61,899 bases of DNA from a bacterium. Lineage in GTDB: Bacteria; Patescibacteriota; Patescibacteriia; Patescibacteriales; XYC2-FULL-47-12. Location: assembly GCA_030698385.1 (NCBI GenBank), contig JAUYLZ010000027.1, positions 1 to 61,899 of the forward strand. The letters are read 5' to 3'. The notes beneath the pieces were generated by a model. That model did no database searches, was not told where the DNA came from, and saw only the letters and a list, made by a program, of their open reading frames with translations. The position numbers were made by a program, and so were the translations under genes. Position 1 is the stretch's first letter. Every line of letters begins with the position of its first letter. Of the stretch, positions 1 through 61,899 are shown in pieces.

Positions 1-132
1 CAGAGCGGACAATATCCCAATCATGGTATCATGTTGCGACCGTCAAGCAGCAGTTACACTGACGGTAACGCGTTCTACAGCTCCGACCACGAGAATGAGG
101 GTAAACGGCCAAAACTTGTGATCATACCGTAG
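1..132 (+). CDS. C-terminal end of a CDS that begins upstream of the window (partial)
   Basis: Frame 1 is open from base 1 to TAG 130-132 (...NAFYSSDHENEGKRPKLVIIP*) and is followed by a hairpin/T-run terminator. The tail weakly resembles the end of DNRLRE/CBM96-type secreted domains. Confidence 0.35.
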   Translation, partial: QSGQYPNHGIMLRPSSSSYTDGNAFYSSDHENEGKRPKLVIIP

Positions 133-197
133 AGTTCCAGCGCCTTTTTAATTTTTTAATTAATTTTAATCTGCAACTAATTTTTTTCAAACAATGA

Positions 198-228
198 AGC
201 CGACATTTGCTAATGCCGGCTGTTTTTT
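198..228 (+). terminator. Rho-independent terminator
   Basis: Hairpin AGCCGaCATT-tgc-AATGcCGGCT followed by a T6 run. Confidence 0.6.
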
Positions 229-349
229 AATATTAATACTTTAAAAGTTAAAACATTGACAGCCCAAGGACAACACCGGGGCGGTTTTTATTTTCCAAAA
301 TAGAAAAAATTGGGTATAGTAATAGTGTAGTTTATTATTAAAAAATATA

Positions 350-1465
350 ATGATAATTGGCATAGATGCTTCCCGGGCAATTCGAAAGGAAAAAACCGGT
401 GTAGAATGGTACGCGCGCAATATAATAGAGAATTTGGTAAAAATTGATTCGCAAAATCAATATTTATTGTATTGTGATGATAAGCCGGATAATTGGCTAA
501 AAGGCTTGGGTGATAAAAAAAATGTTAAGATCAAACAGCTTCACTGGGGGCTGCCTTATTTGTGGACGCAAGGGAGGCTTTCATTGGGGATGATTCTGAA
601 TCAGCCGGATGTTTTATTTATACCCGCCTCAGCCATGCCAGTGCTCCATCCAAAAAATACAGTGATTACTATTCACGATGTCGCTTTTAAAAAATTTCCC
701 AATAGCTACTCAAGCCGCCAGCTTGCTTATCTGAAGTGGTCAACCCAGTTCGCGGCCAAGTCAGCTCAGCGCGTTATTACGATATCAGAATTTTCCAGGC
801 AAGAAATAATGAAGTACTACAACCTGCCGGCAGAAAAAATTACCGTAACGCATTTGTCGTGCGACCAAGACATGTACCGCGTTATCAGTGATAGAGCTGA
901 AATAAACAAGACTTTGGAGGCGTATAATATAGACAGGCCTTACCTGTTGTTTGTTGGTCGTTTGGAAAAAAAGAAAAATATCGTGAATTTAATTAAGGCT
1001 TTTTCCATTCTAAAAAAAGAGTACCAGATTTCGCAAAAACTTATTTTAATCGGCAACAAAGGCTATGGCTGGCCGGAGGCGAAAAAAATTATTGAAGAAA
1101 ATAGTTTGCAAAAAGATATTATAATGCCAGGTTATGTCCAACAGGCTAGTTTGCCGTTTTTATATAACGCCGCTGATGTATTTGTGTTTCCTTCAAATTA
1201 CGAAGGATTTGGCATTCCCATCTTGGAGGCTTTCGCCTGCGGTACGCCGGTAGTTGCCTCAGACAGCGCCTCAATGCCGGAAGTTGCCGGTGAAGCCGCG
1301 AGCATGGTTAATCCGGAGAAGGTGGAAGAAATAGCTTTGGCAATAAACAAAGTTTTGACTAGTGACAGTTTTCGAAAAGAACTTAGTGAAAAAGGCTTGG
1401 CGCAGGCGCAAAAATTTAATTGGGAGAAGTGCGCGCGCGAAACACTTCGAGCTATTATGGGATAA
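350..1465 (+). CDS. Glycosyltransferase, GT4 family (GT-B fold)
   Basis: 371-aa ORF. The C-terminal region FVFPSNYEGFGIPILEAFACGTPVVASD is the typical GT4 EX7E-type nucleotide-sugar binding region. Confidence 0.85.
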   Translation: MIIGIDASRAIRKEKTGVEWYARNIIENLVKIDSQNQYLLYCDDKPDNWLKGLGDKKNVKIKQLHWGLPYLWTQGRLSLGMILNQPDVLFIPASAMPVLHPKNTVITIHDVAFKKFPNSYSSRQLAYLKWSTQFAAKSAQRVITISEFSRQEIMKYYNLPAEKITVTHLSCDQDMYRVISDRAEINKTLEAYNIDRPYLLFVGRLEKKKNIVNLIKAFSILKKEYQISQKLILIGNKGYGWPEAKKIIEENSLQKDIIMPGYVQQASLPFLYNAADVFVFPSNYEGFGIPILEAFACGTPVVASDSASMPEVAGEAASMVNPEKVEEIALAINKVLTSDSFRKELSEKGLAQAQKFNWEKCARETLRAIMG

Positions 1466-1551
1466 AATTAAAATACTTGAAATTTTATCAAAAATAGTTT
1501 TGTAATCATCTCATTGATTAAAAGAATTTTTTCAGCTATACTGACAGGTGT

Positions 1552-3600
1552 ATGAATCAATTAATCACGACATTTTTAAGAAAAAAGTCGCTGTTATGTT
1601 TAATGGCGACTCTCATTGTATTTACGCCAATTTCCGCTCAGGCGCTGCAGCCAAATGATACGGCTTATTCACAGCAGTGGTATCTGCAAAAAATTGGCGC
1701 TCAGCAGGCATGGGATATTGAGTATAACAGTTCGCAGGTAATAATCGCGGTTATCGACACCGGTGTTGATATTAATCATCCTGATTTGCGCGATAACATC
1801 TGGATAAACAAAGATGAGATTCCTGACAATGGCATTGACGATGATAAAAACGGGTATATTGACGATTTGAACGGCTGGGATTTTTATCATAATGTCGCTG
1901 ATCCGCGCCCGAAGTTTGAAGACGGATTTACCGATATTGGAATTAATCATGGCACGATTGTGGCCGGTATTATCGCCGCGGTCGGCAATAATTCGTTCGC
2001 GCTCAGCGGCGTGAATTGGCAAGCCCAGATAATGCCGTTAAAAACGCTTAATGACAGCGGTCAAGGCAAGGTAACGGATGTCATCAAGAGCATAGACTAC
2101 GCGATAGATAATGGAGCGCGGATTATTAATTTGAGCTTCGTTGGCACGCAGTACTCTGATAGTTTGGCCGAAGCGATCGGCCGCGCGCATCAAGCCGGTA
2201 TCATAGTTGTCGCGGCAGCCGGCAATGAAAATGAACAAGGCCTGGGTCATAGTCTGGACAAAGATCCGATGTATCCGGTTTGCATGGATGGCGGCAGTAA
2301 TATGATTATTGGCGTTGCCGCCACTGATGATCTTGATCAAAAAGCCGTTTTTTCTAATTATGGAAGCAGTTGTATTGATATTGCGGCGCCCGGCATCAGC
2401 ATTATCGGGCTATCTGCTTATGATCCGCAGCGTGAGTTTTTGGGAGAGAAGTTTGATAAATATTATCAGGGGTACTGGTCCGGCACATCAATGTCAGCGC
2501 CGCTGGTATCGGGCAGTTTTGCCTTATTGAAGTCGATTAACCCTAAGTTGAAACGCAGTGAAATAATTAACATTCTTTTGAGCAGTAGTGATAATATTAA
2601 TAGAATTAATCCGCAGTACGCTAATCTGCTCGGTGCGGGAAGGCTGAATTTAAAAAACGCGGCGCAAATAGTTCATCAGCAGTTAACTAGTTTTAATAAT
2701 TATATAGTTACTGCTCCGCAAGGCAAATTTGTTCCAATGGTAAAGTTGTTTTCAGATGGGAGCGCCAAAAATGAATTTAACGCTTATGGTGAAAATTTTT
2801 TTGGCGGAGCCGCGGTTGCCACCGGCGATATTGACGGTGACGGGGTTGACGAAATCATCACCGGCGCCGGCAACGGCGGCGGCCCGCACGTGCGTATCTT
2901 TAATAATCGCGGCGAGCTGAAGGGACAGTTCTTTGCCTACAGTGAAAATTTCCGCGGCGGCGTGAATATAACGACTGGCGATATTGACGGTGACGGGGTT
3001 GACGAAATCATCACCGGCGCCGGCAACGGCGGCGGCCCGCACGTGCGTATCTTTAATAATCGCGGCGAGCTGAAGGGACAGTTCTTTGCCTACAATTCAG
3101 ACCTGCGCAACGGCGTTAGCGCGGCTGCCGGCGATATTGACGGTGACGGGGTTGACGAAATCATCACCGGCGCCGGCAGCGGTACTAAGCCGGAAGTCAG
3201 AGTTTTTGGCGCTGACCTGAAGCTAAAAAAATCTTTTTTCGCGTATAATGAAAATTTCCGCGGCGGCGTGAATATAGCCGCCGGCGACGTGGATGGAAAC
3301 GGCATTGATGACATTATTACGGGCGCAAAATTCGGCGGCGGCCCGCACGTGCGCGTATTCAATCACAATGGTTCAGTTAGGTCGCAATTTTTTGCCTATG
3401 ACGCGGACTTCCGCGGCGGCGTCAATATTGGCATCGGTGATATGGATAATAACGGGGTTGACGAAATCATCACCGGCGCCGGTGTCGGCGGCGGCCCGCA
3501 CGTGCGCGTATTCAATGACCAAGGCAAGCTCTTGAACGGATTCTACGCATATGATACGGTTATGAATGGGGGGGTAAGTGTCAGCGCAATTAAACTATAA
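1552..3600 (+). CDS. Secreted subtilisin-like serine peptidase (S8) fused to FG-GAP/VCBS-like repeats
   Basis: 682-aa ORF with a signal peptide. Subtilase triad motifs are present: VIDTGVD (Asp), NHGTIVAG (His) and GTSMSAP (Ser). The C-terminal half holds about 5.5 repeats of 51 aa (GDIDGDGVDEIITGAG-GGGPHVR-F). Confidence 0.85.
   Translation: MNQLITTFLRKKSLLCLMATLIVFTPISAQALQPNDTAYSQQWYLQKIGAQQAWDIEYNSSQVIIAVIDTGVDINHPDLRDNIWINKDEIPDNGIDDDKNGYIDDLNGWDFYHNVADPRPKFEDGFTDIGINHGTIVAGIIAAVGNNSFALSGVNWQAQIMPLKTLNDSGQGKVTDVIKSIDYAIDNGARIINLSFVGTQYSDSLAEAIGRAHQAGIIVVAAAGNENEQGLGHSLDKDPMYPVCMDGGSNMIIGVAATDDLDQKAVFSNYGSSCIDIAAPGISIIGLSAYDPQREFLGEKFDKYYQGYWSGTSMSAPLVSGSFALLKSINPKLKRSEIINILLSSSDNINRINPQYANLLGAGRLNLKNAAQIVHQQLTSFNNYIVTAPQGKFVPMVKLFSDGSAKNEFNAYGENFFGGAAVATGDIDGDGVDEIITGAGNGGGPHVRIFNNRGELKGQFFAYSENFRGGVNITTGDIDGDGVDEIITGAGNGGGPHVRIFNNRGELKGQFFAYNSDLRNGVSAAAGDIDGDGVDEIITGAGSGTKPEVRVFGADLKLKKSFFAYNENFRGGVNIAAGDVDGNGIDDIITGAKFGGGPHVRVFNHNGSVRSQFFAYDADFRGGVNIGIGDMDNNGVDEIITGAGVGGGPHVRVFNDQGKLLNGFYAYDTVMNGGVSVSAIKL
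2824..3094. repeat. Perfect 118-bp tandem duplication (period 153 bp) inside the FG-GAP repeat region
   Basis: 2824-2941 is identical to 2977-3094. Weaker copies of the 153-bp unit continue to about 3590. Confidence 0.9.
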
Positions 3601-3633
3601 ATTAACATTTTATTATCATCTAAATTTAAAAAT

Positions 3634-4659
3634 ATGCCAAATAGAGCAATATTTGACAAGAAAAATATATTGGTGGCGGGCGGCGCCGGTTTTTTAGGCT
3701 CGCATCTGTGCGATCGTTTGATCGAAAAAAACAAAGTCATCTGTATTGATAATTTCGTTACCGGTTCAGAGAGAAATATTGATCACCTTTTAGCAAATGA
3801 GAATTTCGTTTTTATCAAAGCGGATATTAATGATTTGCCGGATTTGGAAAAAATGCCCGAACTGCAAAAATTCAAAATTCAGTTTCAGGGAATACAGCAG
3901 ATTTATAACTGCGCCTGTCCGTCTTCGCCGGCTAATTTTGACGAAAACAAGATTTTAACTCTGCATGCCAATTCTATCGGCGTAAAGAACTTGCTTGATC
4001 TGGCTATTCGTTACCAGCCGGTTTTTCTGCACTGCTCTTCTTCCGTTGTCTATGGTCCGCGCCGTGAGAATAATCAAAAGATAAAAGAAGACGACTTCGG
4101 CGTAGTTAATCCGGTTGGCGAGCGTTCGGCTTATGATGAAGGCAAGCGTTTTGCCGAGAGTATGGTAATCAATTACCGTGATGTGTACTCGCTTGATGTT
4201 CGCATCGCCCGCATTTTCCGCACCTTTGGTCCGCGCATGCCGCTGAATGACAAGCAAATGATCCCTGATTTTATTTTTAGCGCGCTAGAAAACAAAGACT
4301 TGGTGATTTACGGCAATCAGGATTTTCACTCAAGTTTTTGCTATGTCAGCGATGTTGTTGACGGCATTATGAAATTGGTTGAGACAGACTATCAAGATCC
4401 GGTTAATATCGGCAGTGACGTGGACGAACTATTAGCCGGCGTTGCTGAAAAAATTATCAAGCTCACTGACTCAAAGTCAAAGATAGTTTACAAAGATCCG
4501 ATTCTTTTCATGACTCCGTTGAGCGTTCCCGACATCACTTTGATCAAAGAAAAATTCGGCTGGCTGCCAATTACCACTTTAGCCAAGGGTCTGGAGCGCA
4601 CAGTTGAAGATTTGCGCGCCAGCAAAGGACTGCTCGGCGTTGAACACGCAATAGATTAG
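3634..4659 (+). CDS. UDP-glucuronate decarboxylase-like extended SDR (NAD-dependent epimerase/dehydratase)
   Basis: 341-aa ORF with the GGAGFLGSHL Rossmann motif and a YDEGKR (YxxxK) active site. The overall pattern matches UXS-type enzymes. Confidence 0.8.
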   Translation: MPNRAIFDKKNILVAGGAGFLGSHLCDRLIEKNKVICIDNFVTGSERNIDHLLANENFVFIKADINDLPDLEKMPELQKFKIQFQGIQQIYNCACPSSPANFDENKILTLHANSIGVKNLLDLAIRYQPVFLHCSSSVVYGPRRENNQKIKEDDFGVVNPVGERSAYDEGKRFAESMVINYRDVYSLDVRIARIFRTFGPRMPLNDKQMIPDFIFSALENKDLVIYGNQDFHSSFCYVSDVVDGIMKLVETDYQDPVNIGSDVDELLAGVAEKIIKLTDSKSKIVYKDPILFMTPLSVPDITLIKEKFGWLPITTLAKGLERTVEDLRASKGLLGVEHAID

Positions 4660-4783
4660 CAGGTAAATACTCAAATATTATTCGCGGCATTCGTATTATT
4701 AATATGAATTTGTAGATATGCACAATGAATTCGTATTAAATGTTCGCAAACATTATTAAGTCCAAATAAAATAACTTGAACAT

Positions 4784-5095
4784 ATGAATATACAAATCAA
4801 ATCGGAAAATTTTGAACTGGATGAAAAAATTAAAGACTATGCCCGCGAGCGCGTTTATATGCTGACCAAGTATCTTGGCGATGTCTCCATAATTGATGCC
4901 AAGGTAAAGCTAGCCATGACCACCAATCGCCATCAAAAAGGAGATATTTATGAATGTGAAATGGCGCTGGCTCTGCCGGGAGAGACGTTGCGGGTGAGCA
5001 AGACCACCTCTGATATTTTTAAAGCCGTAGATAAAGTAAAAGACCACTTGATACGAAGTATAAAAAAATATAAAGAAAAGAAAGCGGAAGTTTAA
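4784..5095 (+). CDS. hpf: Ribosome hibernation promoting factor / RaiA family, short form
   Basis: 103-aa ORF with the typical HPF/YfiA pattern (IKSENFELDEKIKDYARERV...DKVKDHLIRSIKKYKEK). Confidence 0.8.
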   Translation: MNIQIKSENFELDEKIKDYARERVYMLTKYLGDVSIIDAKVKLAMTTNRHQKGDIYECEMALALPGETLRVSKTTSDIFKAVDKVKDHLIRSIKKYKEKKAEV

Positions 5096-5190
5096 ATTAA
5101 AAAGAAATATAGAAGCAAAAAAAGCCCTCTAAAGCTAAGGACGGCTTTTGGATTGTCTGTTATGGTAATAAATTTTTTTTGTCAAATAAA

Positions 5191-5228
5191 AAACCCGAGG
5201 TATTTTTCACTCGGGTTTGATTTTTTTC
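5191..5228. terminator. Bidirectional rho-independent terminator
   Basis: Hairpin AAACCCGAG-N10-CTCGGGTTT flanked by an A-run and a T-run, between convergent hpf and the 96-aa gene. Confidence 0.65.
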
Positions 5229-5233
5229 TAAGG

Positions 5234-5524
5234 CTAGGAAGTTTTTTTTGTATCAGGTAATTTTTTGATTATTTTTTTCCACGGAATTTTAAAAGGTCTG
5301 ATTTGGCCTTTGCCTTGTTGGTTAAAAATCCGAAAATTAACATTCAGCGATATTTTGCTTTTATTTAAATAGGTTATGAATGCAGAATTGCATTTCCAGA
5401 GTTGTTTTTTGCCTTCCGCAGTATTAATACCATCGGAAAAATCCTCGGCATTTAAGTTTTCAGAAAGAACTCTGTTTGTGTGCGCGTCTTTCGGTTCTAT
5501 AAACCAAGTATATTCTGTAGACAT
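5234..5524 (-). CDS. Hypothetical protein (orphan), second gene of a two-gene operon
   Basis: 96-aa ORF with the SD-like AGGAAAGGAAG 5 nt upstream of ATG. No recognisable motif. Confidence 0.5.
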   Translation of the reverse strand: MSTEYTWFIEPKDAHTNRVLSENLNAEDFSDGINTAEGKKQLWKCNSAFITYLNKSKISLNVNFRIFNQQGKGQIRPFKIPWKKIIKKLPDTKKTS

Positions 5525-5542
5525 ATCAACTTCCTTTCCTAA

Positions 5543-5920
5543 TTAGTTTTTATTCAGATTCTTTATTCTTTGATTATTCAAAACTATTTTTCCACATTCA
5601 TCTTCTTTAAAAATAATAAAATGCAAGTGTTTAATGCTTCGCAGACGGTACAAATCGCTGATGTATCTGGGACTAATTTCATATAGTGTGGCGTACCAAT
5701 CGGAAAAAATTACGTCTTGGTGAATTTTGTGGGGGAGTTCTTGCAGTTCTTTTTCGGTTTGATCGTCTAGCGGTTTTACAAAAAATTTTTCGCCTTTCTT
5801 TTTTGGCGAATAGCCAAGCTCTGCTCTTGAATTTTCTTTGCCAAAAAGATTGGCATATTCATCATCTATGGGCACTTCTAAGTCTCTAAAACTTATCTCC
5901 TGTTCGTGCATTTTTTTCAT
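5543..5920 (-). CDS. Hypothetical protein (orphan), first gene of a two-gene operon
   Basis: 125-aa ORF with SD GAGGTG 6 nt upstream of ATG. Lies downstream of the palindrome-TTGACA promoter. Confidence 0.5.
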   Translation of the reverse strand: MKKMHEQEISFRDLEVPIDDEYANLFGKENSRAELGYSPKKKGEKFFVKPLDDQTEKELQELPHKIHQDVIFSDWYATLYEISPRYISDLYRLRSIKHLHFIIFKEDECGKIVLNNQRIKNLNKN

Positions 5921-5989
5921 AATACACCTCGGTTTATTAAGTTTGTAAAGATCGTAATAAAGATCGTAATTACTTTTAAATATAGGTAT

Positions 5990-6034
5990 AATTTAGTATA
6001 ATTATCAATAAATGTCAATCCCGAGTACTCGGGA
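5990..6034 (-). promoter_or_regulatory. Promoter with abutting 16-bp palindromic operator
   Basis: Minus-strand reading: TCCCGAGTACTCGGGA (6034-6019) + TTGACA (6018-6013) + 17 nt + TAAATT (5995-5990). Confidence 0.65.
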
Positions 6035-6091
6035 CTATTGCTAAAATAGCTTAAATTTGTTACGATAAATCTGCTTATACTTAAAGAAATT

Positions 6092-8845
6092 ATGTCACTC
6101 ATCACAAAAATATTCGGTGATCCGAATGAAAAAGTGCTTAAAGAAATTCAGCCGGTTGTTGATAATATTAATAGTTTTGAAACAAAATGCAAAGAGCTCT
6201 CAGCTGAACAGATTAAAGAAAAGATGCTGTCTTTTCGCAATGATTTAAAAGATAAGGAATGGAGCGAGCAAAGCAAGGTTTTGGAAAACATACTGCCGGA
6301 AGTTTTTTCTATGGCGCGGGAAACCATGTATCGCAAGTTTGGCCAGCGTCATTACGATGTGCAATTAATCGGCGGCATTGTTCTGCATCGCGGCCAGATA
6401 GCCGAGATGAAGACCGGAGAGGGCAAGACACAAACGGCGATTTTACCCGTGTGCCTGAATGCTTTGTCCGGACGCGGTATTCACGTGGTAACGCCAAATG
6501 ATTATCTATCCAGAGTTGGCGGCGGTTGGACAGCGCCGGTTTACCACTCCTTGGGCTTGAGTGTCGGCGTGATTACGCATGACTTTGCCGGTGTTTATGA
6601 TCCTGATTATGAAAGTCCGGAGCGACACGGCGGCGACGAACGCTTGCGCCACTGGAAGCCTGTCCATCGCAAAGAAGCTTACGCGGCTGATGTTACCTAC
6701 GGAACGAACAACGAGTTTGGCTTCGATTATTTGCGTGATAATATGGCGCCGGATCTGGATAATATGGTTCAGCGCGGGTTGCATTACGCGATTGTTGATG
6801 AAATCGATTCAATCCTAATCGACGAAGCGCGGACGCCATTGATTATCAGCGCGCCGGCGGAGGAGTCCAGTGATTACGCCAAATTTGCTCATTTGGTCAG
6901 ACAGCTTGACCAAAATGAAGACTACAATATTGATGAAAAGATGCGCGCCTCCACTCTGTCAGAGGCTGGTTTGAACAAAATAGAAAAGCTTCTCGGTGTT
7001 AAAAATATCTATACCGAAGGCGGCGTGCGCGAGGTTAATCACATTGAGCAAGCGCTCAAGGCTGAAGTTTTGTTCAAAAAAGACAGAGATTATGTGGTTA
7101 AAGAAGGTGAAATAATTATCGTTGATGAGTTTACCGGACGTATGATGCCGGGCCGCCGCTATTCCGAAGGCTTGCACCAGGCCATTGAAGCGAAAGAAGG
7201 TGTTGAGGTGAAGCGTGAGTCCCGCACTTTGGCAACGATTACTTTTCAAAATTACTTTCGTATGTTTACCAAACTCGCCGGCATGACTGGCACCGCCGTA
7301 ACCGAGGCGGAGGAGTTCCACAAAATTTACGGCCTAGAAACCGTGGTGATACCAACCAATAAGCCAAACGACAGAAAAGACATGACTGATCTTGTTTATT
7401 CATCAGAAATGGGGAAATATCAGGCATTGGTGCAAGATATTAAAAAAATTCATGAAACCGGACAGCCGATACTTATCGGTACGATTTCGATTGAAAAAAA
7501 CGAACTGTTGTCGGACATGCTTGATCGAGCCGGAGTGCGGGCGCAGCTTTTGAACGCGAAAAATCATGAAAAAGAAGCGCAGATTATTGCTCAGGCCGGA
7601 AAACTCGGCGCCGTGACTGTGGCTACGAATATGGCCGGCCGCGGCGTTGATATTATTCTGGGAGGAGACGCGAACAGCGAAGAGGCGCGGAAGGTCTGTG
7701 AACTGGGCGGTTTGCATGTAATCGGCACCGAGCGGCATGAGTCAAGGCGTATTGACAACCAGTTGCGCGGACGCGCCGGACGTCAGGGCGATCCCGGGTC
7801 ATCGCGTTTTTACCTGTCAATGGAGGATGACCTGATGCGCATCTTCGGCGGCGACCGAATGAAAAACATCATGGCTACGCTAAAAGTCCCTGAAGATATG
7901 CCGATTGAGAACAAGATAATCTCCCATTCAATTGAAAGCGCGCAGAAAAAAGTGGAGGCCAACAACTTTGATATCCGAAAACATTTGGTAGAATTTGACG
8001 ATGTGATAAATAAACACCGTCTCTCTATTTATACTCGCCGCCGTGAAATTATTGATATTGCCGCCGGCAAAAAAATCGACAAAAAAATCGCCGATGAAGT
8101 TTGGAATTTAATCGTGGCCGAAATCAATATGGTGGTAAACTTTCACACTGGCGGGGAGGATGCCAGAAACTGGGATTTGAAAGAAATTTATGAAACGGTT
8201 AAAACTATCTTCAAAGTCCCCGATAATTTTCAGACTGAGTTAAAAGACATCTCTTTAAAAAACGGGCATGTATTGGCGCGGGAAAAAATTATTGGTTATA
8301 TCACTAATCTGGCAAAAGCCGCTCAGCAAAATTTAGCGCAAACTCTAAATGAACTGGTTCCCCAATCAGCGGAAAAAAAATTATCGCCGGCTGACGAGGT
8401 GGCCAAACAGCTGATGATCAGAGCGATTGACAGCGTTTGGACCGAGCATTTGGACGTGATGCAGGAGATGCGCCAGGGAATCGGTCTGCGCGGTTATGGC
8501 CAGCGGGATCCGTTGCTTGAGTACAAAAAAGAATCTTACCGGCTGTTTCAGACTTTAAATGACCTTATCCGCCGGCAAGTGGTTTATTCAATATTCAAAG
8601 TCGGCGATGTGACCGAGTTCGCCGCGCCCGGTCTTCTGCAACAGGCCAGGCAGTTTTTGGCGCCGCCAAAGACCGGCAACGGTTCGTTCACGCAGTTTAA
8701 AGGTAACGACGCCGCGAGCAGAGTTGCCGAGCAAATCAACACAGCCGCGCAAAAACTAAAAGACGCTGACGGCAATAAAGTCGGCCGCAACGACCTGTGT
8801 CCGTGCGGTTCCGGTAAAAAATATAAAAAGTGTCATGGGAAATAA
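6092..8845 (+). CDS. secA: Preprotein translocase ATPase SecA
   Basis: 917-aa ORF with DEAD-motor motifs (MKTGEGKT, VDEIDSILIDEARTPLIIS) and the C-terminal zinc finger CPCGSGKKYKKCH. Confidence 0.97.
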   Translation: MSLITKIFGDPNEKVLKEIQPVVDNINSFETKCKELSAEQIKEKMLSFRNDLKDKEWSEQSKVLENILPEVFSMARETMYRKFGQRHYDVQLIGGIVLHRGQIAEMKTGEGKTQTAILPVCLNALSGRGIHVVTPNDYLSRVGGGWTAPVYHSLGLSVGVITHDFAGVYDPDYESPERHGGDERLRHWKPVHRKEAYAADVTYGTNNEFGFDYLRDNMAPDLDNMVQRGLHYAIVDEIDSILIDEARTPLIISAPAEESSDYAKFAHLVRQLDQNEDYNIDEKMRASTLSEAGLNKIEKLLGVKNIYTEGGVREVNHIEQALKAEVLFKKDRDYVVKEGEIIIVDEFTGRMMPGRRYSEGLHQAIEAKEGVEVKRESRTLATITFQNYFRMFTKLAGMTGTAVTEAEEFHKIYGLETVVIPTNKPNDRKDMTDLVYSSEMGKYQALVQDIKKIHETGQPILIGTISIEKNELLSDMLDRAGVRAQLLNAKNHEKEAQIIAQAGKLGAVTVATNMAGRGVDIILGGDANSEEARKVCELGGLHVIGTERHESRRIDNQLRGRAGRQGDPGSSRFYLSMEDDLMRIFGGDRMKNIMATLKVPEDMPIENKIISHSIESAQKKVEANNFDIRKHLVEFDDVINKHRLSIYTRRREIIDIAAGKKIDKKIADEVWNLIVAEINMVVNFHTGGEDARNWDLKEIYETVKTIFKVPDNFQTELKDISLKNGHVLAREKIIGYITNLAKAAQQNLAQTLNELVPQSAEKKLSPADEVAKQLMIRAIDSVWTEHLDVMQEMRQGIGLRGYGQRDPLLEYKKESYRLFQTLNDLIRRQVVYSIFKVGDVTEFAAPGLLQQARQFLAPPKTGNGSFTQFKGNDAASRVAEQINTAAQKLKDADGNKVGRNDLCPCGSGKKYKKCHGK

Positions 8846-8849
8846 ACAC

Positions 8850-9209
8850 ATGAAAATAGTATTTATCGCTGGGCCGTATTTTGGCGAAGGTGATTATGGG
8901 AAGATTGAAGAAAATATCCGTTGCGCGGAAAAATACCAGATTCAATTGGCAAACAACGGTATCGGATTTTTCTGCCCCCATAATCATACTGAGCATTTTG
9001 AGAAGAAAGCAAAAGCGGAAGAAAAATTCTATCGTGAATTAGATATGTTAATGCTTTCCAAAGTTGCCAATGCGATTTTGGCGATTCCCGGCTGGGAAAA
9101 ATCAAGCGGAGCGAAGGCGGAGATTGAATGGGCCGCCACTAATAATCTGAAAGTATTTTATCCAAAGTCGCCAGAGGATATTGAAGACATAGTTATTTGG
9201 GCAAGATAA
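8850..9209 (+). CDS. DUF4406 / nucleoside 2-deoxyribosyltransferase-like protein
   Basis: Start moved to MKIVFIAGPY, just after the secA stop. The motifs IAGPY...PGWEKSSGAKAEIEWA are typical of this family. Confidence 0.6.
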   Translation: MKIVFIAGPYFGEGDYGKIEENIRCAEKYQIQLANNGIGFFCPHNHTEHFEKKAKAEEKFYRELDMLMLSKVANAILAIPGWEKSSGAKAEIEWAATNNLKVFYPKSPEDIEDIVIWAR

Positions 9210-9292
9210 GAATAAAAAAACGCTATGGGAAATAGAAGTATAAATTTTTAATAAAAAAAGGCCTTAAAGATAAGGCCTTCAGAGAAAAAAAC

Positions 9293-9490
9293 TTATAGAT
9301 ACGCTAATAAAGCGCCAGTGGTAAAGAGCAGTACTAGTACGCAGTAGCCCACTTTAAAAAATAATGGCTTTCCCGTGAAAAGATTTTTTTTGTAGAATGG
9401 CATGATCAGCAGCTGTATCGCGGCAACCGGTATGCCGACATAAACTACAAAACAAAACCAAATAATAAAGAAAGTTTCAAATATGCCCAT
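9293..9490 (-). CDS. Small membrane protein (hypothetical)
   Basis: 65-aa ORF, two hydrophobic helices. A hairpin AAGGCCTT-N6-AAGGCCTT plus a T-run lies downstream on the minus strand (9251-9279). Confidence 0.4.
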   Translation of the reverse strand: MGIFETFFIIWFCFVVYVGIPVAAIQLLIMPFYKKNLFTGKPLFFKVGYCVLVLLFTTGALLAYL

Positions 9491-9529
9491 AGTATGTCTT
9501 CGATCATTGTGTGTTTTAAAGAGCTGTGC

Positions 9530-9558
9530 TTGCTATTATCATAGCTAAAAAATATAAT
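9530..9558 (+). promoter_or_regulatory. Near-consensus sigma70-type promoter
   Basis: TTGCTA (9530-9535) + 17 nt + TATAAT (9553-9558). Confidence 0.55.
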
Positions 9559-9564
9559 TTGTAA

Positions 9565-9638
9565 ACCTCCGCGAATACTGAATATTTCTTAGAAAGGCTA
9601 AAGAAAAAAAAGCCGGGCGTGTTTGCTCGGCTTTTAGA
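9565..9638 (+). ncRNA. Candidate short transcript (about 75 nt) ending in a hairpin terminator
   Basis: Starts about 7 nt after the TATAAT and contains a 5' CCUCC. Ends at hairpin AGCCGGGC-N6-GCTCGGCT (9611-9632) + TTTT. No ORF. Confidence 0.3.
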
Positions 9639-9751
9639 ATATCAAATATTCAATTGGTTGCGTTTCATCCATATAATTTGCTATACTGTAATTATGCTAT
9701 CCACAGCAAAAAAAACAAAACAAAAACGAGAAAGGAGAATAATTCTCTCAG

Positions 9752-9783
9752 CCGAGCGCGTTTATGACGCGGCCGGTTTTTTT
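9752..9783 (+). terminator. Terminator/attenuator-like hairpin in the leader of the 9841 gene
   Basis: CCGAGCGCG-tttatga-CGCGGCCGG followed by a T7 run. Confidence 0.4.
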
Positions 9784-9840
9784 GTTGCGGGTTGCTACAT
9801 CGATCTTTTATAAAAAATAAACTTCTTTTTGGAGGATGTT

Positions 9841-10281
9841 ATGATCTTATCTCATGCTGACTTTATGGATTTTATACGTAGGAGTTCTAACATAGTCGGT
9901 TATCTCGGTTTAAGTATGCCGTCTAAAGGCGTTGAATTGGAGCCTGATACTCCTGTAAATTTATCTGAGGTTGGATTGATAATAGAAGGCGATTCAGAAA
10001 TACACTTGGCTCAGGAAGTAGTTAAGCTTTCTATAGAGAGAGGTAAGTGGGCTCCTAAACAGCACAAGATAAAAGTGAGTACGCGCCGAAAAAAAGCCAG
10101 TGACTCTAAAAAGTTTGTTACAGTTATTGGAATTAATGATTTGTTTGATCTGATGAAAATTGACTTTAGTCGGGTTATTTTGGTAGAACCGATGTATTTT
10201 CAGTGGCCGATGACATTAGATGATATGATTGCGAAAGGAGACTGGGAGGATATTTATGATCTTGGTTTGCAGGCCGCTTAA
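9841..10281 (+). CDS. Hypothetical protein (orphan)
   Basis: Start moved to the ATG at 9841, which has a GGAGG box 5 nt upstream. 146 aa, no recognisable motif. Terminator at 10292-10322. Confidence 0.5.
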   Translation: MILSHADFMDFIRRSSNIVGYLGLSMPSKGVELEPDTPVNLSEVGLIIEGDSEIHLAQEVVKLSIERGKWAPKQHKIKVSTRRKKASDSKKFVTVIGINDLFDLMKIDFSRVILVEPMYFQWPMTLDDMIAKGDWEDIYDLGLQAA

Positions 10282-10453
10282 TGCATTGCTGAAAGCCCGA
10301 TGTTATTTTTCGGGCTTTTTTTATTATAAAATTCTGATTAGACAAGTGTTAAATTTTAAAAATAACTATAATACTTGCAATTTTTTTTCAGATAATATAA
10401 GATAAAAATAGTTTTAACATCTCAATTAAGCAGGTGTTTTTTATTAAATTTTC

Positions 10454-12481
10454 ATGTTTAAGACACAAAAAGGTAAAATTAGATTAACGTTTGTAGTTAT
10501 TCTTTTATTGAGTATGGCTGCTTTTTTGGTTGATTTCGGCAGTGTTTATAACCGGGCGGCTGATAAGTATAATTTGCCGCAAGTTACGGAAAAGCCGTTT
10601 CAGCTGGGGCTTGATTTGCTCGGGGGCACTCATCTGGTGTATCGCGCCGATGTTTCGCAGATTTCAGCCGGAGAACAAGCCAGCGCGGTGGAGGGTGTGC
10701 GCGACGTGATAGAGCGGCGGGTAAATGTTTTTGGTCTCTCTGAGCCAAATGTGCAGACGGCTAAGGCCAGCGGCGACTACAACATAATTGTTGAGCTGGC
10801 CGGTATCAAAGATATTAATCAGGCTATTAACATGATTGGGGAAACGCCGTTGCTTGAATTCAAAGAAGAAAATACGGATCAGGCAGAACTAACCCCCGCA
10901 CAGCAAGAGGTCATGACTAAATACAATGAAGATGCTATGGCGAGAGCGCAAGTGATTTTAAACAGAGTTTTGTCAGGTGAGGACTTTGGCGCCGTTGCGC
11001 GCGAATTAAGCGAAGATGAAGAAAACAAGGATAACGGCGGCGACATTGGCTGGGTGCCGCAAAACCAACTTACACCCGATATAGCCAAGGTTGTCGCTGA
11101 TTTGAATGTCGGCGAGGTAGCTAAGAATTTGGTGGCTGATGATGCTGGCATAAATATTTTTAAATTAATCGCCAAAAGGACCGTCAAAGATGAGGCTCTG
11201 GGTCTGGATAAAAAAGAAGTAAAAGCGTCCCATCTTTTAATTTGTTACGCCGGCGCCAGTGGCTGTGAAGACACAATTACCAAAGAAGAGGCTAGGGAAA
11301 AAATAGAAGGTATAAAAAGCAAAGCAACGGCGCAGAACTTTGCCGAATTGGTCGCTCAGCATTCCACTGAACCGGGCGCCGCTGAAAGAGAAGGTGATTT
11401 GGGCTTTTTTCAATTTGAAAGCATGGTTGAGCCATTTGCCAAGGCCGCTTTTGATATGCCGGTGGGAACAATTTCTAATGTTGTCGAAACAGAGTTTGGA
11501 TTTCATTTAATATACAAACAAACCGAGAGAGTGGCTATGGAGTATAATTTTGGACGTATTTCTATACGAAAAAAAACTCCCGCTGATATTACCGGATCGC
11601 AGGACGCGTGGAAAAACACTTCTTTGACCGGCAAACAGCTGAAACGCGCCATGGTGCAATTTAACCCCAACGATGGCTCTCCGGAAATACGCCTGGAGTT
11701 TGATTCCGAAGGGAAAGATTTATTTTCTGAAATTACCAAGCGAAATATCGGTAAACCGGTGGCGATATTTCTTGATGGTGAACCGATTAGCATTCCGACC
11801 GTACAGCAGGCAATTACCTCCGGCGACGCGATTATCACCGGCCGTTTCACTATTGATGAATCAAAGCTTCTGGCGCAGCGCCTAAATGCCGGCGCGCTGC
11901 CGATACCCATTGAGCTTGTTAACCAGCAAACCGTTGGGGCGACCTTGGGGCAAATCTCGGTAGAAAAAAGCGTCAAAGCCGGAGTTATCGGCGTTCTGTT
12001 TGTCATCATCTTCATGATAGCAGTATATCGCCTGCCGGGAGTGCTGTCGGTGTTTTCTTTGGGTATTTACGGTTTGGTGGTTTTGGCCATATTTAAGCTC
12101 TGGCCGGTTACTTTAACATTAGCCGGTTTGGCCGGTTTTGTATTATCTATCGGCATGGCAGTTGATGCTAACGTGCTTATCTTCGCGCGTTTGAAAGAAG
12201 AGTTGAAGCTAGGCAAGCCGATTGGCGCGGCTATTGACGAGGCGTTTCGCAGGGCGTGGCCGTCAATTCGTGATGGAAATATTTCTACGCTTCTGACTTG
12301 TTTTATCTTAATCCAGTTCACAACCAGCATTGTCAAAGGTTTTGCCGTAACTTTATCCGTCGGCGTATTGATCAGTATGTTCAGCGCGATTGTGATTACC
12401 AAGAATTTAATGCAATTCATAATTACGGAAAAAATTTCAGAAAAAGGCTGGCTAATGGGTGTAAAAAAGAATAAAATTTAA
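10454..12481 (+). CDS. secD: Protein-export membrane protein SecD with an inserted tandem parvulin (PpiC-type PPIase) module
   Basis: 675-aa ORF with an N-terminal TM helix and a C-terminal 6-TM SecD/F domain (GMAVDANVLIFARLKEE). Residues about 150-365 look like two rotamase units (GGDIGWV...; ASHLLI...GDLGFF...FGFHLIYK). Confidence 0.9.
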   Translation: MFKTQKGKIRLTFVVILLLSMAAFLVDFGSVYNRAADKYNLPQVTEKPFQLGLDLLGGTHLVYRADVSQISAGEQASAVEGVRDVIERRVNVFGLSEPNVQTAKASGDYNIIVELAGIKDINQAINMIGETPLLEFKEENTDQAELTPAQQEVMTKYNEDAMARAQVILNRVLSGEDFGAVARELSEDEENKDNGGDIGWVPQNQLTPDIAKVVADLNVGEVAKNLVADDAGINIFKLIAKRTVKDEALGLDKKEVKASHLLICYAGASGCEDTITKEEAREKIEGIKSKATAQNFAELVAQHSTEPGAAEREGDLGFFQFESMVEPFAKAAFDMPVGTISNVVETEFGFHLIYKQTERVAMEYNFGRISIRKKTPADITGSQDAWKNTSLTGKQLKRAMVQFNPNDGSPEIRLEFDSEGKDLFSEITKRNIGKPVAIFLDGEPISIPTVQQAITSGDAIITGRFTIDESKLLAQRLNAGALPIPIELVNQQTVGATLGQISVEKSVKAGVIGVLFVIIFMIAVYRLPGVLSVFSLGIYGLVVLAIFKLWPVTLTLAGLAGFVLSIGMAVDANVLIFARLKEELKLGKPIGAAIDEAFRRAWPSIRDGNISTLLTCFILIQFTTSIVKGFAVTLSVGVLISMFSAIVITKNLMQFIITEKISEKGWLMGVKKNKI

Positions 12482-12486
12482 TTTTT

Positions 12487-13377
12487 ATGAATATTATCGC
12501 AAAATCAAAAATATGGCTGAGCATCATGTTGGTTGTAACATTAACCAGCATTATCTTCTTCGTTGTTTTTGGCCTGAAGCTCGGTATTGATTTTACCGGC
12601 GGCAGTTTGCTCGAGGTGAATTTTTCTTCTCAGCGTCCGGATAAAGAACAGATTGAGAAGGCTCTGTCCGGACTAAATCTTGGCGGCGTTTTAGTACAGC
12701 CGGTTGATGAAGCAAACATTCTATTGCGCTTCAAAGACGTTGACGAAGATACGCATCAGCGCGTTTTAGAGAGTTTGAAATCACTATCTGCTGACGGCGG
12801 TATTGAAGAACTGCGTTTTGAGTCTGTCGGTCCCAGTGTTGGCAAAGAGTTAAAGCGCAGGTCGGTATATGCCATGGTGATAGTATTGATAGTGATCATT
12901 GCCTATATTGCCTGGTCGTTTCGGAAAGTATCAAAACCTCTCGCCTCCTGGAAATACGGTGTCGCGGCGGTAGTCGCGTTGTTTCACGATGTTTTGCTGG
13001 TTATCGGAGTTTTTTCTATTTTGGGAAGGTACTACGGCGTAGAGGTGGATGTCGCTTTCATAGCGGCGATTTTAACTGTATTGGGCTATTCGATAAATGA
13101 CACGATTGTCGTTTTTGATCGCATTCGCGAGAATTTACCGCGCAGTAATGAGGATTTTGCCGGTACGGTCAATACCAGTATTAACCAGACACTGGTACGT
13201 TCACTAAATACGTCGATAACCACTCTGCTCGTATTGGTTGCCATTTTCTTTTTTGGCGGAGACAGTATTCATTACTTTGTTTTAGCTTTGATTATCGGCA
13301 TCTCGGCCGGCGCGTACAGCTCTATTTTTATCGCCAGCCCGATAGTTGTTGAGTGGGAAAAAATGCAGAAAAAATAA
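12487..13377 (+). CDS. secF: Protein-export membrane protein SecF
   Basis: 296-aa ORF with motifs GIDFTGGS and YSINDTIVVFDRIRE, directly downstream of secD. Confidence 0.9.
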   Translation: MNIIAKSKIWLSIMLVVTLTSIIFFVVFGLKLGIDFTGGSLLEVNFSSQRPDKEQIEKALSGLNLGGVLVQPVDEANILLRFKDVDEDTHQRVLESLKSLSADGGIEELRFESVGPSVGKELKRRSVYAMVIVLIVIIAYIAWSFRKVSKPLASWKYGVAAVVALFHDVLLVIGVFSILGRYYGVEVDVAFIAAILTVLGYSINDTIVVFDRIRENLPRSNEDFAGTVNTSINQTLVRSLNTSITTLLVLVAIFFFGGDSIHYFVLALIIGISAGAYSSIFIASPIVVEWEKMQKK

Positions 13378-13410
13378 AATTATTAAAATACTCCAGAAAG
13401 GAGAACGCCA

Positions 13411-13590
13411 ATGAGCGTGGATTTGAGTATTGATATGTCTGTTCCTTTTCAATTAGTAGTTGATCAAAATTTACCAGCTGAAGATGAGGAAGATGCTCAT
13501 AGCCTAGCGCTGGAAGAAATAGCTATTAATGGCACTAGACGAGAACTTTTAGCATATCTTTCTTTAATAAGAGGTCGAGAAAATGACTAG
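13411..13590 (+). CDS. Small acidic hypothetical protein (59 aa, below the ORF-track cutoff)
   Basis: ATG at 13411 has AAGGAG 6 nt upstream. Its stop overlaps the start of the next ORF (ATGACTAG). Confidence 0.35.
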   Translation: MSVDLSIDMSVPFQLVVDQNLPAEDEEDAHSLALEEIAINGTRRELLAYLSLIRGREND

Positions 13591-13891
13591 CGATGAAACT
13601 GCGATTGAGGTGTTAAAAAATGTTAGGCTTATTTTGATTAACCGTTTAAATTTAAAAAGCAACGAAGATCTGCAAAGAATTATTGATTTTGAAGCTGAAG
13701 TTATTAATAATCCGGAGGATTTAAATAAAGACCCCTTGAATATTAATAATAATAAACAAGCTGAAAAAAGTTTGTCTGCCCCATCCTTGCTGGCGCGTAC
13801 TCCCAGACAGTGGTTAACTGTGCTGTTTAAGGAGTTGCCATATTTGAAAGATATTCATGGCAAAGTCGCGTTGCCCTGCGCAAAAAATTAA
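13583..13891 (+). CDS. Hypothetical protein
   Basis: 102-aa ORF with a GAGGT box upstream. Start overlaps the preceding small ORF. Terminator at 13901-13930. Confidence 0.45.
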   Translation: MTSDETAIEVLKNVRLILINRLNLKSNEDLQRIIDFEAEVINNPEDLNKDPLNINNNKQAEKSLSAPSLLARTPRQWLTVLFKELPYLKDIHGKVALPCAKN

Positions 13892-13940
13892 AAATAAAAA
13901 AGGCGTTTAATTGCAAACGCCTTATTTTTTTTACTACTTA

Positions 13941-14360
13941 TTACTTACTATTTTTTTTGTAAATTGCCCATTCCTTAATATTTTCATATAGCCATACAAC
14001 GTCATTTTGAGTGTAGCTGTTTTTTTCAATTTTTTTTACGTAGCGATAGTCGCGTAACATACGCAGCGCATCCACCTCTAACTTCGCCTCCGCATTTTTT
14101 ATGTAGGTGGAAAAATCAAAGACGTATACGCCGTTGAGACGGGCGACTACCAAACATTTTTCCTGGCTTTCTAATTCAGCAATTGGTTTAATGAAGATAG
14201 TTAGTTCTTCATTGGTAACGGCGCTGCCGGTAATTATTAAGTTAAGCTTAACATCACATTCATTGATTTGGGTGGTTTGGGTAATATTGGTAGGTGGCGT
14301 CGTTGCGCAAGCAAGGATGAAAAATTGAATACAAAGAAAAAAAGAACATAATACTCTCAT
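13941..14360 (-). CDS. Putative lipoprotein (hypothetical)
   Basis: 139-aa ORF with a signal peptide and lipobox (FFILAC) and an AGGAG box upstream. Confidence 0.5.
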   Translation of the reverse strand: MRVLCSFFLCIQFFILACATTPPTNITQTTQINECDVKLNLIITGSAVTNEELTIFIKPIAELESQEKCLVVARLNGVYVFDFSTYIKNAEAKLEVDALRMLRDYRYVKKIEKNSYTQNDVVWLYENIKEWAIYKKNSK

Positions 14361-14451
14361 GATTAAGTCTCCTTTTTTAAAAAAAGTTTTTTTACAGACT
14401 AATAATAACTTAGTTTACTCAAAGAAATTAAAAGTGTCAAGTATGGTTAAT

Positions 14452-15387
14452 TTATAGCTTATGTCCTTTTAAAAATTCCTCGCCGCTCATTACCTTTTTT
14501 CCTTCCGGTTGAAGTTTATTTATAATGAGAGCGTTTTGACCGCACTGCGCGGCGAGTTGTTTATTGTATATAAAAAGCGTACCGATTTCATTTTCGTTAG
14601 CATTAAGTACTTGGTTGTCAACTTTGATTATTTTTAGTTTTTTATTATTGTAAAAAAACCAAGCGCCCGGCCAGGGATAGTAAGCGCGCGTTAGCCGTTC
14701 AATTTCAGCCGCCGATTTATTCCAGTTGATTTTGCCGCTGGCGCGGGTTAATTTTGCAGCTTTGGTCGCGGTACTTTCATTTTGCGCGCGCGATCGCAGT
14801 TTGCCTAGTAAATAATCCTCCAGATATTTAATAATTACTTCGGCGCTGAGTTGTGAGAGCCGGTCGTGCAATGATTCGCCGGTTTCATCATTTTTAAGGT
14901 TAATTTTTTCCTGCGCGATAATTGGTCCGGTATCGCAACCCGCGTCCATTTTCATCAAAGTTACGCCGGTTTCCGCGTCACCAGCCGCAACCGCGCTCTG
15001 GATCGGCGAAGCGCCGCGGTATTTTGGCAGAAGCGAGGCGTGTAAATTAAGACAGCCATGTTTTGGCAGATCCAGAATTTGCCGGGGCAATATTTGGCCG
15101 TAGGCAATGGTGATAATAATGTCAGGGTTTAATTCACTTATGAAGACGGACAAGCGCTTATCCGCCTTCAGAGAAGCTGGTTGTAATACTGGAATGTTAT
15201 TTTTTCCCGCCGCCACTTTCACCGGCGGGGGAGTAAGGATTTGTTTTCGCCCGACCTTGGCATCAGGCGCGGTAACTACGGCGGCAACATTAAAACGCTC
15301 ATCATTGATAAGCGCTTGCAGAGTCGGCACGGAAAAGTCCGGCGTGCCGATAAATATAATTTGAAATTTTGATGTATTTTTTGTCAT
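14452..15387 (-). CDS. fmt: Methionyl-tRNA formyltransferase
   Basis: 311-aa ORF with the formyltransferase motif NLHASLLPKYRGASPIQ. Located in the def-fmt context. Confidence 0.93.
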   Translation of the reverse strand: MTKNTSKFQIIFIGTPDFSVPTLQALINDERFNVAAVVTAPDAKVGRKQILTPPPVKVAAGKNNIPVLQPASLKADKRLSVFISELNPDIIITIAYGQILPRQILDLPKHGCLNLHASLLPKYRGASPIQSAVAAGDAETGVTLMKMDAGCDTGPIIAQEKINLKNDETGESLHDRLSQLSAEVIIKYLEDYLLGKLRSRAQNESTATKAAKLTRASGKINWNKSAAEIERLTRAYYPWPGAWFFYNNKKLKIIKVDNQVLNANENEIGTLFIYNKQLAAQCGQNALIINKLQPEGKKVMSGEEFLKGHKL

Positions 15388-15403
15388 TCGAGTTGACCAA
15401 ATT

Positions 15404-15868
15404 TTAAACTGGCGGCTGTTTTTTCTTTGGTAAATAATCTATAAACAAAATTCCCTCCAAGTGATCAACTTCGTGCTGGATAACGCGCGCGAAAAGGCCT
15501 TCCGCTTTCAGCTTGACAGTTTTGTCTTCCAAATCAGTATAGATTACGTTAATTTTTTTACTGCGTTTGACCGGTCCGAAAAAGTCAGGAATGGAAAGAC
15601 AGCCTTCTTCGCCCACTTCTTTGGCCCAGAATTTCTTGGTAATTTTTGGATTTATCATCGCCACTATTCCATCCTTGGTATTGATAATAATCAGCCTGAT
15701 ATTTTTTCCAATCTGCGGCGCTGATAAACCGACGCCGTCTTTAGCAATCATTGTGTGTCCCATATCCAAAACCAGTTGACGGATTTCTTTGTCAACTTTT
15801 TTTATATTAATACTTTTTTTACGCAAAATATTGTCAGGATAGATAATGATTGGTAGTATGTTTGGCAT
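15404..15868 (-). CDS. def: Peptide deformylase
   Basis: 154-aa ORF with all three PDF motifs: GLSAPQIG, EGCLSIP and HEVDHLEG. Confidence 0.93.
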   Translation of the reverse strand: MPNILPIIIYPDNILRKKSINIKKVDKEIRQLVLDMGHTMIAKDGVGLSAPQIGKNIRLIIINTKDGIVAMINPKITKKFWAKEVGEEGCLSIPDFFGPVKRSKKINVIYTDLEDKTVKLKAEGLFARVIQHEVDHLEGILFIDYLPKKKQPPV

Positions 15869-15877
15869 TTTTTCAAT

Positions 15878-17803
15878 TTAAGTAAGCGGATCAACGTCGA
15901 TACTCCATGAATTTGACAAATCTTTTAGTATATTTTCTAGTATAGCATTTTTTTGATTAATGTCAAGTTTTACTACAATATTTTTTTGCCAAAAGTTGCG
16001 AATCTTAGGATTAATCGGTTGATTTGGGCCAATTATATTTAAAAGCGGTAATTGCTTTTTTAAATCTTGCGCGACCCGATTTGTTTCTTTGATTAAATAA
16101 TCATAATCATCGCTTTTACATAGCAATTTTATCATTTTAACATAGGGCGGGTAGGCGTATTTTTTTCGCATTAGCAGTTCATTTTTATAAAAACTTTCAT
16201 CATTTAGATTATTTAGGTTTTTTTGCAGAGCAGTCAAAATTTTTGCGTCTGGTTTGTAAGTCTGAAAAATGACGCTGACCGCGTTAGTTTGCCTGGCGAG
16301 CGAATGCAGAATTTGCCAGGCCTTTTCATCATTGTGCCAATCTGGAAAATTCAAAATAGAGTCAATATTGAGCGCCGCGACCAAGCCGAGATTTTCGGCA
16401 TTTAGTCTAATGCTGATTTGCGTGCCGATTAAAACATCAGCTCGATTATGCCGCCAGTTCGCGGTATTATTGCTCAGATTTTTATACTGTGAATTTTCAC
16501 TGGCATCCAGTCTTTGGATGGAAGCGCCGGGAAACAGCTTTTTGAACTCCTCAACCACGCGTTCAATGCCAATGCCAAAGCCTTTGATTCGTTCCGATGA
16601 GCATCGCGGACATTTTAGCGGCGAGATCATTTTTACGCTGCAATGGCCGCAGGTCAGCGTTTTGCTCAGATGTTCAATCAGCGCGATATCGCAGTTCGGA
16701 CAGCGCAGTACGTGCCCGCAATCGCGGCACATGACAAAGGTGGCGGCGGCGCGGCGGTTTACAAAGATTAGGATTTGTTTTTTGGCCGCCAAGTTTTCGG
16801 CAATAGCATTGTGGAGTTCGTAGGAAAATATCGAGTAGTTTTGCTGGCGCAGTTCGGAACGCATGTCGATGATTTTTAGATCAGAAATATTTTTTTTATC
16901 CAATAGTATTAGCTGGTCCAGTTTATTTTTTTTTATGGCGACAAAAGCTTTTACCGAAGGAACGCAGCCGCCGTAGATAATATCGGCGCCGCAGTTCTCG
17001 GCTTTTATCTGCGCCAAATGACGCGCGTTGTAGCGCGGATTCATGTCCCACTGCTTGTAGCTAAGGTCAGCCTCTTCATTGACAATAATTAATCCTAGGT
17101 TGTGAAAAGATAAAAAAATCGATTGGCGAGTGCCGGCGACAATTTTTGCGTCATTTGTCTGCAGTCGCCGCCAGGCAATTAGCTCCTCGGTTTTGTTCAG
17201 ATTATTATGGTAGATCAAAAAATCTTTTTTTTCAAAGTTTTCCGCCAGCGAACTCTCCATTTGCGTTAAGAGCGCGGTTTCAGGCGCCATCAGCAAAACT
17301 TGTTTTTTTTCGGCGATAACTTTTTTGATAATTTCGAAGTACTTTTTTTGCCTTTGCTGGTTTGTCCCCAAAATGATTTTTGGTTTCCTTAAATTTTTAC
17401 CGGCGGAAAAATTTCCGGCTAGCTTCAGATCCAAGCTATCCATGGCTTTTTCAAACTTCGCGCTTTTTCTTTTCAATGGCTTGGGCAGGGAAAATTTAAA
17501 AATCAAACCCAGCGAGGCAAAATAATAATCAGAGACTAACTCAGCCAGCGCCAAATCTTTTTCATGAATAAAAGGGATTGGATCGGCAATCCCCAGAATT
17601 TTTTTGTAAATTATGTCCTTATTTGCGTCGGCAGGCAGTTGATCAAAAATGCTTACGACCACGCCGGTAGTTTTCTGATTGTAGAGCCTGATATCAACAA
17701 TTTGTCCGAACTTAATTTCATTCGCAAAATCGGCCACGTCGTATGTGTACGACTGGAGGCGGGAAAGAGGCAGTTTGGTTAGAGGGATGATATTGGCGTA
17801 CAT
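15878..17803 (-). CDS. priA: Primosomal protein N' (PriA) homolog with degenerate ATPase motifs
   Basis: 641-aa ORF that is colinear with PriA and keeps the Cys-rich zinc module (CRDCGHVLRCPNCD...CGHCS...CPRCSS). Walker A reads GTNQQRQKK and Walker B reads NEEA. Confidence 0.85.
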   Translation of the reverse strand: MYANIIPLTKLPLSRLQSYTYDVADFANEIKFGQIVDIRLYNQKTTGVVVSIFDQLPADANKDIIYKKILGIADPIPFIHEKDLALAELVSDYYFASLGLIFKFSLPKPLKRKSAKFEKAMDSLDLKLAGNFSAGKNLRKPKIILGTNQQRQKKYFEIIKKVIAEKKQVLLMAPETALLTQMESSLAENFEKKDFLIYHNNLNKTEELIAWRRLQTNDAKIVAGTRQSIFLSFHNLGLIIVNEEADLSYKQWDMNPRYNARHLAQIKAENCGADIIYGGCVPSVKAFVAIKKNKLDQLILLDKKNISDLKIIDMRSELRQQNYSIFSYELHNAIAENLAAKKQILIFVNRRAAATFVMCRDCGHVLRCPNCDIALIEHLSKTLTCGHCSVKMISPLKCPRCSSERIKGFGIGIERVVEEFKKLFPGASIQRLDASENSQYKNLSNNTANWRHNRADVLIGTQISIRLNAENLGLVAALNIDSILNFPDWHNDEKAWQILHSLARQTNAVSVIFQTYKPDAKILTALQKNLNNLNDESFYKNELLMRKKYAYPPYVKMIKLLCKSDDYDYLIKETNRVAQDLKKQLPLLNIIGPNQPINPKIRNFWQKNIVVKLDINQKNAILENILKDLSNSWSIDVDPLT

Positions 17804-18042
17804 ATAATTCGCGTAGCGCGTAACGCAAAGCGCGTAACGTACTATTCATTTAAGTGGTCGCTATGCGTTAGGCGGCGCCTTACTTTATTAGTATGATTTT
17901 TGGGTATTGTTAAGGTTATAAAAACAAAAACCACCCGTAGATTACCGAGCGGTTTTAGCTTAGCATTAAACTTAGGGTTTGGTCAAAATTGCATATTTTC
18001 AAATCTTTGACAACTAATAAAAAGAATGTTAGTACATAATGT

Positions 18043-18078
18043 AAAAACCGTTCCGAGTGCTCGGGACGGTCTTTTTTT
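18043..18078. terminator. Bidirectional rho-independent terminator
   Basis: ACCGTTCCGAG-tg-CTCGGGACGGT flanked by A5 and T7. Confidence 0.6.
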
Positions 18079-18201
18079 ACGCAAAATAAATTAAATTAAT
18101 CTTTTCAGTTTTTTTCGGCAACGGTTTCAGCTTCATTTTGATCCTGACTCAAAATCTCCTTATTTTTTTATCAAACCTAAAACATAGACAATTTCTTCCG
18201 C

Positions 18202-18408
18202 TTATTTTGGATATTTTTTTATAATATCCTCCAGCATTTTTTTTGTCTCTAAATCTTGGATAGTATCCAAAGCTCTTTTTGCCTCTTTAATATAGAAATA
18301 TCTGATGTTATTTCCGTGCAGGTCTTCGCAAGGATTGTTAATATGTTTAATTAGAAAAAGAGTTAATTCCATATCTGTTACTTTTTCTTTTTTTTCAAAA
18401 TTTTCCAT
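18202..18408 (-). CDS. Hypothetical protein
   Basis: 68-aa ORF with no motif. Last gene before the terminator. Confidence 0.4.
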   Translation of the reverse strand: MENFEKKEKVTDMELTLFLIKHINNPCEDLHGNNIRYFYIKEAKRALDTIQDLETKKMLEDIIKKYPK

Positions 18409-18548
18409 ATTTGTATATATGTTATTTCATCGTATTTCCGTATATCATTGGGTATATACGAAGTTTTTTCTGAATCCGCCGACGACTAAAAATGGTGAGA
18501 GCACAGCGGGTCGCGAAGCGGTAGCGGAGTGAGTTAGGAGGACACACT

Positions 18549-18815
18549 CTAATATGACTTGATCCTTTTTTTCCGTATTTGGTGATAGACTACCCCAAAA
18601 ATAATAAACAGTATTCCAACTACAACCGCAATCCAGCCGGCATATAGAAAAAATCCATCATCTTCAAATAATTTAATGGCCGCAATACCCAGAACAAACG
18701 CAGAAAATCCTGTCCTGGTGTAAGCAAGGGTATTACGCTCATTGGCAAGAATGGTTCTTTCTTGAGCAAGTAGTTTGTGTGATTTGATTGTTTCTTTTAA
18801 ATGATTATTTTCCAT
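18549..18815 (-). CDS. DUF202 (YidH-like) membrane protein
   Basis: 88-aa ORF. ERTILANERNTLAYTRTGFS followed by two TM helices is the DUF202 pattern. Confidence 0.65.
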   Translation of the reverse strand: MENNHLKETIKSHKLLAQERTILANERNTLAYTRTGFSAFVLGIAAIKLFEDDGFFLYAGWIAVVVGILFIIFGVVYHQIRKKRIKSY

Positions 18816-19032
18816 AATGATATTGTTTATTATTTTTGTTTATAAATATTTGCAAATCAAGCGCGTCCTTCTGTGGGGATAAAGAATCGGTATATTCGTA
18901 GTTTGCTACCGTTGTCCGTCCGTCAGAGTGCCCAAAAAAGACGTGAGAACCCTCGGCATCACGTCTTTTAAATTCTAAAAACAGAAGAATTTTGACCAAT
19001 TTTTTCGGTTTTATAGGAACAAGTTTAGGCAT
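18805..19032 (-). CDS. hicA: HicA-like toxin (type II TA)
   Basis: Start moved to MPKLVPIKPKKLVKIL. The GSH..F motif (AEGSHVFFGHSDGRTTV) is present. ATG overlaps the hicB stop, and the 3' end overlaps the DUF202 start by 11 nt. Confidence 0.6.
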   Translation of the reverse strand: MPKLVPIKPKKLVKILLFLEFKRRDAEGSHVFFGHSDGRTTVANYEYTDSLSPQKDALDLQIFINKNNKQYHYGK

Positions 19033-19249
19033 AGTTAAGTTCAACGTTTTGAATGCCAACAAATCTTGTTTTTTCTATTTCTTTAATATTAACGTTTCTC
19101 AAACACAGTTTTAAAACTTGCTGCAGATTCTTTAACATTTCTTTTTGTGTTTTACCTTCGGCGTAGCAACTTGGCACAGCCGGAATAGAACCGATAAACA
19201 TACCATCCTCATCCTGCTCTATATAAACGGTAAAATTTGTATTTTTCAT
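19025..19249 (-). CDS. hicB: HicB-like antitoxin (UPF0150, short form)
   Basis: 74-aa ORF. FTVYIEQDEDGMFIGSIPAVPSCYAEGKTQKEMLKNL is a typical HicB N-terminal domain. Confidence 0.65.
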   Translation of the reverse strand: MKNTNFTVYIEQDEDGMFIGSIPAVPSCYAEGKTQKEMLKNLQQVLKLCLRNVNIKEIEKTRFVGIQNVELNYA

Positions 19250-19404
19250 AAGTTTAAAATAATTCTATAAATATCATAACAAAACTAAGAAAATAAGGCA
19301 AGTTAGAGCAAAGCGATTTTAGGAGCGGAGCCGGATATGCTGTGTTCTGCGATGTGCCAATAAACTCTTCCTTCCTTATTGTATTTGGGGAAGTTTTATT
19401 CAGT

Positions 19405-19926
19405 TCAAATCGCAAACCTTTCTTGCCAGCTTTTCAGCTCGTCAAATATTTTATCGTCAAAATCTTCCGGTTTAAATTTGAAAATAGCGTTGGCGTTCTT
19501 TACACAATGGTTTTTCAGTTCGTCCTCGTTGTTTTGGCTGGAATACCACTTAAAGCTATCAATAATATCAGCCGTTTTCACAATGAGAGCGTCTTGTCCG
19601 TTTTGCACACACCTTTGAATCAGCTCATTTGTTTTTTTCACCTTGTCTGCAATCGTATCATCTTTAGTGCTCGCAAAAATCAAGCGGACAACATTATCAC
19701 CAAACTCATCTCTCAATAATTGTTCGTCAGCACCAGACCACTCAATCGCATCGTGCAAAACGCCAGCCAAAACAACATCCTCTGAATAACCATTTTCATA
19801 TAAATACACGCCAACGCGTATGTCGTGGAACATAACAGGCTTTCTGCTATTTTCATCTGACGGTGGCATATACTCCGACAGAATTCGCACGGCTTTTTCA
19901 AATTTTACATTAAGTGATTTTGACAT
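19405..19926 (-). CDS. HD-domain phosphohydrolase (small SpoT/Mesh1-like)
   Basis: 173-aa ORF with H...HD...D motifs (FHDIRV, GVLHDAIEW, KTADIID). Confidence 0.7.
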   Translation of the reverse strand: MSKSLNVKFEKAVRILSEYMPPSDENSRKPVMFHDIRVGVYLYENGYSEDVVLAGVLHDAIEWSGADEQLLRDEFGDNVVRLIFASTKDDTIADKVKKTNELIQRCVQNGQDALIVKTADIIDSFKWYSSQNNEDELKNHCVKNANAIFKFKPEDFDDKIFDELKSWQERFAI

Positions 19927-19994
19927 ACTTTATGATGCTAGAATAAAACTTCCCCAAATTAAAAATTAAACAAAAATTATTAAGCTGTTTTAAC

Positions 19995-20780
19995 TCATAG
20001 CTGATAATTCATCACCAAATAGCCAATCCCAAACGGGCCTTCGTATGACATTAAATCCGCAGCGCAGTGATGCTCGGCCATGATGCCCAGATAGATCATC
20101 AGCGTATTAAGCTCATTCGCGCCAGCCTGTTCAATTTTTTTTACCTCCAAGTTTTTTATACCTTCATAGTCGCAGGTTGTTAGGTATTCAATTATTTTTT
20201 TATCAAAGTTTTTTGCGATTGGCGAGTAGCCAACGGGTGATTTTTTATTTAGCTTATGAGAAAGTTCAACCGAGGCAATGACTGCGATTCTGCTTTTTTC
20301 CATTTGAATGTGATCAGCGAGTTCTTCGCCTAATTCAAAGTGCTTGTCAAAGCTTAGCTTAGAACCGCTAATGGGAATAATTTTTGCCGTTTTGTTTTTT
20401 TTGCACAAAAAATGCAGCGGGATTAGCGAACCATGGTCAAGGTTTTTAATGGTGGTCAGTTGAATAGGCATTTTTACTTCCAGACGCTCTTTGATTCGGT
20501 AGCTTAAGGCGTTGTCGCCGTAATACTCTTCTTTGGTGGCAAAGTCGCCAAATTCATCGAGTTTGCCAATGAACTTCGGCGAGAAGTTTATCAGAAAAGC
20601 ATTGTCATGCGTATTGCCGTGCGGCGTTAAAACTATAACCGTATCCGGCGCGGCAGCGTAAAAATGCTCCGCGAGGCTGTTCAGCGCCGAGATGGTTTGA
20701 TTTACTTTTTTTGTATTGTCCTTGCCGATTTGCTCTATCAAAATTGGAGAATGGGGGACAATGGCGGAAAAAACCAACAT
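19995..20780 (-). CDS. Class III extradiol dioxygenase (LigB/DODA) family protein
   Basis: 261-aa ORF with the N-terminal IVPHSPIL and LTPHGN motifs of the LigB superfamily. Confidence 0.65.
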   Translation of the reverse strand: MLVFSAIVPHSPILIEQIGKDNTKKVNQTISALNSLAEHFYAAAPDTVIVLTPHGNTHDNAFLINFSPKFIGKLDEFGDFATKEEYYGDNALSYRIKERLEVKMPIQLTTIKNLDHGSLIPLHFLCKKNKTAKIIPISGSKLSFDKHFELGEELADHIQMEKSRIAVIASVELSHKLNKKSPVGYSPIAKNFDKKIIEYLTTCDYEGIKNLEVKKIEQAGANELNTLMIYLGIMAEHHCAADLMSYEGPFGIGYLVMNYQL

Positions 20781-20785
20781 ATATT

Positions 20786-20814
20786 AATTTCAGATTGCAG
20801 ATTTCAAATTGCAA
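20786..20814 (-). promoter_or_regulatory. Promoter positioned for a leaderless mRNA (TTGCAAT-TGAAAT motif)
   Basis: Minus-strand reading: TTGCAA + 17 nt + GAAATT + 5 nt + ATG (20780). Shares TGCAATCTGAAAT with the sites at 36439 and 60988. Confidence 0.45.
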
Positions 20815-20848
20815 ATTTGCATTCTGAAATTTACATTTTGTATTTAAA

Positions 20849-22252
20849 CTATTCTCTAAGTAAAGATTCCTCAGTTAGCGGCTCGTCATTGTCATAAAGA
20901 GCAAGGACGCGGGGATGGACCTCCATTATATTTTCCCATTTGTAACCAAGGCTTTCAAAGATTTTGCCGGAAGTTATCGTGCGTTTTTTTCCATTGGAGA
21001 TGACGTAGACCGCGAGCGACAGATTGCTTTTTAGCAGGTAGCCGTCATCGAGTTTAACCGGTTCTATTTTTTCAAACTTTTCCAGCTCGGCCGCTGATGA
21101 CTTGATAACCGCTTGATTTTTAAACTTTGTAGTTAAAAATATCGGATCAATCAAAGGCGCCTTTTTATTATTTATCACGAAGTAAACGCCGCCGGTTTCC
21201 GGATCGCGAAGCAGCGCGCCGGTCGGATAAGCATCTGTTTCACTGATTGGCAGGCCGTCTTGGTAGTAGCTTAAGTCAACCGAACTCACGTGTTCAACCT
21301 CTTCGGGATTGAAGCCCAGCTGGCGGAAAACTTCCGGATTGAGAATGCGGCGCTTGGTGTCGTCAACTAGCAGGTAAATTACGCCCAGCGGAGATTGCAG
21401 CAGTGAATATTGGGCGAATTTTATCGGCGCTCCTTTTGGATAGCCATCAAGATCGGCCTTTTTTACATTAATAATACTCTTGGTATTATAGCGCGTAGTC
21501 AGCGCGCCATAGCTTAGAAAAGGCCTTTTTTCACCGTTTTGAATCAGCCAGACTCCCGCTTCGCCCTCGACTTGTACCAAAGTTCCATCAGGGAAAAGGC
21601 GTGAGAAGAAGCGGTTCCAGAGTTTCCAGAAGTTGTAATTGCCATTGTAAACGTGCGGCGTGTAATTATAGAGAGCGGCAGTTGCTCGGTTGTACGGCGT
21701 TACCGTAATATCTTCAGTACTGATTGTGCCGTATGGATTTGTAAAAATGTAAGTTTCTCCGGCGTTGTACTTGTACATATTCGGTTCATCCATATATGAC
21801 CTGAACTGCAGAGAAGCTGAGTTTATCTGCTTCCAGAATCCTTGCCAGCGATCATTACAGCCGCCGCTGTCCGGACAGCCATAGCCGGCCGCCCAGTCGT
21901 ATTGTCTTTGGGTGGGATTTGTATCGGTGAGCAGGCTTTGCTCCTTCTGAATCAGCGTCAGCAGAAATTTCGGGTTGACCTTGTTTGTCGTCGCGCGTTC
22001 ATAAATAACTTCAGCCGCTGTCATGGTTGTTTTACCGATTTCATCAACAGGCAAGCCGTCTTTTTCAGTAACCAAGTAATTTTTTAGCGCGCCTTCTTTG
22101 CTGTTTATGAAGTTTTGAATTTCAGACAGCGTCATTGAGTCAGAATCGAGAATTTCGCTGTCAGAGATGATGTAGTTTGGGTTAAATTCACTGGCCAGAA
22201 CCGGTTGCGCCAAAAAAAATACAAAAAATAAAGCTATAAGTACCTTTTTCAT
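20849..22252 (-). CDS. Secreted protein, putative cell-wall-associated (N-terminal hydrolase-like region plus four C-terminal repeats)
   Basis: 467-aa ORF with a signal peptide. The segment NPKFLLTLIQKEQSLL resembles muramidase/glucosaminidase-type domains. Contains four repeats of the form VY-I-NGKKR-I. Confidence 0.5.
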   Translation of the reverse strand: MKKVLIALFFVFFLAQPVLASEFNPNYIISDSEILDSDSMTLSEIQNFINSKEGALKNYLVTEKDGLPVDEIGKTTMTAAEVIYERATTNKVNPKFLLTLIQKEQSLLTDTNPTQRQYDWAAGYGCPDSGGCNDRWQGFWKQINSASLQFRSYMDEPNMYKYNAGETYIFTNPYGTISTEDITVTPYNRATAALYNYTPHVYNGNYNFWKLWNRFFSRLFPDGTLVQVEGEAGVWLIQNGEKRPFLSYGALTTRYNTKSIINVKKADLDGYPKGAPIKFAQYSLLQSPLGVIYLLVDDTKRRILNPEVFRQLGFNPEEVEHVSSVDLSYYQDGLPISETDAYPTGALLRDPETGGVYFVINNKKAPLIDPIFLTTKFKNQAVIKSSAAELEKFEKIEPVKLDDGYLLKSNLSLAVYVISNGKKRTITSGKIFESLGYKWENIMEVHPRVLALYDNDEPLTEESLLRE

Positions 22253-22480
22253 ATAGTTTAAAAAAAATGATTAGTTTATAATCTATTCAAAATAATTATA
22301 CCATACTTTGCCATTAACAAAAAAAATAAAAAGTTTATCCACCAATTTTAAATATTATTCAGCAAATTTGAGCAATGATAATAAATTTTTAACGAAGGTT
22401 AGATAATTATTTGTCTATTGTCAAATGTTTAATTTTATTTTATATTTAAAATCAAGTTTACTAACCATAACATCTAATAT

Positions 22481-22942
22481 ATGGATGAAGACCAATATAT
22501 CACGCAGGAAGGTTTGGACAAGCTAAAATCCGAGTTGCACCATTTAAAAAATGTGCGGCGCCATGAAATCGCCAGTCGCATTGAGCGAGCCAAAGAACTG
22601 GGCGATTTGTCGGAAAATGCCGAGTATGCCGAGGCAAAAGACGAACAAGCGTTTAATGAAGGTAAAATTATTGAAATTGAAGAGCAACTGAAAAAACTGG
22701 TGGTTGTGGAAAAAAATAATAATAGTGATATTATCGATTTAGGATCAAAGGTAAGAGTTGATTGCAATGGCAAAGAAAAATTTTACACCTTGGTCAGTTT
22801 CAATGAAGTTGATCCGGTAAACAATATGATATCCAATGAGTCTCCGTTGGGGCAGGCAATGATTGGCAGAAAAGTCGGTGATGAATTTAGCGTAAAAATA
22901 CCCAGCGGCCAAATGAAGGTAAAGATTTTGGAAATTGAGTAA
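22481..22942 (+). CDS. greA: Transcription elongation factor GreA
   Basis: 153-aa ORF with a typical GreA N-terminal coiled coil (GDLSENAEYAEAKDEQ) and C-terminal domain. Confidence 0.93.
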   Translation: MDEDQYITQEGLDKLKSELHHLKNVRRHEIASRIERAKELGDLSENAEYAEAKDEQAFNEGKIIEIEEQLKKLVVVEKNNNSDIIDLGSKVRVDCNGKEKFYTLVSFNEVDPVNNMISNESPLGQAMIGRKVGDEFSVKIPSGQMKVKILEIE

Positions 22943-23032
22943 GGCAGTACATAATTTTATTTTTAAATAAAAAAATCCCTCTCTAGATTTTGAGAGGGGT
23001 TTTAATTTTTACTCATGAAAAAATGCTGTTAG

Positions 23033-23986
23033 CTACATCCACCCCTTTCGTTTGAAAAACAGCAGCATACTGAAACTACCCAGCAGCATTATGGCGATAA
23101 TCCACCAGAAGCCAAGCGGATGATTGATAAACGGCATGCCGTTTAGCGTGTTCATGCCAAAAATCGCGGCCAGCAAGGTCAGCGGAAAGACGATGACTGA
23201 AAAAATCGTCAGCGTTTTCATAATGTCGTTTAAGCGGTAGTTCAAAATTGATTCGTTGGTGGCGTAGAGCGCCTCAAGCATCTCCTGCCGGTTTTCAATT
23301 GTGTTCCAGAGGTCTTTGGTCTTGTCAATGACCGCCGGAAAAGGCGTGTGCGAGTCGCTTAAACCGGCTTCAGCTCGGAGTTTTTCAAATTTTTCAAAGA
23401 CCATTTGATAGTTTTTGGTAATAGTGCGGAAGTTAATGGCGTTGCGCCGCAAGTCAAGCAGGGTGGTAACGGCGCTGCGGCTTTTGTGAGAAAAAATAGT
23501 GTCTTCAATATCGTCGATGGTTTTGCTCATGTCATCCAGCAGATTAAAGCTCCAGTCCAGCAGTTTGTCGGTGATTTGATAGTAGAGATCAACCGATGAA
23601 TCAATCGGAGTGATTTGTTTGCCGTTTTGTTTTTGGTAACCGTCAAACAGCTTTTTGAGCAGGTTTATTTTGTTGTCGTGGAGCGTTACCAGCAGGTCAT
23701 GGCCGATAAAAAAATCAATTTCCGCGCCGTTAATGGTTTCATTTTCCTGACTGTAATAAGGAAAGCGAATCGCCAAAAAAATATAATTTTCGCGGCCTTT
23801 AACTTTGGCGTGCAAAGCGGTGATATTAACAGTCGCGTCCCGCAGATCTTCCGGTGCAAAATTGAATTCGCGGCGCAAGTAAGCTATCTCATTGGCGCCG
23901 GCATTTAAAATATTGAGCCAGGTGATCTTTTTTTTGTGTCCGCCTTTAATAATTAAACTATTTATTTTGTGATTACTCCTTGGCAT
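23033..23986 (-). CDS. corA: Magnesium/cobalt transporter CorA
   Basis: 317-aa ORF with two C-terminal TM helices and the GMN motif (AIFGMNTLNGMP). Confidence 0.9.
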   Translation of the reverse strand: MPRSNHKINSLIIKGGHKKKITWLNILNAGANEIAYLRREFNFAPEDLRDATVNITALHAKVKGRENYIFLAIRFPYYSQENETINGAEIDFFIGHDLLVTLHDNKINLLKKLFDGYQKQNGKQITPIDSSVDLYYQITDKLLDWSFNLLDDMSKTIDDIEDTIFSHKSRSAVTTLLDLRRNAINFRTITKNYQMVFEKFEKLRAEAGLSDSHTPFPAVIDKTKDLWNTIENRQEMLEALYATNESILNYRLNDIMKTLTIFSVIVFPLTLLAAIFGMNTLNGMPFINHPLGFWWIIAIMLLGSFSMLLFFKRKGWM

Positions 23987-24100
23987 TTACTTTTTTTTAA
24001 AATTTAATAACTGAATATATTATACCATAAATTGTTAGGGTGTGGTATAATGTAAATATTAATATGAATTACTTCGTATTTTTCAATTTGTATTTAACAT

Positions 24101-24580
24101 ATGCCCGAACTTAATCCAAAAATTGATCAACTAAACGTTGAAAAAACCGAAACGCCAAACATAAAACCCGAGTTGCGCATTGAACGTCCGCCTGCCCGGC
24201 GTTTTGAATTTCCGAAGTTTAAAAAAGAAGAAAAAGCGCAGGCAAGTGAAAAAACCGCCGCCGCGGCGCCGGCAGTAACTGACGCGCCGGTTGCCGCCGG
24301 AACAAAAAAAGTTGACATCAAGCAAATTGAAGAAGTGCTTAGTCACGATCTTGAAGATATTTATTTTCAGCTCGCGCCGCCGTTGCAGATGAAGTTTAAG
24401 AAAAAAGGAGAAGAAACGGCTAATGAAATAAAGTCGCTGATGGAGAAGACAAAAGTCAATGTCAGAAAAATTGCCGATTTGATAATTGATTGGCTGAGGA
24501 TTATTCCCGGCGTGAACAAGTTTTTTCTTGAACAAGAAAGCAAGCTGAAAACCGATGAAATTTTGCGCTTAAAAGATTGA
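24101..24580 (+). CDS. Hypothetical protein (Ala/Pro/Lys-rich N-terminus)
   Basis: 159-aa ORF directly upstream of the TraD-like ATPase gene. No motif. Confidence 0.45.
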   Translation: MPELNPKIDQLNVEKTETPNIKPELRIERPPARRFEFPKFKKEEKAQASEKTAAAAPAVTDAPVAAGTKKVDIKQIEEVLSHDLEDIYFQLAPPLQMKFKKKGEETANEIKSLMEKTKVNVRKIADLIIDWLRIIPGVNKFFLEQESKLKTDEILRLKD

Positions 24581-24687
24581 TTATTTTTAATTTAAATTTG
24601 AAAATGGTTATTAGAAATTACTTTGAATTACGAAATGCCTCTTGACCGTTATTCCCATTTTTAGATAACTACTTTTAACTATTATCA

Positions 24688-27135
24688 ATGACCGCTACTT
24701 GGTTTACTACCGCAATTACGCTAATTTTAGCTATAGGAAGTATTGCTGCTATGCTAGCAATCGTTTTTTTGTTTGTCAGAAAGTATTTAAGAAAAATATA
24801 CCGCGCCAACGACGCTTTTGAAAAAGATATACTTTTAATCCGCGTTCCCAAAGAAACTCCAAAGGATGTCGACACGAACCAATCAACCCAGTCTTTGCAG
24901 GAAGATTTGGCGATTGGCGAGAATATTTTCGCGGTTATTGGCGGGCTTAAGGCAAACCCGGACGGAATCAGTTCGTGGCTGTTTGGTTCGCACAACAGTT
25001 TTTCTTTTGAAATTGTCGCGCACAAGAAGTTGATATCTTTTTATATCGTCGTGCCGAAGTCGTATCGCCGTTTTATCGAACAGGAAATATACGCGCATCA
25101 TCCCAACGCCAGTATTGAAGATGTGCCGGATTACAATATTTTTACCGTTCATTCACAGGTGAAATCAGCGCAGATGATTCTGAAGCGCAGTTATGTCTAT
25201 CCGATCAAGACCTACCGCGAACTAGATATTGATCCGCTAGATTCCCTGATCAACACCTTGGGCAAACTCAATGAAAATGAAGGCGCCGCCATACAAGTAT
25301 TGGTTCGTTCCGCTAACAAGTCCTGGCGTTCGCGCGGCAAGCATGTTATCAATGCCGTGCGCGAGGGAAAATCACTCAATGAGGCGATGAAGGCTAATGC
25401 TTATACGAAAATAATGAAATTTTTTAGCAAGAAAAAAAAGACGGAAGCGCCGGCGCCGCGCGCGCAGTTAACGCCGGTTGAGGAGCAAGCGATTAAGTCA
25501 ATTGAAGGAAAAATGTCAAAAGCCGGCTTGGAGGTAATCATCCGTGTGATCACTTCAGCCGAGAATGCCGGCGCCGCGCAAGTATATCTTGATAATATTA
25601 CCGATATATTTAATCAATACGCGGTTTTTGAGTATGGCAACGGTTTCCGAAGCAAGGGTGAGAGATCAAAGAAATTAATCAGCGATTTTATCTTCCGCCG
25701 TTTCACGGGCGGCATTATGGTGCTCAATACCGAGGAGTTGGCCGGCATCTACCATTTGCCGATGCCACACAATGAAACCCCGAATATCTTGTGGCTGACT
25801 GCCAAAAAAGCGCCGGCCCCGACTAACGCGCCTACTGAAGGAATTGTGCTTGGCCAAAATGTTCATCGCGGCGTGGTCAAGCAAATCCACATTAAGCGCG
25901 CCGACCGCCGCCGTCATATGTATGTCATTGGCAAATCCGGCACCGGCAAGTCCAACCTAATTGCCAGTTTGGCCAGACAAGATATTGCCAATGGCGAAGG
26001 CGTCTGCATTGTCGATCCGCATGGCGATTTGATTGAGGATATATTGAAAGGCATACCAAAAGAGCGCGCCGATGATGTTATTTGTTTCTCGCCGGCGGAC
26101 ACGCAACGGCCGATGGGCCTTAATTTGCTTGAGTTTGATGAACGTTATCCGGAGCAAAAAACCTTTGTCATCAACGAAATGATCAAAATTTTTGACAAAT
26201 TATATGACTTGCGTTCAACCGGCGGACCGATTTTTGAACAATACATGCGCAACGCCATGCTGCTCATTATGGATGATCCGGCCAGCGGCTCAACGCTGAT
26301 GGAGATTTCAAAAGTTCTGGCCGATTCTGAATTTCGCGCTCTGAAGTTAAAGAAGTGCAAAGACGCAACGGTAGTTAATTTTTGGCAAAAAGAAGCGGAA
26401 AAAGCCGGCGGCGAGGCCGCGCTGGCAAATGTCGTTCCTTATATTACCTCAAAACTTACCAGCTTTGTGTCAAACGCCACCATGCGTCCGATCATCGGCC
26501 AGCAGAACAGTTCGTTTAACTTGCGCGATATTATGGATCAGCAGAAGATTCTGCTCGTAAACTTGTCCAAAGGCCAGATTGGCGAGATGAACGCTCATTT
26601 GCTAGGCATGGTTTTGGTTGGCAAAATTATGGTCGCGGCCTTGTCGCGGACCGACTTGAATCAGGAGGCGCGCAAGGATTTTTATCTCTATATTGATGAA
26701 TTTCAGAATTTCACCACTGATTCAATCGGCATTATTTTGTCTGAAGCGCGCAAATACAATTTAAACCTGATTATGGCGCACCAGTACTTGGGACAGCTGG
26801 TTGTAAAAAACGATACCGCGGTAAAAGAAGCGGTTTTTGGCAATGTCGGCACGATGATACTTTTTAAAATCGGCTCGGATGATTCGGAGACCATGCTGAA
26901 GGAATTTACGCCGGTCTTTAATGAATTTGATTTAATCAACATTGAAAAATATACAGCGTATGTTAAACTGTTGATAGATAATACCGCCTCTCGTCCTTTC
27001 AGTATGTCTACCTATCCGCTGGGGCCGGGAAATGACATTTTGGCTCAAAAAATAAAAGAACTTTCCCGCGTAAAGTATGGGCGCGCCCGCGGTATTGTGG
27101 AGGCCGAAATTATGCAGAGATCAAAAATTAGCTAG
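24688..27135 (+). CDS. Membrane-anchored TraD/VirD4/TraG-like P-loop ATPase (type IV coupling-protein-like)
   Basis: 815-aa ORF with an N-terminal TM helix, Walker A VIGKSGTGKS and Walker B FYLYIDEFQNF. The pattern matches the T4SS DNA-binding/coupling ATPase family. Confidence 0.7.
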   Translation: MTATWFTTAITLILAIGSIAAMLAIVFLFVRKYLRKIYRANDAFEKDILLIRVPKETPKDVDTNQSTQSLQEDLAIGENIFAVIGGLKANPDGISSWLFGSHNSFSFEIVAHKKLISFYIVVPKSYRRFIEQEIYAHHPNASIEDVPDYNIFTVHSQVKSAQMILKRSYVYPIKTYRELDIDPLDSLINTLGKLNENEGAAIQVLVRSANKSWRSRGKHVINAVREGKSLNEAMKANAYTKIMKFFSKKKKTEAPAPRAQLTPVEEQAIKSIEGKMSKAGLEVIIRVITSAENAGAAQVYLDNITDIFNQYAVFEYGNGFRSKGERSKKLISDFIFRRFTGGIMVLNTEELAGIYHLPMPHNETPNILWLTAKKAPAPTNAPTEGIVLGQNVHRGVVKQIHIKRADRRRHMYVIGKSGTGKSNLIASLARQDIANGEGVCIVDPHGDLIEDILKGIPKERADDVICFSPADTQRPMGLNLLEFDERYPEQKTFVINEMIKIFDKLYDLRSTGGPIFEQYMRNAMLLIMDDPASGSTLMEISKVLADSEFRALKLKKCKDATVVNFWQKEAEKAGGEAALANVVPYITSKLTSFVSNATMRPIIGQQNSSFNLRDIMDQQKILLVNLSKGQIGEMNAHLLGMVLVGKIMVAALSRTDLNQEARKDFYLYIDEFQNFTTDSIGIILSEARKYNLNLIMAHQYLGQLVVKNDTAVKEAVFGNVGTMILFKIGSDDSETMLKEFTPVFNEFDLINIEKYTAYVKLLIDNTASRPFSMSTYPLGPGNDILAQKIKELSRVKYGRARGIVEAEIMQRSKIS

Positions 27136-27238
27136 ACCAGTTTTTACAAAAAAAAGAATCCAATTCCTCAAAGAAGGGATTGGATTTAAATAATAGTTTT
27201 TTTAAACCAAAATTTAAACTAATAAAAAAGTAAAAAAT

Positions 27239-28570
27239 ATGATTGACTATGAACGCCGGCCGTCAATATTAAGAAGTATTTGGCCATGGATAGTTATTAT
27301 TAGCTTAATTGCCGGGTCTTTTTATGGCGGAATAATACTCGCGAATAAAACCGAAATTGATGAAAAATTAATAGACCATGATACGGTATTTTTGGGTACG
27401 GTTTTGAATAAGTATAAAAATACGCGCAAAGAAAATTTAAGCAATGACGTTGATTTTGAGCTGTTTTGGGATGTCTGGGACTTGATTAAATCTCAGTATG
27501 TCGATTCGGCAGACTTGTCGGAAAAAGAGATGTTTTACGGCGCCTTGCGCGGCCTGGTCGCTTCAACTGATGATCCCTACAGCGTGTTTATGAATCCGGT
27601 TGTTTCCAAAGAATTTCAAGATGATTTGAACGGCACTTTTGAAGGGATTGGCGCTGAAATCGGCATCAAAGGCGGAGTGCTTACCATAGTCGCGCCGCTG
27701 ACAGACATGCCGGCAGCTAAGGCCGGCTTAAGAGCCGGCGACAAAATTTTGTCAATCAATGGCGAAACCACCAACGGTATGATGCTAGATTTAGCAGTTT
27801 CAAAAATACGCGGTGAAGAGGGAACTGAAGTGACGCTCAATATCTGGCGGGAAAGCTTTGAAGAACCGCGGGATTTTAACATTACGCGCGGAAAAATTAT
27901 CGTGAAAAGCGTTCGTTGGGAGTTTCGTCCGTCTCGTCCGGATGAAGCCGAGGATGATATAGCCTATATTGAAATATCAAATTTTAATCATGATACCGCT
28001 GACTTGTTTGACCGCGCCATCAAAGAATTAATCGCCAAAAATTCCAAAGGCTTAATTTTAGATCTGCGCAATAATCCGGGCGGATTTTTAGATACGGCAA
28101 TTGAAATGGCCAGTGAGTGGGTGGAAGGCGAGATAGTGGTGATTGAAAAATTCAGCGAGGACAATCAGCGAGAATATTTGGCTCGCGGGCGCGCCCGATT
28201 AAAAGATTTGCCAACAGTTGTGCTGGTAAACGAGGGCAGCGCTTCGGCCTCGGAAATTGTTGCCGGCGCGCTGAAGGATCATGGCAAGGCAACCATTATC
28301 GGCCAGAAAACCTTTGGCAAAGGTTCAGTGCAGGAATTAACAGAACTAAATGACGGTTCATCATTGAAAATAACTGTGGCCAAGTGGCTGACTCCGAATG
28401 GCATAAGCATTAATGACGAGGGCGTTTCGGTTGATATTGAGGTTGATTTAATCAGAGAAGATTATGAACAAGATAAAGATCCGCAGTTGGATAAGGCCAT
28501 GGAGGTGTTAAATAATCCGAGTTTACTTTTAGAAATTTCAGACGAGACTGTTGATGAAGCCGTTGAATAA
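27239..28570 (+). CDS. Carboxy-terminal processing protease (S41 family) with PDZ domain
   Basis: 443-aa ORF with the catalytic Ser region GSASASEIVAGAL and the Lys region KTFGKGSVQ. Confidence 0.9.
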   Translation: MIDYERRPSILRSIWPWIVIISLIAGSFYGGIILANKTEIDEKLIDHDTVFLGTVLNKYKNTRKENLSNDVDFELFWDVWDLIKSQYVDSADLSEKEMFYGALRGLVASTDDPYSVFMNPVVSKEFQDDLNGTFEGIGAEIGIKGGVLTIVAPLTDMPAAKAGLRAGDKILSINGETTNGMMLDLAVSKIRGEEGTEVTLNIWRESFEEPRDFNITRGKIIVKSVRWEFRPSRPDEAEDDIAYIEISNFNHDTADLFDRAIKELIAKNSKGLILDLRNNPGGFLDTAIEMASEWVEGEIVVIEKFSEDNQREYLARGRARLKDLPTVVLVNEGSASASEIVAGALKDHGKATIIGQKTFGKGSVQELTELNDGSSLKITVAKWLTPNGISINDEGVSVDIEVDLIREDYEQDKDPQLDKAMEVLNNPSLLLEISDETVDEAVE

Positions 28571-28663
28571 ATTTTTTTTAAAAAAATTAATTAATTATCT
28601 TAGATGCTTGTTGTCGGCTATTTGGCTTGTCAATATTCGATATCAAATATCTAGTTTTTTGCT

Positions 28664-30349
28664 ATGCAAAAAGGCAATCTAACCAAAGTTGCTCAACCGG
28701 GCAAAAGCAAAGGGGGAAGGGTAAGTACTAAATATATTTTTGTCATTGGCGGCGTAATGTCCGGCGTTGGCAAGGGTGTCGCGTCCGCTTCAATCGGGCG
28801 CGTTTTAATTGGCAAAGGTTATAATGTCAGCGCCATCAAGATAGATCCGTATATCAATGTTGACGCCGGCACCATGAATCCGGTGGAGCATGGAGAGGTT
28901 TTTGTCACTGATGACGGTGATGAAACCGATCAGGACGTTGGTAATTATGAGCGTTTTCTCAATCGCGATATTCATCGGGAGAATTATATGACTACCGGAC
29001 GAGTTTATCTAAGCGTTATCACGCGCGAAAGAAATTTGGAGTACGACGGCAAGTGCGTTGAGGTAGTGCCGCATATTCCGCTGGAGGTCATCGGCCGCAT
29101 CAAAAAAGCGGCTGTCAAAGACAAAGCCGAAATTATGATAATTGAAGTCGGCGGTACGGTCGGGGAGTATCAGAATATGCTTTTTCTGGAAGCGGCGCGC
29201 ATGATGCACTCAAAGAATCGAGATGATGTCGTGTTTGTAATGGTTAGTTATCTGCCAATTCCAAGCAAGCTGGGAGAGATGAAGACTAAGCCCACCCAGT
29301 ACGCGGTTCGAACCTTGCAGTCAGCCGGCATTCAGCCTGATATTATTATCGCTCGCAGTGATCGGCATATTGATAAGCCCAGATGTCAGAAAATAGCGAC
29401 TTTTTGCAATGTAGAGGAGGACGACATAATTTCCGCGCCCGATGTCGATTCTATTTATGAAATACCGATTAATTTTGAGAACGACCGGATTGGCGAGCGT
29501 ATTTTGGAAAAATTTAAGCTAAAAATGCGTAAAAAAGATTTGGTTGACTGGCGGGCGATGATGAACAAAATGAAAAATCCGAAAAAAGAAGTTCAGATCG
29601 GCGTAGTCGGCAAGTACTTTGGCACCGGCGATTTTACGCTGGCTGATTCTTATATTTCGGTCATTGAATCAATCAAGCATGGCGCGATGGCGGCTGGCGT
29701 TAAACCGGTTTTGCACTGGATAAATACCGAAGATATTGAGAAAAACGGCATTGAAATTTTGAAAAAAATGAATGGCGTGATTGTGCCGCAAGGCTGGGGC
29801 ACGCGCGGCTCGGAGGGGAAGATAAAAGCGATTCAGTATTGCCGCGAACATCAAAAACCATATTTTGGACTTTGTTACGGCATGCAGATGGCGGTCATTG
29901 AATTCGCTCGCAATGTTTGCGGACTAAAAGGAGCTAATTCCGAAGAAATTGACCAAAAAACACCTCATCCGGTTATTCATATTATGCCTGATCAAAAAGA
30001 ATATTTGGCAAAAAAACAGTATGGCGGCACCATCCGATTGGGCGCCTGGCCCTGCAAATTAAAACCCGACACTCATATTGCGGCCGCCTACGGCAAGAAA
30101 AAAAACATTAGCGAAAGACATCGCCATCGTTATGAATTTAATAATACTTATAGAGAAAAGCTGGAAAAAGCTGGTTTAACAATTTGCGGAACATCGCCGG
30201 ATAATAAATTGGTTGAAGCTGTTGAAATAACCAACCATCCATTTTTTATCGGCGTCCAATTTCATCCCGAGTACAAGTCGCGCCCGCTTGACCCGCATCC
30301 GCTGTTTGTGGAGTTTATGCGCATCTGCGCGCAGACGTCAGACATATGA
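28664..30349 (+). CDS. pyrG: CTP synthase
   Basis: 561-aa ORF containing GGVMSGVGKG and the glutamine amidotransferase domain GLCYGMQ...HRHRYE. Confidence 0.95.
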   Translation: MQKGNLTKVAQPGKSKGGRVSTKYIFVIGGVMSGVGKGVASASIGRVLIGKGYNVSAIKIDPYINVDAGTMNPVEHGEVFVTDDGDETDQDVGNYERFLNRDIHRENYMTTGRVYLSVITRERNLEYDGKCVEVVPHIPLEVIGRIKKAAVKDKAEIMIIEVGGTVGEYQNMLFLEAARMMHSKNRDDVVFVMVSYLPIPSKLGEMKTKPTQYAVRTLQSAGIQPDIIIARSDRHIDKPRCQKIATFCNVEEDDIISAPDVDSIYEIPINFENDRIGERILEKFKLKMRKKDLVDWRAMMNKMKNPKKEVQIGVVGKYFGTGDFTLADSYISVIESIKHGAMAAGVKPVLHWINTEDIEKNGIEILKKMNGVIVPQGWGTRGSEGKIKAIQYCREHQKPYFGLCYGMQMAVIEFARNVCGLKGANSEEIDQKTPHPVIHIMPDQKEYLAKKQYGGTIRLGAWPCKLKPDTHIAAAYGKKKNISERHRHRYEFNNTYREKLEKAGLTICGTSPDNKLVEAVEITNHPFFIGVQFHPEYKSRPLDPHPLFVEFMRICAQTSDI

Positions 30350-30452
30350 CTTAAGTTTTACTGATTTGTTGCTCCGCATAAAAATGTGGTATAATATGGA
30401 TATAAAAATAACGCAGTAATTTAAAAGTATTAATAAATTTTAGTTTCATTGT

Positions 30453-32243
30453 ATGTTAAAAAATTTTTTAAAAATTTTTACCTATGTCTTTGGTATTGGC
30501 GTAGCGACCGCTATCTGCACCTCTTTTATTCAGATAGCTTTGGCGCAGTGGTCGCCGCCAACCGCAACGCCGCCGGACGGAAATATCAATTCATTTTTGT
30601 ATGAAGATCCGCTATTTATTGACAGTAATAATAATCGGATCGGAGTTAACGAGCCAAACCCCGGTTTTATCATGCACGCTAGTGATGACGATGGAACGGC
30701 CATTGTGAATATAGCTAACAACGGATTGGATTTGTGGACAGGGTTGCGTATGGAGCGTGATACATTGGAAAAATGGTTTCTCGGTATGGACCTAAGTAGT
30801 GATAATTTTTATATTCGGAGAAATTCAACTACTAACGATATTACCATAGATACGAGCGGCAAGGTTGGCATTGGCACAGAGGCTCCAAACAGCGGCCTGC
30901 ATGTTTATGCCGCGAGCGGCAATAACGCGGAAATTGATATCCAAAGCACAGCCGGCGCTGGGAATCATTGGGCAATCTATGATGACAGGGTAGGCGCGAC
31001 AAACGATTTGATGTTTTGGAAAGGCGGCGCTAATCGCGCTTATATTACCGATGCCGGAGACGTTTGTAATCAAGGCGGCCAGTGTTTGAGCACAGTAGCC
31101 GGCGGCGCCGGTATTTGGACAGTTAATACCGCTACCACCCCTGACTATGTATATGTTTCTGATACTAGCGCTAATGTCGGTATCGGCACAGCGAGTCCGT
31201 TGACTAAGCTGTCGCTGAGCGGGACAGCCTACTCGCCGACTACCGGAAATCCGTCGTTGGCGACTATATATACTACTAATTCGCAAGCGGCTAATATGGG
31301 CGGGGGTGTTTTATTTGGCGGAGTTTATACGGGCAGCACGCAAACTGTATTTGGTTATATCGGCGGAGTAAAAGAAAACGGCACTGCCGGAAATTATGCC
31401 GGAAAGCTTATCTTTGGCACCCGCGCTAATGGAGGAAGTAACGCGGATATGACCAGAATGGTGATAGGCTCTACGGGAAATGTGGGAATTGGGATATCAA
31501 CTCCTTCATATAAACTTCATGTGAAGCCGTTAAGTAGTACGGCTGACTCGGTACTGTTACTTGATGATTCTTCGGCTAATGTAGCAGGCTTAATGTTGTG
31601 GGAAGATAATGATGTGGGAGCGGTGTATATAGACAACCGGTATAATAACGCGGCGGGAGATATTTATATAAGGACGAAGACGTTGGGTACGCCGGTAAAT
31701 GCTATATTTATAGAGTCGGCGGGAAATGTCGGCATTGGCGATACGACACCTGGGGCCGCGCTCGTGGTGGGAGATGATACAAACAGAAGCATTGCTGACG
31801 GATCGGGAGATGTATATATTCAAAATGATCTGGAAGTTGACGGCACGTTTTCCGCCAGCGGCGGCGCCGACATCGCCGAGCGCTTCGCAACTAAAACAAA
31901 ACTCGCGCCCGGCACAGTCGTCGTTATGGCGCCGGGCGGTTATCGAGCCGCGGCTCCATCACAGCAAGCGTATGATACCGCCGTTATTGGCGTAGTTTCT
32001 GATAACCCCGCAATAATTATGGGAGAAGTTGACGCTGTTCATGAAGCAATTGTTGCTATGGTAGGCGTGGTAACGGTAAAAGTCGTCGGACCGGTTGCTA
32101 AAGGAGATTTATTAACCACTTCAAACGTCCGTGGACATGCTATGACGGCGACAGAGCCAAAAGTTGGCACGATTATTGGCAAGGCGCTGGAAGATTTCAG
32201 CGGCGGCCAAGGCCTGATAAAAGTATTGATTAATTTGCAGTAA
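30453..32243 (+). CDS. Secreted tail-fibre-like / beta-helical repeat surface protein
   Basis: 596-aa ORF with a signal peptide followed by WSPPTATPPDGN. Contains recurring (N/K)VGIGT-xP-xxL-V motifs at four or more places and a conserved-looking C-terminal module DIAERF...GDLLTTS. Confidence 0.6.
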   Translation: MLKNFLKIFTYVFGIGVATAICTSFIQIALAQWSPPTATPPDGNINSFLYEDPLFIDSNNNRIGVNEPNPGFIMHASDDDGTAIVNIANNGLDLWTGLRMERDTLEKWFLGMDLSSDNFYIRRNSTTNDITIDTSGKVGIGTEAPNSGLHVYAASGNNAEIDIQSTAGAGNHWAIYDDRVGATNDLMFWKGGANRAYITDAGDVCNQGGQCLSTVAGGAGIWTVNTATTPDYVYVSDTSANVGIGTASPLTKLSLSGTAYSPTTGNPSLATIYTTNSQAANMGGGVLFGGVYTGSTQTVFGYIGGVKENGTAGNYAGKLIFGTRANGGSNADMTRMVIGSTGNVGIGISTPSYKLHVKPLSSTADSVLLLDDSSANVAGLMLWEDNDVGAVYIDNRYNNAAGDIYIRTKTLGTPVNAIFIESAGNVGIGDTTPGAALVVGDDTNRSIADGSGDVYIQNDLEVDGTFSASGGADIAERFATKTKLAPGTVVVMAPGGYRAAAPSQQAYDTAVIGVVSDNPAIIMGEVDAVHEAIVAMVGVVTVKVVGPVAKGDLLTTSNVRGHAMTATEPKVGTIIGKALEDFSGGQGLIKVLINLQ

Positions 32244-32260
32244 ATAATGTTTATCCTTGT

Positions 32261-32629
32261 ATGTCTGAACAAACTAAAAAAATAATTAATAAAAAAAATA
32301 CCCTTGAAGCATTGTCGGACACGGTGGCAACCTTAGTAAATACGGTGACTAAGGGTTTTGCGCGGGCCAAACAAGATAACGATGATTTGGCGGTGATGGT
32401 CAGCTCTGGTTTTATTGAGGTTGGTGAAAGAATTGGCAGAGTTGAAGAAGTTGTAGGCACTCTGAAAAGCGATGTAGGCACTCTGAAAAGTGATGTCAAT
32501 ATTTTAAAGCAAGGTCAGGAAGAAATTAAACTGCGCTTAACAAATGTAGCTTACCGCTTTGAGTTGGTTGATTTGCAAAGAAGAGTACAAAAAGTGGAAG
32601 ATATTGTTTTAGCTCGCCGTAAAAAATAA
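32261..32629 (+). CDS. Small coiled-coil protein (paralog of 34671-35003)
   Basis: 122-aa ORF that is heptad-rich. Its C-terminus LTNVAYRFELVDLQRRVQKVEDIVL matches LANIAYSVDILSLQKRVQRVKNIVL of the paralog. Confidence 0.55.
   Translation: MSEQTKKIINKKNTLEALSDTVATLVNTVTKGFARAKQDNDDLAVMVSSGFIEVGERIGRVEEVVGTLKSDVGTLKSDVNILKQGQEEIKLRLTNVAYRFELVDLQRRVQKVEDIVLARRKK
32453..32494. repeat. 21-bp tandem duplication (one heptad, VGTLKSD x2)
   Basis: gtaggcactctgaaaagcgat occurs twice with one mismatch. Confidence 0.9.
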
Positions 32630-32644
32630 TCTTATTATAGTAGT

Positions 32645-33379
32645 ATGAAAAAACTCATCACGGCCATTAACATTATTTCACTATCCGCTATTAGCATACT
32701 CGCCGCAGTTGGCGTGACAATGTTTGTGGATGAAGTACTCGCGGGTTTTTCCATTCAAAGTAAAGGTATCAGCGTAGATGGAAACACATTAGCAGCAGCT
32801 GATAACGCGCTTTGGGGGTATGCAAATGCCGTTGGCGACCAAACATCTTGTCAGCCACATAGCGGTGACTATAACGATAACTGGATTGTAGACATAACTG
32901 AAAGTAACCGTGTACAGACCCTTTACAATGCAGTATACTATCACTGCGACGGCAGCACCGTTGATGGCTACGCGCCGGGTGTCGGTGATCAGTCGTCGTG
33001 CTCACAGCATGACGCTGACTACGGCAATAACTGGGGTATTTCACTACAGGAAATGAATTACTTTGCGCGTCTCTACAACGCCGGTCAGTACTTCTGCGGC
33101 GCCGGTTTGGATGGTTATACTGCAGTCGGTAGTGACTCTGATAGCCATTTACTCAAACTGCAGACTAAAAGCGGCGTGAGCTATACCGACCGGTTCCGCG
33201 TTGATATTAACGGCAATGTCATTTTGGGTAACGCGGCGAACGGCAGTGAACTGCGGCTCGGTAAGTACGGCACTAAACCGAGCTGCGTTTCAGCGACCAA
33301 TGAAGGCGCGGTGGTGTACGATACCATAAATGACCGGCCGTATGTCTGCGGCCCTAGCGACAGCTGGGTACCTCTTTAA
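32645..33379 (+). CDS. Secreted protein with internal Cys-containing duplication and a shared C-terminal domain
   Basis: 244-aa ORF with a signal/anchor helix. The C-terminal 80 aa (SHLLKLQT...CVSATNEGAVVYDT...CGP..W) is paralogous to the next gene. Confidence 0.6.
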   Translation: MKKLITAINIISLSAISILAAVGVTMFVDEVLAGFSIQSKGISVDGNTLAAADNALWGYANAVGDQTSCQPHSGDYNDNWIVDITESNRVQTLYNAVYYHCDGSTVDGYAPGVGDQSSCSQHDADYGNNWGISLQEMNYFARLYNAGQYFCGAGLDGYTAVGSDSDSHLLKLQTKSGVSYTDRFRVDINGNVILGNAANGSELRLGKYGTKPSCVSATNEGAVVYDTINDRPYVCGPSDSWVPL

Positions 33380-33407
33380 ATTTATATACTATTTTGATAA
33401 TCACACT

Positions 33408-34607
33408 ATGATAAAAAAAATTATCAAATTCAACGCGCTGTTCTTGGTCATACTGGCGGTATCAGTTGCCGGCGGCGTCCTCGTTGCTTCCCATGCGGTG
33501 GTTGCCGGTCTTTCTGCCCAAACAAAAGGTATTGGTGTGAACGGCGGTTCGCTGACACTGGCCACGGACAATGCCATCTGGGCTTACGCGGACAGCGGCA
33601 GTAACGCGGCGAGTCATTTATTAAAACTGCAGACGGTCAGCGGCGGTATTTATTCCGACCGGTTTCGCGTCGGCATTGACGGCGCTGTTACGCTGGGTAA
33701 CACAAGTAGCGGTGCCGAGTTGCGGCTCGGTAAGTACGCCAGTAAGCCGAGTTGCGTTTCCGCGACTAATGAAGGCGCGGTGGTATATGACACGGCGGAT
33801 GACAAGATTTATTATTGCGGTCCTGGTAATGTCTGGGTTGCTATGGGTAGTGGCAGTGGTAATTCACAAACATTCACTTCGTCTGGAACCTGGACAAGAC
33901 CAGCTGGCGTTACCAATATTCAGGTTATTATCATTGGCGGTGGGGGTGGCGGTGGTAGAGGAGGTCGTGGGGATTCATGGCTCGGCGCCGCGTTAGGCGG
34001 CGGCGGTGGGGGTGGCGGTGGTAGTGGATATACCGTAGCTATGGCAAACATAAGTGTAAGTTCACCAAGCTATCCCGTAATTGTAGGTGATGGCGGCAGT
34101 AGCCAGAATCCGGGAGAGAATAGCTCTTTTAACGGAATTATAGCTAGTGGTGGAGGCGCTGGTTCTGCGGGCGGTGATGCAAGTTTTTGTCCATCTTGTG
34201 TGGGTAGCGCTGGTGGTGGCGGTGTCGGCATGACACAAGGTGGTGATGGGGGAAGTGCGTCAACCGGCTCTGATGGAGAAAATGGTTTTCTACTCTATAC
34301 TGGATATACGCCAGGTGCTGGCGGCAATTCAGGATCGCCGTATGAAGGTAATAGTGGTAGTGGCGGCGGCGGCGCCGGTAGTTATTCATCCGGCGGAACT
34401 GCCTCTAGCGGTGCCAGTGGTCATGAATTTGGTACCGGTAACACTGGAGCCGACTACGGCAGTCCGGGTGGTTTCGGTGGCAGCGGGTATGGCTCTGGCG
34501 GTGGCGGTGGCGGTGGCGGTCTTGGTATTAGTCTTAGTACTGGAACTTATAATGTGGGTGGCGATGGGGGAGGTGGTGAAGAAGGTGTAGTTATTATTTT
34601 TTGGTAA
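33408..34607 (+). CDS. Secreted protein: shared domain plus glycine-rich domain
   Basis: Start moved to MIKKIIKF (the signal helix follows). The middle domain is paralogous to 32645-33379. It is followed by TFTSSGTWTRPAGVTNIQVIIIGGGGGGG and long Gly/Ser tracts, resembling phage/virus glycine-rich domains. Confidence 0.6.
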   Translation: MIKKIIKFNALFLVILAVSVAGGVLVASHAVVAGLSAQTKGIGVNGGSLTLATDNAIWAYADSGSNAASHLLKLQTVSGGIYSDRFRVGIDGAVTLGNTSSGAELRLGKYASKPSCVSATNEGAVVYDTADDKIYYCGPGNVWVAMGSGSGNSQTFTSSGTWTRPAGVTNIQVIIIGGGGGGGRGGRGDSWLGAALGGGGGGGGGSGYTVAMANISVSSPSYPVIVGDGGSSQNPGENSSFNGIIASGGGAGSAGGDASFCPSCVGSAGGGGVGMTQGGDGGSASTGSDGENGFLLYTGYTPGAGGNSGSPYEGNSGSGGGGAGSYSSGGTASSGASGHEFGTGNTGADYGSPGGFGGSGYGSGGGGGGGGLGISLSTGTYNVGGDGGGGEEGVVIIFW

Positions 34608-34670
34608 AAATTTACGACTAAAAAATATCAAGCTTTCGCGGGCTTGATATTTTTTACATTTACGCTATTA

Positions 34671-35003
34671 TTATCGCCGCCGCTTGAGCACAATATTTTT
34701 AACGCGCTGCACGCGCTTTTGCAAGGATAAAATATCAACGCTATAAGCGATATTCGCGAGTTTTGACTGTACATCTCCCAGTCCTGATTCAATACTCGTA
34801 AATCTTTTATCATTTTCTTGCCTCATTTCTTCAAACTTGCCATTTACTTCTTCAAAGCCATTAGCAACCATCATAGCCAAATTGTCATTGTTTTTTTTGG
34901 TTTCTTTGCGCAAATTATCATTATCCTTTTTGGCGGTTGCAAAGCCATCGTTCATTCTGGTATTAGCTTTAGCAAACTCCTGATCCATTGATTTATCTTG
35001 CAA
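34671..35003 (-). CDS. Small coiled-coil protein (paralog of 32261-32629)
   Basis: 110-aa ORF with the same NDNLAMMV..GFEEV and NIAY...LQKRVQRV blocks as the plus-strand paralog. Confidence 0.55.
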   Translation of the reverse strand: MQDKSMDQEFAKANTRMNDGFATAKKDNDNLRKETKKNNDNLAMMVANGFEEVNGKFEEMRQENDKRFTSIESGLGDVQSKLANIAYSVDILSLQKRVQRVKNIVLKRRR

Positions 35004-35021
35004 GACACCGCTGGTCTAACA

Positions 35022-35050
35022 TTTTTATCAAGCGGCTAAACAAAAAACCT
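35022..35050. repeat. Left copy of the 29-bp direct repeat bracketing the TA cassette
   Basis: TTTTTATCAAGCGGCTAAACAAAAAACCT matches 36096-36124 at 28 of 29 positions. Confidence 0.9.
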
Positions 35051-35134
35051 TGATATTTATCACGATTGTTTGAAATTTTGTGGTTGTTTTTTTGTAAAAA
35101 GTATGGTAAAATATCTATATCTATCATTGAACAT

Positions 35135-35386
35135 ATGCCAGCCAAAAAAATTAAACCCATTAAATTCCGTCAATCTCTTTTTTGGGACGTGAATCCAAAA
35201 AAAATTGACGTTAAGAAAAACGCGCCGTATATTATTGAGCGTATTTTAGATTTTGGCAACGACCGCGAGGCGCGGTGGGTGTGGCGTTTTTACGATAAAA
35301 AATTACTAAAACAAGTAACCGCCACATCACGGTCGCTGCGTCCGGAAACAAAAAGTTTATGGCAATTACTTCTCAAAAACAGATAA
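35135..35386 (+). CDS. Small partner protein of the AbiEii-like nucleotidyltransferase (antitoxin candidate)
   Basis: Start moved to MPAKKIKP. Contains FWDVNPKKIDVKKNAPYIIERILDFGNDREARWVWRFY. Overlaps the downstream gene by 28 nt. Confidence 0.5.
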   Translation: MPAKKIKPIKFRQSLFWDVNPKKIDVKKNAPYIIERILDFGNDREARWVWRFYDKKLLKQVTATSRSLRPETKSLWQLLLKNR

Positions 35387-36036
35387 ATTTACGATTTGAA
35401 ATACTGCCGCGCGCTACTAAAAAAGCGCTTGATTTTTTGTCGCAGCAAAAGTGGATAAGCCAAAACGGCTGGTATCTCGCCGGTGGCACGGCTTTGACAT
35501 TACACGTAGCGCATCGTAAATCCGTTGATTTGGATTTTTTTACACCCGAGCGTGATTTTGATAACAATGAATTCCTTACCCACTTTCATGACAGCAAAGA
35601 CTGGAAAACAGTAATCAATAAAAAAAATACCGTGTACGGTACGCTTTATAATGCTAAAATTAGTTTCATTGCTTATCCTTTTTTTATTCCAGCCTTAGAT
35701 TACACGCCGTATGGTTGGGTGCGTATTTTACAACCGCGCGACATTGCTGTAATGAAGATTGTTGCGATTTCACAACGCGGCCGCAAACGCGACTTTTACG
35801 ATTTATACTGGTGCGCTAATAACTTTGAACCCTTAGAGCAAATAATCGGGCGACTGCCAGCCCAGTACCCAACCGTAGCCCATGACTACCACCACATCTT
35901 AAAGAGTCTGGTCTACTTTGCCGATGCGGAAAAAGATCCGATGCCGGAAATTACCTTTCGAACGCGGTGGAGCGAGGTAAAAACATTTTTTCAAAAAGAA
36001 GTGCCGCGTATTACGCGCACTGTAATGGCGTTGTGA
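35359..36036 (+). CDS. Nucleotidyltransferase AbiEii/AbiGii toxin family protein
   Basis: 225-aa ORF. LAGGTALTLHVAHRKSVDLDFFT is the hallmark N-terminal motif of the family. Confidence 0.72.
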   Translation: MAITSQKQINLRFEILPRATKKALDFLSQQKWISQNGWYLAGGTALTLHVAHRKSVDLDFFTPERDFDNNEFLTHFHDSKDWKTVINKKNTVYGTLYNAKISFIAYPFFIPALDYTPYGWVRILQPRDIAVMKIVAISQRGRKRDFYDLYWCANNFEPLEQIIGRLPAQYPTVAHDYHHILKSLVYFADAEKDPMPEITFRTRWSEVKTFFQKEVPRITRTVMAL

Positions 36037-36095
36037 ATATTAGGAGTTTGTCCCCAATTTTTTAAGGGGCATGATCGCGTTATCGGCCGTTTTTC

Positions 36096-36124
36096 TTTTT
36101 ATCAAGCGGCCAAACAAAAAACCT
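36096..36124. repeat. Right copy of the 29-bp direct repeat bracketing the TA cassette
   Basis: TTTTTATCAAGCGGCCAAACAAAAAACCT. Confidence 0.9.
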
Positions 36125-36147
36125 GCTCAAATTGAGCAGGTTTTTTT
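36116..36147. terminator. Bidirectional rho-independent terminator
   Basis: A6-CCTGCTC-aaatt-GAGCAGG-T7. Confidence 0.7.
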
Positions 36148-36150
36148 AGA

Positions 36151-36432
36151 CTATTTATTGGTCAGTACGCTCACGATTGTTGTTTCTTTGAGAGCGCCGT
36201 TGAATTTTTTCAGCTTCTTTTTGGTAAATTTGACGAAGCCGTTAATAAGCGAGAATAAAGTGTCATCTTTGCCGCGTTTGACATTTTTGCCGGCGTGCCA
36301 TTTGGTGCCGCGCTGGCGGATGAGAATGGAGCCGATTTTGGCGCGTTCGCCGTCATGGAGCTTAACGCCCAAACGTTGCGCTTGTGAATCGCGGCCTAAC
36401 GCTGTGGAGCCGCCTGCTTTTTTATGTGCCAT
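36151..36432 (-). CDS. rpmA: 50S ribosomal protein L27
   Basis: 93-aa [37 protein letters not shown] is the L27 signature. Confidence 0.95.
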
Positions 36433-36438
36433 ATTTTT

Positions 36439-36467
36439 GATTTCAAATTTAAGATTTCAGATTGCAA
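36439..36467 (-). promoter_or_regulatory. Promoter positioned for a leaderless rpmA mRNA (TTGCAATCTGAAAT motif)
   Basis: Minus-strand reading: TTGCAA + 17 nt + GAAATC + 6 nt + ATG (36432). Confidence 0.4.
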
Positions 36468-36559
36468 ATTTATAATTTAAAAATTGTTTGCAATCTATAA
36501 AGGTTATTGCTATTCTATCAGTAATTGATTTTTATGTCAATATATGATAGGATTATGAC

Positions 36560-37303
36560 ATGAAATATATTTTTTTTGTCATAATTTTGCTATTTATTGG
36601 CATAATACCGGTTTACGCTAACTTGGACTCTGATCGTGATTTGGATGGCGTACCTGATAAAGATGAGATCGGCAAATTCTACACAAATCCGGATAACCCC
36701 GATACTGACGGTGACGGTTTTAATGATTGGGTTGAATTAAACAGCGGTTTTTCGCCATATACTGCCGCTTCGGTAAAACTAGAAGATAATGACGCGGATA
36801 ATGACGGCTTGAGCGACCGCAAGGAAATTAGTTATGGCACCAATCCGGTTAGCGCTGATACTGATGGCGACGGTTTTTCTGATAAAGTGGAGATATTAGC
36901 CGGCTACAATCCATTGAGCGCGAAGCCAGAAGCGCTGGAAAAAAAGATTGTCATCAACCGCGGCTCGCAAACCCTTACTTATTATTTGGGCGATATGTTA
37001 CTGGATTCAACAGTTGTTTCCACCGGCAAGGCGGCTATGCCCACGCCGGCGGGTGAGTATAAGGTAATCGAAAAGAATCCCTACCGCTGGTCGCGCGCCG
37101 CCAGTCTGTGGATGCCGTTTTGGCTGATGTTTGACGCGCGCGGTTATGGTATTCATGAATTGCCTGAGTGGCCCGGCGGCATCAAAGAGGGGCAAGATCA
37201 CTTGGGTACTCCCGTTTCACATGGCTGTGTTCGCCTGGGTGTAGGCCCTGCGGCAGAGCTGTACACTTTCGCGGAATTGGGAACGAAAGTTATTGTGAAT
37301 TAA
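36560..37303 (+). CDS. L,D-transpeptidase (YkuD) with thrombospondin-type-3-like Ca-binding repeats
   Basis: 247-aa ORF with a signal peptide, D-x-D-x-DG repeats (DTDGDGFND, DADNDGLSD, DTDGDGFSD) and the catalytic HGCVRL. Confidence 0.85.
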   Translation: MKYIFFVIILLFIGIIPVYANLDSDRDLDGVPDKDEIGKFYTNPDNPDTDGDGFNDWVELNSGFSPYTAASVKLEDNDADNDGLSDRKEISYGTNPVSADTDGDGFSDKVEILAGYNPLSAKPEALEKKIVINRGSQTLTYYLGDMLLDSTVVSTGKAAMPTPAGEYKVIEKNPYRWSRAASLWMPFWLMFDARGYGIHELPEWPGGIKEGQDHLGTPVSHGCVRLGVGPAAELYTFAELGTKVIVN

Positions 37304-37449
37304 CCTAATTATTCTAATTTCTAATTGACCTAAATAAATCCCAATTAGGTAATGTCTAAGTTATTACGGTTGTGATTTGGGTTATTGGTATTTGGGTATT
37401 CTTTAGAGTAATTAGTTTAATTAGAAATTAGACATTAAAAAGATTTTGT

Positions 37450-37713
37450 ATGAATAATAATAAGAATAATAAGACAGATAAAGCTATTATTGACCGGATA
37501 AAAAAAGAAATAGAAATCATGCGCCCCTTTATCCAAGAAGATGGCGGTGATGTTGAGTTTGTCAGCTTTGACGAGTCAAACGGCATTGTAGCGGTTGATC
37601 TGCAGGGACACTGCGTAGGTTGCGCGCTCTCGCAGGTGACGCTCAAACAAGGTTTGGAGGTAAATCTAAAAACGGCCGTGCCGGAAGTAAAAGAAGTGGT
37701 TATCGCCGAATAA
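37450..37713 (+). CDS. NifU C-terminal domain (Nfu-type Fe-S scaffold) protein
   Basis: 87-aa ORF with GGDVEFVSF...LQGHCVGCALS (CxxC). Confidence 0.8.
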   Translation: MNNNKNNKTDKAIIDRIKKEIEIMRPFIQEDGGDVEFVSFDESNGIVAVDLQGHCVGCALSQVTLKQGLEVNLKTAVPEVKEVVIAE

Positions 37714-37725
37714 TTTTTTGCTATT

Positions 37726-37762
37726 AAAAAAATCCCGCGAAAAATAAATCGCGGGATTTTTA
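37726..37762. terminator. Bidirectional rho-independent terminator
   Basis: ATCCCGCGA-N8-TCGCGGGAT flanked by A- and T-runs. Confidence 0.7.
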
Positions 37763-37766
37763 TTAT

Positions 37767-38123
37767 TTAATTTTCAGTACCGGCAGTTTTTGCTTCAGTT
37801 GGATTATCAGTTGCCTTTGCTTCAGTATTTTCTTTGACGCCTGCCTCGTTACGCTCAATAAAAGGCGACTTTAAATTACTGATATCGCGCAGTTCATAGC
37901 TTTTTTTCAGTTCAATGAGATTGTAGGCTTGGTCAAAAATCTCTTGATTGATGCTGGGAAAAACATTGTTGCTTTTTAGTTCATGGATTTCAGAAACGCG
38001 CTGCATGGTTAAATAAAAATTGTTGTACAAAAAAAGCAGGGTACTGAAAAAAATTATCAATATGCCGAGCATCAGAATAATTTTTTTTTGTTGCAGATTT
38101 AGTTTTTGGATATTAAACTTCAT
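37767..38123 (-). CDS. Membrane-anchored protein, last gene of the pilus operon (PilP-position)
   Basis: 118-aa ORF with one TM helix. The call rests on position only. Confidence 0.4.
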   Translation of the reverse strand: MKFNIQKLNLQQKKIILMLGILIIFFSTLLFLYNNFYLTMQRVSEIHELKSNNVFPSINQEIFDQAYNLIELKKSYELRDISNLKSPFIERNEAGVKENTEAKATDNPTEAKTAGTEN

Positions 38124-38129
38124 ATTTAA

Positions 38130-38681
38130 TTACTGCCAGTAAATTTTTGATGAAATGACAACATCAATGAAGTTAGAATTATTTTCATCTTGTTTACTGC
38201 TAATTTTTATATCATCAATATTTATATAAAAAGGGAGCTTTTCCAGATTATCCAGATACCTCAACGAGTTATTAAAATCACCGCTGATCCAAATTTGCAG
38301 TTCACTGACATAGTAATTCGTGCCCTCAATAGCCGTAATGTCTCTAAAGTTAATTTTTTGTTCAACATTGTAAAGTGAAGCGTTGTCTTCAAGCGCGGTA
38401 ATCAGTTCCAGCCGGCGATTGTTGCTCAGAACAGTGTCATTAAAAACTTTTTGCTTTTCTTCATATTGATTAAGTATGACCAAAAAATCTTCCAGAGTTA
38501 TTTTTTCAGCCTTTTTTTGCATTTCACTATTCATAATCCTGACTTCATTGGAAATATCGTTTAACTTGGAAAAATTAGGCAGTATAGAAAAATAAAACAA
38601 GACCAATACAATTATTAATCCAATGCTTAGGAACAACCACATGTTCTTGATATTTACTATTTTTTTAAAAAAATTAATCAT
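38130..38681 (-). CDS. pilO: PilO-like pilus assembly protein
   Basis: 183-aa ORF with an N-terminal TM helix and coiled coil. Follows pilN with an overlapping stop/start. Confidence 0.5.
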   Translation of the reverse strand: MINFFKKIVNIKNMWLFLSIGLIIVLVLFYFSILPNFSKLNDISNEVRIMNSEMQKKAEKITLEDFLVILNQYEEKQKVFNDTVLSNNRRLELITALEDNASLYNVEQKINFRDITAIEGTNYYVSELQIWISGDFNNSLRYLDNLEKLPFYINIDDIKISSKQDENNSNFIDVVISSKIYWQ

Positions 38682-39208
38682 TAATTCATCTCTTTAATTA
38701 TTAAGTCCGCTTTTATATTAAAGCTGATATCATCTTTTTGAGAAAGATTCTGTATTGGCAGATCGACATTTTCCAGCTCCGGTATTTGCGTCAGGTCATC
38801 TTTAAATTTAAGAAGTTCGCTTCGCGACGGCGAGAAGCCGCTGATAGTAAAAGCAGAATTTTCTTCGTTGAAAGACAGATGTGAAATTATAATTTTTGCC
38901 GGCACGCGTTTGGTGATATCAATGATGATACCAGACCAGTTTATATGCTCAGTCTGAATTTTATGAAGAAAGTTTGCTAAATTATTAATATTTTTAATTT
39001 TAACATTGATAATTTCATCCGGAGATGTATTATTTGCTATATATTTTTCAACGCTGTTCACGACAATAGCTTTACTGGCGCTCACTAGAACGCTAATAGT
39101 AACCGTGGTTAGAACGACAGTAATAACTAATTCTTTTAGGAATTTATTTGCTTGTTCCTTGCGCAGTTTATGTTTTTGTTGGCTTGAAAGCAGGTTTAAC
39201 GTTAGCAT
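38681..39208 (-). CDS. pilN: PilN-like pilus assembly protein
   Basis: 175-aa ORF. N-terminal LNLL...K motif followed by a TM helix, directly after pilM. Confidence 0.6.
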   Translation of the reverse strand: MLTLNLLSSQQKHKLRKEQANKFLKELVITVVLTTVTISVLVSASKAIVVNSVEKYIANNTSPDEIINVKIKNINNLANFLHKIQTEHINWSGIIIDITKRVPAKIIISHLSFNEENSAFTISGFSPSRSELLKFKDDLTQIPELENVDLPIQNLSQKDDISFNIKADLIIKEMN

Positions 39209-40330
39209 CTATTTAAGTTTATCAGAATAAATTCCTCGCAGAGCCAGCCCAATGGCAGTGGCGAATTGTAGCGACATGTTTTGCTTCACTTTATTTTTTT
39301 TCGCTAGTTTTTTAAAGGTGGAGTATTCTTCATGCAAATACTTTTGTTCAATACTGTAATTAATATTGAAGTTCATTAACACATTTCCAATGTAAACCGG
39401 AATTTTAAGCTCACTAGTCAGCTTATCGGCTATGCCGTTTATTTGCGTGCCGCCGCCGGAGAGATAAATGCGGTTCACTTCGCTGTACTCCGGGTAGTTT
39501 GTTCGAAGATGTTCGGCTACTTCTTTGATGCGGTCAGCGAGTTTTTTTATTTTGTTATTAAGAATTTTTGCGATATCGCCGTTCGCGTGATGCGGGTCAA
39601 GACCGCAGACGATTTTGGCGGCTTCAGCCTTATGTTTTGGAATTCTGAGTTTTTTCGCGATGTCGTCCGTAATCTCATGGCCGGATAGCGGCAGGCTCAT
39701 GGTAAATAATATTGAATTATTGGCAAAAGCAACACAACTTGATCTTTCCGCGCCAACATCTACGATTAGAGTCGGCAGAATTTTTTTTGCTGAAATAGGC
39801 AGAAGGCTTCGAGAGATAGCAACCGCCTCTATTTCCAGCGCGATTGGCGTTAAACCGGCTTCATTCAAAATATTATAGTATTGATTGGCAACTTTTTTTT
39901 CAACTATGCCTACCAGCACTTTCTTTATTTTTTTATTTTTTTCAACTACCTGCCAGTCGTAATTAACTTCATCCAAGGTATAGGGTATATTTTTTTCTAT
40001 TTTACGTTCCAGCACGTTTCTGAATTCGCCTTCGGACGCGTCAATATCTATTAAATTAATAAAAGTTTTTGTCTCCGGCAGGGAAGCAATGACATTTTTG
40101 CTGGATATTTTTCCGTACATTGGTTTATTAATTAGCTTGTTAATAATACCGATTACTGTTTTTTGATCTTTGATAATACCATCTTCAATAGCTCCGCTTG
40201 GCACGCGCCATTTTCCGATAGCTTGCAGAACAATGTTGTGCCGTTTTTTATTTAGCTGGACAATTTTAAAAGACCGATCTGAGATATCGAGTCCGAATGG
40301 ATATTTTGATGGAGCTGAAAATATGTTCAT
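39209..40330 (-). CDS. pilM: Type IV pilus assembly ATPase-like protein PilM
   Basis: 373-aa ORF with an actin-like fold pattern (GLDISDRSFKIVQL, DVGAERSS, LSGGGTQINGI). Confidence 0.85.
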   Translation of the reverse strand: MNIFSAPSKYPFGLDISDRSFKIVQLNKKRHNIVLQAIGKWRVPSGAIEDGIIKDQKTVIGIINKLINKPMYGKISSKNVIASLPETKTFINLIDIDASEGEFRNVLERKIEKNIPYTLDEVNYDWQVVEKNKKIKKVLVGIVEKKVANQYYNILNEAGLTPIALEIEAVAISRSLLPISAKKILPTLIVDVGAERSSCVAFANNSILFTMSLPLSGHEITDDIAKKLRIPKHKAEAAKIVCGLDPHHANGDIAKILNNKIKKLADRIKEVAEHLRTNYPEYSEVNRIYLSGGGTQINGIADKLTSELKIPVYIGNVLMNFNINYSIEQKYLHEEYSTFKKLAKKNKVKQNMSLQFATAIGLALRGIYSDKLK

Positions 40331-40347
40331 ATAATTATTATATCATA

Positions 40348-41595
40348 TCAATACTCTTCTTCCCAATGTTCAATGGTTATAATCGGTGAAAAAGCAAAGC
40401 CGACAAATATTTCATCCAGATAACCATTGTTCAAGGTAATGTTAACTGGCCGCCAGGAACTGGTAATTGTCAGCTTGTGGCTGACCAGTCCGCCTTCCGC
40501 GTCGAATGAAAATGTATTTAACGGCAAACCGGTAATCGTGAGCTGATCATTGGCATAAGCAACTCCTTGCAGATTGATATTGCCGGTGTACACATACATT
40601 GTTAAGTTTCTTTTTGCCAGCAAGCCTGTCGGGTGGCCGTTATGGGTGATGGTAATATCGGGATTGCCGCAACGTCCGTTGAAACATAGTTTTTTTCCAA
40701 TTTCAATATCTCTATCAGAGAGCAGTATGCCGTTGATTATCAAATTAGTGTTGCCTTCAATAGTAATATCTCCGGTCACGTAAGTAATCGGATCATTTAA
40801 AGTTAGCGTTTGGTTGTTCTCTAATAACGTTTTAAATTCATTGGCGGTATAGACAACGTCTGCTTGATTCAAAAACGAATTGGAGTCAACCGAATCAAAA
40901 TCAATCGCCGGCATGCTGATTTCCGCCGCGGCCGGCGGGTAATTCTGAGCATGGACATACTGTGAATCAGTATCTATATCAACACCTCTGGTAAATATGT
41001 TTGAGAGCCAAGACTTAACTAAATTGCCGACAGCGTTTAAATCTTCGTCAATATTCACCGTGCTGGCGCCGTTTACGGTAAATACGTTGTTGGAGTGGGC
41101 GCTGCCTCCCAGAAAGTTAGCCACGCTTAGCGATATATCAATATTGCCATCGGCGTAAGCGCCGTTGTTGCCCAGCGGGTTGCCGCCGGTTGCTTTAAAC
41201 ACGCTGGTTTTGACAATGCGCTGGGCGCTGGAACTGGCGGAAATATTAATAATGCCGGTTGCCTCAATATCGGCGTGAGCTTGGCTGGTTTTTGTGATGG
41301 TGACTGAGTAGGAGTCGTTGCTATTAAAAACAGCATTGCGCGAAAAAGTGACTGTCCATGCGCTGGCGCTGACAAAACTGTCGCCATAACCGTCAATATT
41401 ATTTTTTATTTTAAAAATAGCTTCTTGAACGCCGGCCTCGGCTAAATAATAGCTTCGCAGAGCGTAAGTATGGCTATTGGCAATTTTGTTGTCGCCAAGC
41501 GCGAGCGACAAAAAATACATGCCCAAAAAAAGCATCAGTGAAACTATGAGCATTGTCAGAATCAATGAATTGCCTTTTTTGTTTTTCAAATTCAT
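40348..41595 (-). CDS. PilX-N-domain-like pilus-associated protein
   Basis: 415-aa ORF. N-terminus KKGNSLILTMLIVSLMLFLGMYFLSLAL, followed by a beta-rich region. Confidence 0.5.
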   Translation of the reverse strand: MNLKNKKGNSLILTMLIVSLMLFLGMYFLSLALGDNKIANSHTYALRSYYLAEAGVQEAIFKIKNNIDGYGDSFVSASAWTVTFSRNAVFNSNDSYSVTITKTSQAHADIEATGIINISASSSAQRIVKTSVFKATGGNPLGNNGAYADGNIDISLSVANFLGGSAHSNNVFTVNGASTVNIDEDLNAVGNLVKSWLSNIFTRGVDIDTDSQYVHAQNYPPAAAEISMPAIDFDSVDSNSFLNQADVVYTANEFKTLLENNQTLTLNDPITYVTGDITIEGNTNLIINGILLSDRDIEIGKKLCFNGRCGNPDITITHNGHPTGLLAKRNLTMYVYTGNINLQGVAYANDQLTITGLPLNTFSFDAEGGLVSHKLTITSSWRPVNITLNNGYLDEIFVGFAFSPIITIEHWEEEY

Positions 41596-41616
41596 GGTAG
41601 TGGTTAGTTCGGTTGA

Positions 41617-42213
41617 TTATAAATTTCGGCCATAGACTGCCGTGATGAGTTCAGTATTTTGCCCATTTTTTTCAAGCGTTACGGCGATATTTATCAGGTT
41701 TGTTCCCCAGATACTTAGCGTTTCAAAGAACTCGCCGATTAATTGTGTTTGCGGCGCTGTCTTTAGCGGCGGATTGCCGAATCCGTCCAAGCTATCCCAG
41801 CGCACAAAAATTGTCGGTTCGTCATTAAAGTAATAAGCGAACTCTTCGCGGTATATCTCGCGGCTTGCGTTATCCAGATAATATTTAATATAACTGATGT
41901 CGGTCGTATCGTGTCCGTCTTGGAATTCTATCTCATCTTTGGGCGGATTTATGATGTCGCCGCTTGTCGGCGGCAGAACAGTGACTATTTCTTGGGATTG
42001 TCTTATTTCGCGAGTCGCTCTGTCCAGCACCACTCGAGCATTCTGCCATAATTCGTTATCATTCCCGCCAGTGCGGTAACTGCGTTGCGCCAGGTTATAG
42101 GTTGAGTAAACTATAGTTACGATTATTACAAAAATTGAGATGCTAATCATTACCTCAATTAAGGTAAAACCAAAGTTTTTTATTTTATTTTTTTTCAAAA
42201 AAAATGAATTCAT
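41617..42213 (-). CDS. Prepilin-type N-terminal cleavage/methylation domain protein (minor pilin)
   Basis: 198-aa ORF with the G/FTLIE motif (NFGFTLIEVMISISIFVII). Confidence 0.75.
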   Translation of the reverse strand: MNSFFLKKNKIKNFGFTLIEVMISISIFVIIVTIVYSTYNLAQRSYRTGGNDNELWQNARVVLDRATREIRQSQEIVTVLPPTSGDIINPPKDEIEFQDGHDTTDISYIKYYLDNASREIYREEFAYYFNDEPTIFVRWDSLDGFGNPPLKTAPQTQLIGEFFETLSIWGTNLINIAVTLEKNGQNTELITAVYGRNL

Positions 42214-42218
42214 AAAGT

Positions 42219-42650
42219 TTATTTTTGGCTAATGATGGTTTCAAGCTTGTAATTTGTCTCCTGAAAGCTAAAGTTGTCATTCCAAAAAACAGTTACGGTA
42301 ATTTTTTTTAGGCCATTATCATTAATGTCAACATTTAGATCTTCATCAAGGTAATCAACATCTGTTTGCCTTTGAAAATGATATAAATAGCTTGTTTGAT
42401 CAAGTGATAGCCTGTCCTTTGCTTCTATCGTGCCAATGCCCAGCGCGTCGTAGCCAAGGCTGAGCGCCTGCTCAATCCCTATCTGCGCCAAGAATGCCGC
42501 GTGGCTTAGATTGGCTGACCGGTTATTTATTCTCAGGCTGTAAGGAAAAATGGTAATTATTGACAGCAACACCGTCATGACAATAGCCAAACTGACGCTA
42601 ATTTCAATTAGCGTAAATCCCCGAATATTTTTTTTCTTTGTCAAAAACAT
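42219..42650 (-). CDS. Prepilin-type N-terminal cleavage/methylation domain protein (minor pilin)
   Basis: 143-aa ORF with RGFTLIEISVSLAIV. Confidence 0.75.
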   Translation of the reverse strand: MFLTKKKNIRGFTLIEISVSLAIVMTVLLSIITIFPYSLRINNRSANLSHAAFLAQIGIEQALSLGYDALGIGTIEAKDRLSLDQTSYLYHFQRQTDVDYLDEDLNVDINDNGLKKITVTVFWNDNFSFQETNYKLETIISQK

Positions 42651-42658
42651 TTAATTAT

Positions 42659-43117
42659 TTATTGATGCCACTGAATATATCCGGATGGCCGAACATCAAT
42701 AGCGGCTGTTTGCCCATTTGAATTAATTAAAACTATCTGACCGGCTTCGCTAACGGCTCCAAAAGAGTTGTAGATAACTTTATCATCGGTTAGATCGGTT
42801 ATTGACTGGTAGCTTACGGTCGGATCCAGTTCTACATTTTTAATTGGATCAGCCGGATCGCTTTGTTTATAGATAGCGTATCGGCTGTTTATCTGGTCCA
42901 TTTCCAGGTAATAAACTTCTTGTTCAGAAACTGTCAGCTGTTGAGTATAGCGCAGGTCTGAGATCAATTCTTTGGCAGTGCCATTTAAGATTAATTTTGG
43001 TTGATATTGGCGAATAAATGGGATTGAGATTAAAGAAAGCATCACAATAATACCAATGCTAACCAGCAATTGCATCAGGAGCGCGCCTTTTTTTGATTGC
43101 GGAAAAAAATTAAACAT
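42659..43117 (-). CDS. GspH/FimT-like minor pilin with an atypical N-terminus
   Basis: 152-aa ORF. The KKG/ALLMQLLVS hydrophobic helix has Gln instead of Glu at position +5. Confidence 0.5.
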   Translation of the reverse strand: MFNFFPQSKKGALLMQLLVSIGIIVMLSLISIPFIRQYQPKLILNGTAKELISDLRYTQQLTVSEQEVYYLEMDQINSRYAIYKQSDPADPIKNVELDPTVSYQSITDLTDDKVIYNSFGAVSEAGQIVLINSNGQTAAIDVRPSGYIQWHQ

Positions 43118-43129
43118 GATTAAATTTTT

Positions 43130-44575
43130 TTAAAATGCCTGAGTCAAAGCGTACATTGGCTGGATGATAGCGACTGCCATGCCGCCAATCGCCACGCCGA
43201 GCACTAGAATTAAAAGCGGTTCAATGATCGAAGGCAAAGTTTCCATGATAGTTTTCACTTCATCTTCGTAGAATCCGGCTAGTTCGTCAAGAATTGAATC
43301 AAGTTCGCCGGTTTCTTCGCCGACATTAATCATTTGCAGTATGACGTGTGAATAGAGGTTTGGATAATTAACCAAAACTTCGTGTATTTGTTCGCCTTTT
43401 TTTATCTTGTCAGCGGCGATTTGCAGTGATTTTTTGTAATGCAAGTTACCAAGAGTATTAGCCGTTATCTGGAAGCTCTCAACTATTTTTATGTCGGTTT
43501 TTAGCAGGGAGCTCATGGTTCTGGCAAATCGAGCTAAATTAACTTTTTTAATTATCGGACCGATCACTGGCGACTTTAAAATCAGCCATTGCCAATAGTA
43601 GAGTCCGGAGTAGGTTTTTAGAGCGCGGTAAAAAGCAATCACTATCGCTAGTAAAACTCCGCCAAAAATCAGGCCGTGATTCGTAATGGCGTCACTGACG
43701 GCAATAAGTATCTTGGTCATGAGCGGCAGTTCCATGTTAACGCCGCGAAAAATGTCAATTATTTTTGGAACAATGAAAATCATCATGCCGGTGCCAATTC
43801 CACCCATCGCAAACAGAATAACCGACGGGTAGATCATCGCACTGCGAATTTTGCTTACTAATTCGTGATCTTTTTTCATCTGCAGATAGAGTTGTTTTAG
43901 CACCTCCTCCAGTTTTCCGCTGACCTCGCCAGCCGAGATCATATTGATGAACAAATCAGTAAAAATTTTGTGGTAGACTTCCAAGCTTTCCGCCAAGGTG
44001 TGTCCTTCTTCAACTCGTTTTGACACATCTATTAGTATTTTTTTAAAACGTTTATTGTTTGTCTGTTCGGCCAATGTCTGCAGTGATTTTGATAAAGAAA
44101 TACCAGCCTTAACCATGACACCCAAATGTTGAACAAAAAAAAGTTTCTCTGCCGAGGGAATTCTTTGAAATTTAACCAAGTAGTCATTTATTTTTTCGAG
44201 CGTGCTAGTTGTCTCCGGGTCATTTTTGTCAGTAGTTTTTTTTCTTTCAATTTTTTGTTCGTCATCTGAGTTATCTTTTTCCTCATCCATATTGTCAGCG
44301 TCTTGTTCGGATTCATCAGTAATGTCATCAGCTTGCACTGATTCGTCAGTATTGTCGTTAGCTGGAGAGTACTTACTCTCCTCATTTTCGGTTTCACTAT
44401 TATCTTCGCGGCTTTCATCGGCTTCCGCTTCATCAGAATTTTCAGCGGGTTTTTTTTCTTCAACTAAATCATTGCCTTCTTCATATTCAATTTTGTTTGT
44501 TAAATCATTAATTTCGTTGCTTTGCTCGGTCGCGAGAACTTCTGATTGAAAACTTTCCTCCTTGTTATCTGGCAT
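43130..44575 (-). CDS. pilC: Type IV pilus platform protein PilC (GspF family) with an acidic N-terminal extension
   Basis: 481-aa ORF with two T2SS-F repeats. The first roughly 130 aa are a low-complexity D/E/N-rich region. Confidence 0.9.
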   Translation of the reverse strand: MPDNKEESFQSEVLATEQSNEINDLTNKIEYEEGNDLVEEKKPAENSDEAEADESREDNSETENEESKYSPANDNTDESVQADDITDESEQDADNMDEEKDNSDDEQKIERKKTTDKNDPETTSTLEKINDYLVKFQRIPSAEKLFFVQHLGVMVKAGISLSKSLQTLAEQTNNKRFKKILIDVSKRVEEGHTLAESLEVYHKIFTDLFINMISAGEVSGKLEEVLKQLYLQMKKDHELVSKIRSAMIYPSVILFAMGGIGTGMMIFIVPKIIDIFRGVNMELPLMTKILIAVSDAITNHGLIFGGVLLAIVIAFYRALKTYSGLYYWQWLILKSPVIGPIIKKVNLARFARTMSSLLKTDIKIVESFQITANTLGNLHYKKSLQIAADKIKKGEQIHEVLVNYPNLYSHVILQMINVGEETGELDSILDELAGFYEDEVKTIMETLPSIIEPLLILVLGVAIGGMAVAIIQPMYALTQAF

Positions 44576-44597
44576 ATTAGTAGAGTTAATTTATTTA

Positions 44598-46334
44598 TTA
44601 TTCTTTGGTTACGCGCAAAACTTCATCAATTGTTGTCTTGCCATTTTTTGCCTTGATAAAACCGTCTTCCACCATTATCATCACTCCTTCAGAGGCAACC
44701 TGTCCACGCAGATCGTTTTCTGAGGCTCCTTTGGCTATCAATCTGGATAGTTCGGGAGTAATATCAAGTGTTTCATAAATTCCCAGCCGTCCGCGATAAC
44801 CGCTATTGCCGCACTGCTGACAACCTTTGCCTTTGTAGAATAGCAGTTTTTCAAAAGATTTGTCTTTTTCAGAGATTACTTTTTCTTTTTTTAGAGTATT
44901 GAGAATTAAATCCAAATCAACTTGTTTTTTGATATGTTCGATTTCTTCTTTTTTTAAATAATAACTGTAGATGCAGTCCGGGCAGATTTTTCGCACCAAA
45001 CGCTGAGCGATAATGATATTTGTCGTGGAGGAGACGAGAAATGGAGCCACGCCCATTTCTAGCAAGCGCGGTAAAGTTGTTAACGCGTCATTTGTGTGCA
45101 AGGTTGAAAGCACCAAATGACCGGTCAGAGCCGCGTGTACGGCGATTTCGGCGGTTTCATTGTCGCGGATTTCGCCAACCATAATAATATCCGGATCTTG
45201 GCGCAAAAAGGCGCGCAGGCCGGAGGCAAATGTATAGCCGATTTTTGGGTTAACTTGGCTCTGATTGACATGTTCAATGTGGTACTCAATTGGATCTTCA
45301 ATCGTTGAAATATTTACATCAGGAGTATTCAATATATTTATAATTGTATATAGCGTGGTTGTCTTGCCGCTGCCGGTCGGACCGGTAACCAATATCATGC
45401 CGTGCGGTTTTTTTATATTTCTTTTTACCGATTCCATGCTTTGCGGCTGTAAGCCAAGTTCTTCAAGAGATAAAACTTTGGCTGTTTCATTGAGCAGGCG
45501 CATGACGATTTTTTCTCCATATGAAGCGGGAATTATCGATACACGGAAAGATATTTTTGTCTTACTATTTACGACTTTGAACCGGCCGTCCTGAGGCAGG
45601 CGATGCTCGTCAACTTTTAAATTAGCCAGCACTTTTATGCGCGCTATCAACGAAGAATGCGCTTTTTTAGGCAGAGTCATTACATTGCTCAGAATTCCGT
45701 CAACTCGATAACGAATGAGGGTTTGCTTTTCCTCCGGCTCAATATGAATATCAGATGCCCCTTCATAAAAAGCTTGTTCCAGAATTGTATCAATAATCCT
45801 GACAATCGGGAGTTCAGAACTTAGTTTTTGTAAGTCTTCGTCGTTTTCGCTTTTACTTTCATCAATATCTTTAAGCGCCGCTTTTAGCTTTTTGTGATAT
45901 TGCTTGAGAACCTTGTCAACGCTGGCTTGAGTCGTGATATGGATGACCGGATTAAGCGATGTTTTTTTCTTGATAGATTCAAAAAACTCAATGTCTTCCG
46001 GATTGAGAGTAGCGATAAAAATTTCACCTTTTTTATTGTCCACGTCAAAAATAACCGTCTTATGGTTTTGCGCGCTAGTTTCCGGAAGCAACAACAGCAG
46101 ATCTTTGCGGATTAGCTTTTTTTCCAGATTAACGTAAGGTATCTGCAGATAATCGGCAATTTGTTCAAACAAAGAATCTTCTGATACTAATTTTTTTTCA
46201 ATTACATAATCTATTAAAGATTTTTTTTCCGCGCTTGCTTCATCAACCAATTCTTTTAACTTTTTTTTGTCAACCATTTTGCTTTTGAGCAAAACTTCTT
46301 GTAATTTTTGACTGGATATCATAAATATTAACAA
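44598..46334 (-). CDS. pilB: Type IV pilus assembly ATPase PilB (GspE family)
   Basis: 578-aa ORF with Walker A GPTGSGKTTTLY, an Asp box, Walker B and a tetracysteine motif (CPDC...CQQC). An alternative start lies at M5. Confidence 0.93.
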   Translation of the reverse strand: MLIFMISSQKLQEVLLKSKMVDKKKLKELVDEASAEKKSLIDYVIEKKLVSEDSLFEQIADYLQIPYVNLEKKLIRKDLLLLLPETSAQNHKTVIFDVDNKKGEIFIATLNPEDIEFFESIKKKTSLNPVIHITTQASVDKVLKQYHKKLKAALKDIDESKSENDEDLQKLSSELPIVRIIDTILEQAFYEGASDIHIEPEEKQTLIRYRVDGILSNVMTLPKKAHSSLIARIKVLANLKVDEHRLPQDGRFKVVNSKTKISFRVSIIPASYGEKIVMRLLNETAKVLSLEELGLQPQSMESVKRNIKKPHGMILVTGPTGSGKTTTLYTIINILNTPDVNISTIEDPIEYHIEHVNQSQVNPKIGYTFASGLRAFLRQDPDIIMVGEIRDNETAEIAVHAALTGHLVLSTLHTNDALTTLPRLLEMGVAPFLVSSTTNIIIAQRLVRKICPDCIYSYYLKKEEIEHIKKQVDLDLILNTLKKEKVISEKDKSFEKLLFYKGKGCQQCGNSGYRGRLGIYETLDITPELSRLIAKGASENDLRGQVASEGVMIMVEDGFIKAKNGKTTIDEVLRVTKE

Positions 46335-46440
46335 TGTTTATAAATTGCTGTATTTAGTATAACATAATTTGACATAGAAATAAAATAATATTTTCAAAAT
46401 TTTTATTAATTTTTTTAAATGGTATAATAATATTAATCTA

Positions 46441-53953: not shown

Positions 53954-55185
53954 ACCCTACAAACATCTCAACTATTGCCCGGGTCATAATTGACGTGACG
54001 CGTCGATGTAATTTGAGTTGCTGGTATTGTCATTCCACATCCGGTCCTGAATATCGAGGTCCGGAAATTGATGTTACCCGCATTCCCAACATTTTTGATA
54101 CTGCGGAACAGCTCAAGGTATTTGAAATAACCATCACTGGCGGTGAACCAATTTTGTGGAGAGGGTTACCATTGCTGATGGAAAACTCTCATCGTCTTGA
54201 GTTTACGAAGTTGCAAATCATCACGAACGCAACCTTGATATCGACGGAGATCGTCAAAATCCTACGACGAGCGAATTTGAGTAGGATTTGCGTAAGTTTA
54301 GACGGGGTCGAGCACTTACATGCGAAAAATAGGGGAAAGGGCATGTATGAACAGACGATCGCCGGTATTCAACGGTTACGTGAAGTCGTTGATAACATTA
54401 CGGTTATCTCAGTATTGGACAATTTGAATTGTTCATACTGGTCGGAACTAACCGAAGTGTTGATTAAGGCAGGGGTTAAACAACACCACTTAGCGCCGGT
54501 GTGTTTTTCCGGCAATGCCATGGAACGGTATCGAGGACTTAGCCAACAGCAATTCGCTGAAGTACGCGAGCAAGTTGAAGCCATCTCAAGATCATTGCCC
54601 GATGGGTACTTAGTGGCGTTTAATGATTCCCTCGTAAATGGTCTCCGGTCCCGTTATATGACGTTACAGATATTCACTGAACAGTTTAAAGGTTGGCATA
54701 TCGTTATCCGACCCACTGGTCAGGTGAATACATCTGTCAATGGATGGGGCCGAAGCTGGAGAGCAGTAGCAATGATCGGCGACATAAACCAAGCGCCACT
54801 TTCGCAACTAATACAAGGGTATAGCGCCACGATCAACGAAGCGTTGCGAACCCAATTCTCACACTCAGAGGAAATTCGTCGCAAGTTTCATGTTTCTGCT
54901 ACTCAGGAAGATGTTCTGAGTGATATTACTGATGTTCGGTGCACTGAAACGGGATTCGGTACCGATACTTGTGATGCCCAAATTTCTCGTCAGGCGGATG
55001 AAATAGTGCTGCCAGCGGCTTTGGGCATTAATCTCGACGATCTGAAAATACTTATAGCGGCCAACCCCGACCGTTACAGGTTGCGACGAGAGGATGGCTT
55101 TTGGCTACTCTTCGATACGACAACTTTCAACGTTTGCATTTTGAACAATCAAGAGATATTAGAGGTGAAAGGAGTAAATCCATGA
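53950..55185 (+). CDS. Radical SAM enzyme (unassigned subfamily)
   Basis: Start moved to the ATG that overlaps the upstream stop (ATGA). 411 aa with CNLSCWYC (CxxxCxxC) at residues 19-26 and the GGEP motif ITGGEPILW. No clear SPASM Cys cluster. Confidence 0.8.
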   Translation: MNPTNISTIARVIIDVTRRCNLSCWYCHSTSGPEYRGPEIDVTRIPNIFDTAEQLKVFEITITGGEPILWRGLPLLMENSHRLEFTKLQIITNATLISTEIVKILRRANLSRICVSLDGVEHLHAKNRGKGMYEQTIAGIQRLREVVDNITVISVLDNLNCSYWSELTEVLIKAGVKQHHLAPVCFSGNAMERYRGLSQQQFAEVREQVEAISRSLPDGYLVAFNDSLVNGLRSRYMTLQIFTEQFKGWHIVIRPTGQVNTSVNGWGRSWRAVAMIGDINQAPLSQLIQGYSATINEALRTQFSHSEEIRRKFHVSATQEDVLSDITDVRCTETGFGTDTCDAQISRQADEIVLPAALGINLDDLKILIAANPDRYRLRREDGFWLLFDTTTFNVCILNNQEILEVKGVNP

Positions 55186-56135
55186 AAGTGCTGGTTACGG
55201 GCGGGGTCGGTTTCGTCGGAGTGCATCTTTTGCCCTGGCTAGAACACGACTCTGCGATTGAAAGCGTTGTGATTCTGGATAGCCTGTGTTATACCTCAAT
55301 TCCCTCAGTCCTTCACGGATTGTCTGATAAATTCAAATTTATCAAAGGGGATATTTGCGAGGTTACACGCGTGGCTGATCTAGTATCAACCGTCGATGTA
55401 GTTATCAACCTTGCCGCCCAGACTTTTGTTGATAATGCTATCAACGATAGTCTGCCATTTGTCATGACTAATATTTTTGGATTGGCGTCAATCTTGGAGG
55501 CTATTCGTAAGGATAAGTGTCGGCAGCGGCTGGTTCACATCTCTACCGATGAAGTGTGGGGAGAAGCTTTGGTTGGGAGTTTTAATGAGGAATCTCCCTA
55601 TCATCCGCGCAACCCATATTCGGCGACAAAAGCAGCAGCCGACCACATGATTAGGGCTTATGGATCGACGTATGGTCTCCGGTATAACATCATTCACTTC
55701 CCCAATTTGTATGGGAGATGGCAGTATCCAGAAAAACTCATTCCGGCTACGATTGCTCGGTTGTCGCGCGACGAAAAAGCGCGCATCTACGGCGATGGTC
55801 AGCAAACCCGTACCTGGTTGCACGTCAATGATGCGGTGGACGGATTGTTGCGAGTTTTCCATCACGCGACAATGAGAACCTACACGCTCGGTACGGATGA
55901 TGTGTGGACGAATCTTGATGTAGTTAAACTCATCTGCCGTTTGATGGGAAAAGATGAAACCTCAATTGAATTCGTCGAAGATAGGTTGGGCCATGATCGC
56001 CACTACGTGGTTGATTGTAGTCGGATTTGCCAAGAGCTCAATTGGCGACCGACAATCAAGTTTGAAGTCGGCGTTGCTGATATCATTGCTTGGTTTAAGG
56101 CGCACCAAAGATGGTGGGAGACGGCCCATCAATGA
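55182..56135 (+). CDS. rfbB: NDP-hexose (dTDP-glucose-type) 4,6-dehydratase
   Basis: Start moved to MKVLVTGG, overlapping the upstream stop (ATGA). 317 aa with TGGVGFVG, STDEVWG and YSATKAAADH (YxxxK). Confidence 0.85.
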   Translation: MKVLVTGGVGFVGVHLLPWLEHDSAIESVVILDSLCYTSIPSVLHGLSDKFKFIKGDICEVTRVADLVSTVDVVINLAAQTFVDNAINDSLPFVMTNIFGLASILEAIRKDKCRQRLVHISTDEVWGEALVGSFNEESPYHPRNPYSATKAAADHMIRAYGSTYGLRYNIIHFPNLYGRWQYPEKLIPATIARLSRDEKARIYGDGQQTRTWLHVNDAVDGLLRVFHHATMRTYTLGTDDVWTNLDVVKLICRLMGKDETSIEFVEDRLGHDRHYVVDCSRICQELNWRPTIKFEVGVADIIAWFKAHQRWWETAHQ

Positions 56136-56164
56136 AAACAACTTTGCAAAAAGCAAATGTATCG

Positions 56165-56205
56165 GGGTTCTACAATTAAAAAAAGAGATTGTAGAACCCT
56201 TTTTA
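56165..56205. terminator. Bidirectional rho-independent terminator
   Basis: GGGTTCTACAAT-N11-ATTGTAGAACCC + T-run. Confidence 0.7.
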
Positions 56206-57219
56206 TTTTGTTATTTGAGTTTTATTTACTTTCTTTACTACTGATTCCAGACGCGGCATCAGCGATTCAAATAGCTCGAAATAATGTTTTCTATTATTTA
56301 AAAAATCGTTCACTATTTCTTGCCGTGTTATTGCATTAGTTTTCCAATCATAGATTTCCTGAATGAATTTATAATCTTCAGGTATATGGTGTTTATAGAA
56401 ATTTAGTACCTCTGATTTTTGGTAGGTGAAATTACCGGAGTTAATGTATGTTTTAGAAGCAACAGCGTCACGCAGGCACCGTACCGCCCATTTGACCCAT
56501 TGGATTTGCCCGCTTTTTTTTATTTTAAAATCATCATAGGTGTCATTTTTTAAAAATTGATAAATCTCAAAAGGCAGTGCATCAAGATATCTTTTTTTAT
56601 AAAAAGAAACTAGCGGTGGAAATTTTTTTCCTCTGATATTATCTCGAGTTTTTTTTAGCCATTTTTTTGGATCGTAAAGAATGTTAGATTGCAGCAGAAT
56701 CGCATGCTCAACTGTTGCAAATATATTGAGATTTTGTAACTCAAACATGGTGTATCGGTAATCAGCAAGCCCAAATTCAATGTTTATATTGACTTGCGCA
56801 CTTATTTTTTCAGCAAGCGGTTTATTAAATGTTGCCCAATCATATTTTAGTTTAGGCGATGCGCCAAACTCTTTTTCAAATTCAGTGAAGCGGTTTTCAA
56901 GCGTATCTTGTTGCGATTGATCAAATCGTGCTATCACAGGTTGCCAAATATAATGCTTTGGATTTGATACATAGACGCGTGTATCAATGTCTGAAACTGG
57001 GGTCGCTTCATCTTTTGCGTATGAGCCAAATTCAACTATACCTATAATTTTCGTACTATTGCCGAGCTCCTTTTCGAGGGCTTTAACATAAGACATTAAG
57101 GCTTTTTTATTGCTTTTTAATGGTGAATGGTTAGAAGAGTGCATATTTTGTGTAATTGGCGATTGTGTCGGCTTTTTTTTCTCTATATCCTTGGCGCAGA
57201 TTTTTAGTTTGTAATCCAT
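56203..57219 (-). CDS. Pol-beta-superfamily nucleotidyltransferase (ANT/KNTase-like) with a helical C-terminal domain
   Basis: 338-aa ORF. IIGIVEFGSYAKDEATPVSDIDTRVYV matches the GS...DxD minimal NTase motif. An internal start is possible. Confidence 0.6.
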   Translation of the reverse strand: MDYKLKICAKDIEKKKPTQSPITQNMHSSNHSPLKSNKKALMSYVKALEKELGNSTKIIGIVEFGSYAKDEATPVSDIDTRVYVSNPKHYIWQPVIARFDQSQQDTLENRFTEFEKEFGASPKLKYDWATFNKPLAEKISAQVNINIEFGLADYRYTMFELQNLNIFATVEHAILLQSNILYDPKKWLKKTRDNIRGKKFPPLVSFYKKRYLDALPFEIYQFLKNDTYDDFKIKKSGQIQWVKWAVRCLRDAVASKTYINSGNFTYQKSEVLNFYKHHIPEDYKFIQEIYDWKTNAITRQEIVNDFLNNRKHYFELFESLMPRLESVVKKVNKTQITK

Positions 57220-57269
57220 ATAAGAGCATTATACTAATTATAGAGATTTTTTGCTATACTAAAATTACT

Positions 57270-57497
57270 ATGATTTACCTTATTAGTGGTTCATCGCGTT
57301 GCGGTAAGACAACATTAGCTCAATTTTTAAGTAAGCAATTGAGCATTCCCTGGCTGGCGACAGATACGCTTAAGTCAATAGTGTCGGAGTGTATTAGCTC
57401 TTCTGATTTTAACAAAATGTTTCCCAAAAGCGTGATGAGAAGACAGACTAAAAAAAGAAGAAATATGGCACTAAAAATATTAAAGTCATATTTTTAA
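57270..57497 (+). pseudogene. Truncated P-loop kinase/ATPase remnant
   Basis: TGcTATACT promoter at 57252-57260, then MIYLISGSSRCGKTTLAQFL (Walker A). The ORF ends after 75 aa and about 300 nt of non-coding DNA follow. Confidence 0.45.
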
Positions 57498-57723
57498 CGA
57501 AAACATGTACTTTGCCGAGCGGTAATTAATATAATAAAGCATGTGGCTGATAATTAGTCTAAATTTATAACCGCAAAAAATTCTAATTAAAAGAATATGG
57601 CAAAAAGGGACACTGTGTTATTTGGATTGAAAGCTTATGAAGATATTATGGGGTTTAAGGCAAGAAAAGTTAATTGAGGCAGAGCCGCATCTTAACTTAT
57701 ATTATTAGGGCTTTTTCATTTGC

Positions 57724-57755
57724 CAAAAATATGGTATTTTAGTAGTAGCAAATAG
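57724..57755. repeat. Right copy of the roughly 32-bp direct repeat
   Basis: CAAAAATATGGTATTTTAGTAGTAGCAAATAG. Confidence 0.8.
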
Positions 57756-57796
57756 AGCGTAGTTTAAAGATTGCTAATAAAGCCATAAATAATTTC

Positions 57797-58132
57797 ATGC
57801 CTATGTCATTAGTAAATAAACACTGCGTTCCCTGCGAGGGCGGCGTTGCACCGCTTGTGGGCGTTGAACTGAATAATTATCTAAACGAGGCCAAGAACTG
57901 GAGTTTAAGCGAAGATAGTAAAAAAATCAGCCGTGATTTTGTTTTTAAAAACTTTAAACAAGCTTTGGATTTTGTAAACAAAATCGGAGCAGTCGCTGAA
58001 ACGCAGCAACACCACCCGGATATTTTTTTGCATGAGTACAAGCTTGTCGCTATAACGTTGTGGACGCACGCGATTGGCGGTTTGAGCGAAAATGATTTTA
58101 TTATGGCTGCCAAAATTGATCAGTTAGTTTAA
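57797..58132 (+). CDS. phhB: Pterin-4a-carbinolamine dehydratase (PCD/DCoH)
   Basis: 111-aa ORF with CVPCEGG near the N-terminus and the HHPDI...W.TH motif. Confidence 0.85.
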   Translation: MPMSLVNKHCVPCEGGVAPLVGVELNNYLNEAKNWSLSEDSKKISRDFVFKNFKQALDFVNKIGAVAETQQHHPDIFLHEYKLVAITLWTHAIGGLSENDFIMAAKIDQLV

Positions 58133-58186
58133 AAATAAAACACATACAGAAAAGAGGTGAGCATCTAATTTATTCGAAAAAATATT

Positions 58187-58747
58187 ATGTTAAAAAAAAG
58201 AGTTTTATTTTTAGTTATCATCCTTGCGGTTTCCGCCTGCGGGAGAGATTTAAAAAATAACTCTTTTGAAGAAGACTCTGCTTCATTATCTCAAGATAAG
58301 AGCAAAAAACCTTTTTACTCAGGTTTAAAAGAAAATCGCGAAGCTGTTTTGGAGCAAGCGCAAAAAAATTTGAATGAACAAAAAGAAAATAACATCTATC
58401 CGGGAGATTGGCCGGTTGACGCCACCAGTGATAAAAGTAGCGCTAATATAGAACCTTCAGAAGATACGCTACAGATTAGAAATTTTTTAGTTTCTGCCGG
58501 CAATTATGAACTGGATCCTCCTGAAATTCGCGCCAAGCTGGGAGAAGCGGTCGGGATAACTTTTAAAAGTATAAACGGCTCGCATAGCTTCGTAATTGAA
58601 GAATTAAGTGTAAAAAGTAAAACTATTGATGCGGGCGAATCGGTGAGTGTTAATTTTATTGCCAGCAAAACAGGCAGCTTTGAGTTCTATTGCGGCGTTG
58701 GTAATCATAGAGAATTGGGAATGGTCGGCACACTGGTTATTGAATAG
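58187..58747 (+). CDS. Cupredoxin-domain lipoprotein (type 1 copper site)
   Basis: 186-aa ORF with lipobox LAVSAC and Cu ligands H (GSHSF) and C-x4-H-x4-M (YCGVGNHRELGM). Confidence 0.75.
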   Translation: MLKKRVLFLVIILAVSACGRDLKNNSFEEDSASLSQDKSKKPFYSGLKENREAVLEQAQKNLNEQKENNIYPGDWPVDATSDKSSANIEPSEDTLQIRNFLVSAGNYELDPPEIRAKLGEAVGITFKSINGSHSFVIEELSVKSKTIDAGESVSVNFIASKTGSFEFYCGVGNHRELGMVGTLVIE

Positions 58748-58860
58748 AAATTTTTCGTAATTTGACTCTATTAGTAAAAAAATATAGAATATGCTAATAT
58801 TATTAGTGTAAATCAACGCTTGTTGATAACTTATTTATTATTTACTTAAAAAGTAAATTT

Positions 58861-59142
58861 ATGGCAAAAATGACAAAGGGCCAATTGTTTCAATCATTGG
58901 CTGAATCAACCGGAATGAGTAAAAAGGAGGTTGGAAATTTTCTTGACCAGCTAACCAGTTTGGCTTACAAAGAAGTCAAGAGCAGTGGCGAGTTCGTCTT
59001 GCCAGGCATGGGCAAATTAGTAAAAGTTGACCGTAAGGCTCGCATGGGCCGCAATCCCGCCACTGGCGAGGAGATAAAGATTCCGGCTAAAACAGTGGTA
59101 AAATTCCGTGTTGCCAAAGCCGCTAAGGATGCAGTACTCTAA
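58861..59142 (+). CDS. hup: DNA-binding protein HU
   Basis: 93-aa ORF with the HU/IHF signature (GFG.F....R.AR.GRNP.TGE.I.I). Confidence 0.92.
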   Translation: MAKMTKGQLFQSLAESTGMSKKEVGNFLDQLTSLAYKEVKSSGEFVLPGMGKLVKVDRKARMGRNPATGEEIKIPAKTVVKFRVAKAAKDAVL

Positions 59143-59260
59143 GTATTCTTGATAGGTTTATTGCCAATAAAAAAGAACCGCCATAGCGATACGGCGGTTT
59201 TTTTATTCCTCGTATAAGTATAAAGATCTAATTTTAGGGTAGTTTAGGGGTGTTTTATTA

Positions 59261-59315
59261 TCCCGAGTACTCCCGAGTACTCGGTATTGACAAATTTAAA
59301 AAATTAATGTATAAT
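59261..59315 (+). promoter_or_regulatory. Consensus promoter with abutting palindromic operator and a duplicated half-site
   Basis: TCCCGAGTAC x2, then palindrome TCCCGAGTACTCGGTA (59271-59286) + TTGACA (59287-59292) + 17 nt + TATAAT (59310-59315). Confidence 0.7.
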
Positions 59316-59365
59316 AAATACGCACATTAACAATTTCATAGAATTCACAGAAAGCGAGAAAAATC

Positions 59366-60631
59366 ATGAAAAAATCTTTGTTTTTTGTTTTTATTGTTTT
59401 TATTGTAAATACAACGGTAGTGGCAAACACTACCATGAGTATTCACTTCTTTTCTGAGGGATTCAGAGAAGAATTAGAGTATCAATCTTTAATTAGCGAT
59501 GTAATAGCTGGTGCTACAGAATTCTTAAAGTCTGAACTAGACAGCTATCATCGTCGTTTCGCCTTTCTACCTCATTTTATTGCCAGTCGAGATTCCGGTA
59601 TCAGCTGGCCGGATGTAAAAAATGAAACGGCGCTTGGTGTTGCTGTTACCAAGCAAAGCTGGCCTTATCCGGCATTTCAGGATAAGAACAAGCTGGAGTA
59701 TATGAAACAGCTTGCCGGTCAAGTCTCTAGCAGTATCACGGATAACGATTTTTTCGTTGTTGTACTAAATGACGAAAATGTCAGTGAATGTCGGAGTAAT
59801 GGTGTTGTCTTTTTAAGACGATCTCATCCGGCTAACATGGTGTTTCAGCTGATTCATGAGTTGGGACATCAAATCGCCGAACTCGCCGATGCCTATCGGG
59901 CATTCGGTCCGGTCGGCGCCGGCATTAATGCCATGCTCGCTATTAATATTGCAGGCAGGGAACAGGTGGGCAATTTACCTTGGCAAGCTCTCATACCTGA
60001 AAATGTCCCCGTTCCCACAAGTAATATCCCGTATTTTTACGGAGAAGATCAGGAATATATGTTTTTTATTCCTGAAGAGAGTTACTTGGAAGAGGTAGGG
60101 GCATTCACCGAAAACGGAAACTTAATTATTCCGTCGCCGTTCAGTATAATGGCAGTACGGGACTATGGCCTTGTGCTGAATGCCACCGGTGAAGTGGTTG
60201 TAACTGGTGGTAACCCACTACAGTTTAACGCGGTGGAGAAACACGCTTGGCTGATTCAGGCGCTGGCACGGACTAATTTTGTCCGCCGTCAGTACCAAAC
60301 TGAGACAACCGTTGGCCTTGATCTTCTACCCGCGCCCGACGGGTATGAAATTAAGTGGTTTTTTAACGGCCGATATATCTCTTGGATTGATGACAAAAGA
60401 GAAGTAAATATCCAGGATATTGCTTGGATATTAGAGATGAACGGCATTGACGCCGAACAGCCACTTCAGGTGGAGGCTGTCATAGTTGATAAGTACGCCC
60501 AAGGTTATTTGGTATATAATCCATATAACCTAGAGTGGGCGAGCGAGCCGCATAAAGCGGCCTACTATGCTCTCTTTCGCGGGGAACCAGAACAATTCTA
60601 TCAAAAGGAATTGATCTGGGTTTTACAATAA
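59366..60631 (+). CDS. Secreted zinc metallopeptidase-like protein (M64-like HExxH...DAY)
   Basis: 421-aa ORF with a signal peptide. IHELGHQIAELADAY resembles the M64 HEFGH..LADEY motif. Confidence 0.55.
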   Translation: MKKSLFFVFIVFIVNTTVVANTTMSIHFFSEGFREELEYQSLISDVIAGATEFLKSELDSYHRRFAFLPHFIASRDSGISWPDVKNETALGVAVTKQSWPYPAFQDKNKLEYMKQLAGQVSSSITDNDFFVVVLNDENVSECRSNGVVFLRRSHPANMVFQLIHELGHQIAELADAYRAFGPVGAGINAMLAINIAGREQVGNLPWQALIPENVPVPTSNIPYFYGEDQEYMFFIPEESYLEEVGAFTENGNLIIPSPFSIMAVRDYGLVLNATGEVVVTGGNPLQFNAVEKHAWLIQALARTNFVRRQYQTETTVGLDLLPAPDGYEIKWFFNGRYISWIDDKREVNIQDIAWILEMNGIDAEQPLQVEAVIVDKYAQGYLVYNPYNLEWASEPHKAAYYALFRGEPEQFYQKELIWVLQ

Positions 60632-60650
60632 ATAGTTGATATTTTGGGCA

Positions 60651-60690
60651 GCCGCCACAGTTATTACCTAACTTGTGGCGGCTCTTTTTT
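60651..60690 (+). terminator. Rho-independent terminator
   Basis: GCCGCCACA-N14-TGTGGCGGC followed by a T6 run. Confidence 0.75.
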
Positions 60691-60710
60691 ATTAAAATAA
60701 CTATTTTAAG

Positions 60711-60719
60711 TTATCCACA
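60711..60719 (+). promoter_or_regulatory. Perfect DnaA box
   Basis: TTATCCACA. Confidence 0.5.
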
Positions 60720-60808
60720 TTAATTCTCCAAAAGCTTCGCATGGCGGCGGGCGAGATGAAGTATTGAGAAAATATAGTTAAAAATCAAGTATTTTTATAT
60801 AAATTAGC

Positions 60809-60817
60809 TGTGGATAA
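60809..60817 (-). promoter_or_regulatory. Perfect DnaA box (inverted)
   Basis: TGTGGATAA, 6 nt upstream of a TTGACA -35. Confidence 0.5.
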
Positions 60818-60823
60818 GTTATA

Positions 60824-60852
60824 TTGACAGGTGAACGATTGTACACTAAACT
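60824..60852 (+). promoter_or_regulatory. Promoter with an SOS-box-like dyad in the spacer
   Basis: TTGACA (60824-60829) + 17 nt + TAAACT. The spacer contains GAAC-GATT-GTAC (60833-60844), one mismatch from GAAC-N4-GTTC. Confidence 0.4.
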
Positions 60853-60987
60853 ATAAATATACTTTTTATTTCATTAAAAAAAGTGATGACGAGGAGGGAT
60901 GAGCGGCAACGTTCACATCACTTGCCCCGCTCCGACAAGAAAAAGTTCGGAGCGGGTTCCTCCCACAATTACTACTAAAGTTTAATT

Positions 60988-61016
60988 TTGCAATCTGAAA
61001 TTTAAAATTATAAATT
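60988..61016 (+). promoter_or_regulatory. Promoter positioned for a leaderless lexA mRNA (TTGCAATCTGAAAT motif)
   Basis: TTGCAA (60988-60993) + 17 nt + TAAATT (61011-61016) + 6 nt + ATG (61023). Confidence 0.5.
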
Positions 61017-61022
61017 ACCTTT

Positions 61023-61899: not shown

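Follow-up and report, generated by a model that had tools for sequence, protein, structure and literature searches.

Three promoters in the window, by which we mean the whole 61,899-nt stretch of DNA that was analyzed, carry a 16-bp palindrome directly 5' of a consensus TTGACA -35 box (Table 1). This architecture is nonrandom, the copies of the palindrome, named PAL here (consensus R-TCCCGAGTACTCGGGA-TT), are copy-like in their invariance, and their distribution among lineages is sporadic and lateral. Protein binding, the sign of regulation, and co-regulation are what we infer from these sequences. As a tentative first choice, we read PAL as a palindromic module propagated by copying that serves as a -35-abutting operator, probably for a repressor.

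Palindromes abutting the -35 box

The three window copies, at sites (a), (c), and (d), fit TC(C/A)CGAGTACTCG(G/T)(G/T)A with zero spacing to TTGACA and a -10-like hexamer 17 nt farther on, and each is followed by a co-oriented gene. An earlier sequence-only reading of this DNA had given the coordinates and sequences of these sites, which held when the sequence was re-read, and had described a dyad that abuts a consensus -35 box with zero spacing at all three, which is real. Two finer details of that reading were borne out as well: site (c) differs from site (a) solely at the mirror positions 3 and 14 (C>A and G>T), and the left half-site is duplicated at (d). It gave no -10 hexamer for (c), where we found a weak one.

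Table 1 Sequence features at the three PAL sites of the window and the genes behind them
Feature	Position	Strand	Basis
PAL (a), perfect 16-bp palindrome TCCCGAGTACTCGGGA	6034-6019	minus	sequence and mismatch scan
-35 TTGACA abutting PAL (a)	6018-6013	minus	promoter scan
-10-like TAAATT of (a), 17-nt spacer	5995-5990	minus	promoter scan, 10/12
Possible weak divergent secA promoter TTGCTA-17-TACGAT, 3 nt beyond PAL (a)	6038-6066	plus	inferred
Alternative TTTAAA-16-TATAAT, which would put PAL (a) in the secA 5' leader	5975-6002		inferred
ORF pair (125 aa and 96 aa) downstream of (a)	5234-5920	minus	no Pfam or PHROG family
PAL (c), TCACGAGTACTCGTGA, pair 3/14 changed from C-G to A-T	51860-51875	plus	mismatch scan
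-35 TTGACA abutting PAL (c)	51876-51881	plus	promoter scan
Weak -10-like CATGAT of (c), 17-nt spacer, preceded by TG	51899-51904	plus	promoter scan, 10/12
Cassette downstream of (c)	52088-56135	plus	Pfam
Extra left half-site TCCCGAGTAC at (d), 10-nt tandem duplication	59261-59270	plus	
PAL (d), TCCCGAGTACTCGGTA	59271-59286	plus	mismatch scan
-35 TTGACA abutting PAL (d)	59287-59292	plus	promoter scan
-10 TATAAT of (d), 17-nt spacer	59310-59315	plus	promoter scan, 12/12
421-aa secreted protein downstream of (d)	59366-60631	plus	Pfam, homologue search

All 3 PAL sites have a -10-like hexamer at a distance of exactly 17 nt, whereas the background is 3 to 6% of positions. The window contains 54 TTGACA hexamers, of which only 7 have a -10 at this distance, and PAL lies at 3 of those 7. 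The first ATG follows the -10 by about 70 nt at (a), 184 nt at (c), and 50 nt at (d). Judged by -35, spacer, -10, and co-oriented gene, all three PAL sites qualify as predicted sigma-70-type promoters.

That three AT-rich promoters resemble one another by chance has nothing for it beyond the small sample of three sites, and its probability is practically nil. When up to 3 mismatches are allowed, the window contains the 16-mer 6 times where 0.12 occurrences are expected, a count that none of 100 shuffles reached, and it contains the core CGAGTACTCG 5 times where 0.75 are expected. TTGACA adjoins all three copies, and the identical 22-mer (PAL plus TTGACA) is found in many other contigs, whereas about 0.1 chance occurrences are expected in the 596-Gbp genome collection, as estimated from the length of the 22-mer. 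Chance is excluded as the source of the three-site architecture. Two further near matches (at 18051 and 49488) are ordinary hairpins followed by T-runs, i.e., terminators and not promoter sites, and CCCGAG/CTCGGG hexamers show no general enrichment. PAL itself was rejected as an intrinsic terminator, since TTGACA and mixed sequence follow it in place of a T-run; separate true terminators lie upstream of (c) and (d), and the terminator scan flags (a) only marginally. Rfam has no match at PAL in the window.

Accessory genes on strain-specific DNA

The window derives from a groundwater metagenome. Its SecA is 70 to 72% identical to proteins of Patescibacteria, Candidatus Falkowbacteria among them, and its gene content is typical of Patescibacteria, with type IV pilus genes, a SecD-PPIase fusion, and few regulators. 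On protein similarity, the window is assigned to the Patescibacteria, close to Falkowbacteria. Members of the Patescibacteria (CPR) have tiny genomes with few recognizable regulators and no cultured model, and to our knowledge almost nothing is known of their transcriptional control. Under either an operator or a mobile-element reading, PAL would offer a testable handle and could aid the annotation of CPR metagenomes, in particular of their promoters and accessory islands.

The ORF pair behind (a) sits together with its PAL copy between hpf and secA, where related genomes have hpf directly followed by secA; by gene order, the pair plus PAL (a) is clearly a strain-specific insertion. The 125-aa ORF has no homologue among 5.8 billion proteins. 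We considered the orphan ORFs as a possible autoregulator and set them aside, given no Pfam or PHROG families, no homologues, and poor single-sequence AlphaFold models of the two proteins (pLDDT 36 and 50). Behind (c), after a leader of about 180 to 460 nt with no Rfam match, the cassette encodes a 79-aa ORF, a SAM methyltransferase, a nucleotidyltransferase, a radical SAM enzyme, and an NDP-sugar dehydratase/epimerase. Site (d) had been placed in front of an "M64-like peptidase gene" in the sequence-only reading; the position of the gene is right, and the label rests on an M64 match of the 421-aa protein that is below the Pfam threshold (18.8 bits where the cutoff is 26; E=1e-3). The same protein has no homologue at E<=1e-10. 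Two of the three gene sets behind PAL in the window thus have no homologues, and from these comparisons we regard the genes behind the window copies as accessory. Footprinting through homologues of the driven genes is impossible because the "M64-like" protein and the 125-aa ORF have none. Apart from the 22-mer, no word of at least 13 nt is common to the three cassettes of the window.

The DNA flanking secA in five related genomes, 290 kb in all and about 110 kb once redundancy is removed, has no PAL at up to 3 mismatches. A sister strain from sediment, recovered in a separate study (run X3), has a contig covering 59078-59428 in which the 10-nt duplication is missing and position 59285 is G, and its site (d) is a single perfect PAL fused to TTGACA; the perfect palindrome is therefore the older state of site (d). 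Of the 26 differences between this contig and the window, most lie upstream of 59196, in the 3' end of the HU gene and the terminator, and promoter (d) and its gene are nearly identical. The 10-nt duplication, which in the window also makes a longer hairpin on folding, appears to be of the slippage type and is polymorphic between the strains compared. A search for other PAL loci of this genome among contigs of the source sample, matched to a short query, found the same locus only.

PAL in distant lineages

We scanned 596 Gbp of species genomes and the JGI metagenomes with the pattern TCNCGAGTACTCGNNATTGACA, each in a single pass, and obtained 7 and 16 loci, respectively, from a pattern in which 19 of 22 bases are fixed and three N positions free, so that site variation is under-sampled. 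Nearly all of these loci have the perfect form TCCCGAGTACTCGGGATTGACA, although the N positions were free. A fuzzy scan of all fetched loci added two perfect copies that the pattern could not select (L004:5238 and L007:5790, the latter PAL-TTGAAT) and one with a single mismatch (L004:248, PAL-TTAGCC). Degenerate variation around a consensus, as expected of operators, was not seen among these copies, most of which are identical at 16 of 16 positions, the unconstrained finds included. All 15 independent copies have a purine at -1 (9 G, 6 A) and TT at +1/+2; nothing is conserved farther to the left, and on the right 12 copies continue into TTGACA and the remaining ones into TTTACA, TTGAAT, or TTAGCC. 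Among viral contigs, the palindrome alone gave 15 background matches, about the estimated chance level and none beside TTGACA, and the core plus TTGACA gave no match. Two loci were set aside as chance, a PAL-like sequence in a phage tRNA-Asp (L034, spanning the anticodon stem, variable loop, and T stem) and a match inside a coding region (L036).

One of three settings in which the hits occur is promoter-like. A co-oriented gene lies downstream of about 9 of 11 Patescibacteria-type copies and of most copies outside the Bacteroidales; of the latter, only about seven have a correctly spaced -10-like hexamer. Examples are PAL with TTGACA-16-TATAAT 50 nt before recA (L033), with TTGACA-16-TAGAAT before a rhuM-family gene (L029 and L032), and with TTGACA-16-TATACT before a gene at L005; at L027, PAL precedes an IS66 transposase. 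The recA and rhuM loci have in common a module of about 60 nt, consisting of a perfect DnaA box TTATCCACAGGCGG, PAL, TTGACA, and GTGATA repeats over the -10, which precedes different genes in different neighborhoods. By its positions, PAL is promoter-associated.

Other copies are placed differently. Five lie within 14 kb of one MAG, CAZDHE01. Two of these five belong to a 56-nt repeat, TTGACATTTG-PAL-TTGACATTTGTCATTTCAA... (L004:3010 and L007:4164), which has no -10 and at one of the two positions points into the 3' end of a convergent gene; the direct repeat TTGACATTTG flanks PAL in L004 and L007. The sequence-only reading had named as refutation that the motif should prove to be a dispersed repeat unrelated to promoters. 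Non-promoter copies do exist, which bears out the first half; the second half does not hold, given how many copies outside the Bacteroidales precede a co-oriented gene.

A further group of copies adjoins fragments of tRNA-Val genes and has no workable promoter geometry. In a Falkowbacteria MAG (L008/L030), GGGCATATAGCTCAGTTGGTTAGAG-PAL-TTGACATCGTA lies 8 nt upstream of an intact tRNA-Val(GAC), and L024 has the same junction, running on into a complete tRNA 3' half. At L004:5238, the sequence GGACGCTTAGCTCAGTTGGTTAGAA-PAL-TTTACAC is followed, 40 nt downstream, by an intact tRNA-Val(TAC) that has this 5' half as well. In all of these, PAL takes the place of the 5' anticodon-stem strand and ends exactly at the anticodon loop, so that it replaces 6 to 8 nt and is not a simple insertion. 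This link to tRNA-Val fragments may reveal how PAL spreads.

In the Bacteroidales, PAL belongs to a structured repeat of about 110 nt found at ten loci, in which it is the tip of a long hairpin. We examined the repeat by alignment, consensus fold, and ORF maps of four of these loci (L002, L003, L006, and L026). Copies follow ORFs in ORF-repeat-ORF-repeat arrays, begin with ...AAC, and end with ...GTT; an IS110 transposase lies beside one of them, and no Rfam family matches the repeat. In a variant (L006:1232 and L006:3829), PAL is shifted within the repeat and is without TTGACA. We read the Bacteroidales repeat as attC-like: as at integron attC sites, an imperfect inverted repeat of about 110 nt with AAC...GTT ends follows each ORF. 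This likeness is confined to the Bacteroidales copies, whereas the Patescibacteria copies share none of the attC flanks.

These arrays and the tRNA junctions raise the question of whether PAL plus TTGACA could be a site-specific recombination site, or part of one, that bounds small gene cassettes in the manner of att or attC, with TTGACA(T) as a crossover core shared with the tRNA-Val anticodon loop. Each window copy does stand at the 5' edge of an accessory block, the one at (a) being the insertion between hpf and secA; tRNA genes, here present intact beside the PAL-bearing fragments, are classic integration hot spots; the Bacteroidales repeat supplies an attC-like setting with one IS110 neighbor; and the differences of X3 cluster upstream of about 59196, leaving promoter and gene nearly identical. 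We nevertheless consider this quite improbable. PAL marks just one end of each block, with no second site or other shared sequence, no integrase lies beside any window copy, arms of 7 bp around a 2-bp center are atypical for tyrosine or serine recombinase cores, and integration at the anticodon loop should leave junctions that keep the 5' anticodon stem, which is missing here.

Taken as a whole, PAL is near-invariant, patchy in its occurrence, located on inserted or orphan DNA, and partly outside promoters, and it looks like a repeat that spreads by copying and lateral transfer. As the main rival to the operator reading, it is possible, if somewhat unlikely, that PAL is a REP-like or miniature mobile hairpin, spread as single-stranded DNA by a trans-acting enzyme (e.g., a RAYT/IS200-type HUH transposase or another nuclease) and seeking or supplying TTGACA. 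Such a hairpin would land directly 5' of hexamers resembling TTGACA, which on the opposite strand means 3' of TGTCAA. Its natural targets would be -35 boxes and the anticodon loops of tRNA-Val (TTGACA, TTTACA), and its fusion to the -35 box would reflect insertion-site preference or a donated -35, with no regulon. The sharp boundaries of copies that stay invariant across distant lineages, the flanks (R at -1 and TT at +1/+2 in 15/15, TTGACA in 12/15), the placement exactly where the anticodon loop begins on its 5' side, in tRNA-Val(GAC) and tRNA-Val(TAC) fragments alike, the five copies in 14 kb, and the direct repeats at L004 and L007 all speak for it. So do the sporadic distribution on inserted or orphan DNA, the strain polymorphism of the 10-nt duplication, and the compensatory change in (c), which fits a hairpin or quasi-palindrome correction; mobility would also explain the zero spacing and the variety of genes behind PAL. 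However, Pfam finds no transposase or RAYT in the window, 16 bp is far below the size of any known autonomous or miniature element, most copies have no target-site duplication, no empty site was seen, and the 6 to 8 nt replaced in the tRNA fragments are left unexplained.

The comparison with known REPs is likewise divided. REPs are imperfect palindromes of about 20 to 40 nt with a 5' GTAG, usually located 3' of genes and species-specific. PAL resembles REPs and REPINs (the RAYT, IS200-like HUH systems) as a short, near-identical, intergenic, and hairpin-forming palindrome present in multiple copies (3 in 62 kb of the window, 5 in 14 kb of CAZDHE01) and apparently spread by copying. It also has a conserved flanking oligonucleotide (R and TT, 15/15), but this is not the GTAG of known REPs. 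Unlike REPs, PAL is fused to -35 boxes and crosses species, and most of the Patescibacteria-type copies do not lie 3' of genes or between convergent genes. Identical promoter pieces before unrelated genes, within and between genomes, also recall putative mobile promoters and the outward-facing -35 boxes at the ends of insertion sequences, where a repeated element supplies the -35; the PAL unit differs in sharing 22 bp only, without an insertion-sequence body or an inverted-repeat partner. More specifically, and in our view unlikely, PAL could be a minimal 16-bp hairpin element that seeks -35 boxes and is copied by a trans-acting enzyme, with tRNA-Val loops as off-targets; it would then decorate promoters in Patescibacteria and further uncultured lineages and thereby rewire or tag those of newly acquired genes. 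If PAL is mobile, it could represent a novel type of tiny repeat that either targets promoter elements or donates them.

Possible operator function and candidate regulators

Under the operator reading, which we tentatively prefer, PAL and the consensus -35 would form one unit at three strong sigma-70-type promoters of strain-specific accessory genes, and the most likely working form would be duplex DNA to which a homodimeric protein binds; the gene for this protein would lie outside the window, perhaps on the mobile DNA by which PAL spreads. PAL ends at the base that precedes the -35 hexamer and has its center near -43.5, so a dimer bound there would contact sigma region 4 and the alpha C-terminal domain or block access to them. 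Repression would be likelier than activation because the core promoters are already near consensus. The perfect 16-bp dyad (a typical size for a helix-turn-helix dimer), its fixed position relative to the core promoter, the recurrence of the 22-mer at promoters of recA, rhuM-like, and IS66 transposase genes and at L005, and the perfect palindrome at the orthologous site (d) of the sediment strain are consistent with an operator. Against it are the lack of a cognate regulator in the window, the near-invariance of the sites, the non-promoter copies, the five copies in 14 kb of CAZDHE01, and the absence of PAL around secA in relatives. If the operator reading is true, PAL could belong to a portable regulator-operator pair that controls newly acquired DNA.

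The sequence-only reading had gone further and proposed that one dimeric transcription factor co-regulates these accessory genes as a regulon. The architecture on which it built is sound, but the sites do not behave as those of a resident regulon, being near-invariant and absent around secA in the five relatives. The strain-specific insertion, the genes without homologues, and the presence of the 22-mer in distant uncultured lineages, partly outside promoters, also speak against a resident regulon. The proposal of the sequence-only reading is partly supported, and a single dimeric factor that co-regulates these genes is possible.

Several known systems resemble PAL in part, and three of them (KorB class I operators, parS, and the SlmA site) are precedents for invariant palindromes of about its size. 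The class I operators (OB) of KorB, a ParB-family protein, are invariant 13-bp palindromes (TTTAGCSGCTAAA) just upstream of the -35 box on IncP plasmids. Like them, PAL is a short perfect palindrome at several -35 boxes, on mobile DNA, for which a dimeric repressor would be encoded elsewhere. OB, however, is found on one plasmid, whereas PAL is scattered in a chromosome and across phyla, and no ParB-family gene was seen. A 16-bp palindrome conserved across phyla is also known in parS; canonical parS (TGTTTCACGTGAAACA) was rejected as an identity for PAL, since the window has no match to it at up to 3 mismatches and encodes no ParB domain. At class II activator sites, as at lambda cI OR2 of PRM, a dyad with its center at about -42 to -44 likewise adjoins the -35 or overlaps it and allows contact with sigma region 4. 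Those promoters have a poor -35 and depend on their activators, whereas the -35 of PAL promoters is a perfect TTGACA, a point in favor of repression or of promoters that need no activator. The site of SlmA, a gammaproteobacterial TetR-family protein, is GTGAGTACTCAC and has the palindromic core GAGTACTC in common with PAL, but the outer bases differ, SlmA sites are not promoter-linked, and the window has no TetR-family gene. Among the papers searched, none contains CCGAGTACTCGG.

Some features of PAL point to base pairing. A compensatory mirror change such as that in (c) is less typical of protein half-sites than of a base-paired structure, or of mutation or template switching that corrects a palindrome, and together with the purine and T at -1/+1 (15/15 if G.T is allowed) it would fit a base-paired hairpin better than protein half-sites. 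One such possibility, which we rate as very improbable, is that PAL acts as a nucleic-acid hairpin of the coding strand, either as a stem-loop that forms an RNA 3' end or an insulator for read-through from upstream, or as a cruciform that is driven by supercoiling and tunes the adjacent promoter. Predicted folds are stable (DNA free energy of -5.5 to -8.5 kcal/mol, z-scores of -2.6 to -5.0), the pair at 3/14 changes in a compensatory way, -1/+1 is always A-T or G.T, a pairing that works only on the TTGACA strand, and the copies at (c), L029, and L032 come just after an upstream terminator. Yet PAL has no T-run of its own, there is no co-directional gene upstream of (a), a stem of 6 to 7 bp with a 4-nt center is short for cruciform extrusion, and the strict zero spacing to TTGACA would be left unexplained.

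No regulator was found beside PAL in the other loci examined. Within the window, the statement of the sequence-only reading that no candidate is evident agrees with Pfam, in which the only recognizable DNA-binding proteins are HU (58861-59142) and a LexA-like protein (61023-61601). LexA was rejected as the binder of PAL on the basis of the promoter of the lexA-like gene itself (60824-60852), TTGACA-GTGAACGATTGTACAC-TAAACT, which has GTGAACGATTGTACAC between -35 and -10 and no PAL; this element is an imperfect, Cheo-box-like palindrome different from PAL. As a separate observation, and despite the rejection of LexA here, the recA gene at L033 does carry PAL.

Palindrome outside the window promoters

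The 16-bp palindrome that lies directly 5' of the -35 box TTGACA at three promoters of the window recurs in several genomic contexts at loci from other organisms. In tRNA-Val gene fragments, including those of a Falkowbacteria MAG and of the MAG CAZDHE01, the palindrome stands in place of the anticodon stem's 5' strand, and its end coincides with the exact edge of the anticodon loop (TTGACAT or TTTACAC). An intact tRNA gene, Val(GAC), Val(TAC), or Ile, is found a short distance downstream of each fragment.

Three contigs share a promoter module of approximately 60 nt, in which the palindrome follows a perfect DnaA box (TTATCCACAGGCGG) and is itself followed by TTGACA; the -10 box is overlaid by either GTGATA repeats or a GTGATA..TATCAC dyad. 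The module precedes recA on one contig and a rhuM-family gene on the two others, so this promoter seems to be either mobile or under heavy constraint.

Among the Bacteroidales, the palindrome forms the hairpin tip of a structured intergenic repeat of approximately 110 nt, for which no family was found in Rfam. The copies are preceded by toxin-antitoxin genes and arranged as ORF-repeat-ORF-repeat arrays, the repeat ends are AAC...GTT, and one copy adjoins an IS110 transposase; the repeat resembles a family of integron attC sites. Locus L037 carries a gene for a NikA-like relaxosome protein (ribbon-helix-helix), followed after 38 nt by GGTTCAA-palindrome-TTGACA, an arrangement that lengthens the palindrome by four pairs, and then by approximately 270 nt of noncoding DNA and rplP. 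This context is odd, and L037 could be a chimeric contig.

Locations of the features in the window and at other loci
Feature	Window	Other loci
tRNA-Val gene fragments with palindrome		L008:7600-7665(-); L030; L024:1155-1260(-); L004:5190-5290(-)
Shared promoter module		L029:250-330(-); L032:4440-4530; L033:3090-3190(-)
Bacteroidales repeat copies		L002:5455-5600; L003:2428-2573(-); L006:1150-1290, 3086-3231, 3750-3900; L026:1190-1300, 2070-2180; plus other loci
Palindrome context in L037		81-480
tRNA-like element missing from the gene calls	49488-49600(-)	
Promoter-like sequence and hairpin	18007-18080	
LexA-like gene promoter region	60700-61022	
Long leader, promoter (c) to methyltransferase gene	51905-52364	
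hpf-secA comparison	5096-6091	L040:9590-10000; L042:9867-10000
ATTKCAR repeat runs	20784-20846, 36423-36499, 60977-61009	L040:~9950-9990; L042:~9910-9985

Palindrome-like hairpins in the window

The tRNA-like element has a T-arm (GGGGTTCAATACCCC), a 6-bp acceptor-like stem, and a weak mascRNA-type Rfam match (E=0.02). A TTGACA-16-TACACT promoter is located upstream at 49721(-), and the terminator hairpin that follows the element has palindrome-like arms (TCCCGACGCCTCGGGA). Elsewhere, a promoter-like TTGACA-17/18-TAnnnT is followed within ~15 nt by the hairpin ACCGTTCCGAGTGCTCGGGACGGT and a T-run, the arms differing from the palindrome by two mismatches; either transcription from here yields a very short RNA, or the hairpin serves as a bidirectional terminator.

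Promoters, leader, and other repeats of the window

The LexA-like gene is preceded by the promoter TTGACA-GTGAACGATTGTACAC-TAAACT, whose -35 and -10 boxes enclose an imperfect palindrome that is Cheo-box-like; it is flanked by two perfect DnaA boxes (60711-60719 and 60809-60817). The long leader behind promoter (c), which precedes the radical SAM cassette, contains a 79-aa ORF without a family and has no match in Rfam; it could harbor a regulatory RNA.

The two orphan ORFs driven by promoter (a) (5234-5920) are an insertion between hpf and secA, which in related genomes are adjacent (L042) or separated by just a small 57-aa ORF (L040). Upstream of secA, these relatives carry ATGCRAATTYGCAT palindromes related to the intergenic ATTKCAR repeats, which occur in runs with a 7-nt period (e.g., TTGCAAATTTGCAT) and may be another regulatory motif. 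Separately, the subtilase/FG-GAP gene (1552-3600) contains five 153-nt tandem repeats (2821-3575) that are 66-100% identical.
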